A stretch of DNA of 62,365 bases, the filler included. It is 9 parts of 9 records of this genome, joined end to end, with 100 filler letters (N's around TTAATTAATTAA, not from the genome) between each part and the next. Parts side by side here need not be neighbours in the genome. Positions count along the whole stretch, not along the records: positions 13,062 to 18,087 come from DRR723986_35060; positions 18,188 to 30,225 come from DRR723986_35062; 7 more parts are not named here. The stretch is one strand, 5' to 3'. The position numbers and the translations under genes were made by a program. A model generated the notes under the pieces. It searched no databases. It had not been told where the DNA came from and was given only the letters and a program-made list of their open reading frames with translations. Of the stretch, positions 1 to 62,365 are shown in pieces (within the stretch, counting starts at the first letter, position 1; each line of letters starts with the position of its first letter).

Positions 1-1
1 A

Positions 2-1069
2 AAGTATCCCGGTGCCGTCATTGCGATCACCCACGATAGGTACTTCCTGGACCACGTAGCGCAGTGGATTGCCGAAGTCGATCGGGGTCGCCTGTATCCC
101 TACGAAGGCAACTATTCGACCTATCTGGAAAAGAAGGCCGAGCGTCTCGAGGTCCAAGGTAAGAAAGATCAAAAGCTCGCCAAGCGCTTAGCTGATGAAC
201 TTGAGTGGGTTCGCTCCAATGCCAAAGGACGTCAGGCGAAATCGAAGGCTCGTCTGGCTCGCTATGAAGAAATGGCGACAGAGGCTGAGCGCACGAAGAA
301 GATGGACTTCGATGAAATCCAGATTCCACCGGGACCGCGTTTGGGTCAGATGGTGCTGGAAGCCAAGAACATCCGCAAAGGCTTCGGTGACCGGGTTCTC
401 ATTGACAACCTCAGCTTCACCCTTCCTCGAAACGGCATTGTGGGCATTATTGGCCCCAACGGTGTCGGAAAGACCACCCTGTTCAAAAGCATCGTGGGCA
501 TTGAGGAAATTGATGGTGGCGAGCTCACGGTGGGGGAGTCGGTCAAGCTCTCCTATGTCGACCAGGATCGATCAGGAATAGATTCTTCGAAGACCCTCTG
601 GGAGGTGGTTTCCGACGGTCTTGATGTGATCCAGGTGGGGAATGTTGAAATTCCTTCTCGAGCCTATGTATCAAGCTTTGGCTTCAAAGGCCCCGATCAA
701 CAAAAAAAGGCTGGAGTGCTCTCCGGTGGTGAGCGCAACCGCCTTAACCTCGCCTTGACTCTGAAGCAGGGTGGAAACCTTTTGCTTCTTGATGAGCCCA
801 CGAACGACCTGGATGTGGAGACTCTCTCGAGCCTGGAAAATGCGTTGCTGGAATTCCCCGGTTGTGCTGTGGTGATTACCCACGATCGCTGGTTCTTGGA
901 CCGGATTGCCACCCACATCCTGTCCTATGAAGGAACAGAGAAAGATCCCGCTGCGTGGTACTGGTTCGAAGGAAACTTCGAATCCTACGAGGCGAACAAG
1001 GTCGAGCGTTTAGGTGCAGATGCGGCTGCCCCGCACCGTTCCACCTATCGCAAACTCACGAGGGATTAG
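2..1069 (+). CDS. ettA: ABC-F ATPase, energy-dependent translational throttle EttA (5' truncated at window edge)
   Basis: Frame is open from position 2 ([17 protein letters not shown]). Second ABC domain has Walker [30 protein letters not shown] and [11 protein letters not shown]-terminus YRKLTR is typical of EttA. Confidence 0.93.
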
Positions 1070-1955
1070 GAACGCGCACCATTCCTTCTTGAGCCACGGA
1101 GGCAATGAGTAAGCCTTCTTGAGAGAAGATTCGTCCCAGAGCCAGTCCACGTCCGCCTCGTGCCGACGGTGACTCTTGAACATAGAGGAACCACTCGTCT
1201 ACTCGATGGGGCCGATGCCACCACATGGCGTGGTCCAGGCTGGCTATTTTTAGCCCCGGCGTTGACCAGCTAATTCCATGAGCTCTCATCACCGGTTCCA
1301 AAATGCTGAAATCACTGGCATAGGCCAAGGCGGCTTGATGAAGGTGCGGGTCATCGGGCAGAGGTGAAAGGGCTTTGAGCCACACCGCCTGGTGTGCTGT
1401 TCTTTCGCGATCACCGTCGATGTATATCGGCGAAGGGTGGTGGCGCAGGTCAAAGGCTCGTGTGGTTGCCCACACATCAGCGAGAGGATGATTGATTTCC
1501 CGCAGCACTTCCTGAGCACTGGGTAGTGTCTCCGGGTCGGGAATGTTTTGGGGCATGGGGCTGAAGTGATCCACCCCGGGGTCGTCGTCTTGGAACGACG
1601 CAATCATGGAAAAGATGGGTTCCCCTTTTTGATACGCCTGAACCCGTCGGGTGGAAAACGATCGGCCATCGTGAATCCGATCTGCCGAGAGCGTGATGGC
1701 CTCGGTGATATCTCCGGGACGGAGGAAATAGCCGTGCAGCGAGTGAATGGTGCGCCCCTCGGGAATGGTGTGCATCGCGGCTAAGGCGGCCTGAGCCATG
1801 ACCTGTCCACCGAATACACGCCCATGGGGTTGCCACTGGCTAGGCGCGGTGAAGATATCCTCCCTGGTTCGGGCTTGGGATGTGGTCAGAGTCAAAGCCC
1901 CCAGCATGCTTTCCACGGGGTCGCTGGGTGGGGTGAGGTTATCTTTAGAGGTCAT
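1056..1955 (-). CDS. tesB: Acyl-CoA thioesterase II
   Basis: Motifs RVFGGQV, HSLHGYFLRPG, DGRSFSTRRV, SLDHAMWWHRP, ASVAQEG. Start placed at ATG 1955 (MTSKDN) behind a TANNNT -10 element. Confidence 0.92.
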   Translation of the reverse strand: MTSKDNLTPPSDPVESMLGALTLTTSQARTREDIFTAPSQWQPHGRVFGGQVMAQAALAAMHTIPEGRTIHSLHGYFLRPGDITEAITLSADRIHDGRSFSTRRVQAYQKGEPIFSMIASFQDDDPGVDHFSPMPQNIPDPETLPSAQEVLREINHPLADVWATTRAFDLRHHPSPIYIDGDRERTAHQAVWLKALSPLPDDPHLHQAALAYASDFSILEPVMRAHGISWSTPGLKIASLDHAMWWHRPHRVDEWFLYVQESPSARGGRGLALGRIFSQEGLLIASVAQEGMVRVPNPS

Positions 1956-1977
1956 CGGTTGTAGTTTAGAGAACACC

Positions 1978-2637
1978 ATGGCTCTCACACTTACTCTTTC
2001 ACCCTCGCAGGCTGTACTCGACGCTCAGGTTTTTTCAGAACGCGCTGCCCGCGTCAATAATGGATCGGCCCGATTGATTGCCCAGGGGGGCTTTCTTCAG
2101 GCTTATGTTGGTGTGTTGTTCCCTCGAGGACTGTTGGATCAAACCCCCACGGTGTTGGGTCTTCGCGTGTTTAAATTGGCCACCGCGGCAGAGTTTGATG
2201 TCGTCGTTCCCCTGGAATCTCTGATTCATCGCCTCGGTGTGGCCTCGGATAGTGGCGAAGCAGAATTCACGTTGCCGGCCGAGGTTGCGTCACTAGCCTG
2301 GGCAGCCATCACCCCTCCTCGAGAGGGTTGGCGTCGACGCAGGGGCATCGCAAGCTCGGCACTGCGCGATGCCGCGGCCGAGGGCGTGGCCAAAGTGGCC
2401 CAAGCGGTGCCTGAATCCATCGGTGAGTCGGTATTACAAAAAGTGCGTGCGGACATCTGGGGTACTGCCCTGGCTGATCATCAGCGAATTCCTGCCGGAG
2501 CTGCCTTTGCCGCTGACGCACTGGGTTTTCTCACCGATAAGAATATGCAGGTTCACACCGTGGGGAATTGGCTTCGACTGACCTCAGGCTCGGGGTATGT
2601 CGTGGTGAAGAAACCTGGTGGCGCAGCAGACTCCTAA
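1978..2637 (+). CDS. Conserved actinobacterial hypothetical protein
   Basis: ORF from ATG 1978 (MALTLTL). Contains WAAITPPREGW and PAGAAFAADALGFL, and sits between tesB and the globin as in other Actinobacteria. Confidence 0.75.
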   Translation: MALTLTLSPSQAVLDAQVFSERAARVNNGSARLIAQGGFLQAYVGVLFPRGLLDQTPTVLGLRVFKLATAAEFDVVVPLESLIHRLGVASDSGEAEFTLPAEVASLAWAAITPPREGWRRRRGIASSALRDAAAEGVAKVAQAVPESIGESVLQKVRADIWGTALADHQRIPAGAAFAADALGFLTDKNMQVHTVGNWLRLTSGSGYVVVKKPGGAADS

Positions 2638-3028
2638 GCCTCGAAAGTGTTCACCATCGACAACGCTGCGGATTCCAGATAGTTCGACAGTTCCGATTCA
2701 TCCATTGGGGCAAGGTTGAGTGTGGTGACAGCTGATCGCATGTGAACCAACCATCGTTCTTTGGCATGGGGGTTAATCGCAAAAGCGGCATGGCGCATCC
2801 GCAAGCGAGGGTGGCCTCGCTGCTCGCTATAGGTCGTGGGTCCACCAAAATACTGCTGAAGAAAATGTGACAGCCTCCATATGGCCCCCTCGATGTCCTC
2901 GCTGGGATACATAGGAGCTAAATCGGGGTCGTCCATGACACCGTCATAGAAGGCACGCACCAAAGCATCAAAGGTCGCCGCTCCGCCCACTCGGTGAAAC
3001 AGGCGCGAAGCCTCAGAGAGGTTGTCAC
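2634..3028 (-). CDS. glbO: Group II truncated hemoglobin (trHbO)
   Basis: Motifs FHRVGG, LVRAFYDGV, LQQYFGGPTTYSEQRGHPRLRMRH. GTG start at 3028 overlaps the MscS stop (GTGA). Confidence 0.9.
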
Positions 3029-3990
3029 TCATCGCTTGAGGAGGAAATCGGAGGAGTAACGCGGGCACCCTCGCCCCCTCGGCGGGTTCTGGAGCCTTCC
3101 ATTCCATCGACCACCATGCGATTGAGAGGAGGAATATCAACCTTGCGTTGATCCAGGGTTTCTTTGAGGGCTCGATACAGAGCGCGTTGCGCGGCCCACT
3201 GCTCACCGGCTCGCACCTTGATTACCAAGCGCAGGGTGATGGCCTCAGCGCTCAGTGATTGAACTCCCCACACCTCGGGATCCTCAATGACCTTGCGTCG
3301 CCAATCGCGACTTGCCGCGAAGGTTTGAGCGGATTCCAACAACAAGTTTTGAATCTCATCGATATTGGAGTCGTAGGGGACAGGCAGATCAAGGATCACT
3401 CGTGACCAATCTTGAGTGTGGTTTCCCACCCTGAGAATTTCGCCATTTCTGACAAACCAGAGTGTTCCTGAGACGTCTCTAATTTCTGTAACCCGAATCC
3501 CCACCCGCTCGACCACACCTTCGGCCATCCCCAAATCGACCACATCACCGACACCGAGTTGGTCTTCGAAGACCATGAAAAGACCATTGAGGACATCTTT
3601 CACGATGGATTGCGCGCCAAAACCGAGGGCGGCGCCGATGATGCCGGCGCTGGCCACGAGGGCCGTGACCGAGAAACCGAGTTCGGTTAGAATCAGGATA
3701 AATACAACGGAGACGATGATCCAGGTGGCAAAGTTATTCAGCACAGAACCCAGGGTTCGCGCTCGTTGCACAGATCGCATCGCCGCCACTGGGCTGGAGG
3801 ATAGTTCCCGGGTGTCATCTACTTTGTGTGTGCGCTTCACACCGGTCACCACACCGGCGACTACCCGGGTAATGAGGATGCGAACCACGACCGCGGTGAT
3901 ACCTCCGCCAATCAGAACCCCAATAATGCGAAACGTGGTGCTGTAGGTCGTGAGTGCCTCGATAAATGAATCCCAAGCGTCCATGCTCAC
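3025..3990 (-). CDS. Small-conductance mechanosensitive channel (MscS family)
   Basis: TM helices followed by ALGFGAQSIVKDVLNG, EDQLGVGDVVD, GVVERVGIRVT and WFVRNGEI. Confidence 0.92.
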   Translation of the reverse strand: MSMDAWDSFIEALTTYSTTFRIIGVLIGGGITAVVVRILITRVVAGVVTGVKRTHKVDDTRELSSSPVAAMRSVQRARTLGSVLNNFATWIIVSVVFILILTELGFSVTALVASAGIIGAALGFGAQSIVKDVLNGLFMVFEDQLGVGDVVDLGMAEGVVERVGIRVTEIRDVSGTLWFVRNGEILRVGNHTQDWSRVILDLPVPYDSNIDEIQNLLLESAQTFAASRDWRRKVIEDPEVWGVQSLSAEAITLRLVIKVRAGEQWAAQRALYRALKETLDQRKVDIPPLNRMVVDGMEGSRTRRGGEGARVTPPISSSSDE

Positions 3991-4020
3991 ATGCTACGCC
4001 CAGGCCCAGGGAGACGGTGA

Positions 4021-6573
4021 TTACTGCGCGGCGTCTAAAGCCTGAACCTTCAGTGCGCGTTCAACACCAGCAAGGTTTTCCTGAATCATCCGACGAAGAG
4101 CAGCGGGCTCGGGATGAGCATCTAGCCAAGTATTGGTGGCGTGGATGAGCTCGGGTCCCACTAGGGATCCTGGATAGAGTCCTTCGACGATATATTCCGC
4201 AATCTTGTAGGTTCGCTCCTCCCAGATGCGCTCCAGCACCGCAAAATACTGGGACACCAACGGTTGGAGAACCTGGGGGTCATTGACCACGTCATACCCC
4301 ACCGTGAGCGATCGCACAATCGCATTGGGCGTGTCGGCGGAGGAAACTAGCTGATCAAAGATGGCTTGCTTATCCGCAGTGGTGGGCAAATAGGACCGGG
4401 CTCGAGCGGCGGCCTGAGCGCCATTGGACGTGTTGTCACTCGATAGCGCTTCCTCAATGTCTGCGTTGTCGGCGCCACCTGCACTGGCCAGTCCAGCGAG
4501 CAGTTCCCAATCGAGGTCTTGGTCAATCACCAGCCCATCGAGCACCAGACTTCCCTCACGCAGGGCCATCAAGGTGGCGATGTGCTCGGGTGTTGAGGCG
4601 AGCGAGGCGAAAGCTCGGACAAGCTGGAATTGGTTATCGCTTCCCGAAGGTGCTTCGTGCGCGAGCTTCCAGAAAGCATCCGCGGTGGACACTACAGCAG
4701 CAGATCGGTTCTGGGGGGAGAGATACGAGCGAACAACCAGAGCAACCTGGGACAGTGCGGTGCGCACAGTGGTGCTTTCGGTTTCGGTGGCAATGTTGTT
4801 GAGGACTAAGTCGACAAATTCCCTCGGCGGCATTTGAGCATCTCGCGTGCTATCCCATGCGCTTGACCACACTAACGAGCGCGCCAAGGGGTCAGAAATA
4901 GCCTGAAGATTCTTGATGGCAAATGCCAGAGAGTCTGGGTCGAGTCGAATCTTGGCGTAGGCCAAATCCTCATCGTTGATGATGATGAGGTCCCCACGAG
5001 GCGCCCCCACCAGTTCCGGTACCTCGGTGGATTCGCCATCAATGTCCAATTCGATGCGGTGTGTTCTGACTACCGCACCGGTGCCATCGGCGGTGTAGAT
5101 TCCCACGCCCAGGCGATGGGGTCGCAAGGTGGGCCATTGTTCAGGAGCGCTTTGTCGGACGCTTAGGTGCGTGATGAGACCTTGTTCATCTACCGTGAGG
5201 TCTGGCCACAAGGTGTTGACCCCTGCGGTTTCCAGCCACAGTGCGCTCCAGTCGGAGAGGTCGCGCCCGCTGGTGTCTTCGAGTTCCGTGAGGAGATCGG
5301 CCAACACCGCGTTACCCCACTGGTGTTTCTCAAAGTACTGGTGCACTCCAGCAAAGAAGGCTTCTTCGCCAACCCACGCGACGAGTTGTTTGAGAACAGA
5401 GCCACCCTTGGCGTAGGTGATCCCGTCGAAATTGACCTGAACATCTTCAATGTCGTTGATCGTGGCGACGATGGGGTGCGTGGACGGTAACTGGTCTTGG
5501 CGGTAGGCCCATGATTTTTCCATGGCCTGGAATGTGGTCCAGGCGCCTGTCCACTCAGTGGCCTGCGCAGTAGCAATGGTAGAAGCCCATTCAGCAAAAG
5601 ATTCATTGAGCCAGAGATCATTCCACCAGCGCATGGTGACCAAATCCCCAAACCACATATGGGCGAGCTCATGGAGGATGGTGACGACCCGGCGTTCCCG
5701 CACTGCGTCGGTGACATGCGATCGGAAGATATAGCTTTCGGTGAATGTCACGGCGCCGGCATTTTCCATCGCTCCGGCATTGAACTCGGGGACAAAAAGC
5801 TGATCGTATTTCTCAAACGGGTATGCAACGCCAAACTTCTCTTCGAAGAAAGCGAAACCCTTGGCCGTGATGTCAAAGATGTAATCACTATCGAGATACT
5901 CAAAAAGTGACGCCCTCGCAAAAATCCCCAACGGGATCACTCGTTCGCTGGAACTGGTGAGTTCGCTGCGCACCTCGCGATAAGGCCCAGCAATCAGCGC
6001 GGTGATGTAGGAAGAAATGCGCGGGGTAGGAGAAAAGTCCCAGGTGTGCCCCTGCTCTATGGCCACCGGTGTGGGAGTGGGTTGGTTGCTGATGACTTGC
6101 CAATTCTCTGGGGCGTGAATAGTGAAATGGAAGGTCGCTTTGAGGTCAGGCTGTTCAAATACAGCGAACACCCGGCGAGAATCAGGGACCTCGAATTGAG
6201 AGTAAAGATAAATCTCGTCGTCGACAGGATCCACAAAACGATGAAGACCTTCACCGCTGTTGGTATACGAGAAATCTGCCACCACCTCGAGGGTGTTGGC
6301 AGAAGCGAGGGAGGGCAGCGTAATACGAGAATCGGCGAATACCGTGCTGGGATCCAAAGATTCTCCATTGAGGCTCACGCTGTGAACCTGGGAGGCAATC
6401 GCGTCGATGAACGTTGATTCCCCGGCTTCGGCCAGGAATGTCACGATGGTGCTGGTTCTAAAGGTGTCCGAGGTGGCCACCTTGCGCAGGTCGATCTCAA
6501 TGTCGTAGTTCTTGATCGTCAGCTGCGCCGAGCGGGTAAGAGCTTCGACTCGGGTTAGGTTCTCACCGGGCAC
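4021..6573 (-). CDS. pepN: Aminopeptidase N (M1 zinc metallopeptidase)
   Basis: GAMEN and HELAHMW...LWLNES motifs. Actinobacterial N-terminus MPGENLTR. Confidence 0.96.
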   Translation of the reverse strand: MPGENLTRVEALTRSAQLTIKNYDIEIDLRKVATSDTFRTSTIVTFLAEAGESTFIDAIASQVHSVSLNGESLDPSTVFADSRITLPSLASANTLEVVADFSYTNSGEGLHRFVDPVDDEIYLYSQFEVPDSRRVFAVFEQPDLKATFHFTIHAPENWQVISNQPTPTPVAIEQGHTWDFSPTPRISSYITALIAGPYREVRSELTSSSERVIPLGIFARASLFEYLDSDYIFDITAKGFAFFEEKFGVAYPFEKYDQLFVPEFNAGAMENAGAVTFTESYIFRSHVTDAVRERRVVTILHELAHMWFGDLVTMRWWNDLWLNESFAEWASTIATAQATEWTGAWTTFQAMEKSWAYRQDQLPSTHPIVATINDIEDVQVNFDGITYAKGGSVLKQLVAWVGEEAFFAGVHQYFEKHQWGNAVLADLLTELEDTSGRDLSDWSALWLETAGVNTLWPDLTVDEQGLITHLSVRQSAPEQWPTLRPHRLGVGIYTADGTGAVVRTHRIELDIDGESTEVPELVGAPRGDLIIINDEDLAYAKIRLDPDSLAFAIKNLQAISDPLARSLVWSSAWDSTRDAQMPPREFVDLVLNNIATETESTTVRTALSQVALVVRSYLSPQNRSAAVVSTADAFWKLAHEAPSGSDNQFQLVRAFASLASTPEHIATLMALREGSLVLDGLVIDQDLDWELLAGLASAGGADNADIEEALSSDNTSNGAQAAARARSYLPTTADKQAIFDQLVSSADTPNAIVRSLTVGYDVVNDPQVLQPLVSQYFAVLERIWEERTYKIAEYIVEGLYPGSLVGPELIHATNTWLDAHPEPAALRRMIQENLAGVERALKVQALDAAQ

Positions 6574-6668
6574 GTCATTCTCCTTGAGGAATCAGGCACT
6601 GCGTCATCACGTTGCCCAGCACTGTCTCGGCACCAATCCACAGCCGGAGAGTAAATCTGGGAGCTACT

Positions 6669-6768
6669 NNNNNNNNNNNNNNNNNNNNNNNNNNNNNNNN
6701 NNNNNNNNNNNNTTAATTAATTAANNNNNNNNNNNNNNNNNNNNNNNNNNNNNNNNNNNNNNNNNNNN
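6669..6768. other. Artificial contig spacer (N44-TTAATTAATTAA-N44)
   Basis: The same 100-nt linker with six-frame stops recurs at 12962-13061, 18088-18187, 30226-30325, 37485-37584, 43035-43134, 49367-49466 and 57106-57205. Genes are truncated or composition changes across these junctions. Confidence 0.99.
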
Positions 6769-6798
6769 ATAAATCCTGACCTAGTCTCGAAGTCAGGT
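6769..6798 (+). repeat. 30-bp terminal inverted repeat, left copy
   Basis: ATAAATCCTGACCTAGTCTCGAAGTCAGGT is the exact reverse complement of 12932-12961. Internal palindrome CCTGAC-N11-GTCAGG. Confidence 0.95.
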
Positions 6799-6840
6799 TG
6801 AAGGTTTTTAAAAGGGTCATTAATAGATTAAACGGCCTCA

Positions 6841-6965
6841 TTTCGACAGCTCTTCGACAGGCTCAGTGTATCAGCTCAATGCGACCTTGCCTTGTTACGT
6901 TAGACTGACCGCGTGTAGCTGAAGCTTTAGCGCCGCGCTTCGCCGGAGCTTCGCAAAGGCAAGGT
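6841..6965. repeat. Cluster of REP-like short palindromes
   Basis: TTCGACAG occurs twice (including CTTCGACAGGCTCAGTG), and there are GTAGCTGAAGCTTTAGC and CTTCGCCGGAGCTTCG hairpin-like motifs. The stretch is GC-rich within an AT-rich intergenic region. Confidence 0.5.
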
Positions 6966-7068
6966 GGCGCAGCCTTTTTATGTCAGGTAAAATCTACGTG
7001 ATTCACCTTATTTAGATGATGCTACAGGGCTATTATATTTGAAAAAAACAGATTAAACAAGATTAATT

Positions 7069-8847
7069 ATGAAAAATGTATTCCAGTTAATAGCCGGAAC
7101 GATATGTTTATTAATTGCGGCGAGCACAGTTATTGCACAAGACAAGGAGTATGTTCACTCTTTGGTTTATTTCAATGCAGATGGGAGTAAAAAATTAAGC
7201 AGTGGAACGAATCACTCGATTAAGTTTAACACATTAAAAGATTCTTGTGTTATGGTAGGCTACAGTAAAAAGCGAAACAATAACAATAAAATTGTCTACC
7301 AGTACCGCATGCAAAACATGGCTGAGGGCAAGTATATTGGTGAAAAAATATCAGAGTATAATGTAGACATTAACAATCCGTTTATAGGAGACGGATTAAT
7401 TGTAAACAATTCAAATCCTAGCATTTTTAATGCTGATGGTAGTGTTTGGCTCTCTTTTTCAGACCTAAAACAAAAAGTGTTTTGGGGAGATGCTATGAAA
7501 GGGCATAAAATATGGAAGAAGGTTGACGGTAAAAACATCAATAATTACTGGGTCAGTAACTTTCATGATGGGGTAGCGGCAGTAGGACTAAAGATTGAAG
7601 ACCCTAAGTACGGAGATATTATCATCCACCTTATTGGTCGACTTCATAAAAAAGACAAATCTTTTGAAGCTCTGAAAAAGCCAATCAATACAGAGCGTAC
7701 TTCAACGTTTATTTCAGGATTTACAGAAGAGGGTTATTTGGTTTGCGGCAAAAAAGTGGATAGCAGAAAAGTGTACAACACAAATCTCGAATCCGTTAGC
7801 AGTAAGGTCTTTGTGAAAAGTTTAGATGAATATCCGAATTTGAAATTCAACAAAAAATATTTTGTCAGCGGTGTATCGCACCGATTAAAAGTTCAAGGCC
7901 AGATGTATGCTTACAATGAGTTTGTTGAGCAAGAAAAGTGGATGCAAGTTTCTTTTCCATCAACAAAAAAAGAGGACAAGGCTGGCCTTAGTAAACACAA
8001 TTTCATTAATAAAGAAGGTGAATTCTTGCTAGCGGAATCGTATTTAGCCAGTAATAAAACAAGCTATAGTCGGCAATTTTTAAACGGTAAAGTGACTGTA
8101 AACTTGAATGGAAAATTTGTGGAATTAAATACAAAAGGTGAAGTAACTTTTACTTTTCCTGAAGGTACGATAGACGCAACTTCATTTAGAGAAGGCGTTG
8201 CCTTGATTGAAACCGACAAAGGGGTGAGTATGATAAATGAAAAAAGTGAAATCATAAGACCTTGGGTAGCGGATTGGACATTGTCACCGAATTTTGTATT
8301 TCCTGTCCCTTCTTTTCATGCGATAAATGATGAAGGCTTGGCGATTGTTGGCGTAAAATCTGAAAGAAAAACTATTGTGATAGATACTGACTTTAAAATC
8401 ATTGAGAATAATACTTATGGAAACTCAGATTATTGGTTGTATGACAGTAAGTGGATTAAGGTTTCGACATCTAGAAAGAGTTCAACACCTGAAAAAGATT
8501 ACACGAAATCCTATCCTCCAAACTTTGTTGGTAGAGGCACGCTAAAAAATGATGAAGTAAAAATAAGCACGGGTTTCATTCCTAATGGATCAGGTATTGT
8601 TGATGACAACCAAACCGAAAAATGGTACATACATAATATGAGTTCAGAGAAGGTGAAAGTTAAAATTAAATTTGATTATTCTGATCGCAATACTGGCTAC
8701 AGTGATGGGGCATTGATTTTTATGAAAGAGCTGGAACCAGGTGAATTAGGGTATATAGATCCCGGTCCAATTCCTGGAGTATTAAAAGCTTCACAGTCAA
8801 CTCATGCTGAACGAAGCGCTAAAGTGACATGGTGGATTGATGAATAG
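7069..8847 (+). CDS. Secreted WG-repeat-like protein
   Basis: Signal peptide ending VIA-QD. Repeated motifs NFHDGVAAV, GFTEEGY, FINKEGE, QFLNGKVTV, SFREGVALI. Bacteroidota -7 promoter TATATTTG at about 7034. Confidence 0.7.
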   Translation: MKNVFQLIAGTICLLIAASTVIAQDKEYVHSLVYFNADGSKKLSSGTNHSIKFNTLKDSCVMVGYSKKRNNNNKIVYQYRMQNMAEGKYIGEKISEYNVDINNPFIGDGLIVNNSNPSIFNADGSVWLSFSDLKQKVFWGDAMKGHKIWKKVDGKNINNYWVSNFHDGVAAVGLKIEDPKYGDIIIHLIGRLHKKDKSFEALKKPINTERTSTFISGFTEEGYLVCGKKVDSRKVYNTNLESVSSKVFVKSLDEYPNLKFNKKYFVSGVSHRLKVQGQMYAYNEFVEQEKWMQVSFPSTKKEDKAGLSKHNFINKEGEFLLAESYLASNKTSYSRQFLNGKVTVNLNGKFVELNTKGEVTFTFPEGTIDATSFREGVALIETDKGVSMINEKSEIIRPWVADWTLSPNFVFPVPSFHAINDEGLAIVGVKSERKTIVIDTDFKIIENNTYGNSDYWLYDSKWIKVSTSRKSSTPEKDYTKSYPPNFVGRGTLKNDEVKISTGFIPNGSGIVDDNQTEKWYIHNMSSEKVKVKIKFDYSDRNTGYSDGALIFMKELEPGELGYIDPGPIPGVLKASQSTHAERSAKVTWWIDE

Positions 8848-8870
8848 GATGATGATCACATCAAATACGT

Positions 8871-11678
8871 TTATTCAATCAAAACAAATGCCGCCCAATA
8901 ATAAGGGTCATAGCGTTTTTGCATTTGCAATTGAGTCGCTCTGAAAGCTGAAGGAATATCTTTTGACTTAAGAAATAATTGGTAAAAGGTCGTCATGAAC
9001 TCTGCTGTTTCAGCATCTGGAACTTGCCATAAACTCATAATGACGTAATGAACGCCTGCCATTTTGAAAGCCCGTTGCAAACCGTAAACGCCCTCCGATC
9101 CTTTAATATCTCCAAGACCAGTTTCGCATGCTGACAAAACAACCAGTTCTGTTGAGCTCAAATTGAGAGTAGCCACTTCTTGAGCGGTTAATACCCCATC
9201 ATTTTCAGAAGCTTGTTTTTCATTGGTCCAAACATCATTGGCTCCAGAAAGTGCTAAGCCTGATCGCATCAACGGGTTTTTGTTTTCTACAAAACTCCAG
9301 TATCCATATGCACCTCCTCTAAATTCTAAATCTTCAATATCATCATCTTCTTCAATGACATTGTTTACCGTTTCTGGGTCTGGATAAAAATAACCGTGTG
9401 TTGCTATGTGCAAAACATTGCAAGTGGGCGCAACCTGCTTAAAGTTAGTTTCTGTTGCCTGGTTTCCAGTAAATTTTCGAACGGTCTTATCAGATGGTAA
9501 TTGGGCGCTTATATTATTTATTTCTTTTAGCGTACCCGGTAAATAACTCCATATTTCTTTGCTATTTTCAGAAGAACTGAATTGAGCACCCCCGAACAAT
9601 CCAAAGCTTAAGTCTGTCTCTATTTTTTCTGTTTGATTGATAATTTTTCCGGTACTGCTGATGGTGTGTAAATGGTATTGCTGACTCAGAAGTTCGCCTT
9701 TTTGATTACTCAAGGCAGAAAATGAGATTTTGTGAAACAAACCGCTTGGAGATAAATAAATTTCATTGACTCCTTTTAAATGCTGTTCGATAGGTTTCCA
9801 AATTAATTCATACAAACGCTTGTCAGTTTGCTCGCGGGTGCCATATATTTCATTGACAAATTTTAAATTATTGCCCTGGAGCTTACCTAAAATGCTTTGT
9901 AGTTCTTGTTCAGTGCATAAAGGGATTAGTTTAGGCGCTTGCTGTTTTTTTAACAGTAATGCAGAATAATAGACTGTCTGATTGTGCTGTTTTGGTAAAC
10001 TGTAGTGGACAAACTCAATGGCGACTTGGTTTTTTTCAAGGCCTCCTTGTACATTTTGCCAGGTAAGAGATTGCGCTTGTTCAAAGGATTTAAAAAGATC
10101 AGATTTGGAGATTAATTCTTTCTCCATGCTGTTAGATTCTTTTTCAAGATTTTTTGTGTCTTTGCCTTCTGCATAATATTTAGCAATGGTTTTCTTGTAT
10201 TTAATCCAATTGTTGTACAAGGTTATGAGCTCAAAGTTTTCAGACTGAAGTATGTTGTTGCGTAAAGCGGCGGTTGATTTAAGCGAGAGCTCTTTAATTC
10301 TAAGTGCGTTGTTGTAAGCTGCAAGTTGCATGCTATCGTTTTCTATGTTTTCAGCTGTTAAGAAATAGTAAAGCATATAGTCTTTATCCATGGTTTTGAA
10401 ATACAGCTCCTTTTCGCGCTCTGCTAGTACAATGAAGTTTGATTTCAACTCATTGTTTCTGATGTCAATCAATTGATGAACAAAGGATATGGCTTGTTGA
10501 TTTTCTTTCTGTTCTGCAGACAATACCGCCAATTCACGATAAGTATTTGTTAACTGTTCTATTGACCTAGATTCATTGGCATAGTCAGCTGCTAGGTTGT
10601 AGTAGGCTTTTGCTGAATCTGTTTGACCCAGTTCATTGTAGGCTCTAGCAATATTGTTGGCAGCAATGGCCATATCTTTTTTTTGGCCCAGCTCGGTAAA
10701 GAGTTCATAACTCAACTGGCCCTGATGAAGCGCTTCATCATATTTTTGTTGAGTGTAATAAGTAGTGCTGAGGTTAGAGTGAATAAAGCCCTGGTTTGAA
10801 ATCGACTTTTCATCAATGGCAATTTTCAATGATCGGTTAAAGTATTGCTGTGCGGCTTCTAAGTTGCCTTTTACCATATAACTATATCCAACATTGGTTA
10901 AAACACTAGACAAGCCGTTTTGATCTCCTATTTTTTCATAGATAGCAGCGGTTTCTATGAACAATTCAATAGCGCGTTCTCCGTTCCCCATCACTCGGTA
11001 TACATTGGCAACATTGTTTAATATAATGGCTTGGCTTCGTTCACTTTCAAAAACTAGTGAATAGGCGTAAGCTTCTTCATACTTTTTAGTGGCTTCGACA
11101 TAATTTCCCGTTTTGTAATAAATAGCCCCAATATTGTTGAGAGAGATGATGACTTCGCCAGTATCTTTCAACTGCTCTCTTAGTTCTAAACTTTTGTCAT
11201 AATAATCTAAAGCTACATCAGTTCTGCCTAAGTTGCTGTATATGAATCCCAAGTTGTTTAACGATTCTGATAAGCCGTTTTTATCACCAATTTTTTTGCG
11301 GGTCGCTAGCGAAAGTTCAAAATACTCAATAGCTTGTTGAAGTCTGCCATTAAAATAATGGTAAACACCAATAGAATTTTGAGCGGCAGCTTTACCTCTT
11401 AGCAATTGAATACGTGTATCACTATTCAAATTTTCTGCAGCTAATTCCATTGTTGCAATAGAATCGGCTAGGTTACCCATGTAGTAAACTGTGTCTAAGT
11501 TAACTACATGCATAATGTCTGTAAGTTGATTGTAACTGAAAATTACATCTACCGCGGAAGACGTAGGGTTATTAATAACTTGATTAAGGCTGTCAATTTG
11601 CTGTTGTTGTTCGTCTGAAAATTGCGAAAATGTTACAGAAACAAATGCGAGTTGGGCGATTAGTAAAAAGGTCTTCAT
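8871..11678 (-). CDS. TPR-repeat plus CHAT (caspase-like, clan CD) domain protein with signal peptide
   Basis: Many TPR repeats (SLNNLGFIY, SLNNIGAIY). CHAT catalytic motifs LHIATHG and VVLSACETG, C-terminal PYYWAAFVL. Start at ATG 11678 just after a TAATTTTG promoter element. Confidence 0.93.
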   Translation of the reverse strand: MKTFLLIAQLAFVSVTFSQFSDEQQQQIDSLNQVINNPTSSAVDVIFSYNQLTDIMHVVNLDTVYYMGNLADSIATMELAAENLNSDTRIQLLRGKAAAQNSIGVYHYFNGRLQQAIEYFELSLATRKKIGDKNGLSESLNNLGFIYSNLGRTDVALDYYDKSLELREQLKDTGEVIISLNNIGAIYYKTGNYVEATKKYEEAYAYSLVFESERSQAIILNNVANVYRVMGNGERAIELFIETAAIYEKIGDQNGLSSVLTNVGYSYMVKGNLEAAQQYFNRSLKIAIDEKSISNQGFIHSNLSTTYYTQQKYDEALHQGQLSYELFTELGQKKDMAIAANNIARAYNELGQTDSAKAYYNLAADYANESRSIEQLTNTYRELAVLSAEQKENQQAISFVHQLIDIRNNELKSNFIVLAEREKELYFKTMDKDYMLYYFLTAENIENDSMQLAAYNNALRIKELSLKSTAALRNNILQSENFELITLYNNWIKYKKTIAKYYAEGKDTKNLEKESNSMEKELISKSDLFKSFEQAQSLTWQNVQGGLEKNQVAIEFVHYSLPKQHNQTVYYSALLLKKQQAPKLIPLCTEQELQSILGKLQGNNLKFVNEIYGTREQTDKRLYELIWKPIEQHLKGVNEIYLSPSGLFHKISFSALSNQKGELLSQQYHLHTISSTGKIINQTEKIETDLSFGLFGGAQFSSSENSKEIWSYLPGTLKEINNISAQLPSDKTVRKFTGNQATETNFKQVAPTCNVLHIATHGYFYPDPETVNNVIEEDDDIEDLEFRGGAYGYWSFVENKNPLMRSGLALSGANDVWTNEKQASENDGVLTAQEVATLNLSSTELVVLSACETGLGDIKGSEGVYGLQRAFKMAGVHYVIMSLWQVPDAETAEFMTTFYQLFLKSKDIPSAFRATQLQMQKRYDPYYWAAFVLIE

Positions 11679-11872
11679 GAAGATCAAAATTACTAAATGG
11701 CTTGCACTTAATAATATCTTGATTGATCTTAACCCCTTGCTATTTGGGAAAATTATCTGTAAATCAATTCGGTAGCATGTTTAAAAAATTTAGATGTTTG
11801 ATATGACGTGAGATAAAAAAACAAGTTCCAATATTAAATAGACGACCATTTTTTGAAAAACTATTTGCTCAA

Positions 11873-12709
11873 TTAAAAACTCCGAACGGCTACATAATTT
11901 GCATTAGTACCTTTATACGCAACTCCAACGTTTCCATTAACTAAATCTAGTCTGACGCAGTAGTTGGTCAAGTTCGTACTTTGAGTAGAAGTAATATATG
12001 ATCCCGCTAAGGGGCTAAAGTGCCCGGCTTGCACTAAGTTTTCGTAAATCAAAACGAGTTCTTCTTCAGAGGGCAAAAACCAATCGTCATATCCACCTTG
12101 CACCAAGTCATAGCATTTTTGAGGAGCAGAATAAGAGATGTTGGTACTGTTCACAATAAGAGAAGTGTTGTAAGCCCCTCCTCCCACGTTAGCTATGGTA
12201 TTGGGCACGTCCATGTCTTCTACCCAGGCGCCGGTATAAGGTGATGTACTCATTTCCATTCCGCCACCTAGATGGTCTTGATAAAAGATTATTCCTCCTC
12301 CAGGTCCTGTAGTGCCTATTAAGTCAGGTGGCCCTGGTTTAGTGGTAAATCGAATGGTATCTTCGGAGTAAATTTTGGTGTGACCATGTAAAAAACAGTA
12401 GACCGTACAGAAATACGTAGTATTGGTATCTAGACCATACAAGGTGCTTTCAAATGTAACTGAGTTGCCAGAAATGCCGGCGTCACTGTAGAGTTTGGGC
12501 CAATGGTATGGGTCTTCAGCTCCGTATTTTAACCCCCAATTTTTCATAGGGGCAGTGCTGTACACATTACCTGTAACCTTAAAGGTTGCCGAATTTTCAG
12601 TGACATCTATGGTAGTGATAATCCCATTCGGAATGCCGTATTCAACTTTCTCTTTTTTACACGAACTCAACAGCACAATTATACTTGCTAAATAGATTAA
12701 ATTTTTCAT
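11873..12709 (-). CDS. Lipoprotein with FN3-like and DUF1566/Lcl-like C-terminal domains
   Basis: Lipobox LLSSC after MKNLIY. Motifs LYGLDTNTTYF, GPGGGIIFY, GGYDDWFLPSEEEL and terminal VAVRSF. Confidence 0.78.
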   Translation of the reverse strand: MKNLIYLASIIVLLSSCKKEKVEYGIPNGIITTIDVTENSATFKVTGNVYSTAPMKNWGLKYGAEDPYHWPKLYSDAGISGNSVTFESTLYGLDTNTTYFCTVYCFLHGHTKIYSEDTIRFTTKPGPPDLIGTTGPGGGIIFYQDHLGGGMEMSTSPYTGAWVEDMDVPNTIANVGGGAYNTSLIVNSTNISYSAPQKCYDLVQGGYDDWFLPSEEELVLIYENLVQAGHFSPLAGSYITSTQSTNLTNYCVRLDLVNGNVGVAYKGTNANYVAVRSF

Positions 12710-12931
12710 TTTGTTTTGCTTTACTTGTGGCAACAAAGTTAGCGGCAAGGTGGTGGGTTATCGAATTGAATTCCGCAAGCTGATGGTGGTTTTTGCGATT
12801 TTCGCAGGAGGTTATGAATGATGGAGAGTTGGGTAAGTTTTGCTTAAATCTTAAGTTCGGTTTTGAATGGTGTAAGACTTAAATGTGGGTATCAACCTCT
12901 CGCAAGGGGCAGAACATTTGAAAACCATTTT

Positions 12932-12961
12932 ACCTGACTTCGAGACTAGGTCAGGATTTAT
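12932..12961 (-). repeat. 30-bp terminal inverted repeat, right copy
   Basis: ACCTGACTTCGAGACTAGGTCAGGATTTAT is the reverse complement of 6769-6798. Confidence 0.95.
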
Positions 12962-13061
12962 NNNNNNNNNNNNNNNNNNNNNNNNNNNNNNNNNNNNNNN
13001 NNNNNTTAATTAATTAANNNNNNNNNNNNNNNNNNNNNNNNNNNNNNNNNNNNNNNNNNNN

Positions 13062-13892
13062 AAACTCGCGCCAGACCAGCTCTTTCAGGAAATGCTCAGC
13101 CCCCTTGCCACCCGCCCCCTCCATCGCGCGCCAGCCTGCGTGCCAGCATTGGCGGGGGGATATTTCGCCATAGGCCAGCGGCTCTGACAGGCCAGATGTG
13201 GCATCGAGATCGAGAAAATCCCGCTCGTCCCTGTAGCGTGCGCTCTGCGTCTCGATGAACGAAGTCAGTCGGGCCATCGCAGCCGCTTCCCCAAGCAAAA
13301 GGTGCCTTTCCACGATGTCCACGCCGCGCTTCATCGCGGCATCAAGCGCCCAGTCCTTGAGGGACTCGCTGTCTGGCCAAGTGGCGGGAAAGATCAGGTC
13401 CGGCACCTTGAGCGGCGCGGGAACGTCTCGGTCACGGACCGCCCGCCAGAAGGGCGTATAGACCCGGTAAAATCCGCCGGTTCCGGTTTCCACGGTCCAG
13501 GGCTCGAACAGCAGATGCGCGTTGAAGCTTTCAACCGCGATCCCACGTTCCTTGAGGGCCGCCTTGACCCGGCTGTCCCGATCCCGTGCCGCAGGATCAT
13601 AAAGCCGGTTCCACACGACCCTGGTCGCGCCGGTTTCGGCGATCAGTTGCAGCAGAACCTCCAGCGCGTCGCCCGTGCGCAGAACGACCTTGCCTCCGCG
13701 CGGGCCAAGATTTTTGCAAAAATCTTCCACCGCCCGGCCGAACCGGAACGCCGGGGCCGCGCCGAGATCGCGGACCGAGCCGTCGCGGATCACCACCGGG
13801 ATCACAGGCTGCCCGGCGCAGGAGGAGAGCGCCGGGTTGTCAGCCAACCGAAAATCCCGGCGCATCCAGTAGAGGATCGGTGCTGTGCTCAT
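13062..13892 (-). CDS. Deoxyribodipyrimidine photolyase (3' truncated by contig end)
   Basis: Motifs WMRRDFRLADNPAL, YRVYTPFW, TSGLSEPLAYGEISPR, FLKELVWREF. Confidence 0.93.
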
Positions 13893-13951
13893 TGCCCTGC
13901 CCTTGTCATTGGATCACGACACTTAGGGCGGGCGATCAGGCGGTCAACGGC

Positions 13952-15169
13952 TCAGATCACCTTGTCGAGGGCGCGGATCAGCTGATTGATTTCGTCCTCA
14001 TTCGTGTAATGGGTGAAGCTCAGCCGCAGAACCCCCGCATCGGCGTCGATGCCCATGGCCTGAAGCGCACGCACGGCATAGAAATCGCCGCCGCCTGCCA
14101 TGATGCCATGCGATGACAGATCAGCCGCTGCCGCCTCCCCCGGACGGTTCAGCGCCACCGCAACTGTCGGCGCGCGGCCCTCGGCTTTAGCGGGGCCAAG
14201 AAGCCGGGCAGAGTTCTTCGAGGCCAGGTAATCCAGCAGCGGCTGCAACAGCGCCTTTTCATGATCCCGCATCAGGCCATGCGCAAAGCGGGCCGCCCCG
14301 GCCCCGCTGGCCGGTCCTCCGTGATGGGCGGACATTGCCTCCATGTAATCGGCCATGCCTGCGCTGGCCGCGACCTGGGCGTGATCCGGCCCGGCCGGGG
14401 TGAAGCGTTTGTAGAGCGAGCCTTCGTTGAAATTATGCCCCTGGTTCGGCAACGCCTCGCCAAGTGCACGCCGGATCACCATGATACCCTGATGCGGCCC
14501 GTAGGTCTTGTAGGCCGAGAACAGGTAGATATCGGCCCCAAGTGCGCCCACATCCTCGAACCCGTGCGGTGCATAGCTGACGCCATCAACGCAGGTATAC
14601 GCCCCCGCCACCCTGGCCTGCGCGCAGATCGCGGCCACGTCGTTCACTTCGCCCACCACGTTGGAACAGTGCGGGAAACAGACCAGCCGGACCTTGCCAT
14701 CAGCCATCAGAGTCACCAAGGCCGCAGGGTCCAGATGCCCGGTCTCGGGGTCGATCTGCCATTCGCGAACCTCGATCCCCTCATGCGCAAGCCGTCGCCA
14801 GGGGCCGGAATTGGCCTCGTGATCCTGATTGGTCACGACGATGGCATCCCCGTCCCCCAGATGCTGCCGAAACGCTTGCGCCAGAACATAGGTGTTCTGT
14901 GTGGTCGAGGGGCCGAAGCTCAGCTCATCCGTATCCACGCCCAGCATCGCCGCCAGACGGCTGCGCGCTTCGTCCATCTCTTCACCGCCCAAACGACTTG
15001 CCTCATAGGGCGCATAGGGCTGCACCTTGCGTTCGGTGTAAAAGCGAAACAGCCGGTCAATCACCGGCTTGCAGGTATAGCTGCCGCCCGCGTTTTCAAA
15101 GAAGGCCTGCCCCTGAAGGGAGGGCTGCGAAAAGGCCGGGAACTGCGCCCGTACCCAGTCAATATCCAT
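13952..15169 (-). CDS. Aminotransferase class V / cysteine desulfurase-like PLP enzyme
   Basis: MDIDWVRAQFP, FENAGGS, DHEANSGPW, VDGVSYAPH, FSAYKTYGPH (PLP lysine). Confidence 0.9.
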   Translation of the reverse strand: MDIDWVRAQFPAFSQPSLQGQAFFENAGGSYTCKPVIDRLFRFYTERKVQPYAPYEASRLGGEEMDEARSRLAAMLGVDTDELSFGPSTTQNTYVLAQAFRQHLGDGDAIVVTNQDHEANSGPWRRLAHEGIEVREWQIDPETGHLDPAALVTLMADGKVRLVCFPHCSNVVGEVNDVAAICAQARVAGAYTCVDGVSYAPHGFEDVGALGADIYLFSAYKTYGPHQGIMVIRRALGEALPNQGHNFNEGSLYKRFTPAGPDHAQVAASAGMADYMEAMSAHHGGPASGAGAARFAHGLMRDHEKALLQPLLDYLASKNSARLLGPAKAEGRAPTVAVALNRPGEAAAADLSSHGIMAGGGDFYAVRALQAMGIDADAGVLRLSFTHYTNEDEINQLIRALDKVI

Positions 15170-15360
15170 GGTGGTCACTTTGCGATCCTTTGTTTTGTCA
15201 CCCTCTCGGGAAAGCCGCACCACAGGCGGGCATCCCCAACCTGGCAGGTCTTCCAGCCGAGCCGGCGACCCCGGCGGATCAGCGGCAGCCGCAGGCCGAT
15301 GCCGGCGACAGGATATGGCTACGACAGGCCATGCCCCGGGTCAATCACCCGCCGCCAACG

Positions 15361-15392
15361 GAAAATCCCCCGCCGGTTGTCCGACGGGGGAT
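15361..15392 (-). terminator. Intrinsic terminator after the BCCT gene
   Basis: Minus strand reads ATCCCCCGTCGG-ACAA-CCGGCGGGGGAT-TTTC. Confidence 0.7.
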
Positions 15393-15417
15393 CGCTTGGT
15401 GTTTCAGGCAGGATGCG

Positions 15418-17067
15418 TCACCCGCGATAGACGCTTTCCACACCCTTCCGTTCACGGGCGGCATCGCGCCAGATACCCTTGATCACGGCAAAGCCCATCA
15501 GCAGCATCACGAAGCTGAAGGGCAGCGCCCCGATGACCATGGCGGTCTGGATCGCACCCAACCCGCCGATGACCAGCAACGCCCCCACGACCAGCGCCAG
15601 GGCAGCGCCCCAGAACAGGATATGCGGACGGCCCTTCGGCCCTTCATCCCCGCCGGAATTGATCGTGTTGACGATCAGAACCGCAGAGTCAGCCGAGGTC
15701 ACCAGATAGGTCAGCAGCAGGATCACCACGATCACCGCCATCACCCAGGCCAGACCCGAGGACAACATGACATCGAGCATCGCAAAGAGCTGCGATTCCG
15801 CGCCTGCGCCAGTGATTGCATCGCCCGCATCACCGTTCAGGGTCAGGTCAATCGCGGTGCCGCCGACAATGGCGAACCAGACGAAGCACATCGTCGACGG
15901 GATGATGATTGCACCAAGAACGTATTCGCGCACGGTCCGACCACGGGAAATACGGGCCAGGAACACGCCCACGAAGGGGGCAAACGCAATCCACCAGGCC
16001 CAGTAGAACACCGACCATCCGCCCTGCCATCCGGCAAGTTGGGTCGCCACCGAGTCTTCCACGCCATCTGCCCGCCAGACGGTGAACATCATCGACGGCA
16101 GATTGACGAGATAGTCAAAGATGCCGACGAACAGCGCCTGAAGGCCGAAGAAGGTAGAGCCGAAGATCAGGAAAAAGGCCAGCAGGAAGAAGCTGAGACC
16201 CATGTTGATATTCGACAGCCACTTGATGCCCTTGCCCACGCCGGACAGCGCCGACAGGGTGGAGGCCCCCATGATCACCACCAGCGCGAAGATGATCGCC
16301 ATGGTCGAGGCGCTGCCATCGTCATTCAGCAGCCAGTCGCCAAAACCGATGCGATGCACACCGGCCACGAACTGGTTCACCCCGAACCCGAGCGTTTGCG
16401 ACACGCCCAGAACCGTTGCAACCACGGCTACGATATCGACAACATGGCCAAGCGTGCCGGACAGCGACCGCCCGAACAGCGGCACCAGCGCCGACCGGAT
16501 GGTCAGCGGCAGATTGCGGCGATACGAGAAATAGGCCAGCGACAGCCCGACCAGCGCATAGCAGGCCCAGGCCCCGATGCCCCAATGCAGGAACGACCAC
16601 CTATAGGCATTGCGCACGTTTTCCGCGGTCGATCCTTCCGCGTCGCCCATGATCACATCCGGATTGGTCGCGAAATGATAGATCGGCTCAGCCGTTGCAA
16701 AGGTCAGCATCCCGATACCGATCCCGGCCCCGAACATCATCGAGAACCAGGAAAAGTTCGAAAACTCCGGTTTGTCTTCCGGCAGACCAAGCGTCAACCG
16801 CCCCGTCGACGGCACAAGTGCCAGAAGGATGCAGACGATGATGAAGAAAGCGACGACCCAGATATACCAGGCTGCGAAATTCGCCAGCAGGAAGCTGTTC
16901 AGGCTGCCAAGCACGCTGGCGGCGTTGTCGGGGAAGGCAACGGCCCAGATGATCAGCGCACCGACCAGAATCTTTGCTGTTACCGTGACGTCCTTGCTGA
17001 ACCCGTCATAAAATCCGCCTTGTGCGGTCTTGATCGGCAGTTCCATCAATGGGGGCTTATTTGCCAT
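15418..17067 (-). CDS. BCCT family (betaine/carnitine/choline) transporter
   Basis: About 12 TM helices. Motifs PEFSNFSWFSMMFGAGIGIG, HWG, WSVFYWAWWIAFAPFVGVFLARISRGRT, TSADS. Confidence 0.96.
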   Translation of the reverse strand: MANKPPLMELPIKTAQGGFYDGFSKDVTVTAKILVGALIIWAVAFPDNAASVLGSLNSFLLANFAAWYIWVVAFFIIVCILLALVPSTGRLTLGLPEDKPEFSNFSWFSMMFGAGIGIGMLTFATAEPIYHFATNPDVIMGDAEGSTAENVRNAYRWSFLHWGIGAWACYALVGLSLAYFSYRRNLPLTIRSALVPLFGRSLSGTLGHVVDIVAVVATVLGVSQTLGFGVNQFVAGVHRIGFGDWLLNDDGSASTMAIIFALVVIMGASTLSALSGVGKGIKWLSNINMGLSFFLLAFFLIFGSTFFGLQALFVGIFDYLVNLPSMMFTVWRADGVEDSVATQLAGWQGGWSVFYWAWWIAFAPFVGVFLARISRGRTVREYVLGAIIIPSTMCFVWFAIVGGTAIDLTLNGDAGDAITGAGAESQLFAMLDVMLSSGLAWVMAVIVVILLLTYLVTSADSAVLIVNTINSGGDEGPKGRPHILFWGAALALVVGALLVIGGLGAIQTAMVIGALPFSFVMLLMGFAVIKGIWRDAARERKGVESVYRG

Positions 17068-17412
17068 AGAATTCTCCTCCCATATGTTCTGGAAAAACTG
17101 TTTTGCGGACGTCTCCCACAGCTCCTTTCCATACCGCTCCCGGAGTCGTTTTTCCGAAATGAACCGGGTGCGGCCGTCTGTCTCTCCCTTGCGGCAAGCC
17201 TTAGAGCGGGGGGCTGTCCTTTCTTGTACAAAAACGGCACTTCCCCCCCCGGCGGCGGCGTCAAAGCGCCTTGAAGCGACGCAACCTGAGGATGAGACCC
17301 GGCCAGAGCCTGCGAACCGGACACAGCGCGGTCAGGGTCGTTGCAGAGTCAATAAAATCAGGGGTCTCACCGCATGAGACACCCATAGCTTCCTGTGGCT
17401 CGCTTGGGTGGT

Positions 17413-17874
17413 CTACGTCGTCAATCGCCGTACGAACCGCCGCTCTGTCTGCGGCTGCTCGTGAAACCCGAAAGCCTGATAGGCCTGGCAGGCCGCGTGG
17501 TTTTCGGGCATGGCCGCGACACTCAGCACCCCGGCCCCGAGCCCCTCGGCCAGCCGCTCGGCAGCGCCCACAAGGGCGCGTCCAACCCCCTGCCCGCGCA
17601 CCCCCTTGTGCACATAGAGATGGTGCAGATCCATCGCCCGTTCGCCGAACTGAACCCGGGCACGCGGACACAGCATGGCGTAACCGCAGAGCGACCCGGC
17701 CCGCTCTGCCACCAACACATGAAGCCAGGGCGCCTGGCCCAGGCAGTCGCGCGCCAGTGTTGCGGGGGTGACGGTCGGGGTGTCGCCGTGGAAGCGGGCG
17801 AGGTGACGGACCATATCGGCCAGCGCCTCGAGATCCTGGGGCGTGACGGGGCGAATGATCGGGCTTTGGGGCAT
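17413..17874 (-). CDS. GNAT family N-acetyltransferase (SSAT-like)
   Basis: IRPVTPQDL, HHLYV, acetyl-CoA motif RGQGVGRAL, ENHAACQAYQAFGF. GGAG RBS precedes ATG 17874. Confidence 0.9.
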   Translation of the reverse strand: MPQSPIIRPVTPQDLEALADMVRHLARFHGDTPTVTPATLARDCLGQAPWLHVLVAERAGSLCGYAMLCPRARVQFGERAMDLHHLYVHKGVRGQGVGRALVGAAERLAEGLGAGVLSVAAMPENHAACQAYQAFGFHEQPQTERRFVRRLTT

Positions 17875-17914
17875 GTCTTGGTCTCCGGCTGGGACCATCA
17901 AAGCCGGATCACAT

Positions 17915-17940
17915 AAAAAAACCGCCCCTGATGGCGGTTT
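17915..17940 (-). terminator. Attenuator terminator upstream of the GNAT gene
   Basis: Minus strand reads AAACCGCC-ATCAGG-GGCGGTTT-TTTT. It lies between the leader ORF and the GNAT start. Confidence 0.85.
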
Positions 17941-17968
17941 GTCTTATCTGCACATGGTATCCGCCGCT

Positions 17969-18016
17969 CTATGAGAACGCGCGATAATAAACAGACATTG
18001 CGAATGGATGGGTCAT
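17969..18016 (-). CDS. Putative leader peptide MTHPFAMSVYYRAFS* (Tyr-Tyr)
   Basis: 15-codon ORF not in the ORF track. TTGACG-N17-CAAAAG ends 6 nt before the ATG, implying a leaderless start. It overlaps alternative hairpins. Confidence 0.72.
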   Translation of the reverse strand: MTHPFAMSVYYRAFS

Positions 18017-18294
18017 ATGTCGCTTTTGCTCAGGTCACAACGCCCCGTCAAGCCCTTCCCCTTTCATCTTGGTAAAAATACCTCGGGNNNNNNNNNNNNN
18101 NNNNNNNNNNNNNNNNNNNNNNNNNNNNNNNTTAATTAATTAANNNNNNNNNNNNNNNNNNNNNNNNNNNNNNNNNNNNNNNNNNNNTCTTCGGTCATCG
18201 GTCTTCCAACCTGATAAACAAGGAATCTAGGGTGACTGGCGCCATTTCGGATAATCATATTTCGAATCTTTCAATTTTCCAATCTCGAATCCTA

Positions 18295-19086
18295 TCACAA
18301 AAAAGCTTTATTCTCACTCGCTTCCTCAATCATTTCCTCTGCGAGATCTTTACCTAGGTATTTATCAATAATGCCATGGGCAACGTAAAGTAGGGGAGTG
18401 AGTACTATCGCAACGGTCATTTTGTAGAGGTAATTCATAATTCCCACTGCAACGATTTGGCTGAGACTCCAGTTGCCAAAAACGTAAAAAGCTATTCCCA
18501 ATACGACGAAAGAATCAATAAACTGGCTAACAAGCGTTGATCCTGTTGCTCTAAGCCAGATCTTATTTTCCCCAGTGACCGCTCTTAGTTTTTGAAAAAC
18601 ATACACATCGATTAACTGGCCAAGTAAGAACGCAGTCAACGAACCGATGATAATTCCTAGTCCTTGACGGAAAATTGTATTGAAGGCATAGCTGATATTG
18701 AAGCTATCTCCATCCGGTGTGGTTGAATTCACATCTAACCAGAAGTCTGCAGGAACCAAATGGGTAACTATCATTATCACGATAAATGCGTATGCAATCA
18801 GTCCAGCCGTAAGAAATGAGATCTTTTTTACACCTTTCTTACCAAAATACTCATTGATTATATCAGTGGTGATAAAAACCACTGGCCAAATAATCGCTCC
18901 AGCTGTCAAATTGAAATCCAATAAATACGCTCCAAAGAAAGTCCAGTTCACCGGATCAAAACCAAGCGTTTTCTCTGCGGAGAAAATCTTCACTCCGATG
19001 ATCTCAGCTAAAATCGCATTGGTCAGGAAGATGCTTCCCAGAATGATAAAAAGATTGGTTTTTTTGGACTCCTGAATGCTGTTCAT
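18295..19086 (-). CDS. yhhQ: Queuosine precursor transporter (YhhQ/VUT family)
   Basis: TM protein with FITTDIINEYFG, IIGSLTAFLLGQLIDV and WLRATGSTLVSQFIDS. Confidence 0.9.
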   Translation of the reverse strand: MNSIQESKKTNLFIILGSIFLTNAILAEIIGVKIFSAEKTLGFDPVNWTFFGAYLLDFNLTAGAIIWPVVFITTDIINEYFGKKGVKKISFLTAGLIAYAFIVIMIVTHLVPADFWLDVNSTTPDGDSFNISYAFNTIFRQGLGIIIGSLTAFLLGQLIDVYVFQKLRAVTGENKIWLRATGSTLVSQFIDSFVVLGIAFYVFGNWSLSQIVAVGIMNYLYKMTVAIVLTPLLYVAHGIIDKYLGKDLAEEMIEEASENKAFL

Positions 19087-20000
19087 ATGGAATAGGATTG
19101 ACCTTCCTCGCTCAAAATACTAGTTGGAAAAACACTCTTGGCTTCCTCCAATAAAGGTTCGAGATTTACATATCTGGAAGAGAAATGTCCCAAAAGCAAC
19201 TTCTTCACTTTGCTCATTTTGGCAATTTCCGCAGCTTGAATTGCTGTACTATGAAAGGTCGTAGCCGCTCTTTCGATATTGTCTTCCATAAAAGTAGATT
19301 CGTGATATAGTAAATCTACATTTTTCAAATATTGTTTCAATTCAGGGTTGAAAATCGTGTCTGAGCAATAAGCATAAGATCTTAAAGGCGGAAGCGGGTG
19401 TGTATACTCCGTTACTTTATAAATCTTTCCATTTTCGTCTTTGTAATTTTCTCCTGATCGAAGTGCCTGAATTGCCGCCAATGGAACGTCAGTTTGCTGC
19501 AGTTTCTCTTTAATCATACTCCTTAATCCATGTTTTTCTCTGATCAAAAAACCAGTAGTAGGAAGTCGATGTTTTAGTGGAAAACTGTAGACTTCATAGC
19601 GCTTGTCTTCCAATAGCAAATTCAATCCATCATCATGCGTTTCTACGAAATTCAGCGGATAGGGGAGCTTGGTGTTGCTATATCGGAAATTGGTAGTGAT
19701 AATTTCATCCAGACCTCGTGGGCCGAAAATAGTAAGGGGCGTAGTGCGTTTTCCTAAACTATAACTTGAGAGCAAGCCTATCAATCCATAGTAATGATCT
19801 CCATGAAGATGTGAGATAAAGATATGGTTGATCTTGGAGACTTTGACCTTGAAAGCGCGAGCCTGCAGCTGCATGGCTTCGCCACAATCGAGCAGTAAAA
19901 AGTCCTGCCCAAATCTAACGACTTGGGCAGTATGATGTCTTCCATGTACAGGGATGGAAGAGGTATTTCCTAATATGGTGACTTCAAAGTCCGGGATCAA
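19083..20000 (-). CDS. rnz: Ribonuclease Z
   Basis: Motifs LLDCGE, HIFISHLHGDH, YCSDT, LLYHESTF, HST, GHFSSRY. Confidence 0.95.
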   Translation of the reverse strand: MIPDFEVTILGNTSSIPVHGRHHTAQVVRFGQDFLLLDCGEAMQLQARAFKVKVSKINHIFISHLHGDHYYGLIGLLSSYSLGKRTTPLTIFGPRGLDEIITTNFRYSNTKLPYPLNFVETHDDGLNLLLEDKRYEVYSFPLKHRLPTTGFLIREKHGLRSMIKEKLQQTDVPLAAIQALRSGENYKDENGKIYKVTEYTHPLPPLRSYAYCSDTIFNPELKQYLKNVDLLYHESTFMEDNIERAATTFHSTAIQAAEIAKMSKVKKLLLGHFSSRYVNLEPLLEEAKSVFPTSILSEEGQSYSI

Positions 20001-20383
20001 CCTTCTTCCTCCTCTTCTTCTTCTTCACCGCTTTCAATTGCATGCATAAAGATGGCTTCGCTTGCCTCTTCAAGAGAGCTCACCAAGTTTAGCTTTTTAT
20101 CAAGCATTGAGATTTTCAACAATTTCATCACGTGATCCTGCACGCCAGAAATGATGAAAACACCACCATTTTTACCAAACTCACGGTCTCCAACTAGCAA
20201 TGCGCTAAGTCCTGAAGAATCCACATATTTCACTTCGCTCATGTCCAAAACAAGATTTTCGAAGCCTTCAGCATGAATCGTCAACAATTCAGACTTTAAA
20301 ACTGGAGCAAGTAAAGAATCCAATTTTTCTTCCTGTGGTGTGAAGATGACGTACTGTTCTTTTTTATCAATTGAATATTTCAT
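19997..20383 (-). CDS. STAS domain anti-sigma factor antagonist
   Basis: LVLDMSEVKYVDSSGLSALL motif and an acidic tail. Confidence 0.9.
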   Translation of the reverse strand: MKYSIDKKEQYVIFTPQEEKLDSLLAPVLKSELLTIHAEGFENLVLDMSEVKYVDSSGLSALLVGDREFGKNGGVFIISGVQDHVMKLLKISMLDKKLNLVSSLEEASEAIFMHAIESGEEEEEEEEG

Positions 20384-20402
20384 AGTATAAATTATTGGGC
20401 TT

Positions 20403-21341
20403 TTAGCCTAGGTGTTTAAGGATTGCTTTTTCAATTCTAGACTCTATTTCTGTTGTGTTTGCTTTTTGGAATTTCTCTCCGGTTATTTTTTCGAAGAGCT
20501 CAATATAGCGATCAGAGATGCTTTCTACAATTTCGTCCGTCATTTCAGGCACAGATTGTCCTTCCTTGCCCTGAAAACCATTGGAAATCAGCCATTGCCT
20601 TACAAATTCCTTTGAAAGCTGTTTCTGCGCAATTCCCTTCGCTTGGTTCTCTTCGTATCCATCTGCGTAGAAATAGCGGGAAGAATCCGGGGTGTGAATT
20701 TCGTCGATCAGAAAAATTTTATCCCCAACTTTTCCGAATTCATACTTAGTATCTACCAAAATCAACCCCATTTCATTGGCCATTTCCTGACCTCTTTGAA
20801 ACAACGCTCTGGTGTATTTTTCTAGTTGCACATAATCCGCTTCACTCACGATTCCTTGTTTTAGAATCTCTTCTCTGGAAATATCCTCGTCGTGTCCTTC
20901 GTCAGCTTTAGTGGTAGGTGTGATGATAGGTTCTGGAAATGGATCATTTTCACGCATATGCTCAGGCATGGCAACGCCACAAATTACACGCTTTCCAGCC
21001 TTATGCTCTCTTGCCGCATGACCCGACATATAGCCACGTATCACCATTTCCACTTTGAAAGGCTCGCATCTCACACCTATGGTCACATTTGGATCGGGAG
21101 TGGAAGTGACCCAGTTAGGCACGATATCGGAAGTAGCAGCAAGGAATTTCGCTGCAATTTGGTTTAACACCTGACCTTTATAGGGAATCGGCTTAGGCAA
21201 TACCACATCAAAGGCTGAAATTCTATCGGATGCAATCACAACCAATTCTTTGTCAAACATATAAACATCGCGAACTTTACCTTTGTAAAATCCTTGCTGT
21301 CCTGGAAATTTAAATTGGGTTTCTTTGATTGCGTTACTCAT
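20403..21341 (-). CDS. purC: SAICAR synthase
   Basis: [42 protein letters not shown]. Confidence 0.96.
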
Positions 21342-21400
21342 CCTTTTATCGTTTGGGCAAAAATAGAAAAAGCTTTGCCTTTCTGCTCTTTCGAGATCTA

Positions 21401-22486
21401 TTATTTATCTGTTTTGTTTCCGTTTTCGTAGAATTCGGTTTTGGTCAGATTCTCATTTTCATCAAAAAACTCTCGCTTTCCGTGTATTTTTCCTTCTTGG
21501 AAGCGTCTGATTTCCTCTAACGAACCATCTTCACGGAATATTCTAACCTCGCCTTGGGCTTTATTATTCAGGTAATTTATCGCAAAATGAACTTGACCGT
21601 TTTCATAGTAATTGATCTCTAATACCAGATTTGCATTTTTATCAAAGGTCTTCTTCTGTTCAATTTCCCCCGATGGATAGTATTTTTCGGTAGGCTGAAT
21701 TGGGATTCCTTTTTTGAAAACTGATTTTTCTCTCACTTTTCCATTTTCGTGATAAGATAGTAACTCACCATCTTCATATCCCTTTTTATAGTTTCCTCTT
21801 CTTTCGGGAGATCCATCTGGATAATTCAATTCATAAACCCCATCCAGCACTCCGTCGGAATAGTCTATGACTGATAATATCTGACCATCTTCATAATATT
21901 GAGTTTCTCTTCCATCTAGTGCTCCATCGGAATAGGTGGCAGTTATAATCAGTTGCCCATTTTCATAAAACTCCTGAAAAAGTCCGTCATAACGACCTGC
22001 TGAGAAATATACCTTCGAAGCTTGCTTTCCAGACTCGTAAAAGGTCTCGCTGAGGCCATTTGGTTTATTTGCGATAAAGTTAGTTTTGTCTCTGACTTGC
22101 CCAGTTTCATAGTAGGTAATTACCTCCCCGACAATCTGATTGTCTAAATAGGTAGAAGTTTGTTTTAGCTTTCCATCTGGGAAAAAACTCTTTGAGACAC
22201 CTTCCCTAATATTATTTATAAATGGAGTAATTCTTAACGTGTCACCAGTCGCTGGATGCAAATCAGCAAAAATCCCATTCTTTTGTCCGTTTTTTAATTG
22301 GCCGATTTGAATAATATTTCCTTCTTCGTCATAGCGTATGATTTCACCATTTGCCTGACCATTTACTGTGAAATATATTTCTTTGACCAAGGTTTGCTCT
22401 TCATCGTAATACGTGCGAATAGTGTCCTGAGCCTTTGTGAATTGGGCAATAGAGCAGTAAAAAACAAGTAAGAGGAGTTTGTTCAT
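21401..22486 (-). CDS. Secreted MORN_2-repeat (YwqK-like) protein
   Basis: Signal peptide plus many G...YYENGQ-type repeats. Confidence 0.85.
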
Positions 22487-22491
22487 AGGAT

Positions 22492-22524
22492 AAAAAGAAA
22501 CCTCAAGACTGATTGCCTTGAGGT
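22492..22524 (-). terminator. Intrinsic terminator after the thiolase gene
   Basis: Minus strand reads ACCTCAAG-GCAATCAGT-CTTGAGGT-TTCTTTTT. Confidence 0.65.
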
Positions 22525-22542
22525 CAAAAGATAAATTTCGGC

Positions 22543-23724
22543 TTACATTTTTTCAATGACAATAGCAGACGCCCCGCCACCGCCATTGCATATGCCAGCT
22601 ACGCCGATTTTGCCATTTTTCTGATGTAGAACAGAATTTAATGTGCTGATTATTCTTGCTCCTGAAGCTCCTAATGGATGTCCTAAAGATACAGCACCAC
22701 CAAATACGTTTACTTTATCATTGTCCAGGTTTAGTTCTTGTTGATTAGCTAAAGCTACGGCGGAGAAGGCTTCATTGATTTCATAAAAATCTATGTCCTC
22801 AGTAGTTAACCCAGCGTGCTTGATAGCTTTCGGAATGGCTAGGGCAGGAGCAGTGGTAAACCAAAGTGGGTCTTTCGCAGCATCTGCAAAACCTCTAATC
22901 TTCGCCAAAGGCTTTAAACCTAATTCCTCGGCTTTTTCCTTGCTCACCAATACTAATGCTGAAGCTCCATCATTCATCGTGGAAGCATTGGCAGCGGTAA
23001 CTGTTCCCTCTTTGTCGAATACGGGTCTAAGGGAAGGGATTTTATCAAACATTACGTTCTTATATTCCTCATCCTCATCGATCACGATTGTTTCGCCTTT
23101 TCTGCCTTTCATTTCCACCGGAACCACTTCATCTTTGAAGTAACCTTTAGCCCATGAATCGGCAGATCTTTGATAAGATTGGATAGCATATGCATCCTGA
23201 GCCTCTCTGGAAATGTTCATCTCTTTGGCAGTATTATCCGCACAGTTTCCCATCGGGAATTTATTATATACTTCGAACAGGCCATCTTTCACCAATCCAT
23301 CCACGAATTCAGCATTGCCATATTTGTAACCAAATCTTGCCTTTGGTACATAAAAAGGCACATTAGACATGCTTTCCATACCACCTGCTACAACAACGTC
23401 ATTGATTCCAAGCATAATAGACTGAGCGCCAAACATCACCGCTTTCATGCCGGAGGCACAAACTTTATTGACGGTGGTACAAGGGACATTATAAGGAATA
23501 CCAGCTGCTAAAGAGGCTTGACGTGCAGGAGCTTGTCCAAGATTAGCGGAAATTACATTTCCCATAAAAACTTCCTGAACTGATTCTGCTGTAACGCCGG
23601 CTTTTTCCAAAGCTCCTTTAATGGCGGTGCTGCCTAATTCTATTGCTGTCAAACCAGCTAATTTCCCGCCGAAACTTCCTAAAGGTGTTCTTACAGCGGA
23701 AACGATATATACTTCTTTAATCAT
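22543..23724 (-). CDS. Acetyl-CoA C-acetyltransferase (thiolase)
   Basis: NKVCASG, EINEAF, GHPLGASG, ICNGGGGA. Confidence 0.96.
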   Translation of the reverse strand: MIKEVYIVSAVRTPLGSFGGKLAGLTAIELGSTAIKGALEKAGVTAESVQEVFMGNVISANLGQAPARQASLAAGIPYNVPCTTVNKVCASGMKAVMFGAQSIMLGINDVVVAGGMESMSNVPFYVPKARFGYKYGNAEFVDGLVKDGLFEVYNKFPMGNCADNTAKEMNISREAQDAYAIQSYQRSADSWAKGYFKDEVVPVEMKGRKGETIVIDEDEEYKNVMFDKIPSLRPVFDKEGTVTAANASTMNDGASALVLVSKEKAEELGLKPLAKIRGFADAAKDPLWFTTAPALAIPKAIKHAGLTTEDIDFYEINEAFSAVALANQQELNLDNDKVNVFGGAVSLGHPLGASGARIISTLNSVLHQKNGKIGVAGICNGGGGASAIVIEKM

Positions 23725-23750
23725 AGTTATTTGGGTTTTGATTTTAGGTC

Positions 23751-23810
23751 AGAAGACCGAAGACAGAAGACCGAAGCCACTTCCGTCTCCCGTCTTCTAG
23801 CTTCGGTCTT
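23751..23810. repeat. Inverted pair of heptamer tandem arrays
   Basis: AGAAGAC-CGAAGAC-AGAAGAC-CGAAGCC followed by CTTCCGT-CTCCCGT-CTTCTAG-CTTCGGT. Similar heptamers occur at the contig start, 18188-18208. Confidence 0.75.
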
Positions 23811-23816
23811 GCTATT

Positions 23817-24446
23817 TTACCAATCAGGAATCCCTCTCTTAGGTCTCTCTGTAGCTTTTTTCTTGTTTTGTTGGATATACCGCAATTCTGCAGCATTCAT
23901 ACTTTCCAGTATTTGTGCAGCTTGCTCAGGAGTCAGGTTCATAGCTTTTAACTTCTCCTTAAACTCCTCCATAGCCTTTTGTTTGTCAGCTAGATTGGCA
24001 TCTTTTTGATCGTTGGAATTTTCTCCAGGCTTATCCTCACTTTGCTCGGTGGGATCGCCGGATTGAGATTCTTTGGCTTTATCCTCATTGGTTTTTTCTC
24101 CATCCTCTTTTTGCTCCTGCTGCTCGCCATCCTCTCCTTGTTGAGAATTGTCTTTTTGCTCCTGCTTTTCTTCCTGGTTCTGCTGGTCTTGATTCTCTTG
24201 GTTTTGTTGATCTTGCTTTTCTTGCTCTTCCTTATCTTTTTCCAGCTTTTCTTTAAGTGCTTGGAGCTTTGGGTCTCCAGGATATTTGGTCAAGCCATCG
24301 TTTACCGTCGCTAATGCCTGATCCTTTTCAGTTTTGACATAGGAACGTGCGGCTCGATTAAAGTATTCGCCTGAAGTTTGTGCTATGCTTGTGGAAATAC
24401 TTAAGCTGAAAGCAATTCCCAGAAGTAATAGAAGTTTATTTCTCAT
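23817..24446 (-). CDS. Secreted Gln/Glu-rich protein (BatC C-terminal-like)
   Basis: Signal peptide, low-complexity Q/E/N linker, LTPEQAAQILES and a terminal DW. Confidence 0.6.
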   Translation of the reverse strand: MRNKLLLLLGIAFSLSISTSIAQTSGEYFNRAARSYVKTEKDQALATVNDGLTKYPGDPKLQALKEKLEKDKEEQEKQDQQNQENQDQQNQEEKQEQKDNSQQGEDGEQQEQKEDGEKTNEDKAKESQSGDPTEQSEDKPGENSNDQKDANLADKQKAMEEFKEKLKAMNLTPEQAAQILESMNAAELRYIQQNKKKATERPKRGIPDW

Positions 24447-25080
24447 CGATTTCATTGATTTCTTGAAGACTCGTCATAAAATCTTGATATGCATCAACGG
24501 TTTCATCTTGAAGTCTAGCTTCATTCATTAGGTTCAACGCATCTTTGAAGCGGAATTGTTCCACTAGCCTATCTGCCTCTGCTTTCTTACGCTTCGCAAA
24601 TTCTGATGGTTCGGGCTTATTTTGATCTTCATTCTTGCGCTCCTCATCACGTTGCAACCACCTTGCCAGTAATTCATAATTGTATCTGGCTACTTCGTTA
24701 TTAGGATCTTGAATCAACGCAGATTTAAATTTGGAGAGAGCAGGCTCGTATTCCTTTTTATCTCCTAGTAAAACGCCTCCTTGATTGTATGCGAAAGAAG
24801 CGAGCATCTTATTTGGCGCTATTGAAGCTTTGTCGTAATAGCCTGCTGCTTCTTCCACTTTCTCAGCAAATTGATTGCTTAATCCGAGATTGTAATCCAG
24901 CTCTGGAGAAGTGTACCCAAATTCATCAACAAGGACCTGATGGTTGATAATTGACTGCTCGTATTCAGCTTTTGCATAGCTTTCTCCTGCCAAATCTATG
25001 GCGGAATTCAACCTGGATACACGAGTCCAAGATGCGGGAATCAGAAGAAAAACTGCCAATGTTAGCTTACTCCAACTCAT
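24436..25080 (-). CDS. TPR-containing protein (BatC-like)
   Basis: DYNLGL, AYNQGGV, ALIQDPNNEVARYNYEL. Confidence 0.7.
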   Translation of the reverse strand: MSWSKLTLAVFLLIPASWTRVSRLNSAIDLAGESYAKAEYEQSIINHQVLVDEFGYTSPELDYNLGLSNQFAEKVEEAAGYYDKASIAPNKMLASFAYNQGGVLLGDKKEYEPALSKFKSALIQDPNNEVARYNYELLARWLQRDEERKNEDQNKPEPSEFAKRKKAEADRLVEQFRFKDALNLMNEARLQDETVDAYQDFMTSLQEINEIDEK

Positions 25081-26046
25081 TTATAGTTTGATAGTTTTGA
25101 TCGGTAAAATCATATCTAGCATAGAAAGAACTAAGCCAGCTAATAAGAAATAGAAGTACTTATTTGCGGAAGCTTCCACCACTCTAGAACCAGTTACACC
25201 GCCTTCTACGCGTTCTATTGCTGCTATTAAATCACCAATTTCCTGCACTTCATCTGATATCTCAAAGTACTGACCATTTGTTTCGGAGGCAATTTGCTGT
25301 AGCGGAGCTCGGTCAAGAACAGTTTGGGCTGGTTTTCCAGTTTGTGGATCTATTACCAAGCCATTTCCTCTTGGAATGCTACTTCCCCCCTCAGTTCCAA
25401 TGCCAAGTGAAAACACTTTTATTCCTTCACTATTCAACCGGGAGCCGATTTCGTCCAAATCATCTCCAAAGTTTTCTCCATCAGAGATCAAAATGATTGT
25501 TTTGGATTTCACTTCCTGACTTTCATCATTCAAGAATCTTTCTTCAGCCATTTTCAATGGACCATTCAAATCGGTGCCAAAGTTCGGGACCAAACCCGTA
25601 TTCAATCCATCAATATATAATTGAAGTACGCTTTGATCGAAGGTAAGGGGGCATTGCATAAATGCTTCCGAACTGAAAATAATCAGTCCAATTCTATCTG
25701 AAGGAAAGCTTTTGGTAAGATTTTTTAGCTCAAACTTAATTCGCTGAAGGCGACTTGGTCCGATATCAGGGGCATTCATCGATTGGGACAAATCCACAGC
25801 AATGAAGATGTCTTTTCCTTCTTCCTGTATTTCTTTCAATGAAGTTCCTATGGATGGACCTGCAAAAGCGATCAGGAATAACACAAAATAGACAGTCCTG
25901 ATGACCACCTTAGTGAATAGCCTGCGCTTTTCCACCACCAGTTTTCGATTAATCTTCCAGTAGCGAAATAGATAAATAAAATATAGCAAACCGAATATGC
26001 CGGCTAGCAAGAGGGTGAGTTTTACGTCCGGATATGCCCAAATCAT
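25081..26046 (-). CDS. VWA domain membrane protein (BatB-like)
   Basis: MIDAS motif DLSQSM, DRIGLIIFS, ILISDGE, with N- and C-terminal TM helices. Confidence 0.88.
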   Translation of the reverse strand: MIWAYPDVKLTLLLAGIFGLLYFIYLFRYWKINRKLVVEKRRLFTKVVIRTVYFVLFLIAFAGPSIGTSLKEIQEEGKDIFIAVDLSQSMNAPDIGPSRLQRIKFELKNLTKSFPSDRIGLIIFSSEAFMQCPLTFDQSVLQLYIDGLNTGLVPNFGTDLNGPLKMAEERFLNDESQEVKSKTIILISDGENFGDDLDEIGSRLNSEGIKVFSLGIGTEGGSSIPRGNGLVIDPQTGKPAQTVLDRAPLQQIASETNGQYFEISDEVQEIGDLIAAIERVEGGVTGSRVVEASANKYFYFLLAGLVLSMLDMILPIKTIKL

Positions 26047-26189
26047 AGCCTGAAATTATAAAATAAAGATTACTTTAAAAGGAAGAATGCTATAAGTGGT
26101 GAAGGTAAATTCAAATGTTATTGATAATTAACAAACATTAATTTTTTTGAATCGTCTAATTTTGAGATTACAATTCAAATAAACGAAGG

Positions 26190-28592
26190 ATGGAGCCATC
26201 AGGCAAGCGGAATAAATTCATTTTACTTTCTTTTTTCATTTTACTGTTTTGCAGTGCCAGCGCTCAGGAAACTAGCTTTTTCTCCGCTGAAGTCTTGGAT
26301 GTGACGAATACTTCGCCTCTTCCAGGAGCTAGCGTCTATTGGGAGAATGATATTTCATCAGGAGTAGTTTCCGATATCAATGGAGTATTTCGGATTGAAA
26401 TAAAACCTTTACCGGCTCGCCTGATTGTTTCTTTTATAGGGTATGAAACTTCTACTCGTGTCATTACTTCCAAAGACTTGGAGAAAACGCAGCGTTTTTT
26501 CCTCAAGCCCGAAGAAATGTCACTCGACGAAATCATAATCCAAGAAAGAAGGCCTGATGAACAAGTGAGAAATATGGAGACAGGCAAGGCTACAATCCCA
26601 ATAGCTACTATCAAAAATATTCCAGCACTTTTTGGCGAAGTTGATTTGCTGAGAAGTTTGCAGCTGTTACCTGGAGTGCAGACAGCCGGTGAAGGGACTA
26701 CAGGCTTGTTTGTGAGGGGAGGCTCGGCAGATCAGAATTTAGTGCAATTGGATGGGGCGCCTATCTATAATCCTTCGCACTTCTTTGGCTTCTTTTCGGT
26801 CTTTAATCCTGATGCGATCGATCAAGTTGAGCTTTACAAAGGGAATATGCCGGCTTCCTTTGGGGGAAGACTATCTTCTCTTATAGATGTGACCTTGCGG
26901 GAAGGAAATAATGAGCAAATCCATGGGGAAGGAGGAATAGGAAGTATTTCTTCGCGATTGACTTTGGATGGGCCTTTGTTTTCTGATAAATCTACTTTTG
27001 TCATTTCTGGTAGAAGGACTTATGCTGACTTGTTTTTGAAGCTTTCCAATGATAAAGACCTCCGAAACAATAAGCTCAATTTTCACGATTTGAGTGGGAA
27101 ATTATCATTTATTTTAAGTGAAAAAGATAAGCTAACAGTTTCCAGCTATCAAGGGAGTGATTTTTTGGGACTTGACGATCAATTTGGTTTGGGTTGGACC
27201 AACTGGATTTCCTCAGCTCAATGGAGTAGAAATATCTCCGAAAAGCTATTCTTTGATTTACAGGGGTATCATTCCCTCTATAACTACCAAGTTGAATTTG
27301 ATGATCCCAATACAGGTTTTGAATGGAAAAATAAACTATCAGAAACGGGCCTAAAAGGGCAGTGGACCTTGCTGACTAGTGATAAGATCCAAAGCTATTG
27401 GGGATTCCAAAGTCAGCTGTATCATTTTGCTCCTATAGAATTGAATCCTGCAGCTGATAGTAACATACAGCCTATAGTGACCAATCCGAAAAATGGATTT
27501 TTGAACAGTGCTTTCGCAGGTGTTACTTACGAGCTCACTCCTAAATTGAGCACCGAAGCTGGACTTAGATGGGGATTTTTCAACCAAATAGGAAAAGGCG
27601 TGGACTATATTTATGAAAATTCTATCGTTGGGCCAGACAGCCCTGTAATAGATACGGTGAATTATAGTACACTTGAGAATATAAAATTTTATCAGGGGTT
27701 AGAGCCACGTATCGCCTTTCGTTATTTAATTAATGATGAATTCTCCTTGAAGGCGGCGTATAATCGCAATTTCCAATATGTACAAATAGCTTCAAATTCC
27801 TCAGCAGGTCTTCCCATCGACCGATGGATTTTGGCAGGAACATATGTTCCACCGATTCGATCAGATCAGGTTTCTTTGGGCTTATTTAGGAATTTCGACG
27901 AAAACCGTTGGGAATTTTCTGTGGAAGGGTATTACAAAGATCTGCAAAATGTCATAGACCTAAGAAATGGAGCTCAAGTGTTGTTTACAGATAATGTGGA
28001 AACAGAACTTCTCACAGGAAAAGGTTGGTCTTATGGTGCTGAGTTTTTATTGAGAAAAAATATTGGAAGAACTACTGGATGGTTAGCCTATACTTACTCC
28101 AGGACTTGGAGGAAAATAACTGACATCTCTCAGGGGCAGAAATACAATCCTCGATTTGATAGACCTCATGACATCACACTGGTCTTGAATCATGAGTTTT
28201 CTCCTTCTTGGTCGGCCGGTCTTACTTTCATATATACCACTGGGCAGGCAGTGTCCTTTCCGATTGGTGTATATGATTTAGATAATCAATCTGTTCCCTT
28301 GTATTCAGATTACAGAAATGAAGACCGTTTTCCGGATTATCACCGAATGGACGCTTCGGTCACTTGGAAAAATGCTGACAAAGGGAGGAAATGGAAGGGG
28401 AGTTGGAACTTCTCTGTTTATAATCTGTATGGAAGAAAAAACCCATTTGCATATGAATTCAGAGAGATTTATAATGATGACTTCAGATATGACAGCAGTG
28501 AAGACGGTCCAATAGTTTCAACCCGCCAAGGCATAGTAATGACTTACCTCTTCACATTTTTACCATCAATCACCTATAATTTTCAGTTTTAA
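26190..28592 (+). CDS. TonB-dependent receptor with CarboxypepD_reg-like N-terminal domain
   Basis: LPGASV, SFIGYE, plug LQLLPGV...VRGGSADQNL, C-terminal TYNFQF. Confidence 0.93.
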   Translation: MEPSGKRNKFILLSFFILLFCSASAQETSFFSAEVLDVTNTSPLPGASVYWENDISSGVVSDINGVFRIEIKPLPARLIVSFIGYETSTRVITSKDLEKTQRFFLKPEEMSLDEIIIQERRPDEQVRNMETGKATIPIATIKNIPALFGEVDLLRSLQLLPGVQTAGEGTTGLFVRGGSADQNLVQLDGAPIYNPSHFFGFFSVFNPDAIDQVELYKGNMPASFGGRLSSLIDVTLREGNNEQIHGEGGIGSISSRLTLDGPLFSDKSTFVISGRRTYADLFLKLSNDKDLRNNKLNFHDLSGKLSFILSEKDKLTVSSYQGSDFLGLDDQFGLGWTNWISSAQWSRNISEKLFFDLQGYHSLYNYQVEFDDPNTGFEWKNKLSETGLKGQWTLLTSDKIQSYWGFQSQLYHFAPIELNPAADSNIQPIVTNPKNGFLNSAFAGVTYELTPKLSTEAGLRWGFFNQIGKGVDYIYENSIVGPDSPVIDTVNYSTLENIKFYQGLEPRIAFRYLINDEFSLKAAYNRNFQYVQIASNSSAGLPIDRWILAGTYVPPIRSDQVSLGLFRNFDENRWEFSVEGYYKDLQNVIDLRNGAQVLFTDNVETELLTGKGWSYGAEFLLRKNIGRTTGWLAYTYSRTWRKITDISQGQKYNPRFDRPHDITLVLNHEFSPSWSAGLTFIYTTGQAVSFPIGVYDLDNQSVPLYSDYRNEDRFPDYHRMDASVTWKNADKGRKWKGSWNFSVYNLYGRKNPFAYEFREIYNDDFRYDSSEDGPIVSTRQGIVMTYLFTFLPSITYNFQF

Positions 28593-28593
28593 C

Positions 28594-29430
28594 ATGAAGA
28601 GATTTTGGATCTTGATACTAGCAATAGCTGCTTTTTCCTGTCAGGAAGAAGTGTTCTTGCCTTTGGCGACTATTGATGGGGATGTGCCAGTGATAGAGGC
28701 TACTTGGACAGATAATAGCTATTACAATGAAGTCCGTGTCTCACTGGCTGAGGATTATTTTGACACCTTGGAGACTCAGGTAATATCTGATGCGGAGGTA
28801 TTTATATTTGAAGAAGGGAGCGCTCGTAAAATCCCTTTCGCTTATAATGTGTATTCAAATAGCTATTTGCCACTAAATTCCGGAGAGAAAGCAGAGGTGG
28901 GGGAGAAGTATCAGCTTACTGTGCGTTGGAATAATAATGTGTTCACGTCATCAGGTACTCTTTTGGCTCCTCCTACTGTGGATAGTGTTACTTATGAATA
29001 CCAAGAAGAAAGGCTTTTTAGAGATGAAGGCTATTACATTAAAGTCTATGGGGAAATCCCGTTTGAAACAGATAATTATTATAGAATCAGAGTAATTGAG
29101 AATGATACCTTAAAGAATAATAGGGATGATTATTTGCTTTTTGACGACACATTTGGGTTAAAATTTTTTGAGGAGGGGCTGGAGCTGAATTATTCCTTTG
29201 ACGAAGGGGATAAAATCAGGCTTGAGCTTTTTAGAATGAATGATAGTTCCTATGAATATTTAACTCAATTGGTCAACTTACTCTATAATGACGGTGGTTT
29301 GTTCTCACCTCCTCCACAAAATCCAACTTCAAATATTCTAGTGGAAAGTGGTGATTCTGAGGTGTTGGGGTTTTTTAATGTGGCGTCTGTGCTTACTAGA
29401 ACTATCACAATTGAAGATGACAAAGAGTAG
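28594..29430 (+). CDS. DUF4249-like lipoprotein
   Basis: Lipobox AFSC, PPPQNPTSNI and VLGFFNVA. Follows the TonB receptor directly. Confidence 0.8.
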   Translation: MKRFWILILAIAAFSCQEEVFLPLATIDGDVPVIEATWTDNSYYNEVRVSLAEDYFDTLETQVISDAEVFIFEEGSARKIPFAYNVYSNSYLPLNSGEKAEVGEKYQLTVRWNNNVFTSSGTLLAPPTVDSVTYEYQEERLFRDEGYYIKVYGEIPFETDNYYRIRVIENDTLKNNRDDYLLFDDTFGLKFFEEGLELNYSFDEGDKIRLELFRMNDSSYEYLTQLVNLLYNDGGLFSPPPQNPTSNILVESGDSEVLGFFNVASVLTRTITIEDDKE

Positions 29431-30138
29431 GGCTATTCGAGGAATATGTATATACTCTTTTGAGCCAGTATGGAGTCAAAAGCAATATAGGTTATTGTTA
29501 ATTTCATGATTCAAGTAGCCCGTCAGGAGCTCTTTCAGCTTCAATTTTTTCGCTTCCTTATGGAGTAAATGTTCTGGTCCACATCCTTTTTCTAGAAGTT
29601 TGCTAAATCAAAAAGAAGTTCATGGATTGCTGAGGAGCTGCCAGAGATTTGAATGCCGTGAATTTCTGATTAAGGATTGTTGATATTGGTTATAGACCTG
29701 GCACTGAGATACTTTTGGCGGCTAATACGCTTTGTTGAAATGTTACTGAGGTAGGAAGATTTAGAAGTGGAGTATCAAAACTCTGCCATTGGTTAATTTG
29801 GTATAAACTTCCTCTTATCTTTTTTGACCTTATACGACGATAGAAATAATCTTCAAATTGGTTTTTTGCTCTTATGAGCTATGATCATGCTGATAGGAAT
29901 TGGTCTTTTATCCCTGCAGCTGACCTTCATTTCATTTACGAAAACTAAATATGAAGGGCTTTTGAATTCATACCTGTTGAAATCGAAAAAGAGTTAGGGG
30001 TTACCTTCCAAATTGGATCTGAGTTATTTTTTGATTTTAATATAGTGTCTCAAAATATTGATTAATAAGGAGTAATGTTGTTCGAATAATATTCCTCTAC
30101 CGTGATTATCAATTTATATAGCTTAAATTCCGTAGTAA

Positions 30139-30153
30139 TACGAAAAAATCGTA
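30139..30153. promoter_or_regulatory. Candidate operator palindrome TACGA-N5-TCGTA
   Basis: Palindrome about 35 bp upstream of a BlaI-like gene start. Confidence 0.45.
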
Positions 30154-30186
30154 GGATTATTAAAAATTCGTTTATACTTTAGGAAT

Positions 30187-30225
30187 ATGAACGAATTGAA
30201 TAGCAACGAAGAAAGGATCATGCGC
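30187..30225 (+). CDS. Start of a probable BlaI/MecI/CopY family repressor (truncated)
   Basis: MNELNSNEERIMR resembles the L-x-x-x-E-x-x-I-M N-terminus of the family. Only 13 codons are visible. Confidence 0.55.
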
Positions 30226-30325
30226 NNNNNNNNNNNNNNNNNNNNNNNNNNNNNNNNNNNNNNNNNNNNTTAATTAATTAANNNNNNNNNNNNNNNNNNN
30301 NNNNNNNNNNNNNNNNNNNNNNNNN

Positions 30326-30637
30326 ATCGAAAGCGGCGGCGATAACCTGTCGGCCACATTCAGCCCTGAGCTGGCAGATGTGACCCTCTATGTGATCGAC
30401 GTGGCGGCTGGCGAAGAAATTCCCCGCAAGGGTGGGCCAGCTATCACCAAATCTGACATCCTGATCATCAACAAGACCGATCTCGCCCCCCATGTGGGCG
30501 CATCGCTTGAGGTTATGGACCGCGATGCAACAATGATGCGCCGCGGGCGGCCTTTCGTGTTTACTTCTCTGCGCAATCGCGAAGGCGTGGAAAAGATCAT
30601 TCCGTTGCTTGAAAATGCCGGAGGACTGGGCGTTTAG
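30326..30637 (+). CDS. ureG: Urease accessory GTPase UreG (5' truncated)
   Basis: [45 protein letters not shown]. Confidence 0.95.
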
Positions 30638-30999
30638 AGATGTGACAGGTGCACTTTTAGAGGCTAACATCCTACAAGGTTCCGCGCTGGTGAAAGACAC
30701 AGCGGCGTCAAATTGAACAAAGGCTGCTAGCCTACTTGTCCTTGGCTTAGAATTCGACTTGGGCCATCTGTCGGTTCAATCGGTATCTGCAAATGGCCTT
30801 GGTCAAATGCCCTCCAATTATCTGGCAAGGCTTGCTACAGGTGAAAAACCTAGCCTTCCATCAGCTTCGAACCTAACTTGGACTGGCACGCAAAGGACAC
30901 AGACAGTTGTGCCGCTTGAATGTCCTTTTTCAACTTTTAGGCATGAGTTGTCCTATCGTGCAGCGAACGTCTGCTCTCTGTCCGGTGTGCCGAAGGGCC

Positions 31000-31027
31000 A
31001 TGTCCGCTTTGGGCTTGCAGCAGCCAT
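31000..31027 (+). repeat. 28-bp imperfect palindrome, site A
   Basis: ATGTCCGCTTT-GGGCTT-GCAGCAGCCAT. Related copies at 32497-32524 (-) and 36036-36063 (+). Confidence 0.7.
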
Positions 31028-31089
31028 TAAGCGCAGATCGGCCCAGCTCTCATTTGCCCCGGTTTTCCGGTAATTGCCAAGGCAGGTAG

Positions 31090-31240
31090 TGGACCTCTCG
31101 CGCTTTTGTGCCGCCCCAAGTTCTCGTTTAGGCCACTTTCCGTTCGAAAGCGACGGGGCTTCCCCTTCCAGTGCTGAGTGGCGACGACGTGGATTGTAGA
31201 AGCCGTTGATGTATTCGAAAATCGCCAGATCAGCTCGGCC
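31090..31240 (-). mobile_element. IS3-family remnant (transposase C-terminus and right end)
   Basis: Minus strand encodes ADLAIFEYINGFYNPRRRHSAL, then in a shifted frame SPVAFERKVA*. An IR-like TGGACCT starts at 31090. Confidence 0.8.
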
Positions 31241-31358
31241 TTGATGGTTTTCTTCCGCGAACCTAAATCTCATGGCTTTTGGTTCGCGAAGAAGGCTGTG
31301 GCCTTTTTTAGATATCCCAGTCCTTTTAGGTTGGCATGTTTTCTTCCAAGGAGGAAAT

Positions 31359-32344
31359 TGTGGAAGAGAGTTTTTGTGAAAACTTGGCGCAACAATCCCC
31401 ATAATTTCAGCGCCCCTTGGGGGTGCGACTGGTCCAGCCATGACAGCGGCAGGGTCGGTGGCTGTAGGTTTCGAGACCATACCCCTTTGGAGTGGGGGTA
31501 CAGAGTTAGTCCACAACGGGGTTCAAGGTGTACGGGCACTTACTGATCGAAATTTCGCTGTGAACCTGAACATGGACTTTTGTGGGGATGAGGAATTGCA
31601 GGCCTGTTTAGATCAGGAGGTGTTCGCAGTTTCATTGTTCTGGGGTGTTAAGCCTGACTACATTGAAAAGGCCAAGCAACGCGGGCTTTTTGTCTTTTCC
31701 ACGGTCGGAAACGCCCAGGAAGCGAAGATGGCCGCGGACGCCGGAGCCGATGTTATTGTCGCGCAGGGTTGGGAAGCGGGCGGGCACGTTTGGGGACAGG
31801 TGACGACGATGGCACTGGTTCCTGCTGTCACTGACGCAGTGGATGTTCCAGTGGTTGCTGCTGGTGGGATATCAGACGGTTGAGCAATGGCCGCCGCTTT
31901 GATGCTTGGAGCGTCAGGTGTTTGGGTGGGAACTCGGTTTTTGGCTAGCAACGAGGCGACGATCCACCCCGAATACCGCCAACTGATATTTGAAGCGAGC
32001 GAGGACCAAACCCATTGGGCGAGAGAACATTATAACGACTTTTGGCCAAACGCACCCCATCGCGCGTTGCTGAATGAAACTCCTAAGACTTGGGAAACCG
32101 CAGGCGAGCCAGACCCAGGTCGGCGACCCGGCGAGACGAACCTCTGGGTCATCAGGCCAATGGCGACCCCGTGATGCGATATGAAGCTCATACCCCGCAA
32201 ATAGGCACGGCAGGCGACATAGCGGCCATGTCATTATGGTCTGGGCAGAGTGTTTCTAAAGTGCGAAAACCACAATCCGCTGCCGAGATCGTCGAAGAAA
32301 TTTATCGCGAAGCCAAGCTAACAATTCAGGCATTTCAAAAGTGA
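31359..32344 (+). pseudogene. Nitronate monooxygenase / FabK-like flavoenzyme, disrupted
   Basis: PIISAPLGG, VAQGWEAGGH, PVVAAGGISDG*, VGTRFLAS, WSGQSV. Frameshift near 31380, in-frame TGA at 31881, second frameshift near 32140. Confidence 0.85.
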
Positions 32345-32496
32345 ACTCGAAATCGAGATTGAACTGCGTTGGGCTGCTTGCAGCTATCCGTACCTGGTGC
32401 TGCGAACGGCAGTGTGGAGCCGTTCAGGCGAGTTTGCAAAGGTCGCTATCTGCGCATTGCTGCCGCTCGATCCGTCCCGCTGGCAGAAACTGTCAG

Positions 32497-32524
32497 ATGA
32501 CTGGTGCCAGCCCAAAGCAGACAC
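32497..32524 (-). repeat. 28-bp imperfect palindrome, site B
   Basis: Minus strand reads GTGTCTGCTTT-GGGCTG-GCACCAGTCAT. Confidence 0.65.
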
Positions 32525-32619
32525 TCGTCAGTGGGCAGGTATTGAATAGCGGGTGATATTCTGCTCATCGGGGTGAAGCCATAGTTTAGACGGAAGGTCG
32601 GGCATGCTCGCTCAGTCTT

Positions 32620-33732
32620 CTACGATGTGTTTAATTGCACAGTGCGAATTACGGCTTGAGTGATCTGCGCTGTATTTGCATTTCCACCCAAATCTGGTGA
32701 CAGAAGTCCGGCATCGAGAACATTTTCCACTGCTTGTTCTATGGAGCGCGCGGCTGAAGCAACTCCAAAGCTATACTCGAACATCATGCCAACCGAAAGG
32801 ATGGCCCCAATGGGGTTAGCGATGCCTTGTCCCGAAATATCGGGCGCACTGCCATGGGTTGGCTCATAAAGTCCGCCCTTTACGCGATGCCCTGCCTGGG
32901 CGGCAGCGGGTAGATTCGCCGAGGGCAGCATGCCCAAAGACCCAGACACCACAGCAACCAGATCCGACATGAGGTCGCCAAACAAGTTGTCAGCCAAGAG
33001 CACGTCAAAGTCTCGTGGCGCGCGGGCTACAGCAAACAACGCATAGTCCATCAAAAGGTGGTTCAGTTCGACATCCGGGAACTCCTCGCGCCCAATTCGG
33101 TCGACAGTTTCACGCCAAAGCTTGCCGCTCTCCATGACGTTGGACTTGTCCAGGGATGTGACATGACCGCGCCGACCACGTGCGGCCTCGAAGGCGCACC
33201 GTGCAATGCGCTCAACCTCATGTGTTCGGTATTCGCTGATCTCGTAGGCACGGATTTGACCATCGGGAAGGACCTCACGGCCTCGGGGCTCGCCATAATA
33301 AATCCCGCCCGCATTTTCCCGCACCACCAAAAGATCAGCCCCGTCCACAACAGCCTTTCTGTAAGGCGTCTGGGACAACAGCGGTTTCCATGACCGCGCT
33401 GGCCGCAAGGCATTAAACACATCGAGCTCTATCCGCAGACGCGTCAAACCGTCTGTCTCGGTGATGGGGCCTTTGATTTGGATGCCGTCCCACTTTGGTC
33501 CGCCAACCGCCCCCACCAGCACGGCATCCGCAGCACGCGCTTTGGCCGCAACAACGTCGGTGCAAAAGGTGCCATGTACATCCCAAGAGGCCCCGCCAAG
33601 AAGGTCTTCCTCGATTTCAACGGGAATATCGAAAAGGGCTGCAGTATGGCGCAACACGTCCAGCCCGCTGGCAACAACTTCAGGCCCGATGTGATCACCG
33701 CCAAGAGCCAAAACTTTGAACGGGCCGCTCAT
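32620..33732 (-). CDS. Beta-decarboxylating dehydrogenase (isopropylmalate/tartrate dehydrogenase family), outside a leu operon
   Basis: GDHIGPEV, VVRENAGGIYYG, DKSNV, NLFGDLMSD, YEPTHGSAPDISGQGIANP. Confidence 0.9.
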   Translation of the reverse strand: MSGPFKVLALGGDHIGPEVVASGLDVLRHTAALFDIPVEIEEDLLGGASWDVHGTFCTDVVAAKARAADAVLVGAVGGPKWDGIQIKGPITETDGLTRLRIELDVFNALRPARSWKPLLSQTPYRKAVVDGADLLVVRENAGGIYYGEPRGREVLPDGQIRAYEISEYRTHEVERIARCAFEAARGRRGHVTSLDKSNVMESGKLWRETVDRIGREEFPDVELNHLLMDYALFAVARAPRDFDVLLADNLFGDLMSDLVAVVSGSLGMLPSANLPAAAQAGHRVKGGLYEPTHGSAPDISGQGIANPIGAILSVGMMFEYSFGVASAARSIEQAVENVLDAGLLSPDLGGNANTAQITQAVIRTVQLNTS

Positions 33733-34922
33733 CCTGCCATCCCCTGGCGCAAAACCATATGCATGGCGTCCGGGTCAAGATCCCGCTGAAGTAGGCGAAG
33801 GCTGGAATGAAAGTCATCCAGATCCACTGAGGATGTCAGAACTGCCCTTGGTGGGGTTTCCGGGGTAAACCCGGTGCGCCCATGCAACAGCCGCTGGTTG
33901 TCAAACAGCAACCCCTCTCCGGCTTTCAAGTCGAGGGTTAGGCAAAGATCATCATCGTAGAGTATCGCAAAAAGCCGTTTCAGAGCCCGGTATGCTGGCA
34001 CAACCTGATCAGCGGGCACATCCAGAGGTGAGATTTGCCGTTCGTTCATCCGCACGCCGCAAACCTCACCCTGATCGTCCAGCTGTATGACCGGCAGGCG
34101 AGATTTGTACCAGCGCTCGTTACCATGGCTATTGTCACCAGGGTCAAAGCGCTGACAGGTAACCCGCATATTGCACAGCAGGTCAAAATCCTCTGGCCAG
34201 CTCTCTTTCAGCCGCCGCACCGCTTCAAACCCGTCTACCAACGTGGAGGCGCCGCCGTTCGAGCTGGGATGCAGAACCTGAAATACGGTAATCCCGATAG
34301 CAGCGTAGCGATATGGCTCGTCCACATGAGGATCAAGCGGGCCTGTTGTATCTCCCACGTTGGTGACGGTTTTCTTGGTTTTGAGCGTATAGGTCCCGAA
34401 ATGCGTCTGCCTTTGTGCACCAACCAGATTGATCATCCGAACGCTCTCTGCTTTGTCGGTTGGGACATCAGTAATCTTGCAAAACCCATAGTCCCGTACA
34501 GCTTCTAGGATGCGCAACCTTACCGCAGGATCAGATTCTGCTTCGGTCAACGAACCGCTGGGTGGACTTACGGCAATGGATCTATTCCAAAGGACTGGAT
34601 CTTGGCGCCTGTTGGTGCGCTCGGTCTCTGAATAGCAATGATTGCGCAGCCACCGGGCAGGATACTCTGACGAGTGCCCATCCGGCCATGCCACCCGCAC
34701 TGCGCTGTCTGTAAAATCGACATTGGAGAATGTGATCGTCTCGTCAAAGTGCTGCAGGCGGATGCCACGCACACCTGTTTCCGGTGTTCCACATTTCGGG
34801 CACCAGCATTGGTGTCGCAGCCAGATGGCGTGAAAACGACTTTCATGCCCGTCTCCCCATTGGACGACCAAAAGGCCGTCTTGATAGGTGGAAGATCGGA
34901 TGCTGTGGCGTTCAGATCGCAT
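33729..34922 (-). CDS. Fe(II)/2-oxoglutarate dioxygenase, gamma-butyrobetaine hydroxylase-like (TauD family)
   Basis: N-terminal WLRHQCWCPKC (GBBH-like Zn domain), HVD and DNQRLLHGR. Start at ATG 34922. Stop overlaps the next start (ATGA). Confidence 0.88.
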   Translation of the reverse strand: MRSERHSIRSSTYQDGLLVVQWGDGHESRFHAIWLRHQCWCPKCGTPETGVRGIRLQHFDETITFSNVDFTDSAVRVAWPDGHSSEYPARWLRNHCYSETERTNRRQDPVLWNRSIAVSPPSGSLTEAESDPAVRLRILEAVRDYGFCKITDVPTDKAESVRMINLVGAQRQTHFGTYTLKTKKTVTNVGDTTGPLDPHVDEPYRYAAIGITVFQVLHPSSNGGASTLVDGFEAVRRLKESWPEDFDLLCNMRVTCQRFDPGDNSHGNERWYKSRLPVIQLDDQGEVCGVRMNERQISPLDVPADQVVPAYRALKRLFAILYDDDLCLTLDLKAGEGLLFDNQRLLHGRTGFTPETPPRAVLTSSVDLDDFHSSLRLLQRDLDPDAMHMVLRQGMAG

Positions 34923-35031
34923 AGTTATGTTCCTGTGAGTTTCCTGTCGAGCATAAGGCCGCGGCAGAATCTGTTTGACAAATTCCAATTCATCACAGGA
35001 TGGTTGAGCTGACCTCAACCATGGAGATCAG

Positions 35032-35931
35032 ATGCTGCCCGACCCCAAAAACCCATCCTATCTTGGCGCATTGATCTATTTTCATCATGCTGCAGAAACA
35101 TTGAGTTTTTCGCGCGCAGCGCAGGCTCTCAACGTAACGCCTTCTGCTGTCAGCCATCGCATAACCGCATTGGAAGCGGCCTTGGGAAAACGCCTTTTTG
35201 AAAGGCGCGTGAGAGAAGTTCACCTAACGCAAGATGGCACCGAACTGGCAAGGGCAACGTCAAGGATCTGGTCTGAACTTCAGGGAGTTACCGAACGATT
35301 AAGCACTCAAGAGGTGTTACGAGTGTCTATCGGCCCCTATTTGTCGTCACAATGGCTGCTTCCGCGCATCGGGGAATTTGAAACGCAACATCCCGGCTTG
35401 CGTATTGATTTGATCCACGTGATTGGACAAGCAGACGCGCGTTTGGCTGACGTTTCGATCATCTGGTCCAGCCTGGATGGTTCCGAGGTAAAAGCTTCGC
35501 AATTGTTCGACACAAAGGCCATTCCGGTGGCAGCGCCGGGATTGCAATTTGATGATGCCTTTTGGAATGGGAACTTGGCTCCAATCCATTACCGCGATCG
35601 CTGTACTTGGCGGCATTGGCTTTCGGCATCCGGTGTACCAACAGACTTTGCAGATCGCGGTGAAATTCTGGAAGAGCCTCATATTGTTCTAGAGGCTGCG
35701 GCCTATGGTCGAGGTATCGCAATTGGCTTCCTCCCCTTCATCGGAAAATTCTTTGAACAAGGCCGACTTGTTCCTGTGGGATCGAAAGCCATCCGTTCTG
35801 GCAGAGGCTACCGAATAGCTGTGAACACCAGCGAGCGACCAATGGCCGACCTGTTTGCTGATTGGGTGATCCGTCAAGCCAACGATGAGGTATTTTCAAC
35901 GGCAACAGAAGTAACATCCAAATCGGATTGA
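35032..35931 (+). CDS. LysR family regulator (GcvA-like)
   Basis: HTH LSFSRAAQALNVTPSAVSHRI and WLLPRIGEFETQHP. Divergent from the dioxygenase. Confidence 0.93.
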   Translation: MLPDPKNPSYLGALIYFHHAAETLSFSRAAQALNVTPSAVSHRITALEAALGKRLFERRVREVHLTQDGTELARATSRIWSELQGVTERLSTQEVLRVSIGPYLSSQWLLPRIGEFETQHPGLRIDLIHVIGQADARLADVSIIWSSLDGSEVKASQLFDTKAIPVAAPGLQFDDAFWNGNLAPIHYRDRCTWRHWLSASGVPTDFADRGEILEEPHIVLEAAAYGRGIAIGFLPFIGKFFEQGRLVPVGSKAIRSGRGYRIAVNTSERPMADLFADWVIRQANDEVFSTATEVTSKSD

Positions 35932-36035
35932 GCAATCCGGCTTATCCATCCAATCTTGTCTGAGAATGTCCGCTTGCGGGAAACTCTGCTGAGCATTTTG
36001 CAGTAGCAGCATCCTGTGCGCGAGGCACTCAACCC

Positions 36036-36063
36036 ATGACGGCTAAGGGCTGGGAGCCGTCAT
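36036..36063 (+). repeat. 28-bp palindrome, site C
   Basis: ATGACGGCTAA-GGGCTG-GGAGCCGTCAT with perfect 9-bp outer arms. Confidence 0.7.
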
Positions 36064-36183
36064 CCGAGCTAGACGCAGCGCAAATTGGCGTTGAGCCCAA
36101 CTTACTGATTTTTTGCGCCGCAGCTGATGACCGCTTTGCAGCGTCGTTGACTTTGCTCTCTTGGGTGCTTTACGTCTGATCAC

Positions 36184-36234
36184 ATGATGGATTCGTGTTC
36201 TCAGTCTCAGGAGTATTATCCTCAGCTTCGATAG
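36184..36234 (+). CDS. Putative leader peptide MMDSCSQSQEYYPQLR* (Tyr-Tyr)
   Basis: 16-codon ORF not in the ORF track. TTGACT at 36147 puts the transcription start near the ATG. It precedes prephenate dehydrogenase. Confidence 0.68.
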   Translation: MMDSCSQSQEYYPQLR

Positions 36235-36329
36235 CTGCGGGTCATTCATCATTGGTTTTCCGCTGCCCCCTGACAGCGGTCAACGTACGGACGACCTTAT
36301 GCCGGGCGGCAAATTCAAAGGTCGAAAAA

Positions 36330-37121
36330 TTGAACAGCAACAGTAAAATTCAACACACGTCACTAGGCATCGTGGGATTTGGTGCATTTGGGCAACTTGC
36401 TGCTCTTCATCTAGGTAAGTACTTCGAGATATCAGCGTATGATCCGTCACCGGGCCTTGCCAAGGTCGCCCAGCAACTCGGGGTGTCTCTTTCATCGTTG
36501 TATTCAGTGTCGCAGGCTGATGTGATCCTCATTGCGGCACCAGTCTCTTCATTTGAGCAGGTTGTCAGCGAGATCGCGGTTGCTTGTAAATCTGGCGCGC
36601 TGATTGTCGATGTTGGCTCAGTCAAAGTAATTCCCTCGGAAATCATGCAACGGTTGCTACCGAACAACGTAGATATCGTCGCAACCCATCCATTGTTCGG
36701 TCCACAGAGCGCTGCGGAAGGAATTGAGGGATTGAAAGTTGCGGTCTGCCCCATTCAGGGAAGGCGGCATTCGAGGTTGGCTGCTTTTTTACGCAAGTCT
36801 CTCGGTCTGACTACCATCATGACGACACCAGAAGAACATGACCAAGAAGCAGCTGTCGTCCAGGGTCTCACGCACCTCATCGCCAAAGTGCTATTGAGAA
36901 TGGGACCATTGCCAACGCGCATGACAACGAAGAGCTTTGACTCGTTATCTGAAGCGATTTCCATGGTTCAGCACGATGCGCCAGAAGTATTTGAAGCGAT
37001 TGAGAAGGCCAATCCCTACGCTGAGACCGTACGACGAAGATTTTTCGATTTGGCGGCCAATTTGAGTGACGAGTTGGAAGCAGCCTCTACGCCAATGTCG
37101 CGCGACGAAGGTGGTCATTGA
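36330..37121 (+). CDS. Prephenate/arogenate dehydrogenase (TyrA family), stand-alone
   Basis: GIVGFGAFG, VDVGSVK, HPLFGP, TPEEHDQEAAVVQGLTH. Start placed at TTG 36330 and is uncertain. Confidence 0.9.
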   Translation: MNSNSKIQHTSLGIVGFGAFGQLAALHLGKYFEISAYDPSPGLAKVAQQLGVSLSSLYSVSQADVILIAAPVSSFEQVVSEIAVACKSGALIVDVGSVKVIPSEIMQRLLPNNVDIVATHPLFGPQSAAEGIEGLKVAVCPIQGRRHSRLAAFLRKSLGLTTIMTTPEEHDQEAAVVQGLTHLIAKVLLRMGPLPTRMTTKSFDSLSEAISMVQHDAPEVFEAIEKANPYAETVRRRFFDLAANLSDELEAASTPMSRDEGGH

Positions 37122-37724
37122 TCGAGCAACGCGCAAGGTCAGCTTCCTCCCGCATAGGAGGCCTTCTAGATAATCGCTGCAAAAGCCCGGTGTTCGGCCC
37201 GGCGGGTAAATCAATCATATCCACTTTGGAGCTGCGAGCAGTCGGCAAGAACGACCCGACGAAACCACTGGAGAGATTTCAAGCTGACTTTAAAGAGCGT
37301 TCCAACACAGCCACCAGCATGACGCTCTTAACCTCTGGCCAAACCCGATACGGCAGGCATAATGTCCGTACGCACTCAAAGTGAGTTGCTGCAAGTATCC
37401 CTGTTACAGTGCTATGGAACACTTATTCCTACAGTAACCGGAAGAGGCAGGATAATGCCGGAAGAACCCGGACAGGATCAGTAANNNNNNNNNNNNNNNN
37501 NNNNNNNNNNNNNNNNNNNNNNNNNNNNTTAATTAATTAANNNNNNNNNNNNNNNNNNNNNNNNNNNNNNNNNNNNNNNNNNNNCAAGGAAGGTATGGGG
37601 CAAGCTTGGTCAGGTAGTTAAGAATTCTGGAAAAACCATATGAAAGTGGAGAAAAAGTTTTGCAGCTAGCTTGTAGGGTTACAATGACACAGAAGATTTC
37701 AAACTGAGTATTTGTCTAAGAATA

Positions 37725-37760
37725 AAAAAACCAGACAGCTATAGAGCAGTCTGGTTTTTT
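37725..37760. terminator. Bidirectional intrinsic terminator
   Basis: AAAAAACCAGAC-N12-GTCTGGTTTTTT. Confidence 0.8.
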
Positions 37761-37778
37761 GAATTAAGTAACTTTAAA

Positions 37779-38549
37779 TTAACTAGCAGTTACATTAATA
37801 TGAGTTTCGACAGCTGTTATGTTACCATCTTCGTCTTCTATAGTAAAAATAACGTGGTATTCACCCGTTGGAGCGTTAGCCGGTACATCGATGTGCTCGT
37901 GGAATTCAGCTTCTGTAAGACCATGATATCCCTCTTCATAGATTTCCTCAAAATCCCATTCGACTTCACCAGCACCTGGTGTAATTCCATGGGCATGGAC
38001 GTCAACAGTGATTTGATGGATCCCATTCACAGCATTGATCATAAATTCTACATGGAAATCAGTGCCTCTAGCCACCGTTTCGTCCATCTCAAAGTCATTG
38101 ATAGTCACTGGTGACATGACTTCCAAATGCCCTTCAGTCTCTGTGGTTTTTCCTGCTTTATCAGTGACTTCAATAGTCACATGGTATTCTCCAGCAGGTG
38201 CTGTGGCAGTAATGTCAATATGTTCGTGAAATGAGGGGTTTTTTACCAAATATTTTTCATCTATGTAAGTATGAGAATAATCCCATTCCTCTTCGCCTTC
38301 TACGACTTCTAGGTCATGGCCATGAATGGTAACCGTGATTGATGCTACGGTAGCTTCTGCTAGAATTTCAGCCTCTATATGGAGATCTGATCCTCTAAAA
38401 GCTGTTCCGTCTGTTTCGTGGGTTCCACCTTCCCCAAATTCAAATCCAGAGATTACAGGTGCATCAAAGTTTACATCCTCATCATCCTGGCAGGAGAAAA
38501 GTACAAGTCCCAAAATTGGGACTATTAAAGCGTGTTTAAGTTTATTCAT
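37779..38549 (-). CDS. His-rich lipoprotein with two tandem DUF4625-like domains
   Basis: Lipobox LFSC. Duplicated RG(S/T)D(L/F)H(I/V)E ... FHEHID..A.AP.GEYHV. Confidence 0.8.
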   Translation of the reverse strand: MNKLKHALIVPILGLVLFSCQDDEDVNFDAPVISGFEFGEGGTHETDGTAFRGSDLHIEAEILAEATVASITVTIHGHDLEVVEGEEEWDYSHTYIDEKYLVKNPSFHEHIDITATAPAGEYHVTIEVTDKAGKTTETEGHLEVMSPVTINDFEMDETVARGTDFHVEFMINAVNGIHQITVDVHAHGITPGAGEVEWDFEEIYEEGYHGLTEAEFHEHIDVPANAPTGEYHVIFTIEDEDGNITAVETHINVTAS

Positions 38550-38583
38550 TGTGCTCTTACTTTTTGTTTGTTATAGATTTGAT

Positions 38584-38961
38584 TTAGTGTTCATAAATAA
38601 TCTTGCATTCGGGACAAATTCCAGCAGTCAATACCTGTACTGTATGAACTAAATAGTCATCAGGGATAGGTACCTCAATAGGCTTGGGTTTCAAAGTGTA
38701 AATAGTATTACATTCCATACATTGAAAGTGGTTGTTAGTAAGTACCCCATTGGATTTAAAGCAAATTGAGTGTCTGAAATCCCCGTTTAAATCTGGAAAT
38801 CGATAAATCAAACTTTCTTTTTCCAGTCTAAGTAACATCCGGTAAATAGTCACTCTACTTACTGAATTCCCCACTTGGTTTTTGATCCCAGAATAATTAA
38901 TGGGATGCTTAGCAAGGCTAATAATTTTGAGAATTTTTCTTCTGGCTATGGTATTTCCCAT
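38584..38961 (-). CDS. Fur-family (Zur-like) transcriptional regulator
   Basis: RVTIYRML, HFQCMEC, GICPEC. Confidence 0.85.
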   Translation of the reverse strand: MGNTIARRKILKIISLAKHPINYSGIKNQVGNSVSRVTIYRMLLRLEKESLIYRFPDLNGDFRHSICFKSNGVLTNNHFQCMECNTIYTLKPKPIEVPIPDDYLVHTVQVLTAGICPECKIIYEH

Positions 38962-38974
38962 TCATAAATTTACA

Positions 38975-39171
38975 TGCAACAGTATTGCAAATATGGTAGA
39001 TTAATCTTTAAGTGCAATAGTATTGCATTTAAGTTTTTGAGATTTTTTTTAATGAAATATTTTAAAAAAGGCTATTCCTGTGAGAATTAAAGGGTTTTGC
39101 ATTTTTTTCAATTTTATTAAATGCAACATTGTTTCATGTAATTTTGATTCTATATTTGCAATAATATTGCA
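38975..39171. promoter_or_regulatory. Four Fur/Zur-type boxes TGCAA-N5-TTGCA in a divergent promoter
   Basis: TGCAACAGTATTGCA at 38975, TGCAATAGTATTGCA at 39013, TGCAACATTGTTTCA at 39122 (one mismatch), TGCAATAATATTGCA at 39157. Confidence 0.85.
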
Positions 39172-39179
39172 TTTAACCG

Positions 39180-41426
39180 TTGATGATCCGTCTTATATTT
39201 CTTTTTTCTGGTCTTTTATTACCTGGAGTAGCAACAGCATTTTCTCTGATAGTTTTCTCTGAAAATATGGCTGGTCCAAGTATTCATTCCTTTAGTTTTG
39301 AGGCCATGTTTTATTTTCTACCTGACACTATGCCTAAAACTCAGGAATTGGAGGAAGTGGTGGTTATTGACCGGGCAGAAATAATTCGAAAGGAGCAATC
39401 AAACAGCATTGAATTAGTCGGGAAAGATTTTATCCGTGAAAACCGAAGCGGGAGCTTGATGAAATCTCTAGAAAGGATTCCAGGAGTAGGTATGATCGGG
39501 ATAGGTTCTGGAGCCTCTAAACCTTTGATCCGTGGACTGGGATTCAATCAGGTCATGGTAGTGGAAAACGGTCTCAAACATGAGGGCCAACAGTGGGGAG
39601 CCGATCATGGACTTGAGGTGGATCAATTTGCGGCAGATCAGATCTTCATCATCAAAGGCCCTGCTTCCTTTAAGTATGGTTCTGATGCCATAGGAGGAGT
39701 GATTGATATCCGTGAAAAGCTACCTGCTGCAGAAGATGGTTTTGGGGGGGCTCTCGAGCTAGGTACCCGATCTAATAATGCCTGGTTTGGAGGTTCTTCC
39801 AATCTATTTTACAGAAAAAACAACTGGTTTGCCGAAGGTAGACTGACTGTAGCTGATTATGGTGATTTTAGAGTTCCCTCAGATTCAGTGTTTGTTTATG
39901 ATTTCGGGGTGGCATTACACGAGGGACAGGTCAGAAATTCGGCTGGAAAAGAACTCGATTTCTCAGCTAGGGTAGGATATCTGGGAAAGAATATCCGCAA
40001 TTCTTTAGGGTTCAGTAGAGTAAGTACCAAAGCAGGTTTCTTTGCCAATGCCCATGGTCTTGAACCAAGACAAGTGGATACGGAACTTCATGATCGCTCC
40101 AATCGGGATATTTTACTGCCTTTTCAGGAAGTGACCCATACCAAAGTGATCAATAAATCTAGCTATACGACTGTGAATAACTTCCTTCAATTGGATTTCG
40201 GTTATCAGAGAAATGATCGGAAGGAATGGAGCCAGTATGTCAACCATGGTTATATGCCTGCGATTTTTCCATCTGAGTTTCCTTACCCATCCACCCTTGA
40301 AAGGGCATTTGATAAAGAGGTGTTTTCTGTAACCCTGAAAGACGAACTTTTTCTAGTCCGGCATGAACTGGAATTCGGTACCAGTGGCGAATACCAACAC
40401 AATGATATAGGCGGATGGGGCTTTTTGATCCCGGCATTTCAGCAATTTAGCTATGGAATTTTTGCAATCGATAAGTTCAGATTGACGCCACTTTGGCAAT
40501 TGACTGCTGCTCTTCGCTTTGATCACAGTCAGATCCATGTGGAGGAATACCAGGATTGGTTTCCCAGTGTTGAAGACGCTTCCCAGGCAACTCAAGCGGA
40601 TTACTTGGTGAGGGCAGGGGAGTTTCAGCGAAAATTCAATAATCTGGTTTGGTCAGTAGGAGTGAATTATAATCCAGGAGATCTGGTGTTAAAGGCAAAT
40701 GTTGGGACTAGTTTCCGAATGCCTATTGCCAAGGAGTTAGCTGCCAATGGGGTGAATTACCATTATTTTCGATACGAACGTGGTAATATTAATCTAGACC
40801 CAGAACGCTCTCTTCAGCTGGATTTGGGAGGTGAGTTAAAAAGGGAAAATTTGCTACTTTCTTTTAGTCCATTTGTGAATTTATTCTCGAATTACATTTA
40901 TCTCAATCCTACTGCCGAAATGGATGTGCTCTATGGTGCCGGAAATCAAGTGTTTACCTACACCCAAGCAAAGGTATTGAGGTATGGTGCAGAATTCAGC
41001 GCGAACTATCAATTGAATTCGAATTGGAGTTTTGAATTACTCGGAGAATATGTTTATAGCGAGCAGATGTCCGGACAGAAGCAAGGATTTACATTGCCGT
41101 TTTCACCGCCTCCATCAGGGATTATTAATGTCACTTACAAGCCGTTGGCTCAAGGTTTTTTTAAAAATCCATATTTCGCTGTTGATTTCAGAGCTACTGC
41201 CAAACAGGTAAATATTGTTCCTCCTGAGAAAATCACACCAGGTTATCAGTTAGTGAATTTAAGGGCAGGGACTTCTATTACAATACTTGGGCAACGAATT
41301 CTGACCGACCTTCAAATCCAGAATCTCTTCAATACCCGATACCTGAATCACACGAGTTTCTATCGTCTGATCAATTTGCCAGAGGCAGGTAGGAATATCA
41401 GCATTTCACTTAACTATCAGTTTTAA
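39180..41426 (+). CDS. TonB-dependent receptor, probable metal uptake
   Basis: LEEVVV, IPGV, KPLIRGLG, EGQQWGADHG, KGPASFKYGSDAIGGVI, C-terminal LNYQF. Confidence 0.93.
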   Translation: MMIRLIFLFSGLLLPGVATAFSLIVFSENMAGPSIHSFSFEAMFYFLPDTMPKTQELEEVVVIDRAEIIRKEQSNSIELVGKDFIRENRSGSLMKSLERIPGVGMIGIGSGASKPLIRGLGFNQVMVVENGLKHEGQQWGADHGLEVDQFAADQIFIIKGPASFKYGSDAIGGVIDIREKLPAAEDGFGGALELGTRSNNAWFGGSSNLFYRKNNWFAEGRLTVADYGDFRVPSDSVFVYDFGVALHEGQVRNSAGKELDFSARVGYLGKNIRNSLGFSRVSTKAGFFANAHGLEPRQVDTELHDRSNRDILLPFQEVTHTKVINKSSYTTVNNFLQLDFGYQRNDRKEWSQYVNHGYMPAIFPSEFPYPSTLERAFDKEVFSVTLKDELFLVRHELEFGTSGEYQHNDIGGWGFLIPAFQQFSYGIFAIDKFRLTPLWQLTAALRFDHSQIHVEEYQDWFPSVEDASQATQADYLVRAGEFQRKFNNLVWSVGVNYNPGDLVLKANVGTSFRMPIAKELAANGVNYHYFRYERGNINLDPERSLQLDLGGELKRENLLLSFSPFVNLFSNYIYLNPTAEMDVLYGAGNQVFTYTQAKVLRYGAEFSANYQLNSNWSFELLGEYVYSEQMSGQKQGFTLPFSPPPSGIINVTYKPLAQGFFKNPYFAVDFRATAKQVNIVPPEKITPGYQLVNLRAGTSITILGQRILTDLQIQNLFNTRYLNHTSFYRLINLPEAGRNISISLNYQF

Positions 41427-41442
41427 ATACTCTAACCTAACC

Positions 41443-42363
41443 ATGAAAAGACTAACCAACAATTATTTATTACTACTTTTTTCAGTGCTGATTTTCTCTG
41501 CTTGTGAGGATGATCCAAAGCCTGTCTTGCCTTCGCCAACTATAGAAAACATTGAAATCGGTGCTGCCGATAACAGAAGGGCCATAATCGGGAGAGATTT
41601 TCACCTTGAAATGGATGTGCTGGCCGGAGATAAAATCGATGTAATACAAATTAGGATTGAGCCCAAAGATGGAGAAACCTATGCCTCAGTCTGGAGTTTT
41701 GAGCTGACTTGGGAACAATTCAAAGGTGCCAAAAATATCACTGTACATCAGCACTTCGATGTACCTAAAGAGGCCGTGGAAGGAAAATATGACTTCATTA
41801 TCATCGTTACTGATGAAAATGGAACCATGTTAGAAAAGTCTTACGATTTGCATATAATAGACCCTGCCAATCTAGAAGTTGATCCTATGCTATATATCTG
41901 GATGATTATGACTGATCAAGGAGATTTTCATTACGTCAATGAGTTGCTTGAGAGACCAGAAGGAGTTGAATTTTCAAAAGGTGAAGTCCTGACTTCCAGT
42001 ATTAATATCAATAATGTAAAAGGAGACGGCGAACTGTATCTTTTGCTGATCAAGAAAGGCCAAAACCACAAGCCAGAGTCAGTTGAGAATATTGATTTTT
42101 CTAAAGTAATAGTATACGATACTTTTAAACATCAAGATGAAGTGGATGTTTATTCCTTCAGTAATATTCTATATGATGGTATACGTCCAGCTCCAGAATT
42201 TACTATTGGAGCTCCGGTGGACAACAATAATCCACAGAGTGATTTGACTTCAGGAGATAATTCTTGGTCAAACGGTGAGTATTATTTTGGTGTGGTTTAT
42301 ACAAATACCACCTATAACTTAAACCTCCATTTTTATTTAGACATAAACATGACTGGCTTTTAA
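41443..42363 (+). CDS. DUF4625-like lipoprotein
   Basis: Lipobox FSAC, GRDFHLE, VHQHFDVP...GKYDF. Confidence 0.75.
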   Translation: MKRLTNNYLLLLFSVLIFSACEDDPKPVLPSPTIENIEIGAADNRRAIIGRDFHLEMDVLAGDKIDVIQIRIEPKDGETYASVWSFELTWEQFKGAKNITVHQHFDVPKEAVEGKYDFIIIVTDENGTMLEKSYDLHIIDPANLEVDPMLYIWMIMTDQGDFHYVNELLERPEGVEFSKGEVLTSSININNVKGDGELYLLLIKKGQNHKPESVENIDFSKVIVYDTFKHQDEVDVYSFSNILYDGIRPAPEFTIGAPVDNNNPQSDLTSGDNSWSNGEYYFGVVYTNTTYNLNLHFYLDINMTGF

Positions 42364-42425
42364 ATAAGGATGGCCAACACATTCCTATTTTGACTAGTTG
42401 AAGATAAAAAACTAAAGAAATTAAA

Positions 42426-42890
42426 ATGAAAAATTGTCTAATGTTCTTGATGATGGGAAGTTTATTGGCTTCTTGTGGGGAAGATGAAAAGCCCCTTATC
42501 GATACAGAATACCCGAAGATTCTTATAGAAGGTGACTCATTTCCTTTGCAATGCAGTGTGATTGACCGAGGATCAACTTTGCAGTTCAAGGCCTATTTCT
42601 CAGACAATATTGAGTTGGGAAGTTATAGTCTGGATATTCATCACAATTTTGATCACCACACCCACAGCACAGAGGTGAGCAGCTGTAATGAGGATGCGAT
42701 TAAGATGCCGGAAAATCCACTTTTGTTGATTCAGACTTATACCATTCCTGACGGGCGAAAAGAATATGTCGGGATCGCTGAAATAGAAATCCCTTCAGAT
42801 ATAGATCTTGGTGATTACCATTTCCTAATTCGCCTGACAGACCATGAGGGATGGCAGACTCTTCAAGGATTAAGTATTAAGATAAAATGA
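42426..42890 (+). CDS. DUF4625-like His-rich lipoprotein
   Basis: Lipobox LASC, DIHHNFDHHTHS, GDYHF. Confidence 0.8.
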   Translation: MKNCLMFLMMGSLLASCGEDEKPLIDTEYPKILIEGDSFPLQCSVIDRGSTLQFKAYFSDNIELGSYSLDIHHNFDHHTHSTEVSSCNEDAIKMPENPLLLIQTYTIPDGRKEYVGIAEIEIPSDIDLGDYHFLIRLTDHEGWQTLQGLSIKIK

Positions 42891-42910
42891 TTTGGTTGAT
42901 GGTTGATTGG

Positions 42911-42944
42911 AAAGGCTGTTTAGGAATCTAGGCAGCTTTTTTTA
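42911..42944 (+). terminator. Intrinsic terminator
   Basis: AAAGGCTGTTTAG-GAAT-CTAGGCAGCTTTT followed by further T. Confidence 0.7.
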
Positions 42945-43134
42945 TTAACACTAAAGCTCATATCATCCTACAGTTGTAGTAAAGATATATTTTCCCATAG
43001 GGTACAGTGATTTTTCAATATTAATAAATTGAAGNNNNNNNNNNNNNNNNNNNNNNNNNNNNNNNNNNNNNNNNNNNNTTAATTAATTAANNNNNNNNNN
43101 NNNNNNNNNNNNNNNNNNNNNNNNNNNNNNNNNN

Positions 43135-43254
43135 CTCGTCGAAGGGGTTCATCGACATTTTTACATTGGCGAGATCAACACCGCTTCCATCCGCTTTCAC
43201 ACGAACTTTTACGTTGTAGTCAATCACGCGCTTGACAGGCACGAGTACCTTCAT
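43135..43254 (-). CDS. etfB: Electron transfer flavoprotein beta subunit (3' truncated)
   Basis: Minus strand encodes [40 protein letters not shown]. Confidence 0.93.
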
Positions 43255-43484
43255 TTTTGCGTATGCTCCTTAACAAAAACGGCAAGCCGCTGGGCGACTC
43301 CACCAATGCTCTCACCGGGGTAGATAGCGAGTCGGTGCGGCGTGGAACAGGGCAAAATCGTCACGTCTTGCCCTCTCGACGTCGCGTTTTGTCTTTTTTG
43401 CTCATCAATGCGCAAGAATATTTCGCGCAGGTTGCGATCACATGCGTTGAAAAGAGCCTGAAAAACCGGGGGTTGTAGGGCGAT

Positions 43485-44057
43485 CTAGCGATTTGCGCCG
43501 GGAACCCAAAGAACATCGTCTTTTCCGCCGTTATTTGCGGTGCGCGCTGCAACAAAAAACCAATCGCTGAGGCGATTTAGATATTTGATGGCTGCGGCGT
43601 TTACAGATTCGTCACCGGACAACTCAACCGTCAGCCGTTCTGCGCGACGCGATACCGTGCGACAAACGTGCAATTGCGCGGCAAGCGCAGACCCGCCCGG
43701 CAGGATGAAACTGCGCAGCGGTTCAAGATCTGCGTTCATAACGTCAATTTCGGCTTCGAGACGATCAACCTGTGCCATCGCGACCCGAAGCGGCGGGTAT
43801 TCCGACTCTGCATCCTTTTCCATGTCAGGACGACACAAGTCCGCCCCAAGATCAAAGAGATCATTCTGGATACGGGACAGGGCGGCATCAAAATCCCCCT
43901 CTGCGGACAGTCGTGCCACGCCAACGAAAGAGTTCAACTCATCCGTGGTGCCGTAGGCCGAAACGCGATCCGCATATTTTGCGACGCGATCTCCATTACC
44001 AAGTGCCGTTGTGCCGCCATCACCCGTGCGGGTGTAGATCTTGTTTAGAACAACCAT
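43485..44057 (-). CDS. pduO: ATP:cob(I)alamin adenosyltransferase (PduO type)
   Basis: KIYTRTGDGGTT, AYGTTDELNS, FILPGGS, RRAER, YLNRLSD. Real start is ATG 44057 (TAATG overlap). Confidence 0.93.
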   Translation of the reverse strand: MVVLNKIYTRTGDGGTTALGNGDRVAKYADRVSAYGTTDELNSFVGVARLSAEGDFDAALSRIQNDLFDLGADLCRPDMEKDAESEYPPLRVAMAQVDRLEAEIDVMNADLEPLRSFILPGGSALAAQLHVCRTVSRRAERLTVELSGDESVNAAAIKYLNRLSDWFFVAARTANNGGKDDVLWVPGANR

Positions 44058-44263
44058 TACTGGCCTCCTTGCCCGCGAAGGTAGACGTACAACACGATCA
44101 AAACGACAGCGATAAACTGAAACAGCAATCGCAGGCGCATCATCTTGTTGCCGTGTTTGGCGTTGAACGCCCCGCCGCCAGCGAACCCGCCTAGGCCAAT
44201 CGCCAGCACAACAACCACGGCTGCCATGGCCAGTATCATTACAACATAAACAAGATCGCCCAT
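44057..44263 (-). CDS. Twin transmembrane helix small protein (HIG1-like)
   Basis: Two TM helices flanking NKMMRLR. Confidence 0.85.
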   Translation of the reverse strand: MGDLVYVVMILAMAAVVVVLAIGLGGFAGGGAFNAKHGNKMMRLRLLFQFIAVVLIVLYVYLRGQGGQ

Positions 44264-44337
44264 GGGGGCCTCGCAGATTGAGTTCGATTGTGTCTGATCT
44301 AGCGGGCTGCCGGCAAAAAGCGAACTGGTTTTTTGCC

Positions 44338-45165
44338 TCAGAGGCGGCGCAAGATGCGGTCAATTGCCCGCGTTGACAGAATTCGACGCAGATATCCTGC
44401 GATATAGGTGGGCGTGGTCACGTAATAGCGGGGCCGTGGATTTTTGGCTGTCACTGCTGAAACCAGTCTTGATGTCACGGCAGAAGCGGGCAGTTCAAAC
44501 GTGTCCGTGCCGGTGTCTTCGTAAAGGCGTTTCAGCAAAGATGTCTCGTACAGCGGGCGTAGGGCTGAGTTCTTCCAGTCAACGAACTGTTCAAAGTGCG
44601 GGATCGCTTTTTCCCGCAGCTTGGACGTGATGGGCCCGGGTTCGATCAAAACCACACGGATATCTGTGTCGCTTAGCTCAAGGCGCAGCGTATCAGTTAG
44701 CCCCTCAAGCGCGAATTTTGTCGCGACATAAGCCCCACGCCAACGAAACGACACCAATCCAAGAACGGACGAGCATTGCACAATGCGCCCGTGGCCTTGG
44801 GCGCGCATCACCGGAATGATCTGCCGGGTGAGTTCGTGCCAGCCAAACACATTGGTTTCAAAGATGTGGCGCAACCCATCCGTCGACACATCTTCGACCG
44901 CACCGGGAAGCCCGTGCGCACCGTTATTGAACAGAGCATCTAGGGTGCCCCCGGTCGCGGCCAGAACTTCGCCCAGACCAGTGCTGATGCTGGCAGAGTC
45001 GGTGTAATCAATGCGAGGGCTTTCAAAGCCCTGCGCCCGCAGGCGGTCGCAATCACGTTGCTTGCGGCAAGATGCAAAGACGCGCCACCCTTTGGCGCGC
45101 ATACCGTGGGCCGCATCAAGACCGATACCCGATGAACAGCCGGTGATTAGAATGGATTTTTGCAT
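44338..45165 (-). CDS. Short-chain dehydrogenase/reductase
   Basis: ITGCSSGIG, NNG, YVATK. Confidence 0.93.
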   Translation of the reverse strand: MQKSILITGCSSGIGLDAAHGMRAKGWRVFASCRKQRDCDRLRAQGFESPRIDYTDSASISTGLGEVLAATGGTLDALFNNGAHGLPGAVEDVSTDGLRHIFETNVFGWHELTRQIIPVMRAQGHGRIVQCSSVLGLVSFRWRGAYVATKFALEGLTDTLRLELSDTDIRVVLIEPGPITSKLREKAIPHFEQFVDWKNSALRPLYETSLLKRLYEDTGTDTFELPASAVTSRLVSAVTAKNPRPRYYVTTPTYIAGYLRRILSTRAIDRILRRL

Positions 45166-45233
45166 GACGCCCTTTGAGTGACTTAGGCGCAGCTATGACA
45201 ACAGACGAATCAAGGCGCAACGGAGAGTAAGCG

Positions 45234-45869
45234 TTAGCGTGATTTTTTTGTGACAAGAGAGGCCGCGACCCAGCCAATTTGTCTTTCCGGCAACACTCTC
45301 AGGCGCAACCATCCAGTTCCGGATTCGCTCAGCACTTCGACCTGATGGCCAATGTTGAGGCGGGCCACGACGGGGTAAATGGTGCCGGGCCCATCGCGCA
45401 TGTTGACGCGTGTGCCCATGACCTCTCGTACGTCTGGTTTTGGCTCAACGTATTCTGGGGTGGGGGCAGGGGCCTCGGGGGTCGTGACTTCGACTGCTTT
45501 AATAGAGGCCGCTCCTTGCTCAAGAGAGACAAGACTAAAAGCTTGTGTTGCGGTGGGCTGAAAAACGCTGCCGTTGGTTGCCAGGCTGGCACTGATTTGT
45601 GCAAGGCCAGCGGCTTCTTGTTCTGCCGTTAATTCCGGTTCGGGGGCCGGGGCTACTGCAGTGGGAATTTTGCGTCGAGCAATTGCTGGCTTAGCGACCA
45701 ATGTGGTCGCAACAACCGGAGTAGAGAGTGAGGCGGTACTGGCTTTGGTGACCTGCGCGATTCGCTCGGGTTTGGCAGGGCGAACGCCACGGGGTTCGAA
45801 GTCGGCACCCCCGCTCAGCTCGTAAAAAGCAAAGCTAAGCACAGCAAAAGACAATAAGACAAAGCGCAT
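45234..45869 (-). CDS. Bacterial SH3 domain protein
   Basis: C-terminal VNMRDGPGT...GW...GWV. Confidence 0.85.
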   Translation of the reverse strand: MRFVLLSFAVLSFAFYELSGGADFEPRGVRPAKPERIAQVTKASTASLSTPVVATTLVAKPAIARRKIPTAVAPAPEPELTAEQEAAGLAQISASLATNGSVFQPTATQAFSLVSLEQGAASIKAVEVTTPEAPAPTPEYVEPKPDVREVMGTRVNMRDGPGTIYPVVARLNIGHQVEVLSESGTGWLRLRVLPERQIGWVAASLVTKKSR

Positions 45870-46075
45870 GTAAGCGCCCCCCGAAAAGCACAGTGGTGAA
45901 ATGGAATCGGCAGTAATTTCGCCAACATCACCATACCATATTTACTGAATTTAGTCTAAACACGGGGAAAGTCCGGTCGATTGCTCCCCGTTTGAGCAGC
46001 CTTTCTGTGACTTACCCCCAGCAAAATTTCTTCGCTTGCTTTACCCAAGGCTCTGGGCGGCGTATCACATGATCT

Positions 46076-48424
46076 ATGACGGATACCATTGACGACCCCA
46101 ACATGAAGCCCCCCGAGCCGGGTACTGAAGTGGCAGAACCACTGCGCCGTGCCATTGGCGAGCGGTACCTGACCTATGCGCTCTCGACGATTATGCACCG
46201 GGCGTTGCCGGATGCACGTGATGGTCTAAAGCCAGTGCATCGCCGGATTCTCTATGCAATGCGCGAACTGCGGCTAAGCGCGACAGGGGGATTCCGAAAA
46301 TCAGCCAAGATCTCGGGCGATGTGATGGGCAACTATCACCCGCACGGTGATGCGGCGATTTATGATGCCATGGCGCGTTTGGCGCAGGACTTTAATGTCC
46401 GCTTCCCTCTGGTCGACGGTCAGGGGAACTTTGGTAACATCGACGGCGATAATCCGGCGGCGGCGCGATATACCGAAGCACGCATGACCATCGTGGCCGA
46501 AGCCTTGCTGGATGGTCTGAACGAAGACGCCGTTGATTTCCGTGAAAACTACGACGGAACGCTGACCGAGCCGGTGGTATTGCCGGCCCAATTCCCGAAC
46601 CTGCTGGCCAATGGTTCAAGCGGGATCGCGGTTGGGATGGCGACAAATATCCCGCCGCACAATATCGCCGAGCTGTGCGATGCGTGCCTGCATCTGATCA
46701 AAGTGCCGGACGCACGCGACGACACGCTGCTAAATTATGTGCCGGGGCCAGATTTCCCGACCGGCGGCATTATTGTTGAGCCCCCAGAAAACATCGCACA
46801 GGCCTATCGCACTGGGCGTGGGTCGTTCCGGTTGCGTTGCAAATATGAGATCGAAGATCTGGGACGCGGACAGTGGCAGATCATTGTCACTGAGATCCCG
46901 TATCAGGTTCAGAAATCCAAGCTGATCGAAAAGATCGCTGAGCTGATTCAAAACAAGAAGATCCCCATCCTAGGGGATATTCGCGATGAATCAGCAGATG
47001 ACGTGCGCATAGTCCTGGAGCCGCGTTCCAAGAACGTCGAACCCGAAGTTCTGATGAGTATGCTGTACCGCAGTTCTGATCTTGAGGTTCGATTCTCGCT
47101 CAACATGAATGTGTTGATTGACGGGCTGACCCCCAAAGTATGCTCGATGAAGGAAGTGCTGCGTGCCTTTCTTGATCACCGGCAAGAGGTCTTGCTGCGC
47201 CGGTCACGTCACCGGTTGGGCAAAATTGATCACCGTCTCGAAGTGCTCGAAGGCTTTATCATTGCCTTCCTGAATCTGGACCGTGTGATCGACATCATTC
47301 GCTATGACGAAGACCCCAAAGCCGCCTTGATGCGCGAGGATTGGGGGCTGAAGCATGTCCGTGCCATGGACGAGGCTGATTATGTCTCGCCCAAGCCGGG
47401 CGAGGGGGAGCTGTCCGAAGTACAAGTTGACGCAATCCTGAACATGCGTCTGCGCAGCCTGCGGCGCCTCGAAGAGATAGAGCTGAACCGCGAACGCGAT
47501 GCGCTGATGGCAGAGCGGGCTGAGCTGGAAGATTTGATTTCGGATCCAGAGCTTCAGTGGGCCAAAATCTCTGATCAGCTTAAAGAGACCAAAAAGACAT
47601 TCGGAAAGAACTACGAAGGCGGTGCGCGCCGGACCAGATTTGCCGAAGCGGGCGAAGTCGAAGAGGTGCCATTAGAGGCGATGATCGACCGAGAGCCGAT
47701 TACGGTTGTCTGTTCTCAGATGGGCTGGATACGGGCCATGACGGGTCATATCGACCTGAACCGTGAGCTAAAGTTCAAAGATGGCGATGGACCACGGTTC
47801 ATTTTCCACGCCGAAACCACGGACCGGTTGTTGGTGTTTGGAAACAACGGCCGTTTCTATACGCTGAGCGCATCAACCCTGCCCGGTGGGCGCGGGATGG
47901 GGGAGCCACTGCGTCTGATGGTGGATCTGCCAAACGATGTCGAGATCGTGGATCTCTTTATACATACCCCGGATCGCAAGCTGTTGGTTGCCTCTAGTAC
48001 TGGCAATGGATTTGTGGTGCCCGAAAATGACGTACTGGCGCAGACCCGCACAGGCAAACAGGTGCTCAACGTCAAAGGCGATGAACGCGCAATGATCTGT
48101 AAGCCGGTTTCGGGCGACCACGTGGCGGTGGTGTCGCAGAACGGTAAGTTCCTTGTCTTCCCAGTCGAAGAACTCCCCGAGATGGGGCGGGGTAAAGGCG
48201 TGAAGATCCAGAAATACAACATGGCCCGCGGTAAGCAGGGCGCGTTGGAGTTGGATGGCGGTCTGTCTGACATCACGACCTTTAAGTGGGGCGAGGGGCT
48301 GAGCTGGCCCATGGGGGGGGATAAAACCCGCCATGAGACAGATCTGTCGCCATGGTTGGCCAAACGCGCCACTGTCGGCAAACGTCCGCCCTATGGTTTC
48401 CCACGGGACTATAAATTTGCGTGA
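46076..48424 (+). CDS. parC: DNA topoisomerase IV subunit A
   Basis: RYLTYALSTIMHRALPDARDGLKPVHRR, YHPHGD, AAARYTE, GRGKGV. Confidence 0.95.
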   Translation: MTDTIDDPNMKPPEPGTEVAEPLRRAIGERYLTYALSTIMHRALPDARDGLKPVHRRILYAMRELRLSATGGFRKSAKISGDVMGNYHPHGDAAIYDAMARLAQDFNVRFPLVDGQGNFGNIDGDNPAAARYTEARMTIVAEALLDGLNEDAVDFRENYDGTLTEPVVLPAQFPNLLANGSSGIAVGMATNIPPHNIAELCDACLHLIKVPDARDDTLLNYVPGPDFPTGGIIVEPPENIAQAYRTGRGSFRLRCKYEIEDLGRGQWQIIVTEIPYQVQKSKLIEKIAELIQNKKIPILGDIRDESADDVRIVLEPRSKNVEPEVLMSMLYRSSDLEVRFSLNMNVLIDGLTPKVCSMKEVLRAFLDHRQEVLLRRSRHRLGKIDHRLEVLEGFIIAFLNLDRVIDIIRYDEDPKAALMREDWGLKHVRAMDEADYVSPKPGEGELSEVQVDAILNMRLRSLRRLEEIELNRERDALMAERAELEDLISDPELQWAKISDQLKETKKTFGKNYEGGARRTRFAEAGEVEEVPLEAMIDREPITVVCSQMGWIRAMTGHIDLNRELKFKDGDGPRFIFHAETTDRLLVFGNNGRFYTLSASTLPGGRGMGEPLRLMVDLPNDVEIVDLFIHTPDRKLLVASSTGNGFVVPENDVLAQTRTGKQVLNVKGDERAMICKPVSGDHVAVVSQNGKFLVFPVEELPEMGRGKGVKIQKYNMARGKQGALELDGGLSDITTFKWGEGLSWPMGGDKTRHETDLSPWLAKRATVGKRPPYGFPRDYKFA

Positions 48425-48525
48425 CACATGTGCCGCGATCGGGCCGAATCGCGCCGATGCTGCTTGGCATCGGCGTTGATGCTGGGATACACCCCGGAAC
48501 AAAGAAGCTTATCGAGATCTGATAT

Positions 48526-49101
48526 ATGTTCCGAATTCTTACGACCTTGATGGTTGCGTTGTTTCTGGCGGCTTGCGGGGAAACACAGCTGAACGAAGCG
48601 CCCGAAGACATGGGCGCCTTTCGTGCCCGGGTCGTGCATGTCTTTACGGACAAGGCGCTGAAATGGCCCCTGTCGCGTGATGCCGAGGCGTCGGAATGGA
48701 ACGCTTCGATGGAACGCGCGATGGAAACACGCCTGCGCCGGTATGATGGCGCGCAGGAATATGATGTGGCTGTCTCGCTCGAGGGGTTCTTGTTGGCCCC
48801 TCCGGGCATTCCGGTTCTGGTCAATCCCAAAAGTGTCGTGGTTGTGAATGTATTTGTCTATGACGTAGCCCGTAAAGAATATCTGGCCCGCAAGGTGCAG
48901 ATGGAGGTCTACGAGGACACCACAGGCCAGAGCGCGATTCTGGGCTCGGGCCATAGTCGCACCAAAGAAGAGCAGATCGCGGGCCTGTCGCTGAACATTG
49001 CCGACAAGATCGAGGAATGGATGGCCGAAGAGCACAAGGAAAACGGCTGGTTCGACAAGCGCCCAGATACCCTTTTGGATGCTGAAGCCGCAGCTGAATA
49101 A
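48526..49101 (+). CDS. Hypothetical lipoprotein
   Basis: Lipobox LAAC and a LAPPGIP motif. Confidence 0.75.
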   Translation: MFRILTTLMVALFLAACGETQLNEAPEDMGAFRARVVHVFTDKALKWPLSRDAEASEWNASMERAMETRLRRYDGAQEYDVAVSLEGFLLAPPGIPVLVNPKSVVVVNVFVYDVARKEYLARKVQMEVYEDTTGQSAILGSGHSRTKEEQIAGLSLNIADKIEEWMAEEHKENGWFDKRPDTLLDAEAAAE

Positions 49102-49231
49102 GTGAAATAAACCCAGAGCCGAGAGATTGCGCCGGATGCTCTTGATTTTTGTTTCCAAACCAAATATCTCGCGCGCGCAGATGTATAACCGGGACCCAAT
49201 GTCCCCCAAATTGCAAAAGGGTGCCTGAGGC

Positions 49232-49366
49232 ATGGCTAAGGAAAAGTTTGAACGTAATAAACCGCACGTCAACATCGGCACAATCGGCCACGTTGACCAC
49301 GGTAAGACCACGCTGACCGCAGCGATCACCAAGTACTTTGGTGACTTCAAAGCCTACGACCAGATC
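49232..49366 (+). CDS. tuf: Elongation factor Tu (3' truncated)
   Basis: [33 protein letters not shown]. Confidence 0.97.
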
Positions 49367-49579
49367 NNNNNNNNNNNNNNNNNNNNNNNNNNNNNNNNNN
49401 NNNNNNNNNNTTAATTAATTAANNNNNNNNNNNNNNNNNNNNNNNNNNNNNNNNNNNNNNNNNNNNAGTATTAACAACAAGTTTAAGTCGGCCGCCGAGT
49501 TCCACCAAGTGCAAACAGCAGAACGGACAGTAAATACGTGTAAACGGTCCTGTTTTTGTGCTTAAGTGGGCAAGTGACT

Positions 49580-49705
49580 CAGTCCCCAAACGTCAAGTCC
49601 AAGTCTGCCAACGTCAAGTCCAAGTCCCCAAACGTCAAGCCCAAGGTCGTAACCGTCAAGTCCAAATCCCGAACCCCGCAGTGTTGTAAGCCCAAGTCCA
49701 AATAC
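49580..49705 (+). repeat. Degenerate 21-nt tandem repeat (4-5 units)
   Basis: CAGTCCCCAAACGTCAAGTCC / AAGTCTGCCAACGTCAAGTCC / AAGTCCCCAAACGTCAAGCCC / AAGGTCGTAACCGTCAAGTCC. Confidence 0.8.
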
Positions 49706-49939
49706 TCAACATCAAAAACGTAAAGCCTGCAGCGCTAATCCCGCAACCGATTCATTCAGCTCATTGCTTAAACCTAAATCCCTCAGCCTATCGACAGCGT
49801 CACTCTAATGCCAGACTTTGTCTAAATAACTTTGAATTCGAAGCCAACACATTGCCTCCCGCATTCCGACCGCATAACTAACAAAAATAAAACAGCCAGC
49901 CATCCCTCAAAGGGGGGCGCAGCGCTCAGCAATTTGCGT

Positions 49940-52069
49940 TTAACTCTCAATGTCGTCGCCGGAGTTTGGTAGCGACTTGATGTAGGCCACAAGATCCGCG
50001 CCACGCTCCAGTCCGATTTTATGGCGAATGCGGTAGCGGTACGTTTCGATGGCGCGCAGGCTGACGTTCATATACTCAGACATCTGCCTGTTGGAAACAG
50101 AACGGCGTATATAGTTGCAAACCTTGCGTTCAGTACCGGAGAGATCGGGGAATTGCTGTTGCAGCTTTTGCTGGAATCGCTGATCTTCCATACCTGCTGC
50201 CGACTTGTCCGGATTGATCTCCTCTGCACCCAAGATATTGTCAATAATATTGTTAACTGTTACAGTCAGATCTTGTGTTTCGCCCGCCGATTGTACTTTG
50301 TGCGTCTCAAGTAGCCCCGTGATGCGTTTAAGAGCCTGCAAACCCAGGTCATTATGTGCAGTTAACAGTTGCTGTGTTTGTTTAAGTTTGTTTAAGTCCT
50401 GCCTCAGGCTTACCTGTCTGCTTGAGACATCCTGACATTGCTGCTCTAAACTCGCCTTGGTAGTTTCCACCACAAGGTGTCCCATTCCGTCCACCGGGTT
50501 GCGACTTGTCATACCCGTTTCCAACCTGCGTAAATGCCGTTGCTGCTTAACGGCTTCCTCAAATTTGCCGAGGCGTTCGCATAACTCGATGTGCAAAATG
50601 CATATCTTGCGTTGTGTGCTCCAGACGGTGTCCTGTTCCGCAAACTGAGCCGCCTGCTGAATATATGCGTAGGCCGCGTCATTGTTCCAAATTTTACTGT
50701 TAAGTCTTGCACGTGCCAGGAACACCAAAGCCATTATGTTCTCAGCGCCGGTACCTGAATAACTATCCTGAACAATTTGATACTGTTTTGCTGCTGCATC
50801 CGGCTGCATCAGGAGTTCTAGAATTTGGCCATGTACAGTGTCGCGCACCATTTGTTGGGAGGACTTGGAAGTTATTTCGGAGAATTGCCGTGATTTAAAC
50901 TCTTCGTCCAGTTTTGCAAGGTCACAGAACTGCGGCGCGTGCTCTACCAAAATCTCATAAATGAGAGATTTGTTGCGCAACACTTGCATGCTGCTGATAT
51001 CAAATGCTGGATTATTCAGGTTTTCAGAAACATTACGCAGAATTTCCAGTCCACTTGAGCTGTCTCCCAGCATACAATAGACTTGCCCCAGGAAGGCCCG
51101 CAGCGTGATAATCTCTGAGTCGCCGGATGAGCTGTTTACCGACTGGATCGCCTGCGAGAAATACAGAAGAGCATCGTGAAGCTCGCCGCGTTCAGTATGC
51201 AGTTGCCCCAGCAGTTTAAGTGCCCAGACTGTTAACTGTTGAAATTCGCCTGCTTGTGATAGATGTAGGCAGTCAAGGGTCTCGCGAATAGCATCTGCGC
51301 GGCGTCCAAGCGCGATCAGACTGCGTGCGTAGTTTGATTTATACACCAGCAGGTCATAGCGATGTTCCTCCAGAGGCTGAATCGTTTCAATTGCCAAACG
51401 GGTACTTTCTATAGCCTTGTCGTATTTCGCCATCGTGTGATAGAGATAGCCGGCGGTAGAATATAGGTGTGCGCGATCGTGTGTTTTGTATTGTTTGATC
51501 CGCTCCAGCGCTAACTGAATCGCGTCTTCGGCTTCATCGAAGCGTTGCATTGAAAGCAGCGTCACGCCCTTTTTGGCGTATAACATGCCGTCTATCTGCC
51601 GGCCTTTCAGCTGGATGCAAATCTCCAGCGAACGGTCAATGTGCTCCAGTGCTTTTTCGTATTGCAGAGAGCTGTTTGCGGCATCTGCCAATGAGTAGAG
51701 GGACGAGAGCATGTCGTCCCATTCTTCAATTTTTTCAAAGAGGTCGGCCGACTCCTGGAAGAGCGGTTCGGCGATGTGGCTGCGCAGTTCGCGCAAACGA
51801 CAGAGTCCTAAGGCTTGCAAAGCAGCAGCCAGCGCATAGTAATATTTTTTTCGGCGTGGATCGTCCTCAGGAACGCGTTGGATTAAACTGCGACCAAGTG
51901 TAACGGCTTCGGTACCAAATTCGAGTGCTTCCGGCAGATTTGAATTTGCAATTTCCACAGCGCGGCCGGCCAACAATCTGACCTTGCGCACGCCATTGGC
52001 GTAGGCGAACTTTTTGCGAAACTGATCCGAGTCGCTTCTACTGGTCACGTCATTCACCAACTGCGTCAT
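49940..52069 (-). CDS. TPR-repeat protein with C-terminal LuxR-type HTH
   Basis: TPR-like helices and a coiled coil, then FPDLSGTERKVC...MNVSLRAIETYRYRIRHK. Confidence 0.85.
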   Translation of the reverse strand: MTQLVNDVTSRSDSDQFRKKFAYANGVRKVRLLAGRAVEIANSNLPEALEFGTEAVTLGRSLIQRVPEDDPRRKKYYYALAAALQALGLCRLRELRSHIAEPLFQESADLFEKIEEWDDMLSSLYSLADAANSSLQYEKALEHIDRSLEICIQLKGRQIDGMLYAKKGVTLLSMQRFDEAEDAIQLALERIKQYKTHDRAHLYSTAGYLYHTMAKYDKAIESTRLAIETIQPLEEHRYDLLVYKSNYARSLIALGRRADAIRETLDCLHLSQAGEFQQLTVWALKLLGQLHTERGELHDALLYFSQAIQSVNSSSGDSEIITLRAFLGQVYCMLGDSSSGLEILRNVSENLNNPAFDISSMQVLRNKSLIYEILVEHAPQFCDLAKLDEEFKSRQFSEITSKSSQQMVRDTVHGQILELLMQPDAAAKQYQIVQDSYSGTGAENIMALVFLARARLNSKIWNNDAAYAYIQQAAQFAEQDTVWSTQRKICILHIELCERLGKFEEAVKQQRHLRRLETGMTSRNPVDGMGHLVVETTKASLEQQCQDVSSRQVSLRQDLNKLKQTQQLLTAHNDLGLQALKRITGLLETHKVQSAGETQDLTVTVNNIIDNILGAEEINPDKSAAGMEDQRFQQKLQQQFPDLSGTERKVCNYIRRSVSNRQMSEYMNVSLRAIETYRYRIRHKIGLERGADLVAYIKSLPNSGDDIES

Positions 52070-54135
52070 TGGTCAGAAAATTGGACATACAACGACTGCA
52101 CGTGCCCGGCAAGATCAATGCCCGACTCAATTGCCATTTTACGCCGAATACGATAGCGATAGCTCTCAATCGCGCGCGGTGAGACGTTCATCATCCGCGC
52201 CAGCGTCTTAGTGCCCAGGTTAAGGCGCAGCAGATCGCAGACCTTGAGTTCCTTAGGTGTCAGCGCGTTGAACTGTTCTTTGAGGTAGACTAAAAACTCC
52301 TGATCCTCGGCAGGCTCCTGCTGTACATCCGTGGGTTCCTGCGCTTCGGCCGGCATCGTTTCCTGCAGCAGGCCGGCCGCATTTTGCAGAATTTCAACCG
52401 TGTCGAGCCCGGCATTTCTGCCCGCACGCATGATTTTCTGGATCTCGCGCAGCGTATCTTCATTCTGCTGATTCGACTGCTCCAGCTTTTCATTGCCTTT
52501 GCGTACCGTCTCAATTTCCGCCGTCAGTGCATCCACCGAACTCTTGAGTTTATCGCGTTTGCGTTCCAGCGCTGCCACATTACTCTCATTCATCAGGCGC
52601 TGCACGCGTCGCGGTGTTTGCTGCAGCAGAATCGAGCGTTCCAACTCAAACAGATCCTTGTGCTGCTCCAGAGCCTGGCGCCATTCACCGGTTTCTTCAA
52701 ACAGTTTGGCCAGCGCTTCATGCACTTCGCGTTTTTTGGTCCAGTCCGGGCAGTCGTCCACCACCAGGCGCGCCGAACGCAGATGCCGCCGTGCAGCATC
52801 CAGTTTGTTCTGCGAAATCTCGAACATGCCCAGGCTCGTTAGTGTTTCAGCCTGCAGGCAGGTAGACTCGTAGTTGCGACTCAGCTTCAGCGCCTGTTCG
52901 TAGTACTCAAGAGCGGCGGACAAATCTCCCGACTTTTCGCTCAGCTTTCCAAGCAGAAGCTGCACCCGCACAGCAAAAGGGCGTCCAGGCATGAAGTTGA
53001 TATCCGCACCACCCCGTAATTTTTCTTTGAGTGTGTCCAGTTCAATGTTTGCCGGCGTGTGGTCTACCAGCGCATTGATGGGACTAATCAAACGCACATT
53101 AAACGGTAGGCCACGCAGGGTTTGGGCGGCTGCCTCCATCAGCTTCATTCCGCGCTCCACCGCGCCTGTAATAATGTGGAGTTTGCCAAGCTGCGCCGTA
53201 GTACCCAGGATTTCTACGCCGGCCTTGAGAGTTTTTTGCAGCTCCAAAGCCGCTTCGGCCGCTGAAATGGCGCGGTCCAGTTCTCCAAACTGCATATAGA
53301 GATCACTCATGGACTTAAGTGCCATGGCTTCCATAAAAGGCATGTTGACCCGGCGCGCCACGGTCACAGACTCTTCAACGACTTTCAGGGCGCGTTCATG
53401 CTTGTTTTGTGAAATCAGAGCGCTGCTAAAAAGGTTCATGGCGGCCAGCAACTCGGCCTGACTGCGCTCACCCCGAATCAGCGGAATCAATGTTTCATAA
53501 TAGCGTTCAGCATCCGCAAAGTTGCCCAGGTTGTGCGAAACTCCGCCCAGCAACTGCAGCACCATTGATTTGTCGGTCGTATCCTCCAGGCCGGCTTCAT
53601 ACAGCTCGCGCACTTGCTGCAGGTAGTGTTTGGCTTCGTCCGTCTGGCCTTCGTGTTGGTGGGCCAGCGCGAACTCTCCCATCAGTTGAATCTGCAGTAC
53701 CTGTGAGCCAAATTTTGCCATCAGAGTTTGGGCTTCTTCCAGGTAGGGGAAAGCCTGTGATGCAATTCTGTAGTTGCGCAGGTTGCGCGCGATATCCAGC
53801 AGAGTCCGCAGGCGCAGCTCACCAGCGTTAATCTTGTCCAGCGCCTCACGAAACCGCTCCGTGGCTTCCGGCAACTTGTAATCTACTTCCAGACACCAGC
53901 CCTGCGCCCGCAAAATATATGCACGGGCCAGGTCCAGCGACGCCTTGTCCGCCTGCGAATGTTCCTGCTGGAATTGCTCGAATTCGGCTTCGGTCTCAGC
54001 CAGTGTTGTTTTGGCCTCGTCCAGATTTTGCAGGGACAGGCTGGCAGTGATTTCAGCCCGCAGACGGATCGACTCCAGACCAGACGCGGTTTTTAGTTGA
54101 TTGCGCAGAGCCGCAATCTCTTGTTGAACATTCAT
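52066..54135 (-). CDS. TPR-repeat protein with C-terminal LuxR-type HTH (paralog)
   Basis: FNALTPKELKVC...MNVSPRAIESYRYRIRRK. Start placed at ATG 54135. ATGA overlap with the downstream paralog. Confidence 0.85.
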   Translation of the reverse strand: MNVQQEIAALRNQLKTASGLESIRLRAEITASLSLQNLDEAKTTLAETEAEFEQFQQEHSQADKASLDLARAYILRAQGWCLEVDYKLPEATERFREALDKINAGELRLRTLLDIARNLRNYRIASQAFPYLEEAQTLMAKFGSQVLQIQLMGEFALAHQHEGQTDEAKHYLQQVRELYEAGLEDTTDKSMVLQLLGGVSHNLGNFADAERYYETLIPLIRGERSQAELLAAMNLFSSALISQNKHERALKVVEESVTVARRVNMPFMEAMALKSMSDLYMQFGELDRAISAAEAALELQKTLKAGVEILGTTAQLGKLHIITGAVERGMKLMEAAAQTLRGLPFNVRLISPINALVDHTPANIELDTLKEKLRGGADINFMPGRPFAVRVQLLLGKLSEKSGDLSAALEYYEQALKLSRNYESTCLQAETLTSLGMFEISQNKLDAARRHLRSARLVVDDCPDWTKKREVHEALAKLFEETGEWRQALEQHKDLFELERSILLQQTPRRVQRLMNESNVAALERKRDKLKSSVDALTAEIETVRKGNEKLEQSNQQNEDTLREIQKIMRAGRNAGLDTVEILQNAAGLLQETMPAEAQEPTDVQQEPAEDQEFLVYLKEQFNALTPKELKVCDLLRLNLGTKTLARMMNVSPRAIESYRYRIRRKMAIESGIDLAGHVQSLYVQFSDQ

Positions 54136-54900
54136 ACGTAGCGGCACATTGATGGACAGTTGGCACAAAAATTGGTCGCCAGTCCGGGCACGAACCAATT
54201 TACGACATGTACAAAATACTAAAGTGCATGTTCCCACTCATATGCAAGCGCATATTTTCGCGCAACTTAGGGCGCACCGGTAATAAAGTACACAATCTGT
54301 TGCTTTGTTACTACCACCTCCAACTTAGGGCTGACCGAGCGCAAAACGCTATGTTTCGGATCTCCTTGCTCTGCACGCATCTTCATAGACTTCCACCGTT
54401 AAGTGGTTCCACTCAGTTCCTGCAATTCAGTCTACACAGTTGCGATTGATTCATTTTGCTAGTATGATTGAGCTTGACTTGAGCGCTGCGCCTTTCGCAT
54501 CAGATGCTCCTGGCTGGCTTTTTTCTTCATGTTAGTCACTGTGAGTTAAACATAGAGCATTGTAATCAGCGTCAGCTTATTGCCTATCAAGTCGGAAATC
54601 CCGTAGTTAACTCTGTTAAACATTTGCGGAGGTGTTGCTATCTGGTCGCAACAGGTTACAGTTCTGGTGAATTGCTGTGATGAAATTTGCCAACCAACAA
54701 AATGGATTTGCGTGTGTCGTTAAGAATTATCATCTTCCGTCTGCTTCAAAAGTCTACTGAATCTTTTCTACTGCCACTTAACACTCTGTAGACGTTTGCA
54801 AGCAATCCGAATCAAACTGTCACTCCGGAATCGTCTGTCGTGCGTTCCGTGTACCAATTCTGCATCCCTGTGGAATTGTTCGCAGTATCTTAAACCCAAT

Positions 54901-54928
54901 ATCGTGCAGAAAGAATCGTGCAGAAAGA
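54901..54928 (+). repeat. Perfect 14-bp tandem duplication
   Basis: ATCGTGCAGAAAGA occurs twice in the divergent intergenic region. Confidence 0.9.
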
Positions 54929-55093
54929 ATATTGAGCCATGGTAATTGTTCGAAAGGTCATCCCTAGTCTAGTTTCTTAGGACAATATCGTTCTGTATCA
55001 CTATACCTAATGCAATCCGCAGCTTAACCTATGCGGACGGACAGCCCATATCCTACAGTTACGTTTCTACTAACACAAACCAGTGAGGTCATA

Positions 55094-56794
55094 ATGTCTC
55101 GCAAATTGTTTATTTCTTGTATTGCCGGCCTGGCACTGAGTGTCTTGTGCCCAGCGCCCTCCTTAAATGCCATAACTTTTGTGGTTGAGACGGTGCGTGG
55201 TTATTCCAGCCTTGACCATGGATTTTCAATTGTGAACACGCAAGCCGAAAATGCATTGAGTATTGGCCTGACCACCCCGGCCGGTGGAGGTCAGTCCGAT
55301 CAGAATGTTAAAGTTGTACTGAGCGACCAGGCTCTAAACCACCTGCACCAATATGTCTATGATCTGGATGCCACAGATAAAGATCTGTCAATCAAAGAAT
55401 GTGAAAACGGTGACTACATCTGGACATGTGGTGTGCGCGACTTCAGTGCCAGTGTTGATGTGCTGGTAGTGCGTACTACTGCCGCTGGTAACGTCATCTG
55501 GGCACAAGTCTTTGGCAGGAACAATAACGTCGCCGATGCAGGAGCCAGCATCATCGAAACCAGCACTGGTGAGATTATGGTGACGGGAACAAGCGAAGAC
55601 CCAAACGGAACGGGATCCAAGGACGCATTTGTTCTAAATCTTAATGGCAGCAACGGCAACACCAACTGGTCGTTTCTCTACGGGACAAACCGCAACGACG
55701 CAGCCCGTTGTATACGCGAGCTGGTTAACGGAAACTTCATTGTCGTTGGTGACACAGAGTTTAATTCAGTCTTAGGAGTCGACGTGCAGGCCTGGGCTTT
55801 TTCGATCAACCCAATGGGGGTTCTTCAATGGTCCAACCATTATGGAGATGTTAACACGGTTGACCGTTTTGGAGCTGTTATGCAACATGACAATGGCTAT
55901 GCTTACGCCACCGGCGTGCACGACGCCAAGAATAGTTTTGCATCGAATGTCTTCGTAGCCGCAATTGTACCTGGCAACGGAGCAATGTCATTTGGAGATG
56001 CATACATTATTGGCCCGCCGGGAGACGCAATTGGCTGGTCGATCGACCACTCAATTGATCGACAGCGACTTGTTGTGTCCGGCATTGCTCCTGAGTTTAG
56101 CATGACTGGTAATACGGATGGCTTTTTTATGTTACTTTCTCAAGCTTTGGGAATTCCGAATATCTACCGCCAGTATGGTACTCCACTGGCAGATGATGTT
56201 TTGCGGGGCATTGTCCCAACCGGTGGGCAACCTCCGGTCAATGGTCCTGGTTATTATATGGCCGGCTGGACACCAGTTGGAGCGGATGATTCCCATTGGC
56301 TCATCCGCACGAACACACTAGGGAAGACGCCATGCGATGCTATTCAACAACCGGACCCATTCCCCTTAACAAACTTTGGCTCTCAGCCTGTAGTTCGTAA
56401 ATCCTTTTCGCAGCACTACAGCGTTGATTTAGAGTTCGAAGTTGTCCATTCCCATGATGATATTTGTACTGGGCAGCACGTGCAGGATAATGCAATAAAG
56501 TCCGGTGCTGAAGAGCCAGTTAATATGGAAGTGACATCGGGACTGGGTATGAGTCCAAATCCGGCGATGCAGGGACAACTTGTCAAAATCAGTTTCACTC
56601 TTGACAATGCACAAGAAGTAGAGTTAACAGTTGTTGATGTCCAGGGTCGTGAGCTGTTGCAGACGACATACAATGCGATTGCCGGATTCAATGAGTGGCT
56701 AGTTCCAAACAGCGGCTGGGCAAGTGGAGTATACTATTTGCGCCTGCAGGTAGGGGATCAGGTTAACTCCACCCAGCTTATGCTCGTGGAGTAA
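55094..56794 (+). CDS. Secreted repeat (beta-propeller-like) protein with T9SS type A C-terminal sorting domain
   Basis: Signal peptide from ATG 55094. Repeated G...W...YG units. CTD SPNP...DVQGREL...SGVYYLRL. Confidence 0.85.
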   Translation: MSRKLFISCIAGLALSVLCPAPSLNAITFVVETVRGYSSLDHGFSIVNTQAENALSIGLTTPAGGGQSDQNVKVVLSDQALNHLHQYVYDLDATDKDLSIKECENGDYIWTCGVRDFSASVDVLVVRTTAAGNVIWAQVFGRNNNVADAGASIIETSTGEIMVTGTSEDPNGTGSKDAFVLNLNGSNGNTNWSFLYGTNRNDAARCIRELVNGNFIVVGDTEFNSVLGVDVQAWAFSINPMGVLQWSNHYGDVNTVDRFGAVMQHDNGYAYATGVHDAKNSFASNVFVAAIVPGNGAMSFGDAYIIGPPGDAIGWSIDHSIDRQRLVVSGIAPEFSMTGNTDGFFMLLSQALGIPNIYRQYGTPLADDVLRGIVPTGGQPPVNGPGYYMAGWTPVGADDSHWLIRTNTLGKTPCDAIQQPDPFPLTNFGSQPVVRKSFSQHYSVDLEFEVVHSHDDICTGQHVQDNAIKSGAEEPVNMEVTSGLGMSPNPAMQGQLVKISFTLDNAQEVELTVVDVQGRELLQTTYNAIAGFNEWLVPNSGWASGVYYLRLQVGDQVNSTQLMLVE

Positions 56795-56848
56795 GTCTGA
56801 AGTCTCAAATTCGCGATTGTGAACCCAGCAAGACAAAACGCAGGACGT

Positions 56849-56887
56849 GCAGCTGCCGGACATGAGTCCGGCAGCTGCTTTCAGTTT
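56849..56887 (+). terminator. Intrinsic terminator
   Basis: 13-bp stem GCAGCTGCCGGAC-ATGA-GTCCGGCAGCTGC followed by TTTCAGTTT. Confidence 0.75.
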
Positions 56888-57205
56888 GAGCGCTGTGCAC
56901 GCAAAATTGACTGTATTAATGGGATTGGGTCTCTGGGTTGAGTCTTGGGGTTGGGTGTATAATCTTGTGGTTGTAGTGTTTGGAGCGTGGCTCACATGGT
57001 GTGGGTTGAGAGATAAAAATTCTTGAGGTTTTGAGCGGGATTGGGGATGTTGACTTGGAGTCTCAAGCCAAAAATCAACAGGATCCAGCCCTAAGGGCTC
57101 GACCCNNNNNNNNNNNNNNNNNNNNNNNNNNNNNNNNNNNNNNNNNNNNTTAATTAATTAANNNNNNNNNNNNNNNNNNNNNNNNNNNNNNNNNNNNNNN
57201 NNNNN

Positions 57206-57230
57206 CCCGGCCCCTTACGGGGCGCGGCTC
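57206..57230 (-). repeat. REP-like element
   Basis: Minus strand GAGCCGCGC-CCC-GTAA-GGG-GCCGGG has the same geometry as 62248-62272. Confidence 0.6.
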
Positions 57231-57325
57231 ACTGTCGTGACTAGCAAACACTCTCGTCAGCAACACGAGGTCACGGAGCGACACAAGGACTTGCGCTCGC
57301 GGGAAGGGTAGAATGCGACGTGTTG

Positions 57326-58393
57326 CTACTCTTCGGAATCGAGTGTGTCGTCGGCGTCGATGTCGAACTCGGCTTCGCATTGGGCGCAGTAATCGCTCGT
57401 GCTGTAATGTTGAACAATTTCACTCGCCGCAAGATTTGGGTGGACTTGAGCGTTTTGCAACACCTCTTCTATCAAGAGCCGGTAGGTCTGCAACGGAGTG
57501 TAATGCTCGCACAAGTCCAGCACAAAACTAAGCTTGGCCAGTTGCTCGAGAATCGCGACAACTAATGGCCAGGCTTCCTCGTCAGTCTCGACGGCATCTG
57601 GTCTGGGCAAGCGGAGGGTCTTCTCGAAAAGGTAGGGGAGCGGTTGGTCCTTCTTGCCGGAGAAAATCTCGTCCCACTGGGCATGGAGAGCTTGAGTTTC
57701 GGGATCCAGGTCGTCCTGATTCTGCCACTCCTCAAAGCCGTCTGACCAAGGGCTATCACTCCAGGAGCCGTCGACCCAGGATTCTTTGTTGGGCGTGTCC
57801 GGAGCGTCTCCCGCGGGCGGAATGTCTGCATCGTCGGTCGAATCGTCGCCCTTGGTCGCTGACTGGCTAAGCTGGTCGCTAAGATCTTTTCCGAATAACC
57901 CGAACGGATCCTCAGCGTCGTCTTCGTCGCCATCGGTGATTCCGGTCGCCTCCGTTTCCTCGAATTCCATTTCGGTCAGCGCGTCCAGCAAGTCCGACGG
58001 ATCATCGTCTTCCGGAGGCGTCACCAATCGTGCTTGCAGCTTCATCGTGACGCCGCCATTCTGGCTGAACCACTCCATGGTCAGCATGACCGCTGAATTC
58101 TCCTCATCCAAGGATTCCATTTCCAAGCTGGCGCACACACCGGCTTGGCGGCGCGACAGTTCGAGGATCTCCTCAGGCAGTGTGGCCGCTTCTGGGAGCG
58201 GCATCGAAGCAGTCTCGTCGGCGCTGGCTACCGTAAACTGGATTCCAGTGCCAGCAAGTGCAGCACCTGCATTTCCGGACAGTTGCAGATGCAGGTAGTA
58301 GTCTTCGGCTAGTTGTAGATAGCCAAACACGCTGTTACGCCTGGAATTGTCAAGCTGCCCACCCAGGACAAATGCTCCAATTTCCAGCGACAT
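57326..58393 (-). CDS. Highly acidic hypothetical protein with C-terminal CxxC
   Basis: Start MSLEIGAF, a D/E-rich middle region, CEHY and YCAQCE. Confidence 0.75.
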   Translation of the reverse strand: MSLEIGAFVLGGQLDNSRRNSVFGYLQLAEDYYLHLQLSGNAGAALAGTGIQFTVASADETASMPLPEAATLPEEILELSRRQAGVCASLEMESLDEENSAVMLTMEWFSQNGGVTMKLQARLVTPPEDDDPSDLLDALTEMEFEETEATGITDGDEDDAEDPFGLFGKDLSDQLSQSATKGDDSTDDADIPPAGDAPDTPNKESWVDGSWSDSPWSDGFEEWQNQDDLDPETQALHAQWDEIFSGKKDQPLPYLFEKTLRLPRPDAVETDEEAWPLVVAILEQLAKLSFVLDLCEHYTPLQTYRLLIEEVLQNAQVHPNLAASEIVQHYSTSDYCAQCEAEFDIDADDTLDSEE

Positions 58394-58555
58394 GTTGAGC
58401 GTGGGGCCCTTTCCCAGCAATCCTTAGATCGCCGACCTTTGATCACGGTTCATCTGATTACGATTCATCTAAGGACAGTGCAACCAAGGACTGTCCAAAC
58501 CGGCTCGATCCAACTTGAAAGAATCGATCGGAGCCTGAGCAAATCAAATGGCGAG

Positions 58556-61500
58556 CTATTCAATAACCATCAGCAAATCACCCGCTTCAACTTGCGAGCC
58601 GGACGTGACGAGTACTTCTTTGACCTCGCCGGCCGCCTCAGCCGAAATGGTGGTCTCCATTTTCATCGCTTCAAGAGACAGCAGTTTATCACCTTGGTCA
58701 ACTTTTTCACCCGCCCCGACTGCAATTCCGATCACCATTCCTGGCATGCTTGCCGCGACGTGCGTCTTGTTGCTCGGGTCTGCCTTCACCGCCTTAGCCG
58801 CTGTGCTTTCGAGTGACTGGTCAATCACTTCCACTTCGCGTGGTTGGCCGTTCAGTTCAAAGAAGGCGGTTCGTGTGCCGTCGGGCTTGGGTTCTCCAAT
58901 CGCCAAGAAACGAACAATGAGTCGCTTCCCCTCTTCGATGTCGACCGAAATCTCTTCGCCGGATTCCATACCGTAGAAGAAATAGGGGCTTGGAAGGATG
59001 CTGACGTCACCGTAAGTCCGCCAGAAGCTAACGAAATCCTCGTAAACTTTCGGATAGAGCACACTGGTCACGCATTGGCGGTCCGTGGCCGTGGTGCCCA
59101 GCAGAGGTGTAATCTCTGCCCGGGTAGCTTCAAAATCAGCCGGTGGCAGTGATTCGCCAGGTCGTCCGGTGACGATGGGGCGGTCACGCAGGATCGCTTT
59201 CTGTGCCGATTCGGGGAATCCACCCGGTGGTTGCCCCATCATGCCGCCCAGCAAATCGACGACCGAAGCAGGTGGGCTGATGTCGCGATCTGCATTGCGC
59301 ACGTCATCGACGGTCAAGTCACCAGCGACCATGAAGAGTGCCATATCGCCAACAGCTTTCGAAGTTGGCGTTACCTTGACGATGTCGCCGAACATCCGGT
59401 TCACTTCGGCGTAAACGTGACACACCTCTGTCCAGCGGTCGGCCAGCCCAAGTGCGCGTGCCTGTTGATACAGATTCGTGTACTGGCCTCCTGGCATTTC
59501 GTGTTCGTAAAGATCTCCTCCGGCGGCCAGGGCTTCAGACTCAAACGGCAGGTAGAACTCGCGAACGCTCTTAAAGTAGCTTGAAAGATCGGTGAGTGCT
59601 TCCGTGGAAAGCTCGCTTGCACGTGGGCTAAAACGGAGTGCTTCGACAAGCGTATTCAGGTTAACTTGGCTCGTCCCGCCCGACATGGAGCTAAGAGCTG
59701 CATCGGCGACATCCAGGCCTTCGTCGGCAGCGGCCAAAATTGACCCCGCTTGAATGCCGGCCGTATCGTGCGTGTGAAAGTGGATCGGAATCCCAATCTC
59801 TTGCTTGAGAGTCTTGGTCAGGATCCGAGCTGCTTCCGGTTTGCAGAGGCCCGCCATATCCTTGATGGCAAGCATGTGGGCTCCAAGTTTCTCAAGCTGC
59901 TTTGCCAGGTCGACATAGTATTTCAGGCTGTACTTTTGACGACTTGGGTTGAGAATGTCGCCGGAGTAACAAATCGATGCTTCGCAAATGCCGCCACTAT
60001 CCAAGACCGCTTCCATGGCGACCTTCATGTTTTCGATCCAATTGAGGGCATCGAAAACGCGAAAGACATCCACTCCGGCGTCAGCCGCTTCCTTGACGAA
60101 AAGCTTGACGACGTTGTCTGGATAGTTCGTGTAGCCAACCGCGTTGCTCGCCCGCAGGAGCATTTGGAACAGGATATTCGGGCACTTTTCCCGCATCTGA
60201 ACCAATCGCTGCCAGGGGCTTTCCTTGAGGAATCGCATCGATGTGTCGAAGGTCGCACCACCCCACATCTCAAGTGAGAAGAACTGTGAAGCGTTTCGAG
60301 CGTACGCTTCGGCGATTTGAAGCATATCGTAAGTTCTCAGGCGGGTTGCCAACAACGATTGGTGCGCGTCACGCATCGTGGTGTCGGTCAACAGCAGCGA
60401 CTCTTGATCCGAAACCCACTTGGCAAAGTCTTGCGGCCCGAGCTCTTTGAGTAAGTCACGCGTGCCCTTCGGCAAATCGGCGGAAGAATCAACTGGCGGA
60501 ATTGGAGCGGGTTCGCGCCGCGTCGCAACTGATCGGTCTTTGACAAGTTCGTTTCCGTTGACGACAAGATTCGCCAAGTACCGTAGTAGCTTTGTCGCCC
60601 GGTCGCGGCGAGCAGGCAACTGAAATAGATCGCTGGTGTTGTCGATCAGACGCGTCGTTGCATTGCCCGACAGAAATGTTTCGTTGCCGATCAATCGAAT
60701 CAAGAACGGTATGTTGGTTTTTACACCGCGGATGCGAAACTCTTGCAAGCAGCGTTCCATCCTCGCCGCCGATTCACTCAACGTGCGACCTCGCGCGGTT
60801 ACCTTCACCAGCATGGAATCGTAGAATGGATTCACCGACGCACCGCTGTACGCACTGCCAGCGTCCAAGCGAATGCCCAGGCCAGCGGCACTGCGATAGT
60901 GCGTGATGCGACCGTAATCGGGCCGAAATTGGTTTGCCGGATCTTCGGTTGTAACGCGACACTGCATCGCGAATCCGTTCACCGACACCTCGTCTTGGAC
61001 TGGCAGGCCCACCGAAGCATCTCCGAGTTTGTGCCCCATCGAAACCAGGATTTGAGCTCGGACGACGTCAATGCCTGTGACTTCTTCAGTGACGGTGTGC
61101 TCCACCTGAATGCGCGGATTCACCTCGATGAAGTAAAACTTCTCTTCGTCGGTATCGTACAGAAACTCAACCGTTCCAGCGGCGCGATAGCCGACGGCGT
61201 TACCAATTGCCAGGGCGGCTTGGTGCAGCTCGTCGGCAATCTTAGGCGACAGGTTGGGAGCCGGAGCTAGCTCGACGACCTTTTGGTGACGCCGCTGTAC
61301 TGAACAATCCCGTTCATGCAGGTGAATGAGGTTGCCATGTCCGTCGCCTAGCAATTGGACTTCAAGGTGTCGGGCACGACGGACCAACTTTTCGACAAAG
61401 ACCTCGTCACTTCCGAAGGCATTGAGCGCTTCACGTTGAGCGGATTCGAGTGCCGGAAGAAGCTCGTCCTCCTTCTCGACGACTCGCATTCCTCGACCGC

Positions 61501-62002
61501 CGCCCCCCTTTGCAGCTTTCAACATGACGGGATAACCCATCTTAGCGGCCAGCTTCTTCGCTTCATCGCCGCTGGTGACAGCGTCTTTGCTGCCCGGCAG
61601 AACAGGGACTCCCGCTTTAATTGCAATGGCCCGCGCGGCCGTTTTGTCCCCCAGTTGATCCAGCGCGGAGACATCCGGGCCGACGAAGGTTATCCCCGCC
61701 GCCTCAAGAGCTCGGGCGAAATCAGGGTTCTCGGACAAGAAGCCATAGCCTGGATGCACGGCATCGATATCGTACCGCTTACACAGCTCCACGATGCCAT
61801 CGATATCGAGATACGAGCGAATCGGCTCACCGGGTTTTCCGACCTGATAAGCTTCATCGGCCTTGAAGCGGTGCAGTGCAAAACGGTCTTCGTGGGAGTA
61901 GATCGCAACGGTGCGGATTCCCAGTTCGTGGGCGCTGCGAAAGACTCGAGTAGCAATTTCGCTTCGATTGGCTGCGAGAAGTTTCTTGATTGGGCGGCTC
62001 AT
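58556..62002 (-). CDS. pyc: Pyruvate carboxylase
   Basis: ANRSEIA, HPGYGFLSE, GGGGRGMR, RDAHQSL, HTHDT, biotinyl EAMKME. Confidence 0.98.
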   Translation of the reverse strand: MSRPIKKLLAANRSEIATRVFRSAHELGIRTVAIYSHEDRFALHRFKADEAYQVGKPGEPIRSYLDIDGIVELCKRYDIDAVHPGYGFLSENPDFARALEAAGITFVGPDVSALDQLGDKTAARAIAIKAGVPVLPGSKDAVTSGDEAKKLAAKMGYPVMLKAAKGGGGRGMRVVEKEDELLPALESAQREALNAFGSDEVFVEKLVRRARHLEVQLLGDGHGNLIHLHERDCSVQRRHQKVVELAPAPNLSPKIADELHQAALAIGNAVGYRAAGTVEFLYDTDEEKFYFIEVNPRIQVEHTVTEEVTGIDVVRAQILVSMGHKLGDASVGLPVQDEVSVNGFAMQCRVTTEDPANQFRPDYGRITHYRSAAGLGIRLDAGSAYSGASVNPFYDSMLVKVTARGRTLSESAARMERCLQEFRIRGVKTNIPFLIRLIGNETFLSGNATTRLIDNTSDLFQLPARRDRATKLLRYLANLVVNGNELVKDRSVATRREPAPIPPVDSSADLPKGTRDLLKELGPQDFAKWVSDQESLLLTDTTMRDAHQSLLATRLRTYDMLQIAEAYARNASQFFSLEMWGGATFDTSMRFLKESPWQRLVQMREKCPNILFQMLLRASNAVGYTNYPDNVVKLFVKEAADAGVDVFRVFDALNWIENMKVAMEAVLDSGGICEASICYSGDILNPSRQKYSLKYYVDLAKQLEKLGAHMLAIKDMAGLCKPEAARILTKTLKQEIGIPIHFHTHDTAGIQAGSILAAADEGLDVADAALSSMSGGTSQVNLNTLVEALRFSPRASELSTEALTDLSSYFKSVREFYLPFESEALAAGGDLYEHEMPGGQYTNLYQQARALGLADRWTEVCHVYAEVNRMFGDIVKVTPTSKAVGDMALFMVAGDLTVDDVRNADRDISPPASVVDLLGGMMGQPPGGFPESAQKAILRDRPIVTGRPGESLPPADFEATRAEITPLLGTTATDRQCVTSVLYPKVYEDFVSFWRTYGDVSILPSPYFFYGMESGEEISVDIEEGKRLIVRFLAIGEPKPDGTRTAFFELNGQPREVEVIDQSLESTAAKAVKADPSNKTHVAASMPGMVIGIAVGAGEKVDQGDKLLSLEAMKMETTISAEAAGEVKEVLVTSGSQVEAGDLLMVIE

Positions 62003-62203
62003 CCGTTTTCCGTGGTCGCAAGAAAGGGGCTTGGGGCTGAGGAGTCTGTCAGAATTGCAAGTTTTGAGTCATAGCTGGACGCGTCATAGCGGACGCATAG
62101 TTTACCCTCGCCGCATCCCCCGTGTGAGCCTGGTTGCTCACGTGTGATAAAACAGTTCAGAATTCGGGCTCCGAACGGCGTTGCCGTTGACGGTATTTGC
62201 CCA

Positions 62204-62365
62204 GTAGGGCGTGCTAACGGAGCATTACCCAGCAAGTGACCTGATTTGAGCCGCGACGCGTCAGCGGCCGGGCAACGCGAGCGGTGGCTTGCGGTTCCAG
62301 TGGTGCACCGCAGTACCGTCAGCGACGGTTCTACCCAATCAGCCGCAACGCGCGAGCGTGCGGTT
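62204..62365. repeat. Cluster of REP-like palindromes, including two GTAG-headed hairpins in inverted orientation
   Basis: GTAGGGCGTGCT-AACGG-AGCATTACCC (+, 62204). GTAGAACCGTCGCTGACGGTACT (-, 62312-62334). AGCCGC-type elements at 62249 and 62341. Confidence 0.65.

Follow-up and report, generated by a model that had tools for sequence, protein, structure and literature searches.

A candidate leader-peptide attenuator with tyrosine-dominated aromatic codons ahead of a GNAT acetyltransferase gene in Rhodobacteraceae

Results

Organization of the locus

The window analyzed here is a stretch of 62,365 nucleotides made up of contigs chained by runs of N and TTAATTAATTAA linkers (8 linkers), along which the G+C content alternates between 35–40% and 55–63% from one joined contig to another. 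One of these contigs (13062-18082; 5 kb, 62% G+C) carries on its minus strand the gene for a GNAT N-acetyltransferase, which is followed in the window by genes for a BCCT transporter and then a cysteine-desulfurase-like class-V enzyme, and which is preceded by the leader whose elements are collected in Table 1. The start of this leader lies only 31 nt from the end of the contig; the AT-rich DNA past position 18187 belongs to another contig and is thus uninformative on the upstream context of the leader. The original prediction had described a promoter, a short reading frame with two Tyr codons, alternative hairpins and a terminator in front of the acetyltransferase gene, and all of the elements it listed were found in place on the minus strand between positions 18051 and 17872.

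Table 1. Features of the leader and of the gene downstream of it. Positions are those of the window.
Feature	Position	Strand	Remarks
-35 box TTGACG	18051-18046	minus	sequence reading
-10-like hexamer CAAAAG	18028-18023	minus	17-nt spacer after the -35 box; 6 nt before the ATG
Leader ORF MTHPFAMSVYYRAFS + TAG	18016-17969	minus	15 codons; ATG at 18016, TAG 17971-17969
Putative sensor codons TAT TAT	17989-17984	minus	codons 10-11, i.e. -6 and -5 from the stop
Segment 1 TATCGCGCGTTCT	17986-17974	minus	5' strand of the 1:2 hairpin, within the ORF
1:2 hairpin loop CAT	17973-17971	minus	sequence reading
Segment 2 AGAGCGGCGGATA	17970-17958	minus	G-rich box GCGGCGG; predicted partner is segment 1 or segment 3
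Conserved box CATGTGCAGATA	17956-17945	minus	GCAG/CAGA predicted to pair with codons 8-9 in an outer helix enclosing the Tyr codons
Intrinsic terminator AAACCGCC-ATCAGG-GGCGGTTT + T-run	17940-17915	minus	arms are segment 3 (AAACCGCC) and segment 4 (GGCGGTTT), loop ATCAGG; seven T in all
Hairpin TCCGGCT...AGCCGGA	17908-17884	minus	overlaps the GNAT Shine-Dalgarno GGAG, 17886-17883
GNAT N-acetyltransferase gene	17874-17413	minus	153 aa; Pfam PF00583

An in-frame TGA at 18037-18035, 18 nt before the leader ATG, shuts the frame upstream, so that the leader ORF does not form the end of some longer gene. Segment 1 starts from the second Tyr codon, and the GGAG is placed 8 nt ahead of the GNAT ATG at 17874. 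With 8 pairs, 5 of them G-C, the terminator is the top terminator-like site in a scan of the contig; the region contains 9 such sites, compared with 4.6 +/- 2.2 in shuffled sequences. The predicted fold of the 112-nt leader has a free energy of -34.2 kcal/mol (z = -2.57); an equally stable fold was seen in 2 of 200 shuffles. That the leader element is more than chance follows mainly from its conservation at 29 other loci.

The acetyltransferase and its genomic neighborhood

The gene product matches Pfam PF00583 at 6.4e-16 (59.1 bits against a cut-off of 20.7), and its AlphaFold model has a pLDDT of 94.1. A Foldseek comparison places SSAT and thialysine N-acetyltransferase as the nearest solved folds (TM 0.76-0.84), while by sequence the nearest enzymes are phosphinothricin, methionine-sulfoximine and thialysine acetyltransferases (E about 1e-6); NCBIfam models give weak, sub-threshold similarity to AAC(6') and ArsN1. 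SSAT and the acetyltransferases for phosphinothricin, methionine sulfoximine and thialysine have small amines and toxic amino-acid analogues as their substrates.

The genes dmdA and acuI (DMSP demethylase and acrylyl-CoA reductase) are common, not universal, upstream of the leader and GNAT. Downstream of the GNAT gene the neighbors differ among loci, being BCCT, HIT, YidC, ABC transporter or photolyase genes, or genes on the opposite strand. Since the genes on both sides vary, the conserved unit is the leader plus the GNAT gene.

Distribution of the leader among relatives

A protein-guided scan of genome contigs identified the GNAT in five Nioella genomes (72-78% identity) and in Aliiroseovarius (58-62%), and every Nioella and Aliiroseovarius GNAT gene from that scan is preceded by the same leader. 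Of 401 Rhodobacteraceae genomes searched in six frames, 33 have the GNAT; two of these (G122 and G200) were left out, having no locus in the six-frame result. The search yielded 28 new loci, of which 19 carry a leader of the same build even though their enzymes are just 35-51% identical; the other nine are without the leader, and one of these (L051) resembles a decayed copy in which ATC replaces the ATG. One further candidate (L011), with 39% identity across 55 residues, was excluded as not orthologous, and a locus identical to another across the leader (L007 and L006) was counted once. The resulting set of 30 distinct leaders thus comprises that of the window, nine from the protein-guided scan, 19 from the six-frame search and one (L079) from a search with an RNA model, and the GNAT homologues behind them are 35-78% identical. 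In a FastTree phylogeny of the enzymes the copy in the window is sister to those of Nioella, in a tree that is poorly resolved, and the nine genes lacking a leader are dispersed among the 30 that have one, 20 of 36 forks being open.

A class-level sample placed the GNAT, at E <= 1e-18, in 2 of 401 Alphaproteobacteria genomes, and in the sole new GNAT-bearing genome of that search the gene has no leader. Searching 151 Rhodobacteraceae genomes with a covariance model of the leader (R1) returned 27 matches in 21 genomes. Five of these are genuine leaders, all of them ahead of this GNAT, and the leader is tied exclusively to one GNAT family across those 151 genomes; the other 22 matches were discarded as ordinary terminators, at gene ends or within genes. 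A search with the short pattern TAGARCGG-N(4-12)-CATGTGC hit 37 sites, spread over 36 of 401 Rhodobacteraceae genomes, a yield similar to that of the reversed-pattern control (roughly 32). The Nioella sites (G001 and G083) were the only leaders among them; the others lay in coding DNA and were rejected. These data suggest that the predicted leader switch precedes one GNAT family in many marine Rhodobacteraceae.

The leader reading frame and its aromatic codons

Homologous leaders were expected to keep the short ORF, and they do: all 30 contain an open frame that starts 35-38 nt after the start of TTGAC. Most are 15 codons long (18 leaders) or 16 (seven), two have 14 codons, and lengths of 10, 19 and 22 codons occur once each. 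The leader frame is open in 30/30 sequences, whereas 51 stops interrupt the two alternative frames of these leaders. A G-rich box follows the stop codon in each of the 30.

Tyrosine accounts for 47 of 461 leader residues (10.2%), as against 13 of 862 (1.5%) in the other two frames. An aromatic residue is found at codon -6, counted from the stop, in 20/29 leaders and at -5 in 24/29, and that residue is Tyr in 16/29 and 19/29, respectively. The window and many other leaders have Tyr-Tyr, three Nioella leaders and L075 have one Tyr, with Thr before it, Phe-Tyr and Tyr-Cys each occur in two leaders, and elsewhere the motif reads Trp-Tyr-Phe, Phe-Tyr-Phe, Phe-Tyr-Tyr-Tyr or Trp-Phe-Phe; one leader (L063) is without Tyr, and another (L057) has TAA at the second Tyr position. 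Of the idea that Tyr-Tyr sits at a fixed distance from the stop, one half stands, in that Tyr is present in 29/30 leaders and aromatic residues gather at -6/-5; the Tyr-Tyr pair itself is not fixed. The putative sensor is therefore best described as a Tyr-dominated aromatic pair or triplet, and not as a fixed Tyr-Tyr.

Outside the aromatic codons the peptide varies freely. Residues 12-13 differ among leaders (RA, RP, PL, AL) with the RNA pairing kept, and synonymous changes (TAT/TAC, GCA/GCC, ACT/ACC) are found. The Tyr codons of the leaders are TAT and TAC in a ratio of 37:7 (84% TAT), whereas in the GNAT genes TAT makes up about 50% of Tyr codons, TAT:TAC being about 1:1 by a rough count with a crude ORF rule.

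Promoter geometry and the start of the RNA

TTGAC is exact in 28 of the 30 leaders and has one mismatch in the other two, and the distance from its start to the leader ATG is confined to 35-38 nt throughout. Relative to the A of the ATG, position -11 is A in 22/30 leaders and position -1 a pyrimidine in 29/30. This geometry of -35 box, -11 and -1 positions is consistent with transcription beginning at the A of the leader ATG, and among the 30 leaders examined the ORF has no Shine-Dalgarno sequence ahead of it. Judged by promoter geometry, the leader mRNA is probably leaderless. S. meliloti rnTrpL, as presented in the available text of PMC6614838, provides a precedent for a leaderless attenuator RNA in the Alphaproteobacteria.

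Among the contigs assembled from RNA libraries, three extend from the upstream gene into the leader and stop at 18005, 17963 and 17954, and the sequence they contain 5' of the predicted start, which takes in the predicted promoter, is either read-in from acuI or DNA carry-over. One 210-nt contig covers 18059-17850, across the terminator; some molecules do cross the terminator, although contigs of this kind cannot reveal starts, ends or levels. Sequencing depth in one run was 57 on the upstream contig and 2.8 on the GNAT piece, figures that are not usable as evidence of expression, and the same holds for stretches uncovered by RNA-library contigs.

Conserved structure and covariation

RNAalifold was run on ten close leaders, a covariance model was built from that alignment, and the leaders were realigned to the model; on a MAFFT alignment of 24 leaders RNAalifold predicts no structure. 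The ten close leaders gave the 1:2 hairpin, the terminator and an outer helix, which joins codons 8-9 to the GCAG of the conserved box CATGTGCAGATA and thereby places the Tyr codons in an internal loop. This box is invariant in the window and the five Nioella leaders and nearly so in Aliiroseovarius. The covariance model recovers 24 leaders within the loci. In a 21-leader alignment (A6), which was fitted to the structure of the model and hence leans towards it, the model's pairing holds in 87.8% of cells and 13 of the 20 pairs have changes on both sides, with a covariation score of 0.409 as compared with 0.193 for shuffled alignments (0/500 as high) and 0.06-0.11 when the partners were slid. 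Helices 1-4 account for 12 pairs, 11 of which have changes on both sides, including 4/4 pairs in the outer helices 1-2 and 5/5 in helix 4, which involves segment 1; helix 5, the terminator, is 91.6% paired.

The anticipated covariation of the stems is thus borne out for the 1:2 hairpin and the terminator, and does not extend to the 2:3 antiterminator. The five GGCGG/CCGCC pairs of the latter are paired in 83.7% of cells, are almost invariant and score 0.087 against 0.089 in shuffles. Because these pairs do not vary, covariation speaks neither for nor against 2:3 pairing.

A canonical terminator is present in 25 of the 30 leaders (that of L079 judged by eye), and the remaining five have a hairpin without a U-tract. 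In 22 of 24 canonical-terminator leaders the distance from the terminator to the GNAT start is 29-48 nt, and in the other two it is 20 and 63 nt. A hairpin is always present in this interval, and of the 25 leaders with a recognizable Shine-Dalgarno sequence 21 have it paired to 75% or more; in several lineages its partner is the U-tract of the terminator itself. The proposed overlap of the last hairpin with the GNAT ribosome-binding site is present in the window, while occlusion of the site is not clearly above that in shuffles (mean 0.83 vs 0.69).

Simulated folding of the switch

Folding was simulated for the 24 leaders with a canonical terminator, using the RNA that exists before the 3' arm of the terminator is made and a ribosome that masks up to 13 nt beyond the A-site codon. 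A ribosome placed on the aromatic codon gave a fraction of 0.74 of the terminator 5' arm already paired at this point, compared with 0.27 when the ribosome was absent and 0.24 when it occupied the stop codon. Scanning the A-site codon along the leader gave a pre-paired fraction of about 0.74 from -8 to -3, falling to 0.48 at -1 and low also at 0. When the spacer was shuffled, 0.54 of the terminator arm was still paired (mean dG -9.8 vs -12.8 observed), and just 5/24 leaders exceed 95% of their own shuffles. In this model, the effect of ribosome position on the terminator arm is real, though modest against the shuffled control. Whatever the simulated state, the terminator forms at equilibrium, so that a switch of this kind must be kinetic, as in classical attenuators.

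Discussion

Taken together, these results suggest that the leader is a ribosome-mediated transcription attenuator that serves a single GNAT acetyltransferase gene, a reading to which we assign a probability of about 0.7. The attenuator layout put forward in the original prediction is supported across the leaders, in which the ORF, the aromatic codons, the 1:2 hairpin and the terminator are kept. A sigma-70-type promoter would start the RNA at, or 1-2 bases from, the A of the leader ATG, and the ribosome would then translate the 15-codon leader from a leaderless mRNA. Where charged tRNA-Tyr is plentiful, the ribosome would reach the stop codon and cover the G-rich box just behind it, and in the event of no translation this box would be locked in the long 1:2 hairpin; with the ribosome at the stop, or none on the leader, the terminator would form and the transcript would end at about position 17915. 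A ribosome stalled on the Tyr codons at -6/-5 would mask the 5' side of the 1:2 hairpin; the freed GGCGG would then base-pair with the terminator's CCGCC ahead of the synthesis of its other arm, allowing RNA polymerase to enter the GNAT gene. The leaders of other lineages would sense tRNA-Phe or tRNA-Trp as well. On this account GNAT is probably made only when ribosomes lack charged tRNA-Tyr. We infer that the leader is translated, that its RNA begins at or next to the ATG, that segments 2 and 3 pair in vivo and that the switch responds to tyrosine; against a Tyr attenuator stands the fact that the GNAT has no known role in tyrosine supply.

The breadth of the simulated response bears on a different trigger, namely that the leader senses a general slowdown of translation, such as that caused by a ribosome-targeting antibiotic (the ermC, cat or Term-seq type), and that the GNAT confers inducible resistance. 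The antiterminator would then open upon a stall anywhere in the last third of the leader, which agrees with simulated antitermination being equally high for stalls at codons -8 to -3, and the enzyme does resemble acetyltransferases that detoxify small molecules, down to its weak, sub-threshold NCBIfam similarity to AAC(6') and ArsN1. A sensor of general slowdown would, however, have no need of the sole peptide feature conserved in the 30 leaders, an aromatic, mostly Tyr, pair at a fixed place, and no conserved drug-dependent arrest motif is seen in these leaders; we consider this explanation improbable.

The same aromatic residues could in principle belong to a nascent arrest peptide responding to a small molecule in the ribosome tunnel (the TnaC/SpeFL type), and not as hungry codons. 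The interchange of Trp, Tyr and Phe resembles selection on the chemistry of the residue, and the distance from motif to stop is nearly fixed, at 4-6 codons in 22/24 leaders. Known arrest peptides retain a longer motif, though, while here the rest of the peptide varies, even between the motif and the stop (RA, RP, PL, AL, RR, ST and others), and the preference for TAT over TAC in the leaders, which exceeds that in the GNAT genes under the crude ORF rule, argues for selection at the level of the codon. A sensor of this type is, in our judgement, quite improbable. That there is no switch at all, the hairpin and U-tract ending an acuI operon upstream, or a small independent RNA gene, and the expression of the GNAT being unrelated, is very improbable, for although RNA-library contigs reach from the upstream gene into the leader and the Nioella hairpin after acuI has no adjacent U-tract, the leader accompanies the GNAT regardless of the upstream gene, the covariance model locates it nowhere else in 151 genomes, and promoter-like spacing is not conserved between the terminator and the GNAT start.

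The resemblance of the GNAT to enzymes acting on small amines and toxic amino-acid analogues suggests that it may remove a tyrosine look-alike that blocks the charging of tRNA-Tyr. The leader and enzyme might then form a self-diagnosing antidote, in which the aromatic codons detect the fall in usable tRNA-Tyr caused by the look-alike, and the GNAT acetylates and so disarms it; we offer this extension tentatively and regard it as doubtful. Candidates for the look-alike are analogues, D-aromatic amino acids and inhibitors of tyrosyl-tRNA synthetase. The portion of PMC8762209 available cites a GNAT-related enzyme with acylating activity on D-Phe, D-Tyr and D-Trp. The D-Tyr-tRNA deacylase gene dtd (PF02580) is found in 341 of 401 Rhodobacteraceae genomes and in 20 of 21 leader-bearing ones (it was not found in G377); it shows no anticorrelation with the leader in the 401-genome sample, which neither supports nor refutes the idea that D-Tyr is the target, an idea from which no specific distribution of dtd follows. 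The antidote reading, if true, would describe an attenuator that serves antimetabolite resistance and not biosynthesis, and would provide a function for an orphan GNAT family that is often found beside the DMSP genes dmdA-acuI.

Leader-peptide attenuators are textbook systems for Trp, His, Phe, Leu, Thr and Ile/Val. With the classical examples of E. coli (trpL, pheL, hisL and pheM) the GNAT leader shares a short leader containing codons for the sensed amino acid, which in those systems is translated, and an intrinsic terminator ahead of the gene under control, together with alternative 1:2, 2:3 and 3:4 hairpins, of which the 2:3 pairing is a prediction in the GNAT leader. It differs from them in having one to three aromatic codons, dominated by Tyr, in an mRNA that is probably leaderless, and in that the regulated gene is a lone GNAT gene, not a biosynthetic operon or an aminoacyl-tRNA synthetase. 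A search of Rfam gave no family match, the best hit being Phe_leader (RF01859) with 17.5 bits against a gathering score of 55 (E = 4.1), and a search of the literature, covering full texts exclusive of supplements, returned no tyrosine-reading leader peptide and no report on this GNAT or its leader.

The closest parallels combine some of these features. In the available text of bioRxiv 10.1101/834739, leaderless poly-Cys short ORFs of mycobacteria similarly use their codons to report the supply of one amino acid downstream, but they read Cys and not Tyr, belong to another phylum and work by operon polarity. The aroR leader of C. glutamicum shares the mixed aromatic codons, in the form Phe-Tyr-Phe, and differs in preceding a DAHP synthase operon and, as far as the portion of PMC11802643 available goes, in apparently not being leaderless; it is reported to respond to Phe and not to Tyr (PMC11802643), so that a Tyr codon in a leader need not mean that Tyr is sensed. 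A further parallel is trpL of S. meliloti, whose RNA, rnTrpL, is a leaderless transcript encoding a 14-aa leader peptide according to the accessible sections of PMC6614838. The GNAT leader, itself probably leaderless, would share this alphaproteobacterial attenuator type, with the difference that trpL has Trp codons, controls trpE(G) and has been shown in S. meliloti to play a role as a trans-acting sRNA (PMC6614838, same sections). The GNAT leader would guard a lone orphan acetyltransferase and not the pathway that makes the sensed amino acid, linking an orphan enzyme family of abundant marine bacteria to the charging of tyrosine or aromatic tRNAs and giving a handle on its function; provided that its mRNA is leaderless, as is probable, it would represent a second type of leaderless attenuator in the Alphaproteobacteria beside trpL.

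Composition of the window and the conserved DNA around the leader

The window is a pseudomolecule of contigs, with eight joins between them, and any feature that spans a join is an artefact. The G+C content of the contigs alternates across these joins, at 35-40% versus 55-63%, and the DNA of the window therefore comes from two organisms or more, one of them low in G+C and another Rhodobacteraceae-like. An A/T-rich block that directly precedes the -35 box of the leader is nearly invariant across the window and five Nioella loci (L001-L005), and may act as an UP element or as a binding site for a regulator.

Within the invariant box of the leader lies a three-codon mini-ORF (MCR-stop), which Nioella preserves. 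Among the four distinct Aliiroseovarius leaders, three (L006, L008 and L009) keep ATG TGC AGA and lose the stop after AGA; in the fourth, L010, the third codon is changed as well. No Shine-Dalgarno sequence is evident for this mini-ORF, which probably exists only because the outer helix is conserved.

Features of the window and of the homologous loci
Feature	Position	Strand	Location
N-run/TTAATTAATTAA/N-run joins (n=8)	window 6713, 13006, 18132, 30270, 37529, 43079, 49411, 57150		between contigs
A/T-rich block, GGTATTTTT(A/G)CCAAGATGAAAG	window 18053-18082	minus	just upstream of -35 box
Mini-ORF ATG TGC AGA TAA	window 17943-17954	minus	within invariant box
dmdA/acuI	L001 575-2723; also L008, L010, L050, L063, L069, L070		upstream of leader-GNAT

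Variation in the terminator and the leader ORF

In six leaders (L006, L008, L009, L010, L050 and L070) a predicted pairing joins the U-tract of the terminator (UUUUCUUUU) to the purine-rich Shine-Dalgarno region of the GNAT gene (GAGAAAGGA), bridged by a small G/C hairpin in the stretch from the terminator to the GNAT start. If the prediction holds, one U-tract would serve both termination and masking of the Shine-Dalgarno. The U-tract is absent from five leaders (L056, L057, L058, L062 and L072), in which a hairpin of the GCCGCC...GGTGGC type precedes a strong hairpin that covers the Shine-Dalgarno; control in this subgroup may act on translation, or may rely on Rho in place of intrinsic termination. 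Two further variants are unusual. The leader of L057 (oriented 1351-1385) carries TAA at the exact place of the second Tyr codon, followed by an in-frame RRFT-stop. Upstream of the GNAT gene of L051, ATC replaces ATG and the short ORF is absent, with the promoter spacing, a hairpin, a CATGTGCGGA box and a terminator-like hairpin all kept.

Genes around the leader-GNAT unit

At 11 of the 30 leader loci the leader-GNAT unit is immediately preceded by genes of DMSP metabolism, either dmdA with acuI or only acuI, which was recognised from its conserved C-terminus; in the window, the contig ends just past the G/C-rich hairpin that comes after acuI in Nioella. One assembly of Aliiroseovarius crassostreae holds two leader-GNAT copies (L006 and L007) about 41 kb apart on the same scaffold, identical across the 280 nt compared; either the region is duplicated or the second copy is an artefact of assembly. 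Directly after GNAT, a HIT-family (histidine triad) gene is found in two lineages (L050 and L069). HIT hydrolases act on aminoacyl-adenylate-like compounds, and such a neighbor would be consistent with the detoxification of a synthetase inhibitor.

Follow-up and report, generated by a model that had tools for sequence, protein, structure and literature searches.

What does a short open reading frame with two adjacent tyrosine codons do in front of a gene of the TyrA family? Leader-peptide attenuation is textbook knowledge for Trp, Phe, His, Leu, Thr and Ile/Val, and a search of the literature and of Rfam found no attenuator of this type that is specific for tyrosine. The upstream open reading frame (uORF) studied here lies on the contig at 30326-37484 of the window, by which we mean the whole stretch of DNA analysed (62,365 nt), made of contigs joined by N runs. 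A first-pass annotation had proposed that the uORF belongs to a tyrosine-responsive attenuator, and the TTGACT, the uORF, its TAT-TAT, the four codons and stop behind it, and the GCGG were all found where that annotation had placed them (Table 1). By inspection, CTGCGG stands directly 3′ of the TAG.

Table 1. Features of the tyrA leader module, numbered along the window
Feature	Position	Strand	Basis or remark
Conserved block 5′ of the promoter, 5′ edge of the module	36091-36146	+	conservation from about GAGCCC
-35 hexamer TTGACT	36147-36152	+	TTGAC part nearly invariant; sequence and upstream alignment
Likely -10 element TACGTC	36171-36176	+	TA conserved; alignment of leaders
Leader uORF, 16 codons and TAG, MMDSCSQSQEYYPQLR	36184-36234	+	ATG 36184, TAG 36232-36234
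P0 5′ arm, uORF start codon and codons 2-3	36184-36191	+	pairs with 36245-36252
Tandem Tyr codons TAT TAT (codons 11 and 12), proposed sensor	36214-36219	+	71/71 aligned leaders
Segment 1, P1 5′ arm, from the final base of Tyr12 to codon 15	36219-36226	+	RNAalifold, pair counts
Segment 2, P1 3′ arm, last two stop-codon bases and CUGCGGG	36233-36241	+	also complementary to segment 3
P0 3′ arm, in the linker that joins segment 2 to segment 3	36245-36252	+	covariation
Segment 3, P2 5′ arm CCGCUG	36260-36265	+	nearly invariant in 84 distinct sequences
Segment 4, P2 3′ arm CAGCGG, no U-tract after it	36274-36279	+	sequence, alignment
P3 5′ arm CGACCUU (anti-Shine-Dalgarno)	36292-36298	+	covariation
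P3a, small inner hairpin GCC / GGC	36301-36310	+	RNAalifold, pair counts
P3 3′ arm AAGGUCG, Shine-Dalgarno core AGG 36319-36321	36318-36324	+	folding and covariation
Accessory gene of the TyrA family, 263 aa from a TTG start	36330-37121	+	Pfam PDH_N 73.9 bits
Conserved 3′ tail of the module	37122-37165	+	downstream sequences of 15 loci, by eye

The best solved relatives of the downstream gene product were the ‘Prephenate dehydrogenase 1’ chains 5t9f, 5t95 and 5t9e (E = 1e-23; 1.1e-23 for 5t9f), followed by weaker matches to 4wji (1.9e-11) and 2g5c (1.7e-6), and the NCBIfam equivalogs for prephenate dehydrogenase all scored below their cut-offs (best 118.2 versus 310 bits). By comparison with the solved chains, the gene belongs to clade I of TyrA, the plant-like clade, closer to plant than to canonical bacterial TyrA. 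Asp216 aligned with chain position 222 in an ungapped block, and both D216 and H120 were found in 81/81 family members. According to extracts from PMC5681985, TyrA enzymes specific for arogenate have an acidic residue at the counterpart of position 222, and the present enzyme is predicted to use arogenate. A canonical TyrA-family gene was also present in each of five genomes checked, and across five whole genomes all eight matches to the leader covariance model sat directly upstream of the accessory TyrA paralogue. The earlier argument that tyrosine sensing suits a prephenate dehydrogenase gene holds in so far as the product, judged by its family, makes tyrosine; the gene is an accessory plant-like TyrA and not the housekeeping prephenate dehydrogenase. 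Its first codons, like the stretch after P2, are rich in A and C and poor in G. The carriers are marine Alphaproteobacteria, with named strains of Ruegeria, Roseovarius, Marivita, Pseudovibrio and Roseibium among the hosts.

Within the window, only three short ORFs showed the pattern of YY, four codons and a stop when both strands were counted. The weight of the observation lies in the relatives rather than in the single sequence, and once these were compared it was far beyond chance. The uORF was exactly 51 nt long in all 71 aligned leaders and contained no in-frame stop in any of them, as compared with 62/71 (frame +1) and 5/71 leaders for the other two frames. Y11 and Y12 were present throughout with synonymous codon changes only, codon 11 being TAT in 67 leaders and TAC in 4, and codon 12 TAT in 56 and TAC in 15. 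The 71 leaders encoded 65 distinct peptides: residues 2-10 varied and residue 16 was free (codon NNA, 8 amino acids), and the close family kept P13 in 67, Q14 in 59 and L15 in 61 leaders. Substitutions in codons 13-15, such as Q to R and L to P, tracked RNA pairing and not similarity between the residues exchanged. Because these non-synonymous changes mostly preserve P1 pairing via G-U, the residues after YY are constrained as RNA, and the Tyr codons as codons. The geometry of YY, four codons and a stop was kept even where the four codons differ. Read by eye, the uORFs of two distant leaders, L125 (MTMNPCSGLYYASLS) and L129 (MSKIPHTTAIYYCLPN), retained YY, four codons and TAG with ASLS and CLPN, respectively, after the YY; their downstream enzymes are 62% and 54% identical to the L073 query. 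The first-pass annotation had named homologous tyrA genes as the place to test its proposal, and there the YY uORF was found before the same gene in 85 of the 86 leader copies matched by the covariance model, with the distant L129 added by eye. As in classical attenuators, the uORF holds at least two codons for the regulating amino acid, and its translation is predicted from sequence alone. Two regulatory codons are the minimum for a codon-sensing leader of this kind.

When RNAfold was run on 36175-36345, it returned P1 (36219-36226/36234-36241), P2 (36260-36265/36274-36279) and P3 (36292-36298/36318-36324). The three hairpins described earlier (1:2, 3:4 and a stem over the ribosome-binding site) were thus reproduced, and they recurred in the relatives. 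For the single sequence the fold was within chance (z = -1.04; 34 of 200 shuffles folded as well). In the 71 aligned sequences 98.5% of 1633 cells were paired, with 18 two-sided cells versus 3.0 in shuffles (0/500), and 84 distinct sequences in an alignment fitted to the covariance model gave six two-sided pairs and 29 such cells versus 4.5 (0/500). An additional helix, P0, is newly described here and joins the start of the uORF to the linker. In a MAFFT alignment that was not fitted to the structure, 96.7% of the cells in its eight pairs were paired, four pairs were altered on both sides, and 12 cells showed two-sided changes versus 3.4 in shuffles (0/500); P0 was also compensated in L125 and in L072-L074. 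P1 spans the uORF stop codon and showed compensatory changes, and by eye L125 retained it with a different sequence. The P2 stem was identical in L125 and L129, and P0, P1 and P3 were rebuilt from other sequence in both. Unpaired stretches, such as UUGGUUUU ahead of P2, were highly conserved. P3 covers the AAAGG ribosome-binding site, located 8 nt 5′ of the TTG start, and two-sided changes were found at four of its seven pairs in the 84 distinct sequences and at three pairs in the MAFFT alignment. The Shine-Dalgarno sequence is sequestered in this conserved helix, and the masking is itself under selection, given that compensatory changes maintain P3 and that L125 and L129 form it from other sequence.

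In 70 upstream regions aligned with MAFFT, conservation was absent before about 36091 and moderate to high afterwards, and the distance from the end of the TTGACT hexamer to the uORF ATG was 30-32 nt in 78 of 85 leaders. A simple sigma-70 scan did not call the promoter or the -10 element of this leader. By the usual spacing rule for promoters, the position of the likely -10 element would put the transcript start no more than 1-2 nt from the uORF AUG, so that the uORF may be leaderless. At the other end, similarity among 15 loci stopped by eye about 45 nt past the gene stop codon. Promoter, leader and gene form a unit of ~1.1 kb without common neighbours across 81 loci: there was no conserved gene neighbourhood, and the largest cluster of flanking ORFs, apart from the gene itself, comprised 8 loci and was discarded as a spurious antisense ORF over the leader. 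Neither terminal inverted repeats nor attC-like module ends were seen by eye. The unit was present in 2 of 151 sampled genomes of the family, and of 72,556 plasmid records two gave a match, none containing the whole module.

We then considered how the position of a ribosome could change the fold. The six pairs tested for 2:3 complementarity form in 71/71 leaders; the helix is invariant and therefore without covariation, so that complementarity is what argues for it. Median hairpin energies were -11.1 (1:2), -10.9 (2:3) and -9.1 (3:4) kcal/mol, and in 70 of 71 leaders the 2:3 hairpin was better than, or within 2 kcal of, 3:4. Counted from its P site, a ribosome covers the RNA as far as about +13 to +15 nt. 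By this geometry, a ribosome stalled at Tyr12 covers the RNA to nt 44-46 and thus segment 1 only, and a ribosome at the stop codon covers it to nt 59-61, segment 2 included. P0 could still form behind a ribosome in the stalled position, and its pairs would then cross 2:3.

When the RNA was folded at equilibrium with the part under the ribosome masked, to nt 41-46 for the stall and nt 59-61 for the stop, the result lent weak support to a coupling between the uORF and P3. For the copy in the window, the cost of freeing the Shine-Dalgarno sequence fell from 3.9 kcal/mol at the stop to 1.1 kcal/mol in the stalled state, a relief of 2.8, and the probability that it is unpaired climbed from 0.02-0.03 to 0.22-0.40. 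Across the family, this probability had a median of 0.07-0.08 whether the RNA was free or carried a ribosome in the stalled or the stop position; P3 did not open, and with segments 1-3 masked the median was still 0.07. The family median difference in freeing cost between stop and stall was only 0.59 kcal/mol; it exceeded 1 kcal in 27/71 and 2 kcal in 12/71 leaders, and was opposite by more than 1 kcal in 3/71. In L125 and L129 the Shine-Dalgarno sequence was not opened in ribosome-masked folding. Other connections were considered and rejected. Kissing of the C-rich P2 loop with the G-rich P3a loop was set aside, since the P2 loop differs in L115, L116, L122, L124, L125 and L129. A 4:5 relay between the GGUC after P2 and the GACC of the P3 5′ arm would have only 4-5 bp, is broken in L074 and was not competitive in folding. 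No complementarity was seen by eye that would let the Tyr codons or segment 1 pair directly with the Shine-Dalgarno sequence in the style of the mycobacterial Cys sORFs. Finally, the NTG within P3a does not qualify as a second ‘relay’ uORF or in-frame upstream start, as its first base may be A, G, T or C, and as it lies in a different frame with respect to the gene in copies that start with TTG than in those that start with ATG.

Taken together, we consider the leader to be, with reasonable probability, a ribosome-mediated attenuator of the 1:2 / 2:3 / 3:4 kind that senses Tyr codons and controls the accessory arogenate/prephenate dehydrogenase gene mainly at translation. That a ribosome senses the Tyr codons is very probable; for a translational output the chances are about even. 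The enzyme gene is most likely switched on when tyrosine runs short. In the proposed mechanism, the fixed-distance promoter would probably start the transcript at or beside the uORF AUG, and a ribosome would translate the 16 codons. With plentiful charged tRNA-Tyr it would reach the UAG and cover segment 2, leaving segments 3 and 4 to pair as P2; after its release, P0 and P1 would close over the uORF and P3 would keep the Shine-Dalgarno sequence buried, which is the OFF state. With scarce charged tRNA-Tyr the ribosome would wait with a Tyr codon in the A site and cover segment 1 and not segment 2, as the strict spacing of four codons and a stop would ensure. Segment 2 would then pair with segment 3, P2 would be blocked and expression of the enzyme would rise, mainly at translation through relief of P3, with Rho polarity on the gene while it is untranslated as a possible further contribution. 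In this scheme we infer where the transcript starts, that the ribosome stalls, that 2:3 acts as the switch and, most of all, that loss of P2 leads to opening of P3.

The output is where this reading has its most serious competitor. The same Tyr-codon sensor could act on transcription, with P2 as a hairpin-stabilised pause or a Rho/NusG termination signal that lacks a U-tract, 2:3 as the anti-terminator and P3 as a separate, constitutive damper of translation. In its predicted 1:2 / 2:3 / 3:4 layout and in the distance from the regulatory codons to the stop, the leader matches classical transcription attenuators. P2 is the sole element whose formation depends directly on ribosome position, and in the modelling P3 hardly responds to the state of segments 1-4. 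The A/C-rich, G-poor stretch after P2 and in the first gene codons also fits, and there is a precedent in the Rho-dependent attenuation proposed, according to extracts from PMC1262725, for Cys leaders without terminators. We nevertheless regard a transcriptional output as unlikely: no rut-like C-rich tract of the usual length is evident, the compensatory changes and rebuilding of P3 speak for selected Shine-Dalgarno masking, and none of the 71 leaders has a U-tract after P2, where UCAAC.. is found instead. A scan of the + strand from 35800 to 37484 likewise called no terminator-like site, in agreement with the first-pass annotation, which had noted that no U-tract follows 3:4 and had offered a translational, Rho-dependent or decayed leader to account for this. 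Since lack of the U-tract is the norm in this family, the first two remain the right options, and the copy in the window is not decayed.

Other readings take the sensing away from the Tyr codons. If the structured leader from P0 to P3 were the binding site of a protein or small ligand (like a riboswitch, or a repressor operator located on RNA), the uORF would be an accessory that, for example, keeps the RNA unfolded during synthesis. Such a site could explain why the P2 stem is invariant in 84 distinct sequences and the two distant leaders when its loop varies, and why stretches such as UUGGUUUU are conserved though unpaired, and folding leaves the coupling of the uORF to P3 unexplained. Invariance of P2 would, however, also be expected if segment 3 has to match segment 2 as well as segment 4, and a passive ORF would need neither codon-level selection on Tyr-Tyr nor a strict four-codon spacing. 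Rfam gave 0 matches at the gathering threshold over the whole window, at E <= 10 the matches were all to unrelated families and no better than chance, and no Rfam family or paper describing this leader RNA was found; we judge a binding site to be highly improbable. Scarcely credible is a uORF that works through its peptide, as a nascent-peptide arrest sensor of the TnaC or ErmCL type or as a trans-acting micro-peptide, with ..YYPQL.. and not the Tyr codons as the functional part. The fixed length and the conservation of P13, Q14 and L15 in the close family would suit it, but only YY is common to close and distant leaders, the 65 distinct peptides vary at residues 2-10 and are free at residue 16, and substitutions in codons 13-15 follow the RNA pairing.

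The first-pass annotation had grouped the tyrA leader in one tyrosine-responsive family with the GNAT leader on another contig (18016-17969, minus strand), and this grouping is not supported. The covariance model R1 gave no match there at E <= 10. Of 26 GNAT loci, 14 carry a short uORF in which two aromatic residues stand side by side and only 5 have YY, and the closest relative (a 78% identical GNAT) has TY in place of YY.

More tentatively, and at clearly less than even chances, the unit may be a ‘tyrosine emergency’ cassette of ~1.1 kb that is complete in itself and spreads horizontally. It would combine a promoter of its own and a plant-type arogenate dehydrogenase with a leaderless, one-shot uORF that senses Tyr and is locked by a helix over the uORF start codon. 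Its terminator-less mechanism, in which the switch would be relayed to a distant Shine-Dalgarno hairpin or to Rho, would be one not yet described. If this is true, culturable marine Alphaproteobacteria would for the first time offer a family of tyrosine-specific leader-peptide attenuators that can be studied by experiment. About 90 natural leader variants with clear covariation are on offer, and the terminator-less design can reveal how the position of a ribosome reaches a remote ribosome-binding site or Rho. The family further points to a predicted plant-like arogenate dehydrogenase that may spread from one marine alphaproteobacterium to another as a single gene with its own regulation, and bears on how tyrosine supply is managed where a canonical TyrA-family gene already exists.

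The classical attenuators of amino-acid operons, which 10.1101/834739 sums up in its introduction, are those of E. coli trpL, pheL and hisL. Like these, the tyrA leader has its stop a few codons on, between segments 1 and 2, overlapping predicted pairings 1:2, 2:3 and 3:4 of similar strength, and a downstream gene that would make the sensed amino acid. It differs in that 3:4 lacks a U-tract and is not an intrinsic terminator, that conserved P0 and P3 helices are added over the uORF start and the Shine-Dalgarno sequence, and that it would sense tyrosine and control one accessory gene instead of an operon. In drug-inducible translational attenuators of the ermCL-ermC type, as described in extracts from 10.1101/834739 and as generally known, stalling is caused by a drug together with a specific nascent peptide, whereas the tyrA-leader peptide is unconserved apart from YY. 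The same extracts describe leaderless polycysteine sORFs in mycobacteria that give cysteine-responsive translational attenuation, a precedent for the reading preferred here. There too the sensor is leaderless (as the tyrA uORF probably is), no terminator is involved, the Shine-Dalgarno sequence of the next gene lies in a helix and codons for the end product do the sensing. As far as those extracts go, however, the mycobacterial sensor is a run of Cys codons that itself pairs with the Shine-Dalgarno region, so that a stalled ribosome frees it directly. The tyrA-leader sensor consists of two codons about 100 nt from a Shine-Dalgarno sequence masked by a local hairpin, and we propose that a relay through segments 2-4 would therefore be needed.

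All elements that the first-pass annotation had listed for the tyrA leader were present in the window sequence, on the contig at 30326-37484, and RNAfold of 36175-36345 recovered its three hairpins, named P1 (segments 1:2), P2 (segments 3:4) and P3. The AGG of the ribosome-binding site lies inside the 3′ arm of P3, 8 nt 5′ of the TTG start at 36330. Taken alone, the window leader folded no better than chance (z = -1.04; 34 of 200 shuffles were equally good in RNAfold). No intrinsic terminator was called on the + strand at this leader, no Rfam family matched it, and its promoter was not called by a simple promoter scan. Paired N runs divide the window into joined contigs whose G+C differs widely, between about 0.35 and 0.65. 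It thus represents a mixed assembly or bin, and features on different contigs need not share one organism.

Features of the tyrA and GNAT leaders and their downstream genes in the window
Feature	Position	Strand	Detail
-35 hexamer TTGACT	36147-36152	+	window sequence
uORF, ATG start, MMDSCSQSQEYYPQLR and stop	36184-36234	+	window sequence
TAT TAT	36214-36219	+	followed by four codons, TAG, CTGCGG
P1	36219-36226 with 36234-36241	+	RNAfold; stop codon inside span
P2	CCGCUG 36260-36265 with CAGCGG 36274-36279	+	RNAfold
P3	CGACCUU 36292-36298 with AAGGUCG 36318-36324	+	RNAfold
TyrA-family ORF, TTG start, 263 aa	36330-37121	+	Pfam PDH_N, 73.9 bits
GNAT leader MTHPFAMSVYYRAFS and stop	18016-17969	minus	short uORF
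Terminator of GNAT leader	~17937-17910	minus	canonical hairpin and U-run
GNAT gene	17874-17413	minus	window
BCCT-type transporter	17067-15418	minus	window

Relatives of the TyrA gene were sought in one genome per species, and 80 of the 95 stretches encoding one were kept. They came from Rhodobacteraceae/Paracoccaceae of many genera, Roseibium, Pseudovibrio and some Rhizobiaceae MAGs, with identities of 51-87%. Upstream DNA was sufficient in 76 loci; of these and the window, 73 had a 16-codon uORF ending in YYxxxx and a stop, about 144 nt 5′ of the gene. The four loci without it at the expected place were L031 (gene split by an insertion sequence, with the leader 1.4 kb upstream of the gene remainder), L067 (5′ half of the leader replaced), L075 (gene truncated at its 5′ end) and L080 (no leader; 51% identity). 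These four were left out of an alignment of 71 leaders (the window and 70 loci), as were L010 and L037, which duplicate the leaders of L009 and L032, and L064, L076, L078 and L079, each truncated at a contig end.

The uORF was 51 nt long in all 71 leaders, with 65 distinct peptides and no in-frame stops; the two alternative frames contained stops in 62 and 5 of the 71. Y11 and Y12 were invariant, TAC replacing TAT four times at Y11 and 15 times at Y12, and the stop was TAG in 70 leaders and TAA in one. P13, Q14 and L15 were conserved in 67, 59 and 61 leaders, respectively, and codon 16 was NNA, encoding eight amino acids. Because most non-synonymous changes in codons 13-15 still allow P1 to pair, by way of G-U (CAG to CGG and CUU to UUU are examples), and because the Pro wobble base, which lies opposite a mismatch, varies freely, selection seems to act on codons 13-15 as RNA and on the Tyr codons as codons. 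Codons 5 and 6 encoded Phe in 48 and 50 of the 71 leaders, respectively, a Phe-Phe pair that the window copy lacks. Since P1 would remain intact with a ribosome stalled at these codons, one may speculate that Phe shortage could hold the gene off.

RNAalifold on a MAFFT alignment of the 71 leaders predicted P1, P2, P3 and a small inner hairpin, P3a. In this alignment 98.5% of 1633 cells were paired, slid controls reached only 24-47%, and both sides had changed in 18 cells compared to 3.0 in shuffles (0/500). With 84 distinct sequences, in an alignment fitted to the model, both-side changes were seen in 6 pairs and 29 cells compared to 2.2 and 4.5 in shuffles (0/500). Covariation fell mostly in P3, and P2 was essentially invariant. 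A fourth helix, P0, joins the uORF start AUGAUGGA (36184-36191) to the linker at 36245-36252, and the whole uORF is therefore enclosed in a P0-P1 hairpin. In the unfitted alignment 96.7% of P0 cells were paired, with both-side changes in four of eight pairs and in 12 cells compared to 3.4 in shuffles (0/500); P0 was compensated in L125 and L072-L074 too. Segments 2 (GCUGCGGG) and 3 (UCCGCUGC) are able to pair with each other in 71/71 leaders, a complementarity that proves nothing because its pairs are invariant. Median hairpin energies were similar, at -11.1, -10.9 and -9.1 kcal/mol for 1:2, 2:3 and 3:4.

A metagenome scan with the divergent member L073 as the query gave 26 loci, and the covariance model of the leader, R1, found 86 leaders among 87 sources, with the uORF missing only from L067. 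Two distant leaders, L125 and L129 (enzymes 62% and 54% identical to the query), were read by eye. In their uORFs, MTMNPCSGLYYASLS and MSKIPHTTAIYYCLPN, YY is followed by exactly four codons and TAG. Both leaders also retain a G-rich segment 2 and the identical P2 stem, with P1 and P3 re-formed from different sequence. This retention amid otherwise differing sequence favours a positional rule over a specific arrest peptide. L067 (also L087), the second copy in genome G004 and 69% identical, retains segment 2, P2 and P3, and its gene frame is open. Unrelated sequence takes the place of the promoter and uORF half of its leader, which makes it a natural 'sensor-less' variant.

The TTGAC of the -35 element was nearly invariant, and the hexamer lay 30-32 nt from the uORF ATG in 78 of 85 leaders. 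Given a 17-18-nt spacer and a TA-containing -10 element, transcription would start at or beside the uORF AUG. The uORF also has no Shine-Dalgarno sequence before it and is therefore likely to be leaderless.

A ribosome was taken to shield about 13-15 nt past the first P-site base. Stalled with Tyr12 in the A site, it would cover segment 1 and leave segment 2 free; at the uORF stop codon it would cover segment 2. Classical attenuators have this geometry, which explains why 'four codons, then stop' never varies. We consider a Tyr-codon sensor well founded, acting through a probable 1:2/2:3/3:4 switch.

The output of the switch is less certain. P2 lacks a U-tract, as the first-pass annotation had stated, and P3 masks the Shine-Dalgarno sequence. 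When the window copy was folded at equilibrium, a stalled ribosome reduced the energy needed to free the Shine-Dalgarno sequence from 3.9 to 1.1 kcal/mol, and raised its unpaired probability from 0.02-0.03 to 0.22-0.40. Across the 71 leaders the median unpaired probability was 0.07-0.08 in every ribosome state; the median energy difference was 0.59 kcal/mol, exceeding 1 kcal in 27 and opposite by more than 1 in three, and neither L125 nor L129 showed Shine-Dalgarno opening. Such folding weakly suggests a link between P2 and P3. Selection on P3 is clear, and on that ground a translational output would be the likeliest, at roughly an even chance; its main rival is an output at P2 that depends on pausing or on Rho.

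The TyrA-family ORF matched PDH_C weakly (21.5 bits, cut-off 22), and all NCBIfam prephenate dehydrogenase equivalogs scored below cut-off (best 118.2 versus 310 bits). Its closest solved relatives were the 'Prephenate dehydrogenase 1' chains 5t9f, 5t95 and 5t9e (E about 1e-23), with canonical bacterial enzymes much further away (4wji, 1.9e-11; 2g5c, 1.7e-6). Asp216, aligned to chain position 222 in an ungapped block, and H120, the His of the THPLFGP motif, were present in 81/81 family members. Plant-like 'clade I' TyrA enzymes, some of them alpha-proteobacterial, have an acidic residue at 222 and are specific for arogenate (PMC5681985), so the gene is best classed as a clade I TyrA and is probably an arogenate dehydrogenase. 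Each of five carrier genomes searched held a second, stronger PDH_N match (about 133-139 bits, open frame of 308-335 aa, compared to about 70-78 bits for the accessory paralogue), taken to be the canonical TyrA-family gene; the leader-linked gene is therefore an extra copy.

All eight R1 matches in these five genomes lay directly upstream of the paralogue, as did the match in a further genome, G020. R1 matched only 2 of the 151 genomes sampled from the family, one being the reference genome itself. Conserved DNA spans from about 36091 to about 45 nt beyond the stop codon, outside which no neighbours were common to the 81 loci. Upstream in the window (32620-35931) lie an Iso_dh-family dehydrogenase, a TauD/gamma-butyrobetaine-hydroxylase-like dioxygenase and a LysR regulator, none conserved beside the module in other loci. 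Some genomes had two or three copies, and broken copies adjoined insertion sequences, as expected of an accessory unit that moves horizontally, although no machinery for its transfer was identified. In L031 (1390-3756) a 411-aa transposase gene on the minus strand interrupts the paralogue after about 16 codons and leaves the upstream leader intact. L088, a third copy in genome G003, is frameshifted; L141, on the Thioclava nitratireducens plasmid NZ_CP123976.1, is 5′-truncated next to an ISKra4-family transposase. One Pseudovibrio assembly had several paralogue copies at contig ends, which suggests a repeated element.

The proposal that the tyrA and GNAT leaders form one tyrosine-responsive family was not supported. 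R1 had no match at the GNAT leader. Of 26 GNAT loci (25 homologues and the window), 14 had a short uORF with an adjacent aromatic pair (WY, FY, WF, FF, YF or YY); only five had YY, and the closest relative had TY. Judged by these sequences, the GNAT leader is a separate family, aromatic-flavoured and not tyrosine-specific, and looks like an undescribed one before a GNAT-transporter pair.

Our literature searches found no tyrosine-codon leader before tyrA. The closest precedents among the papers found are the polycysteine attenuators of mycobacteria, with leaderless sORFs (10.1101/834739), and, in Actinobacteria, the LEU element and Cys leaders that lack a terminator (PMC1262725).
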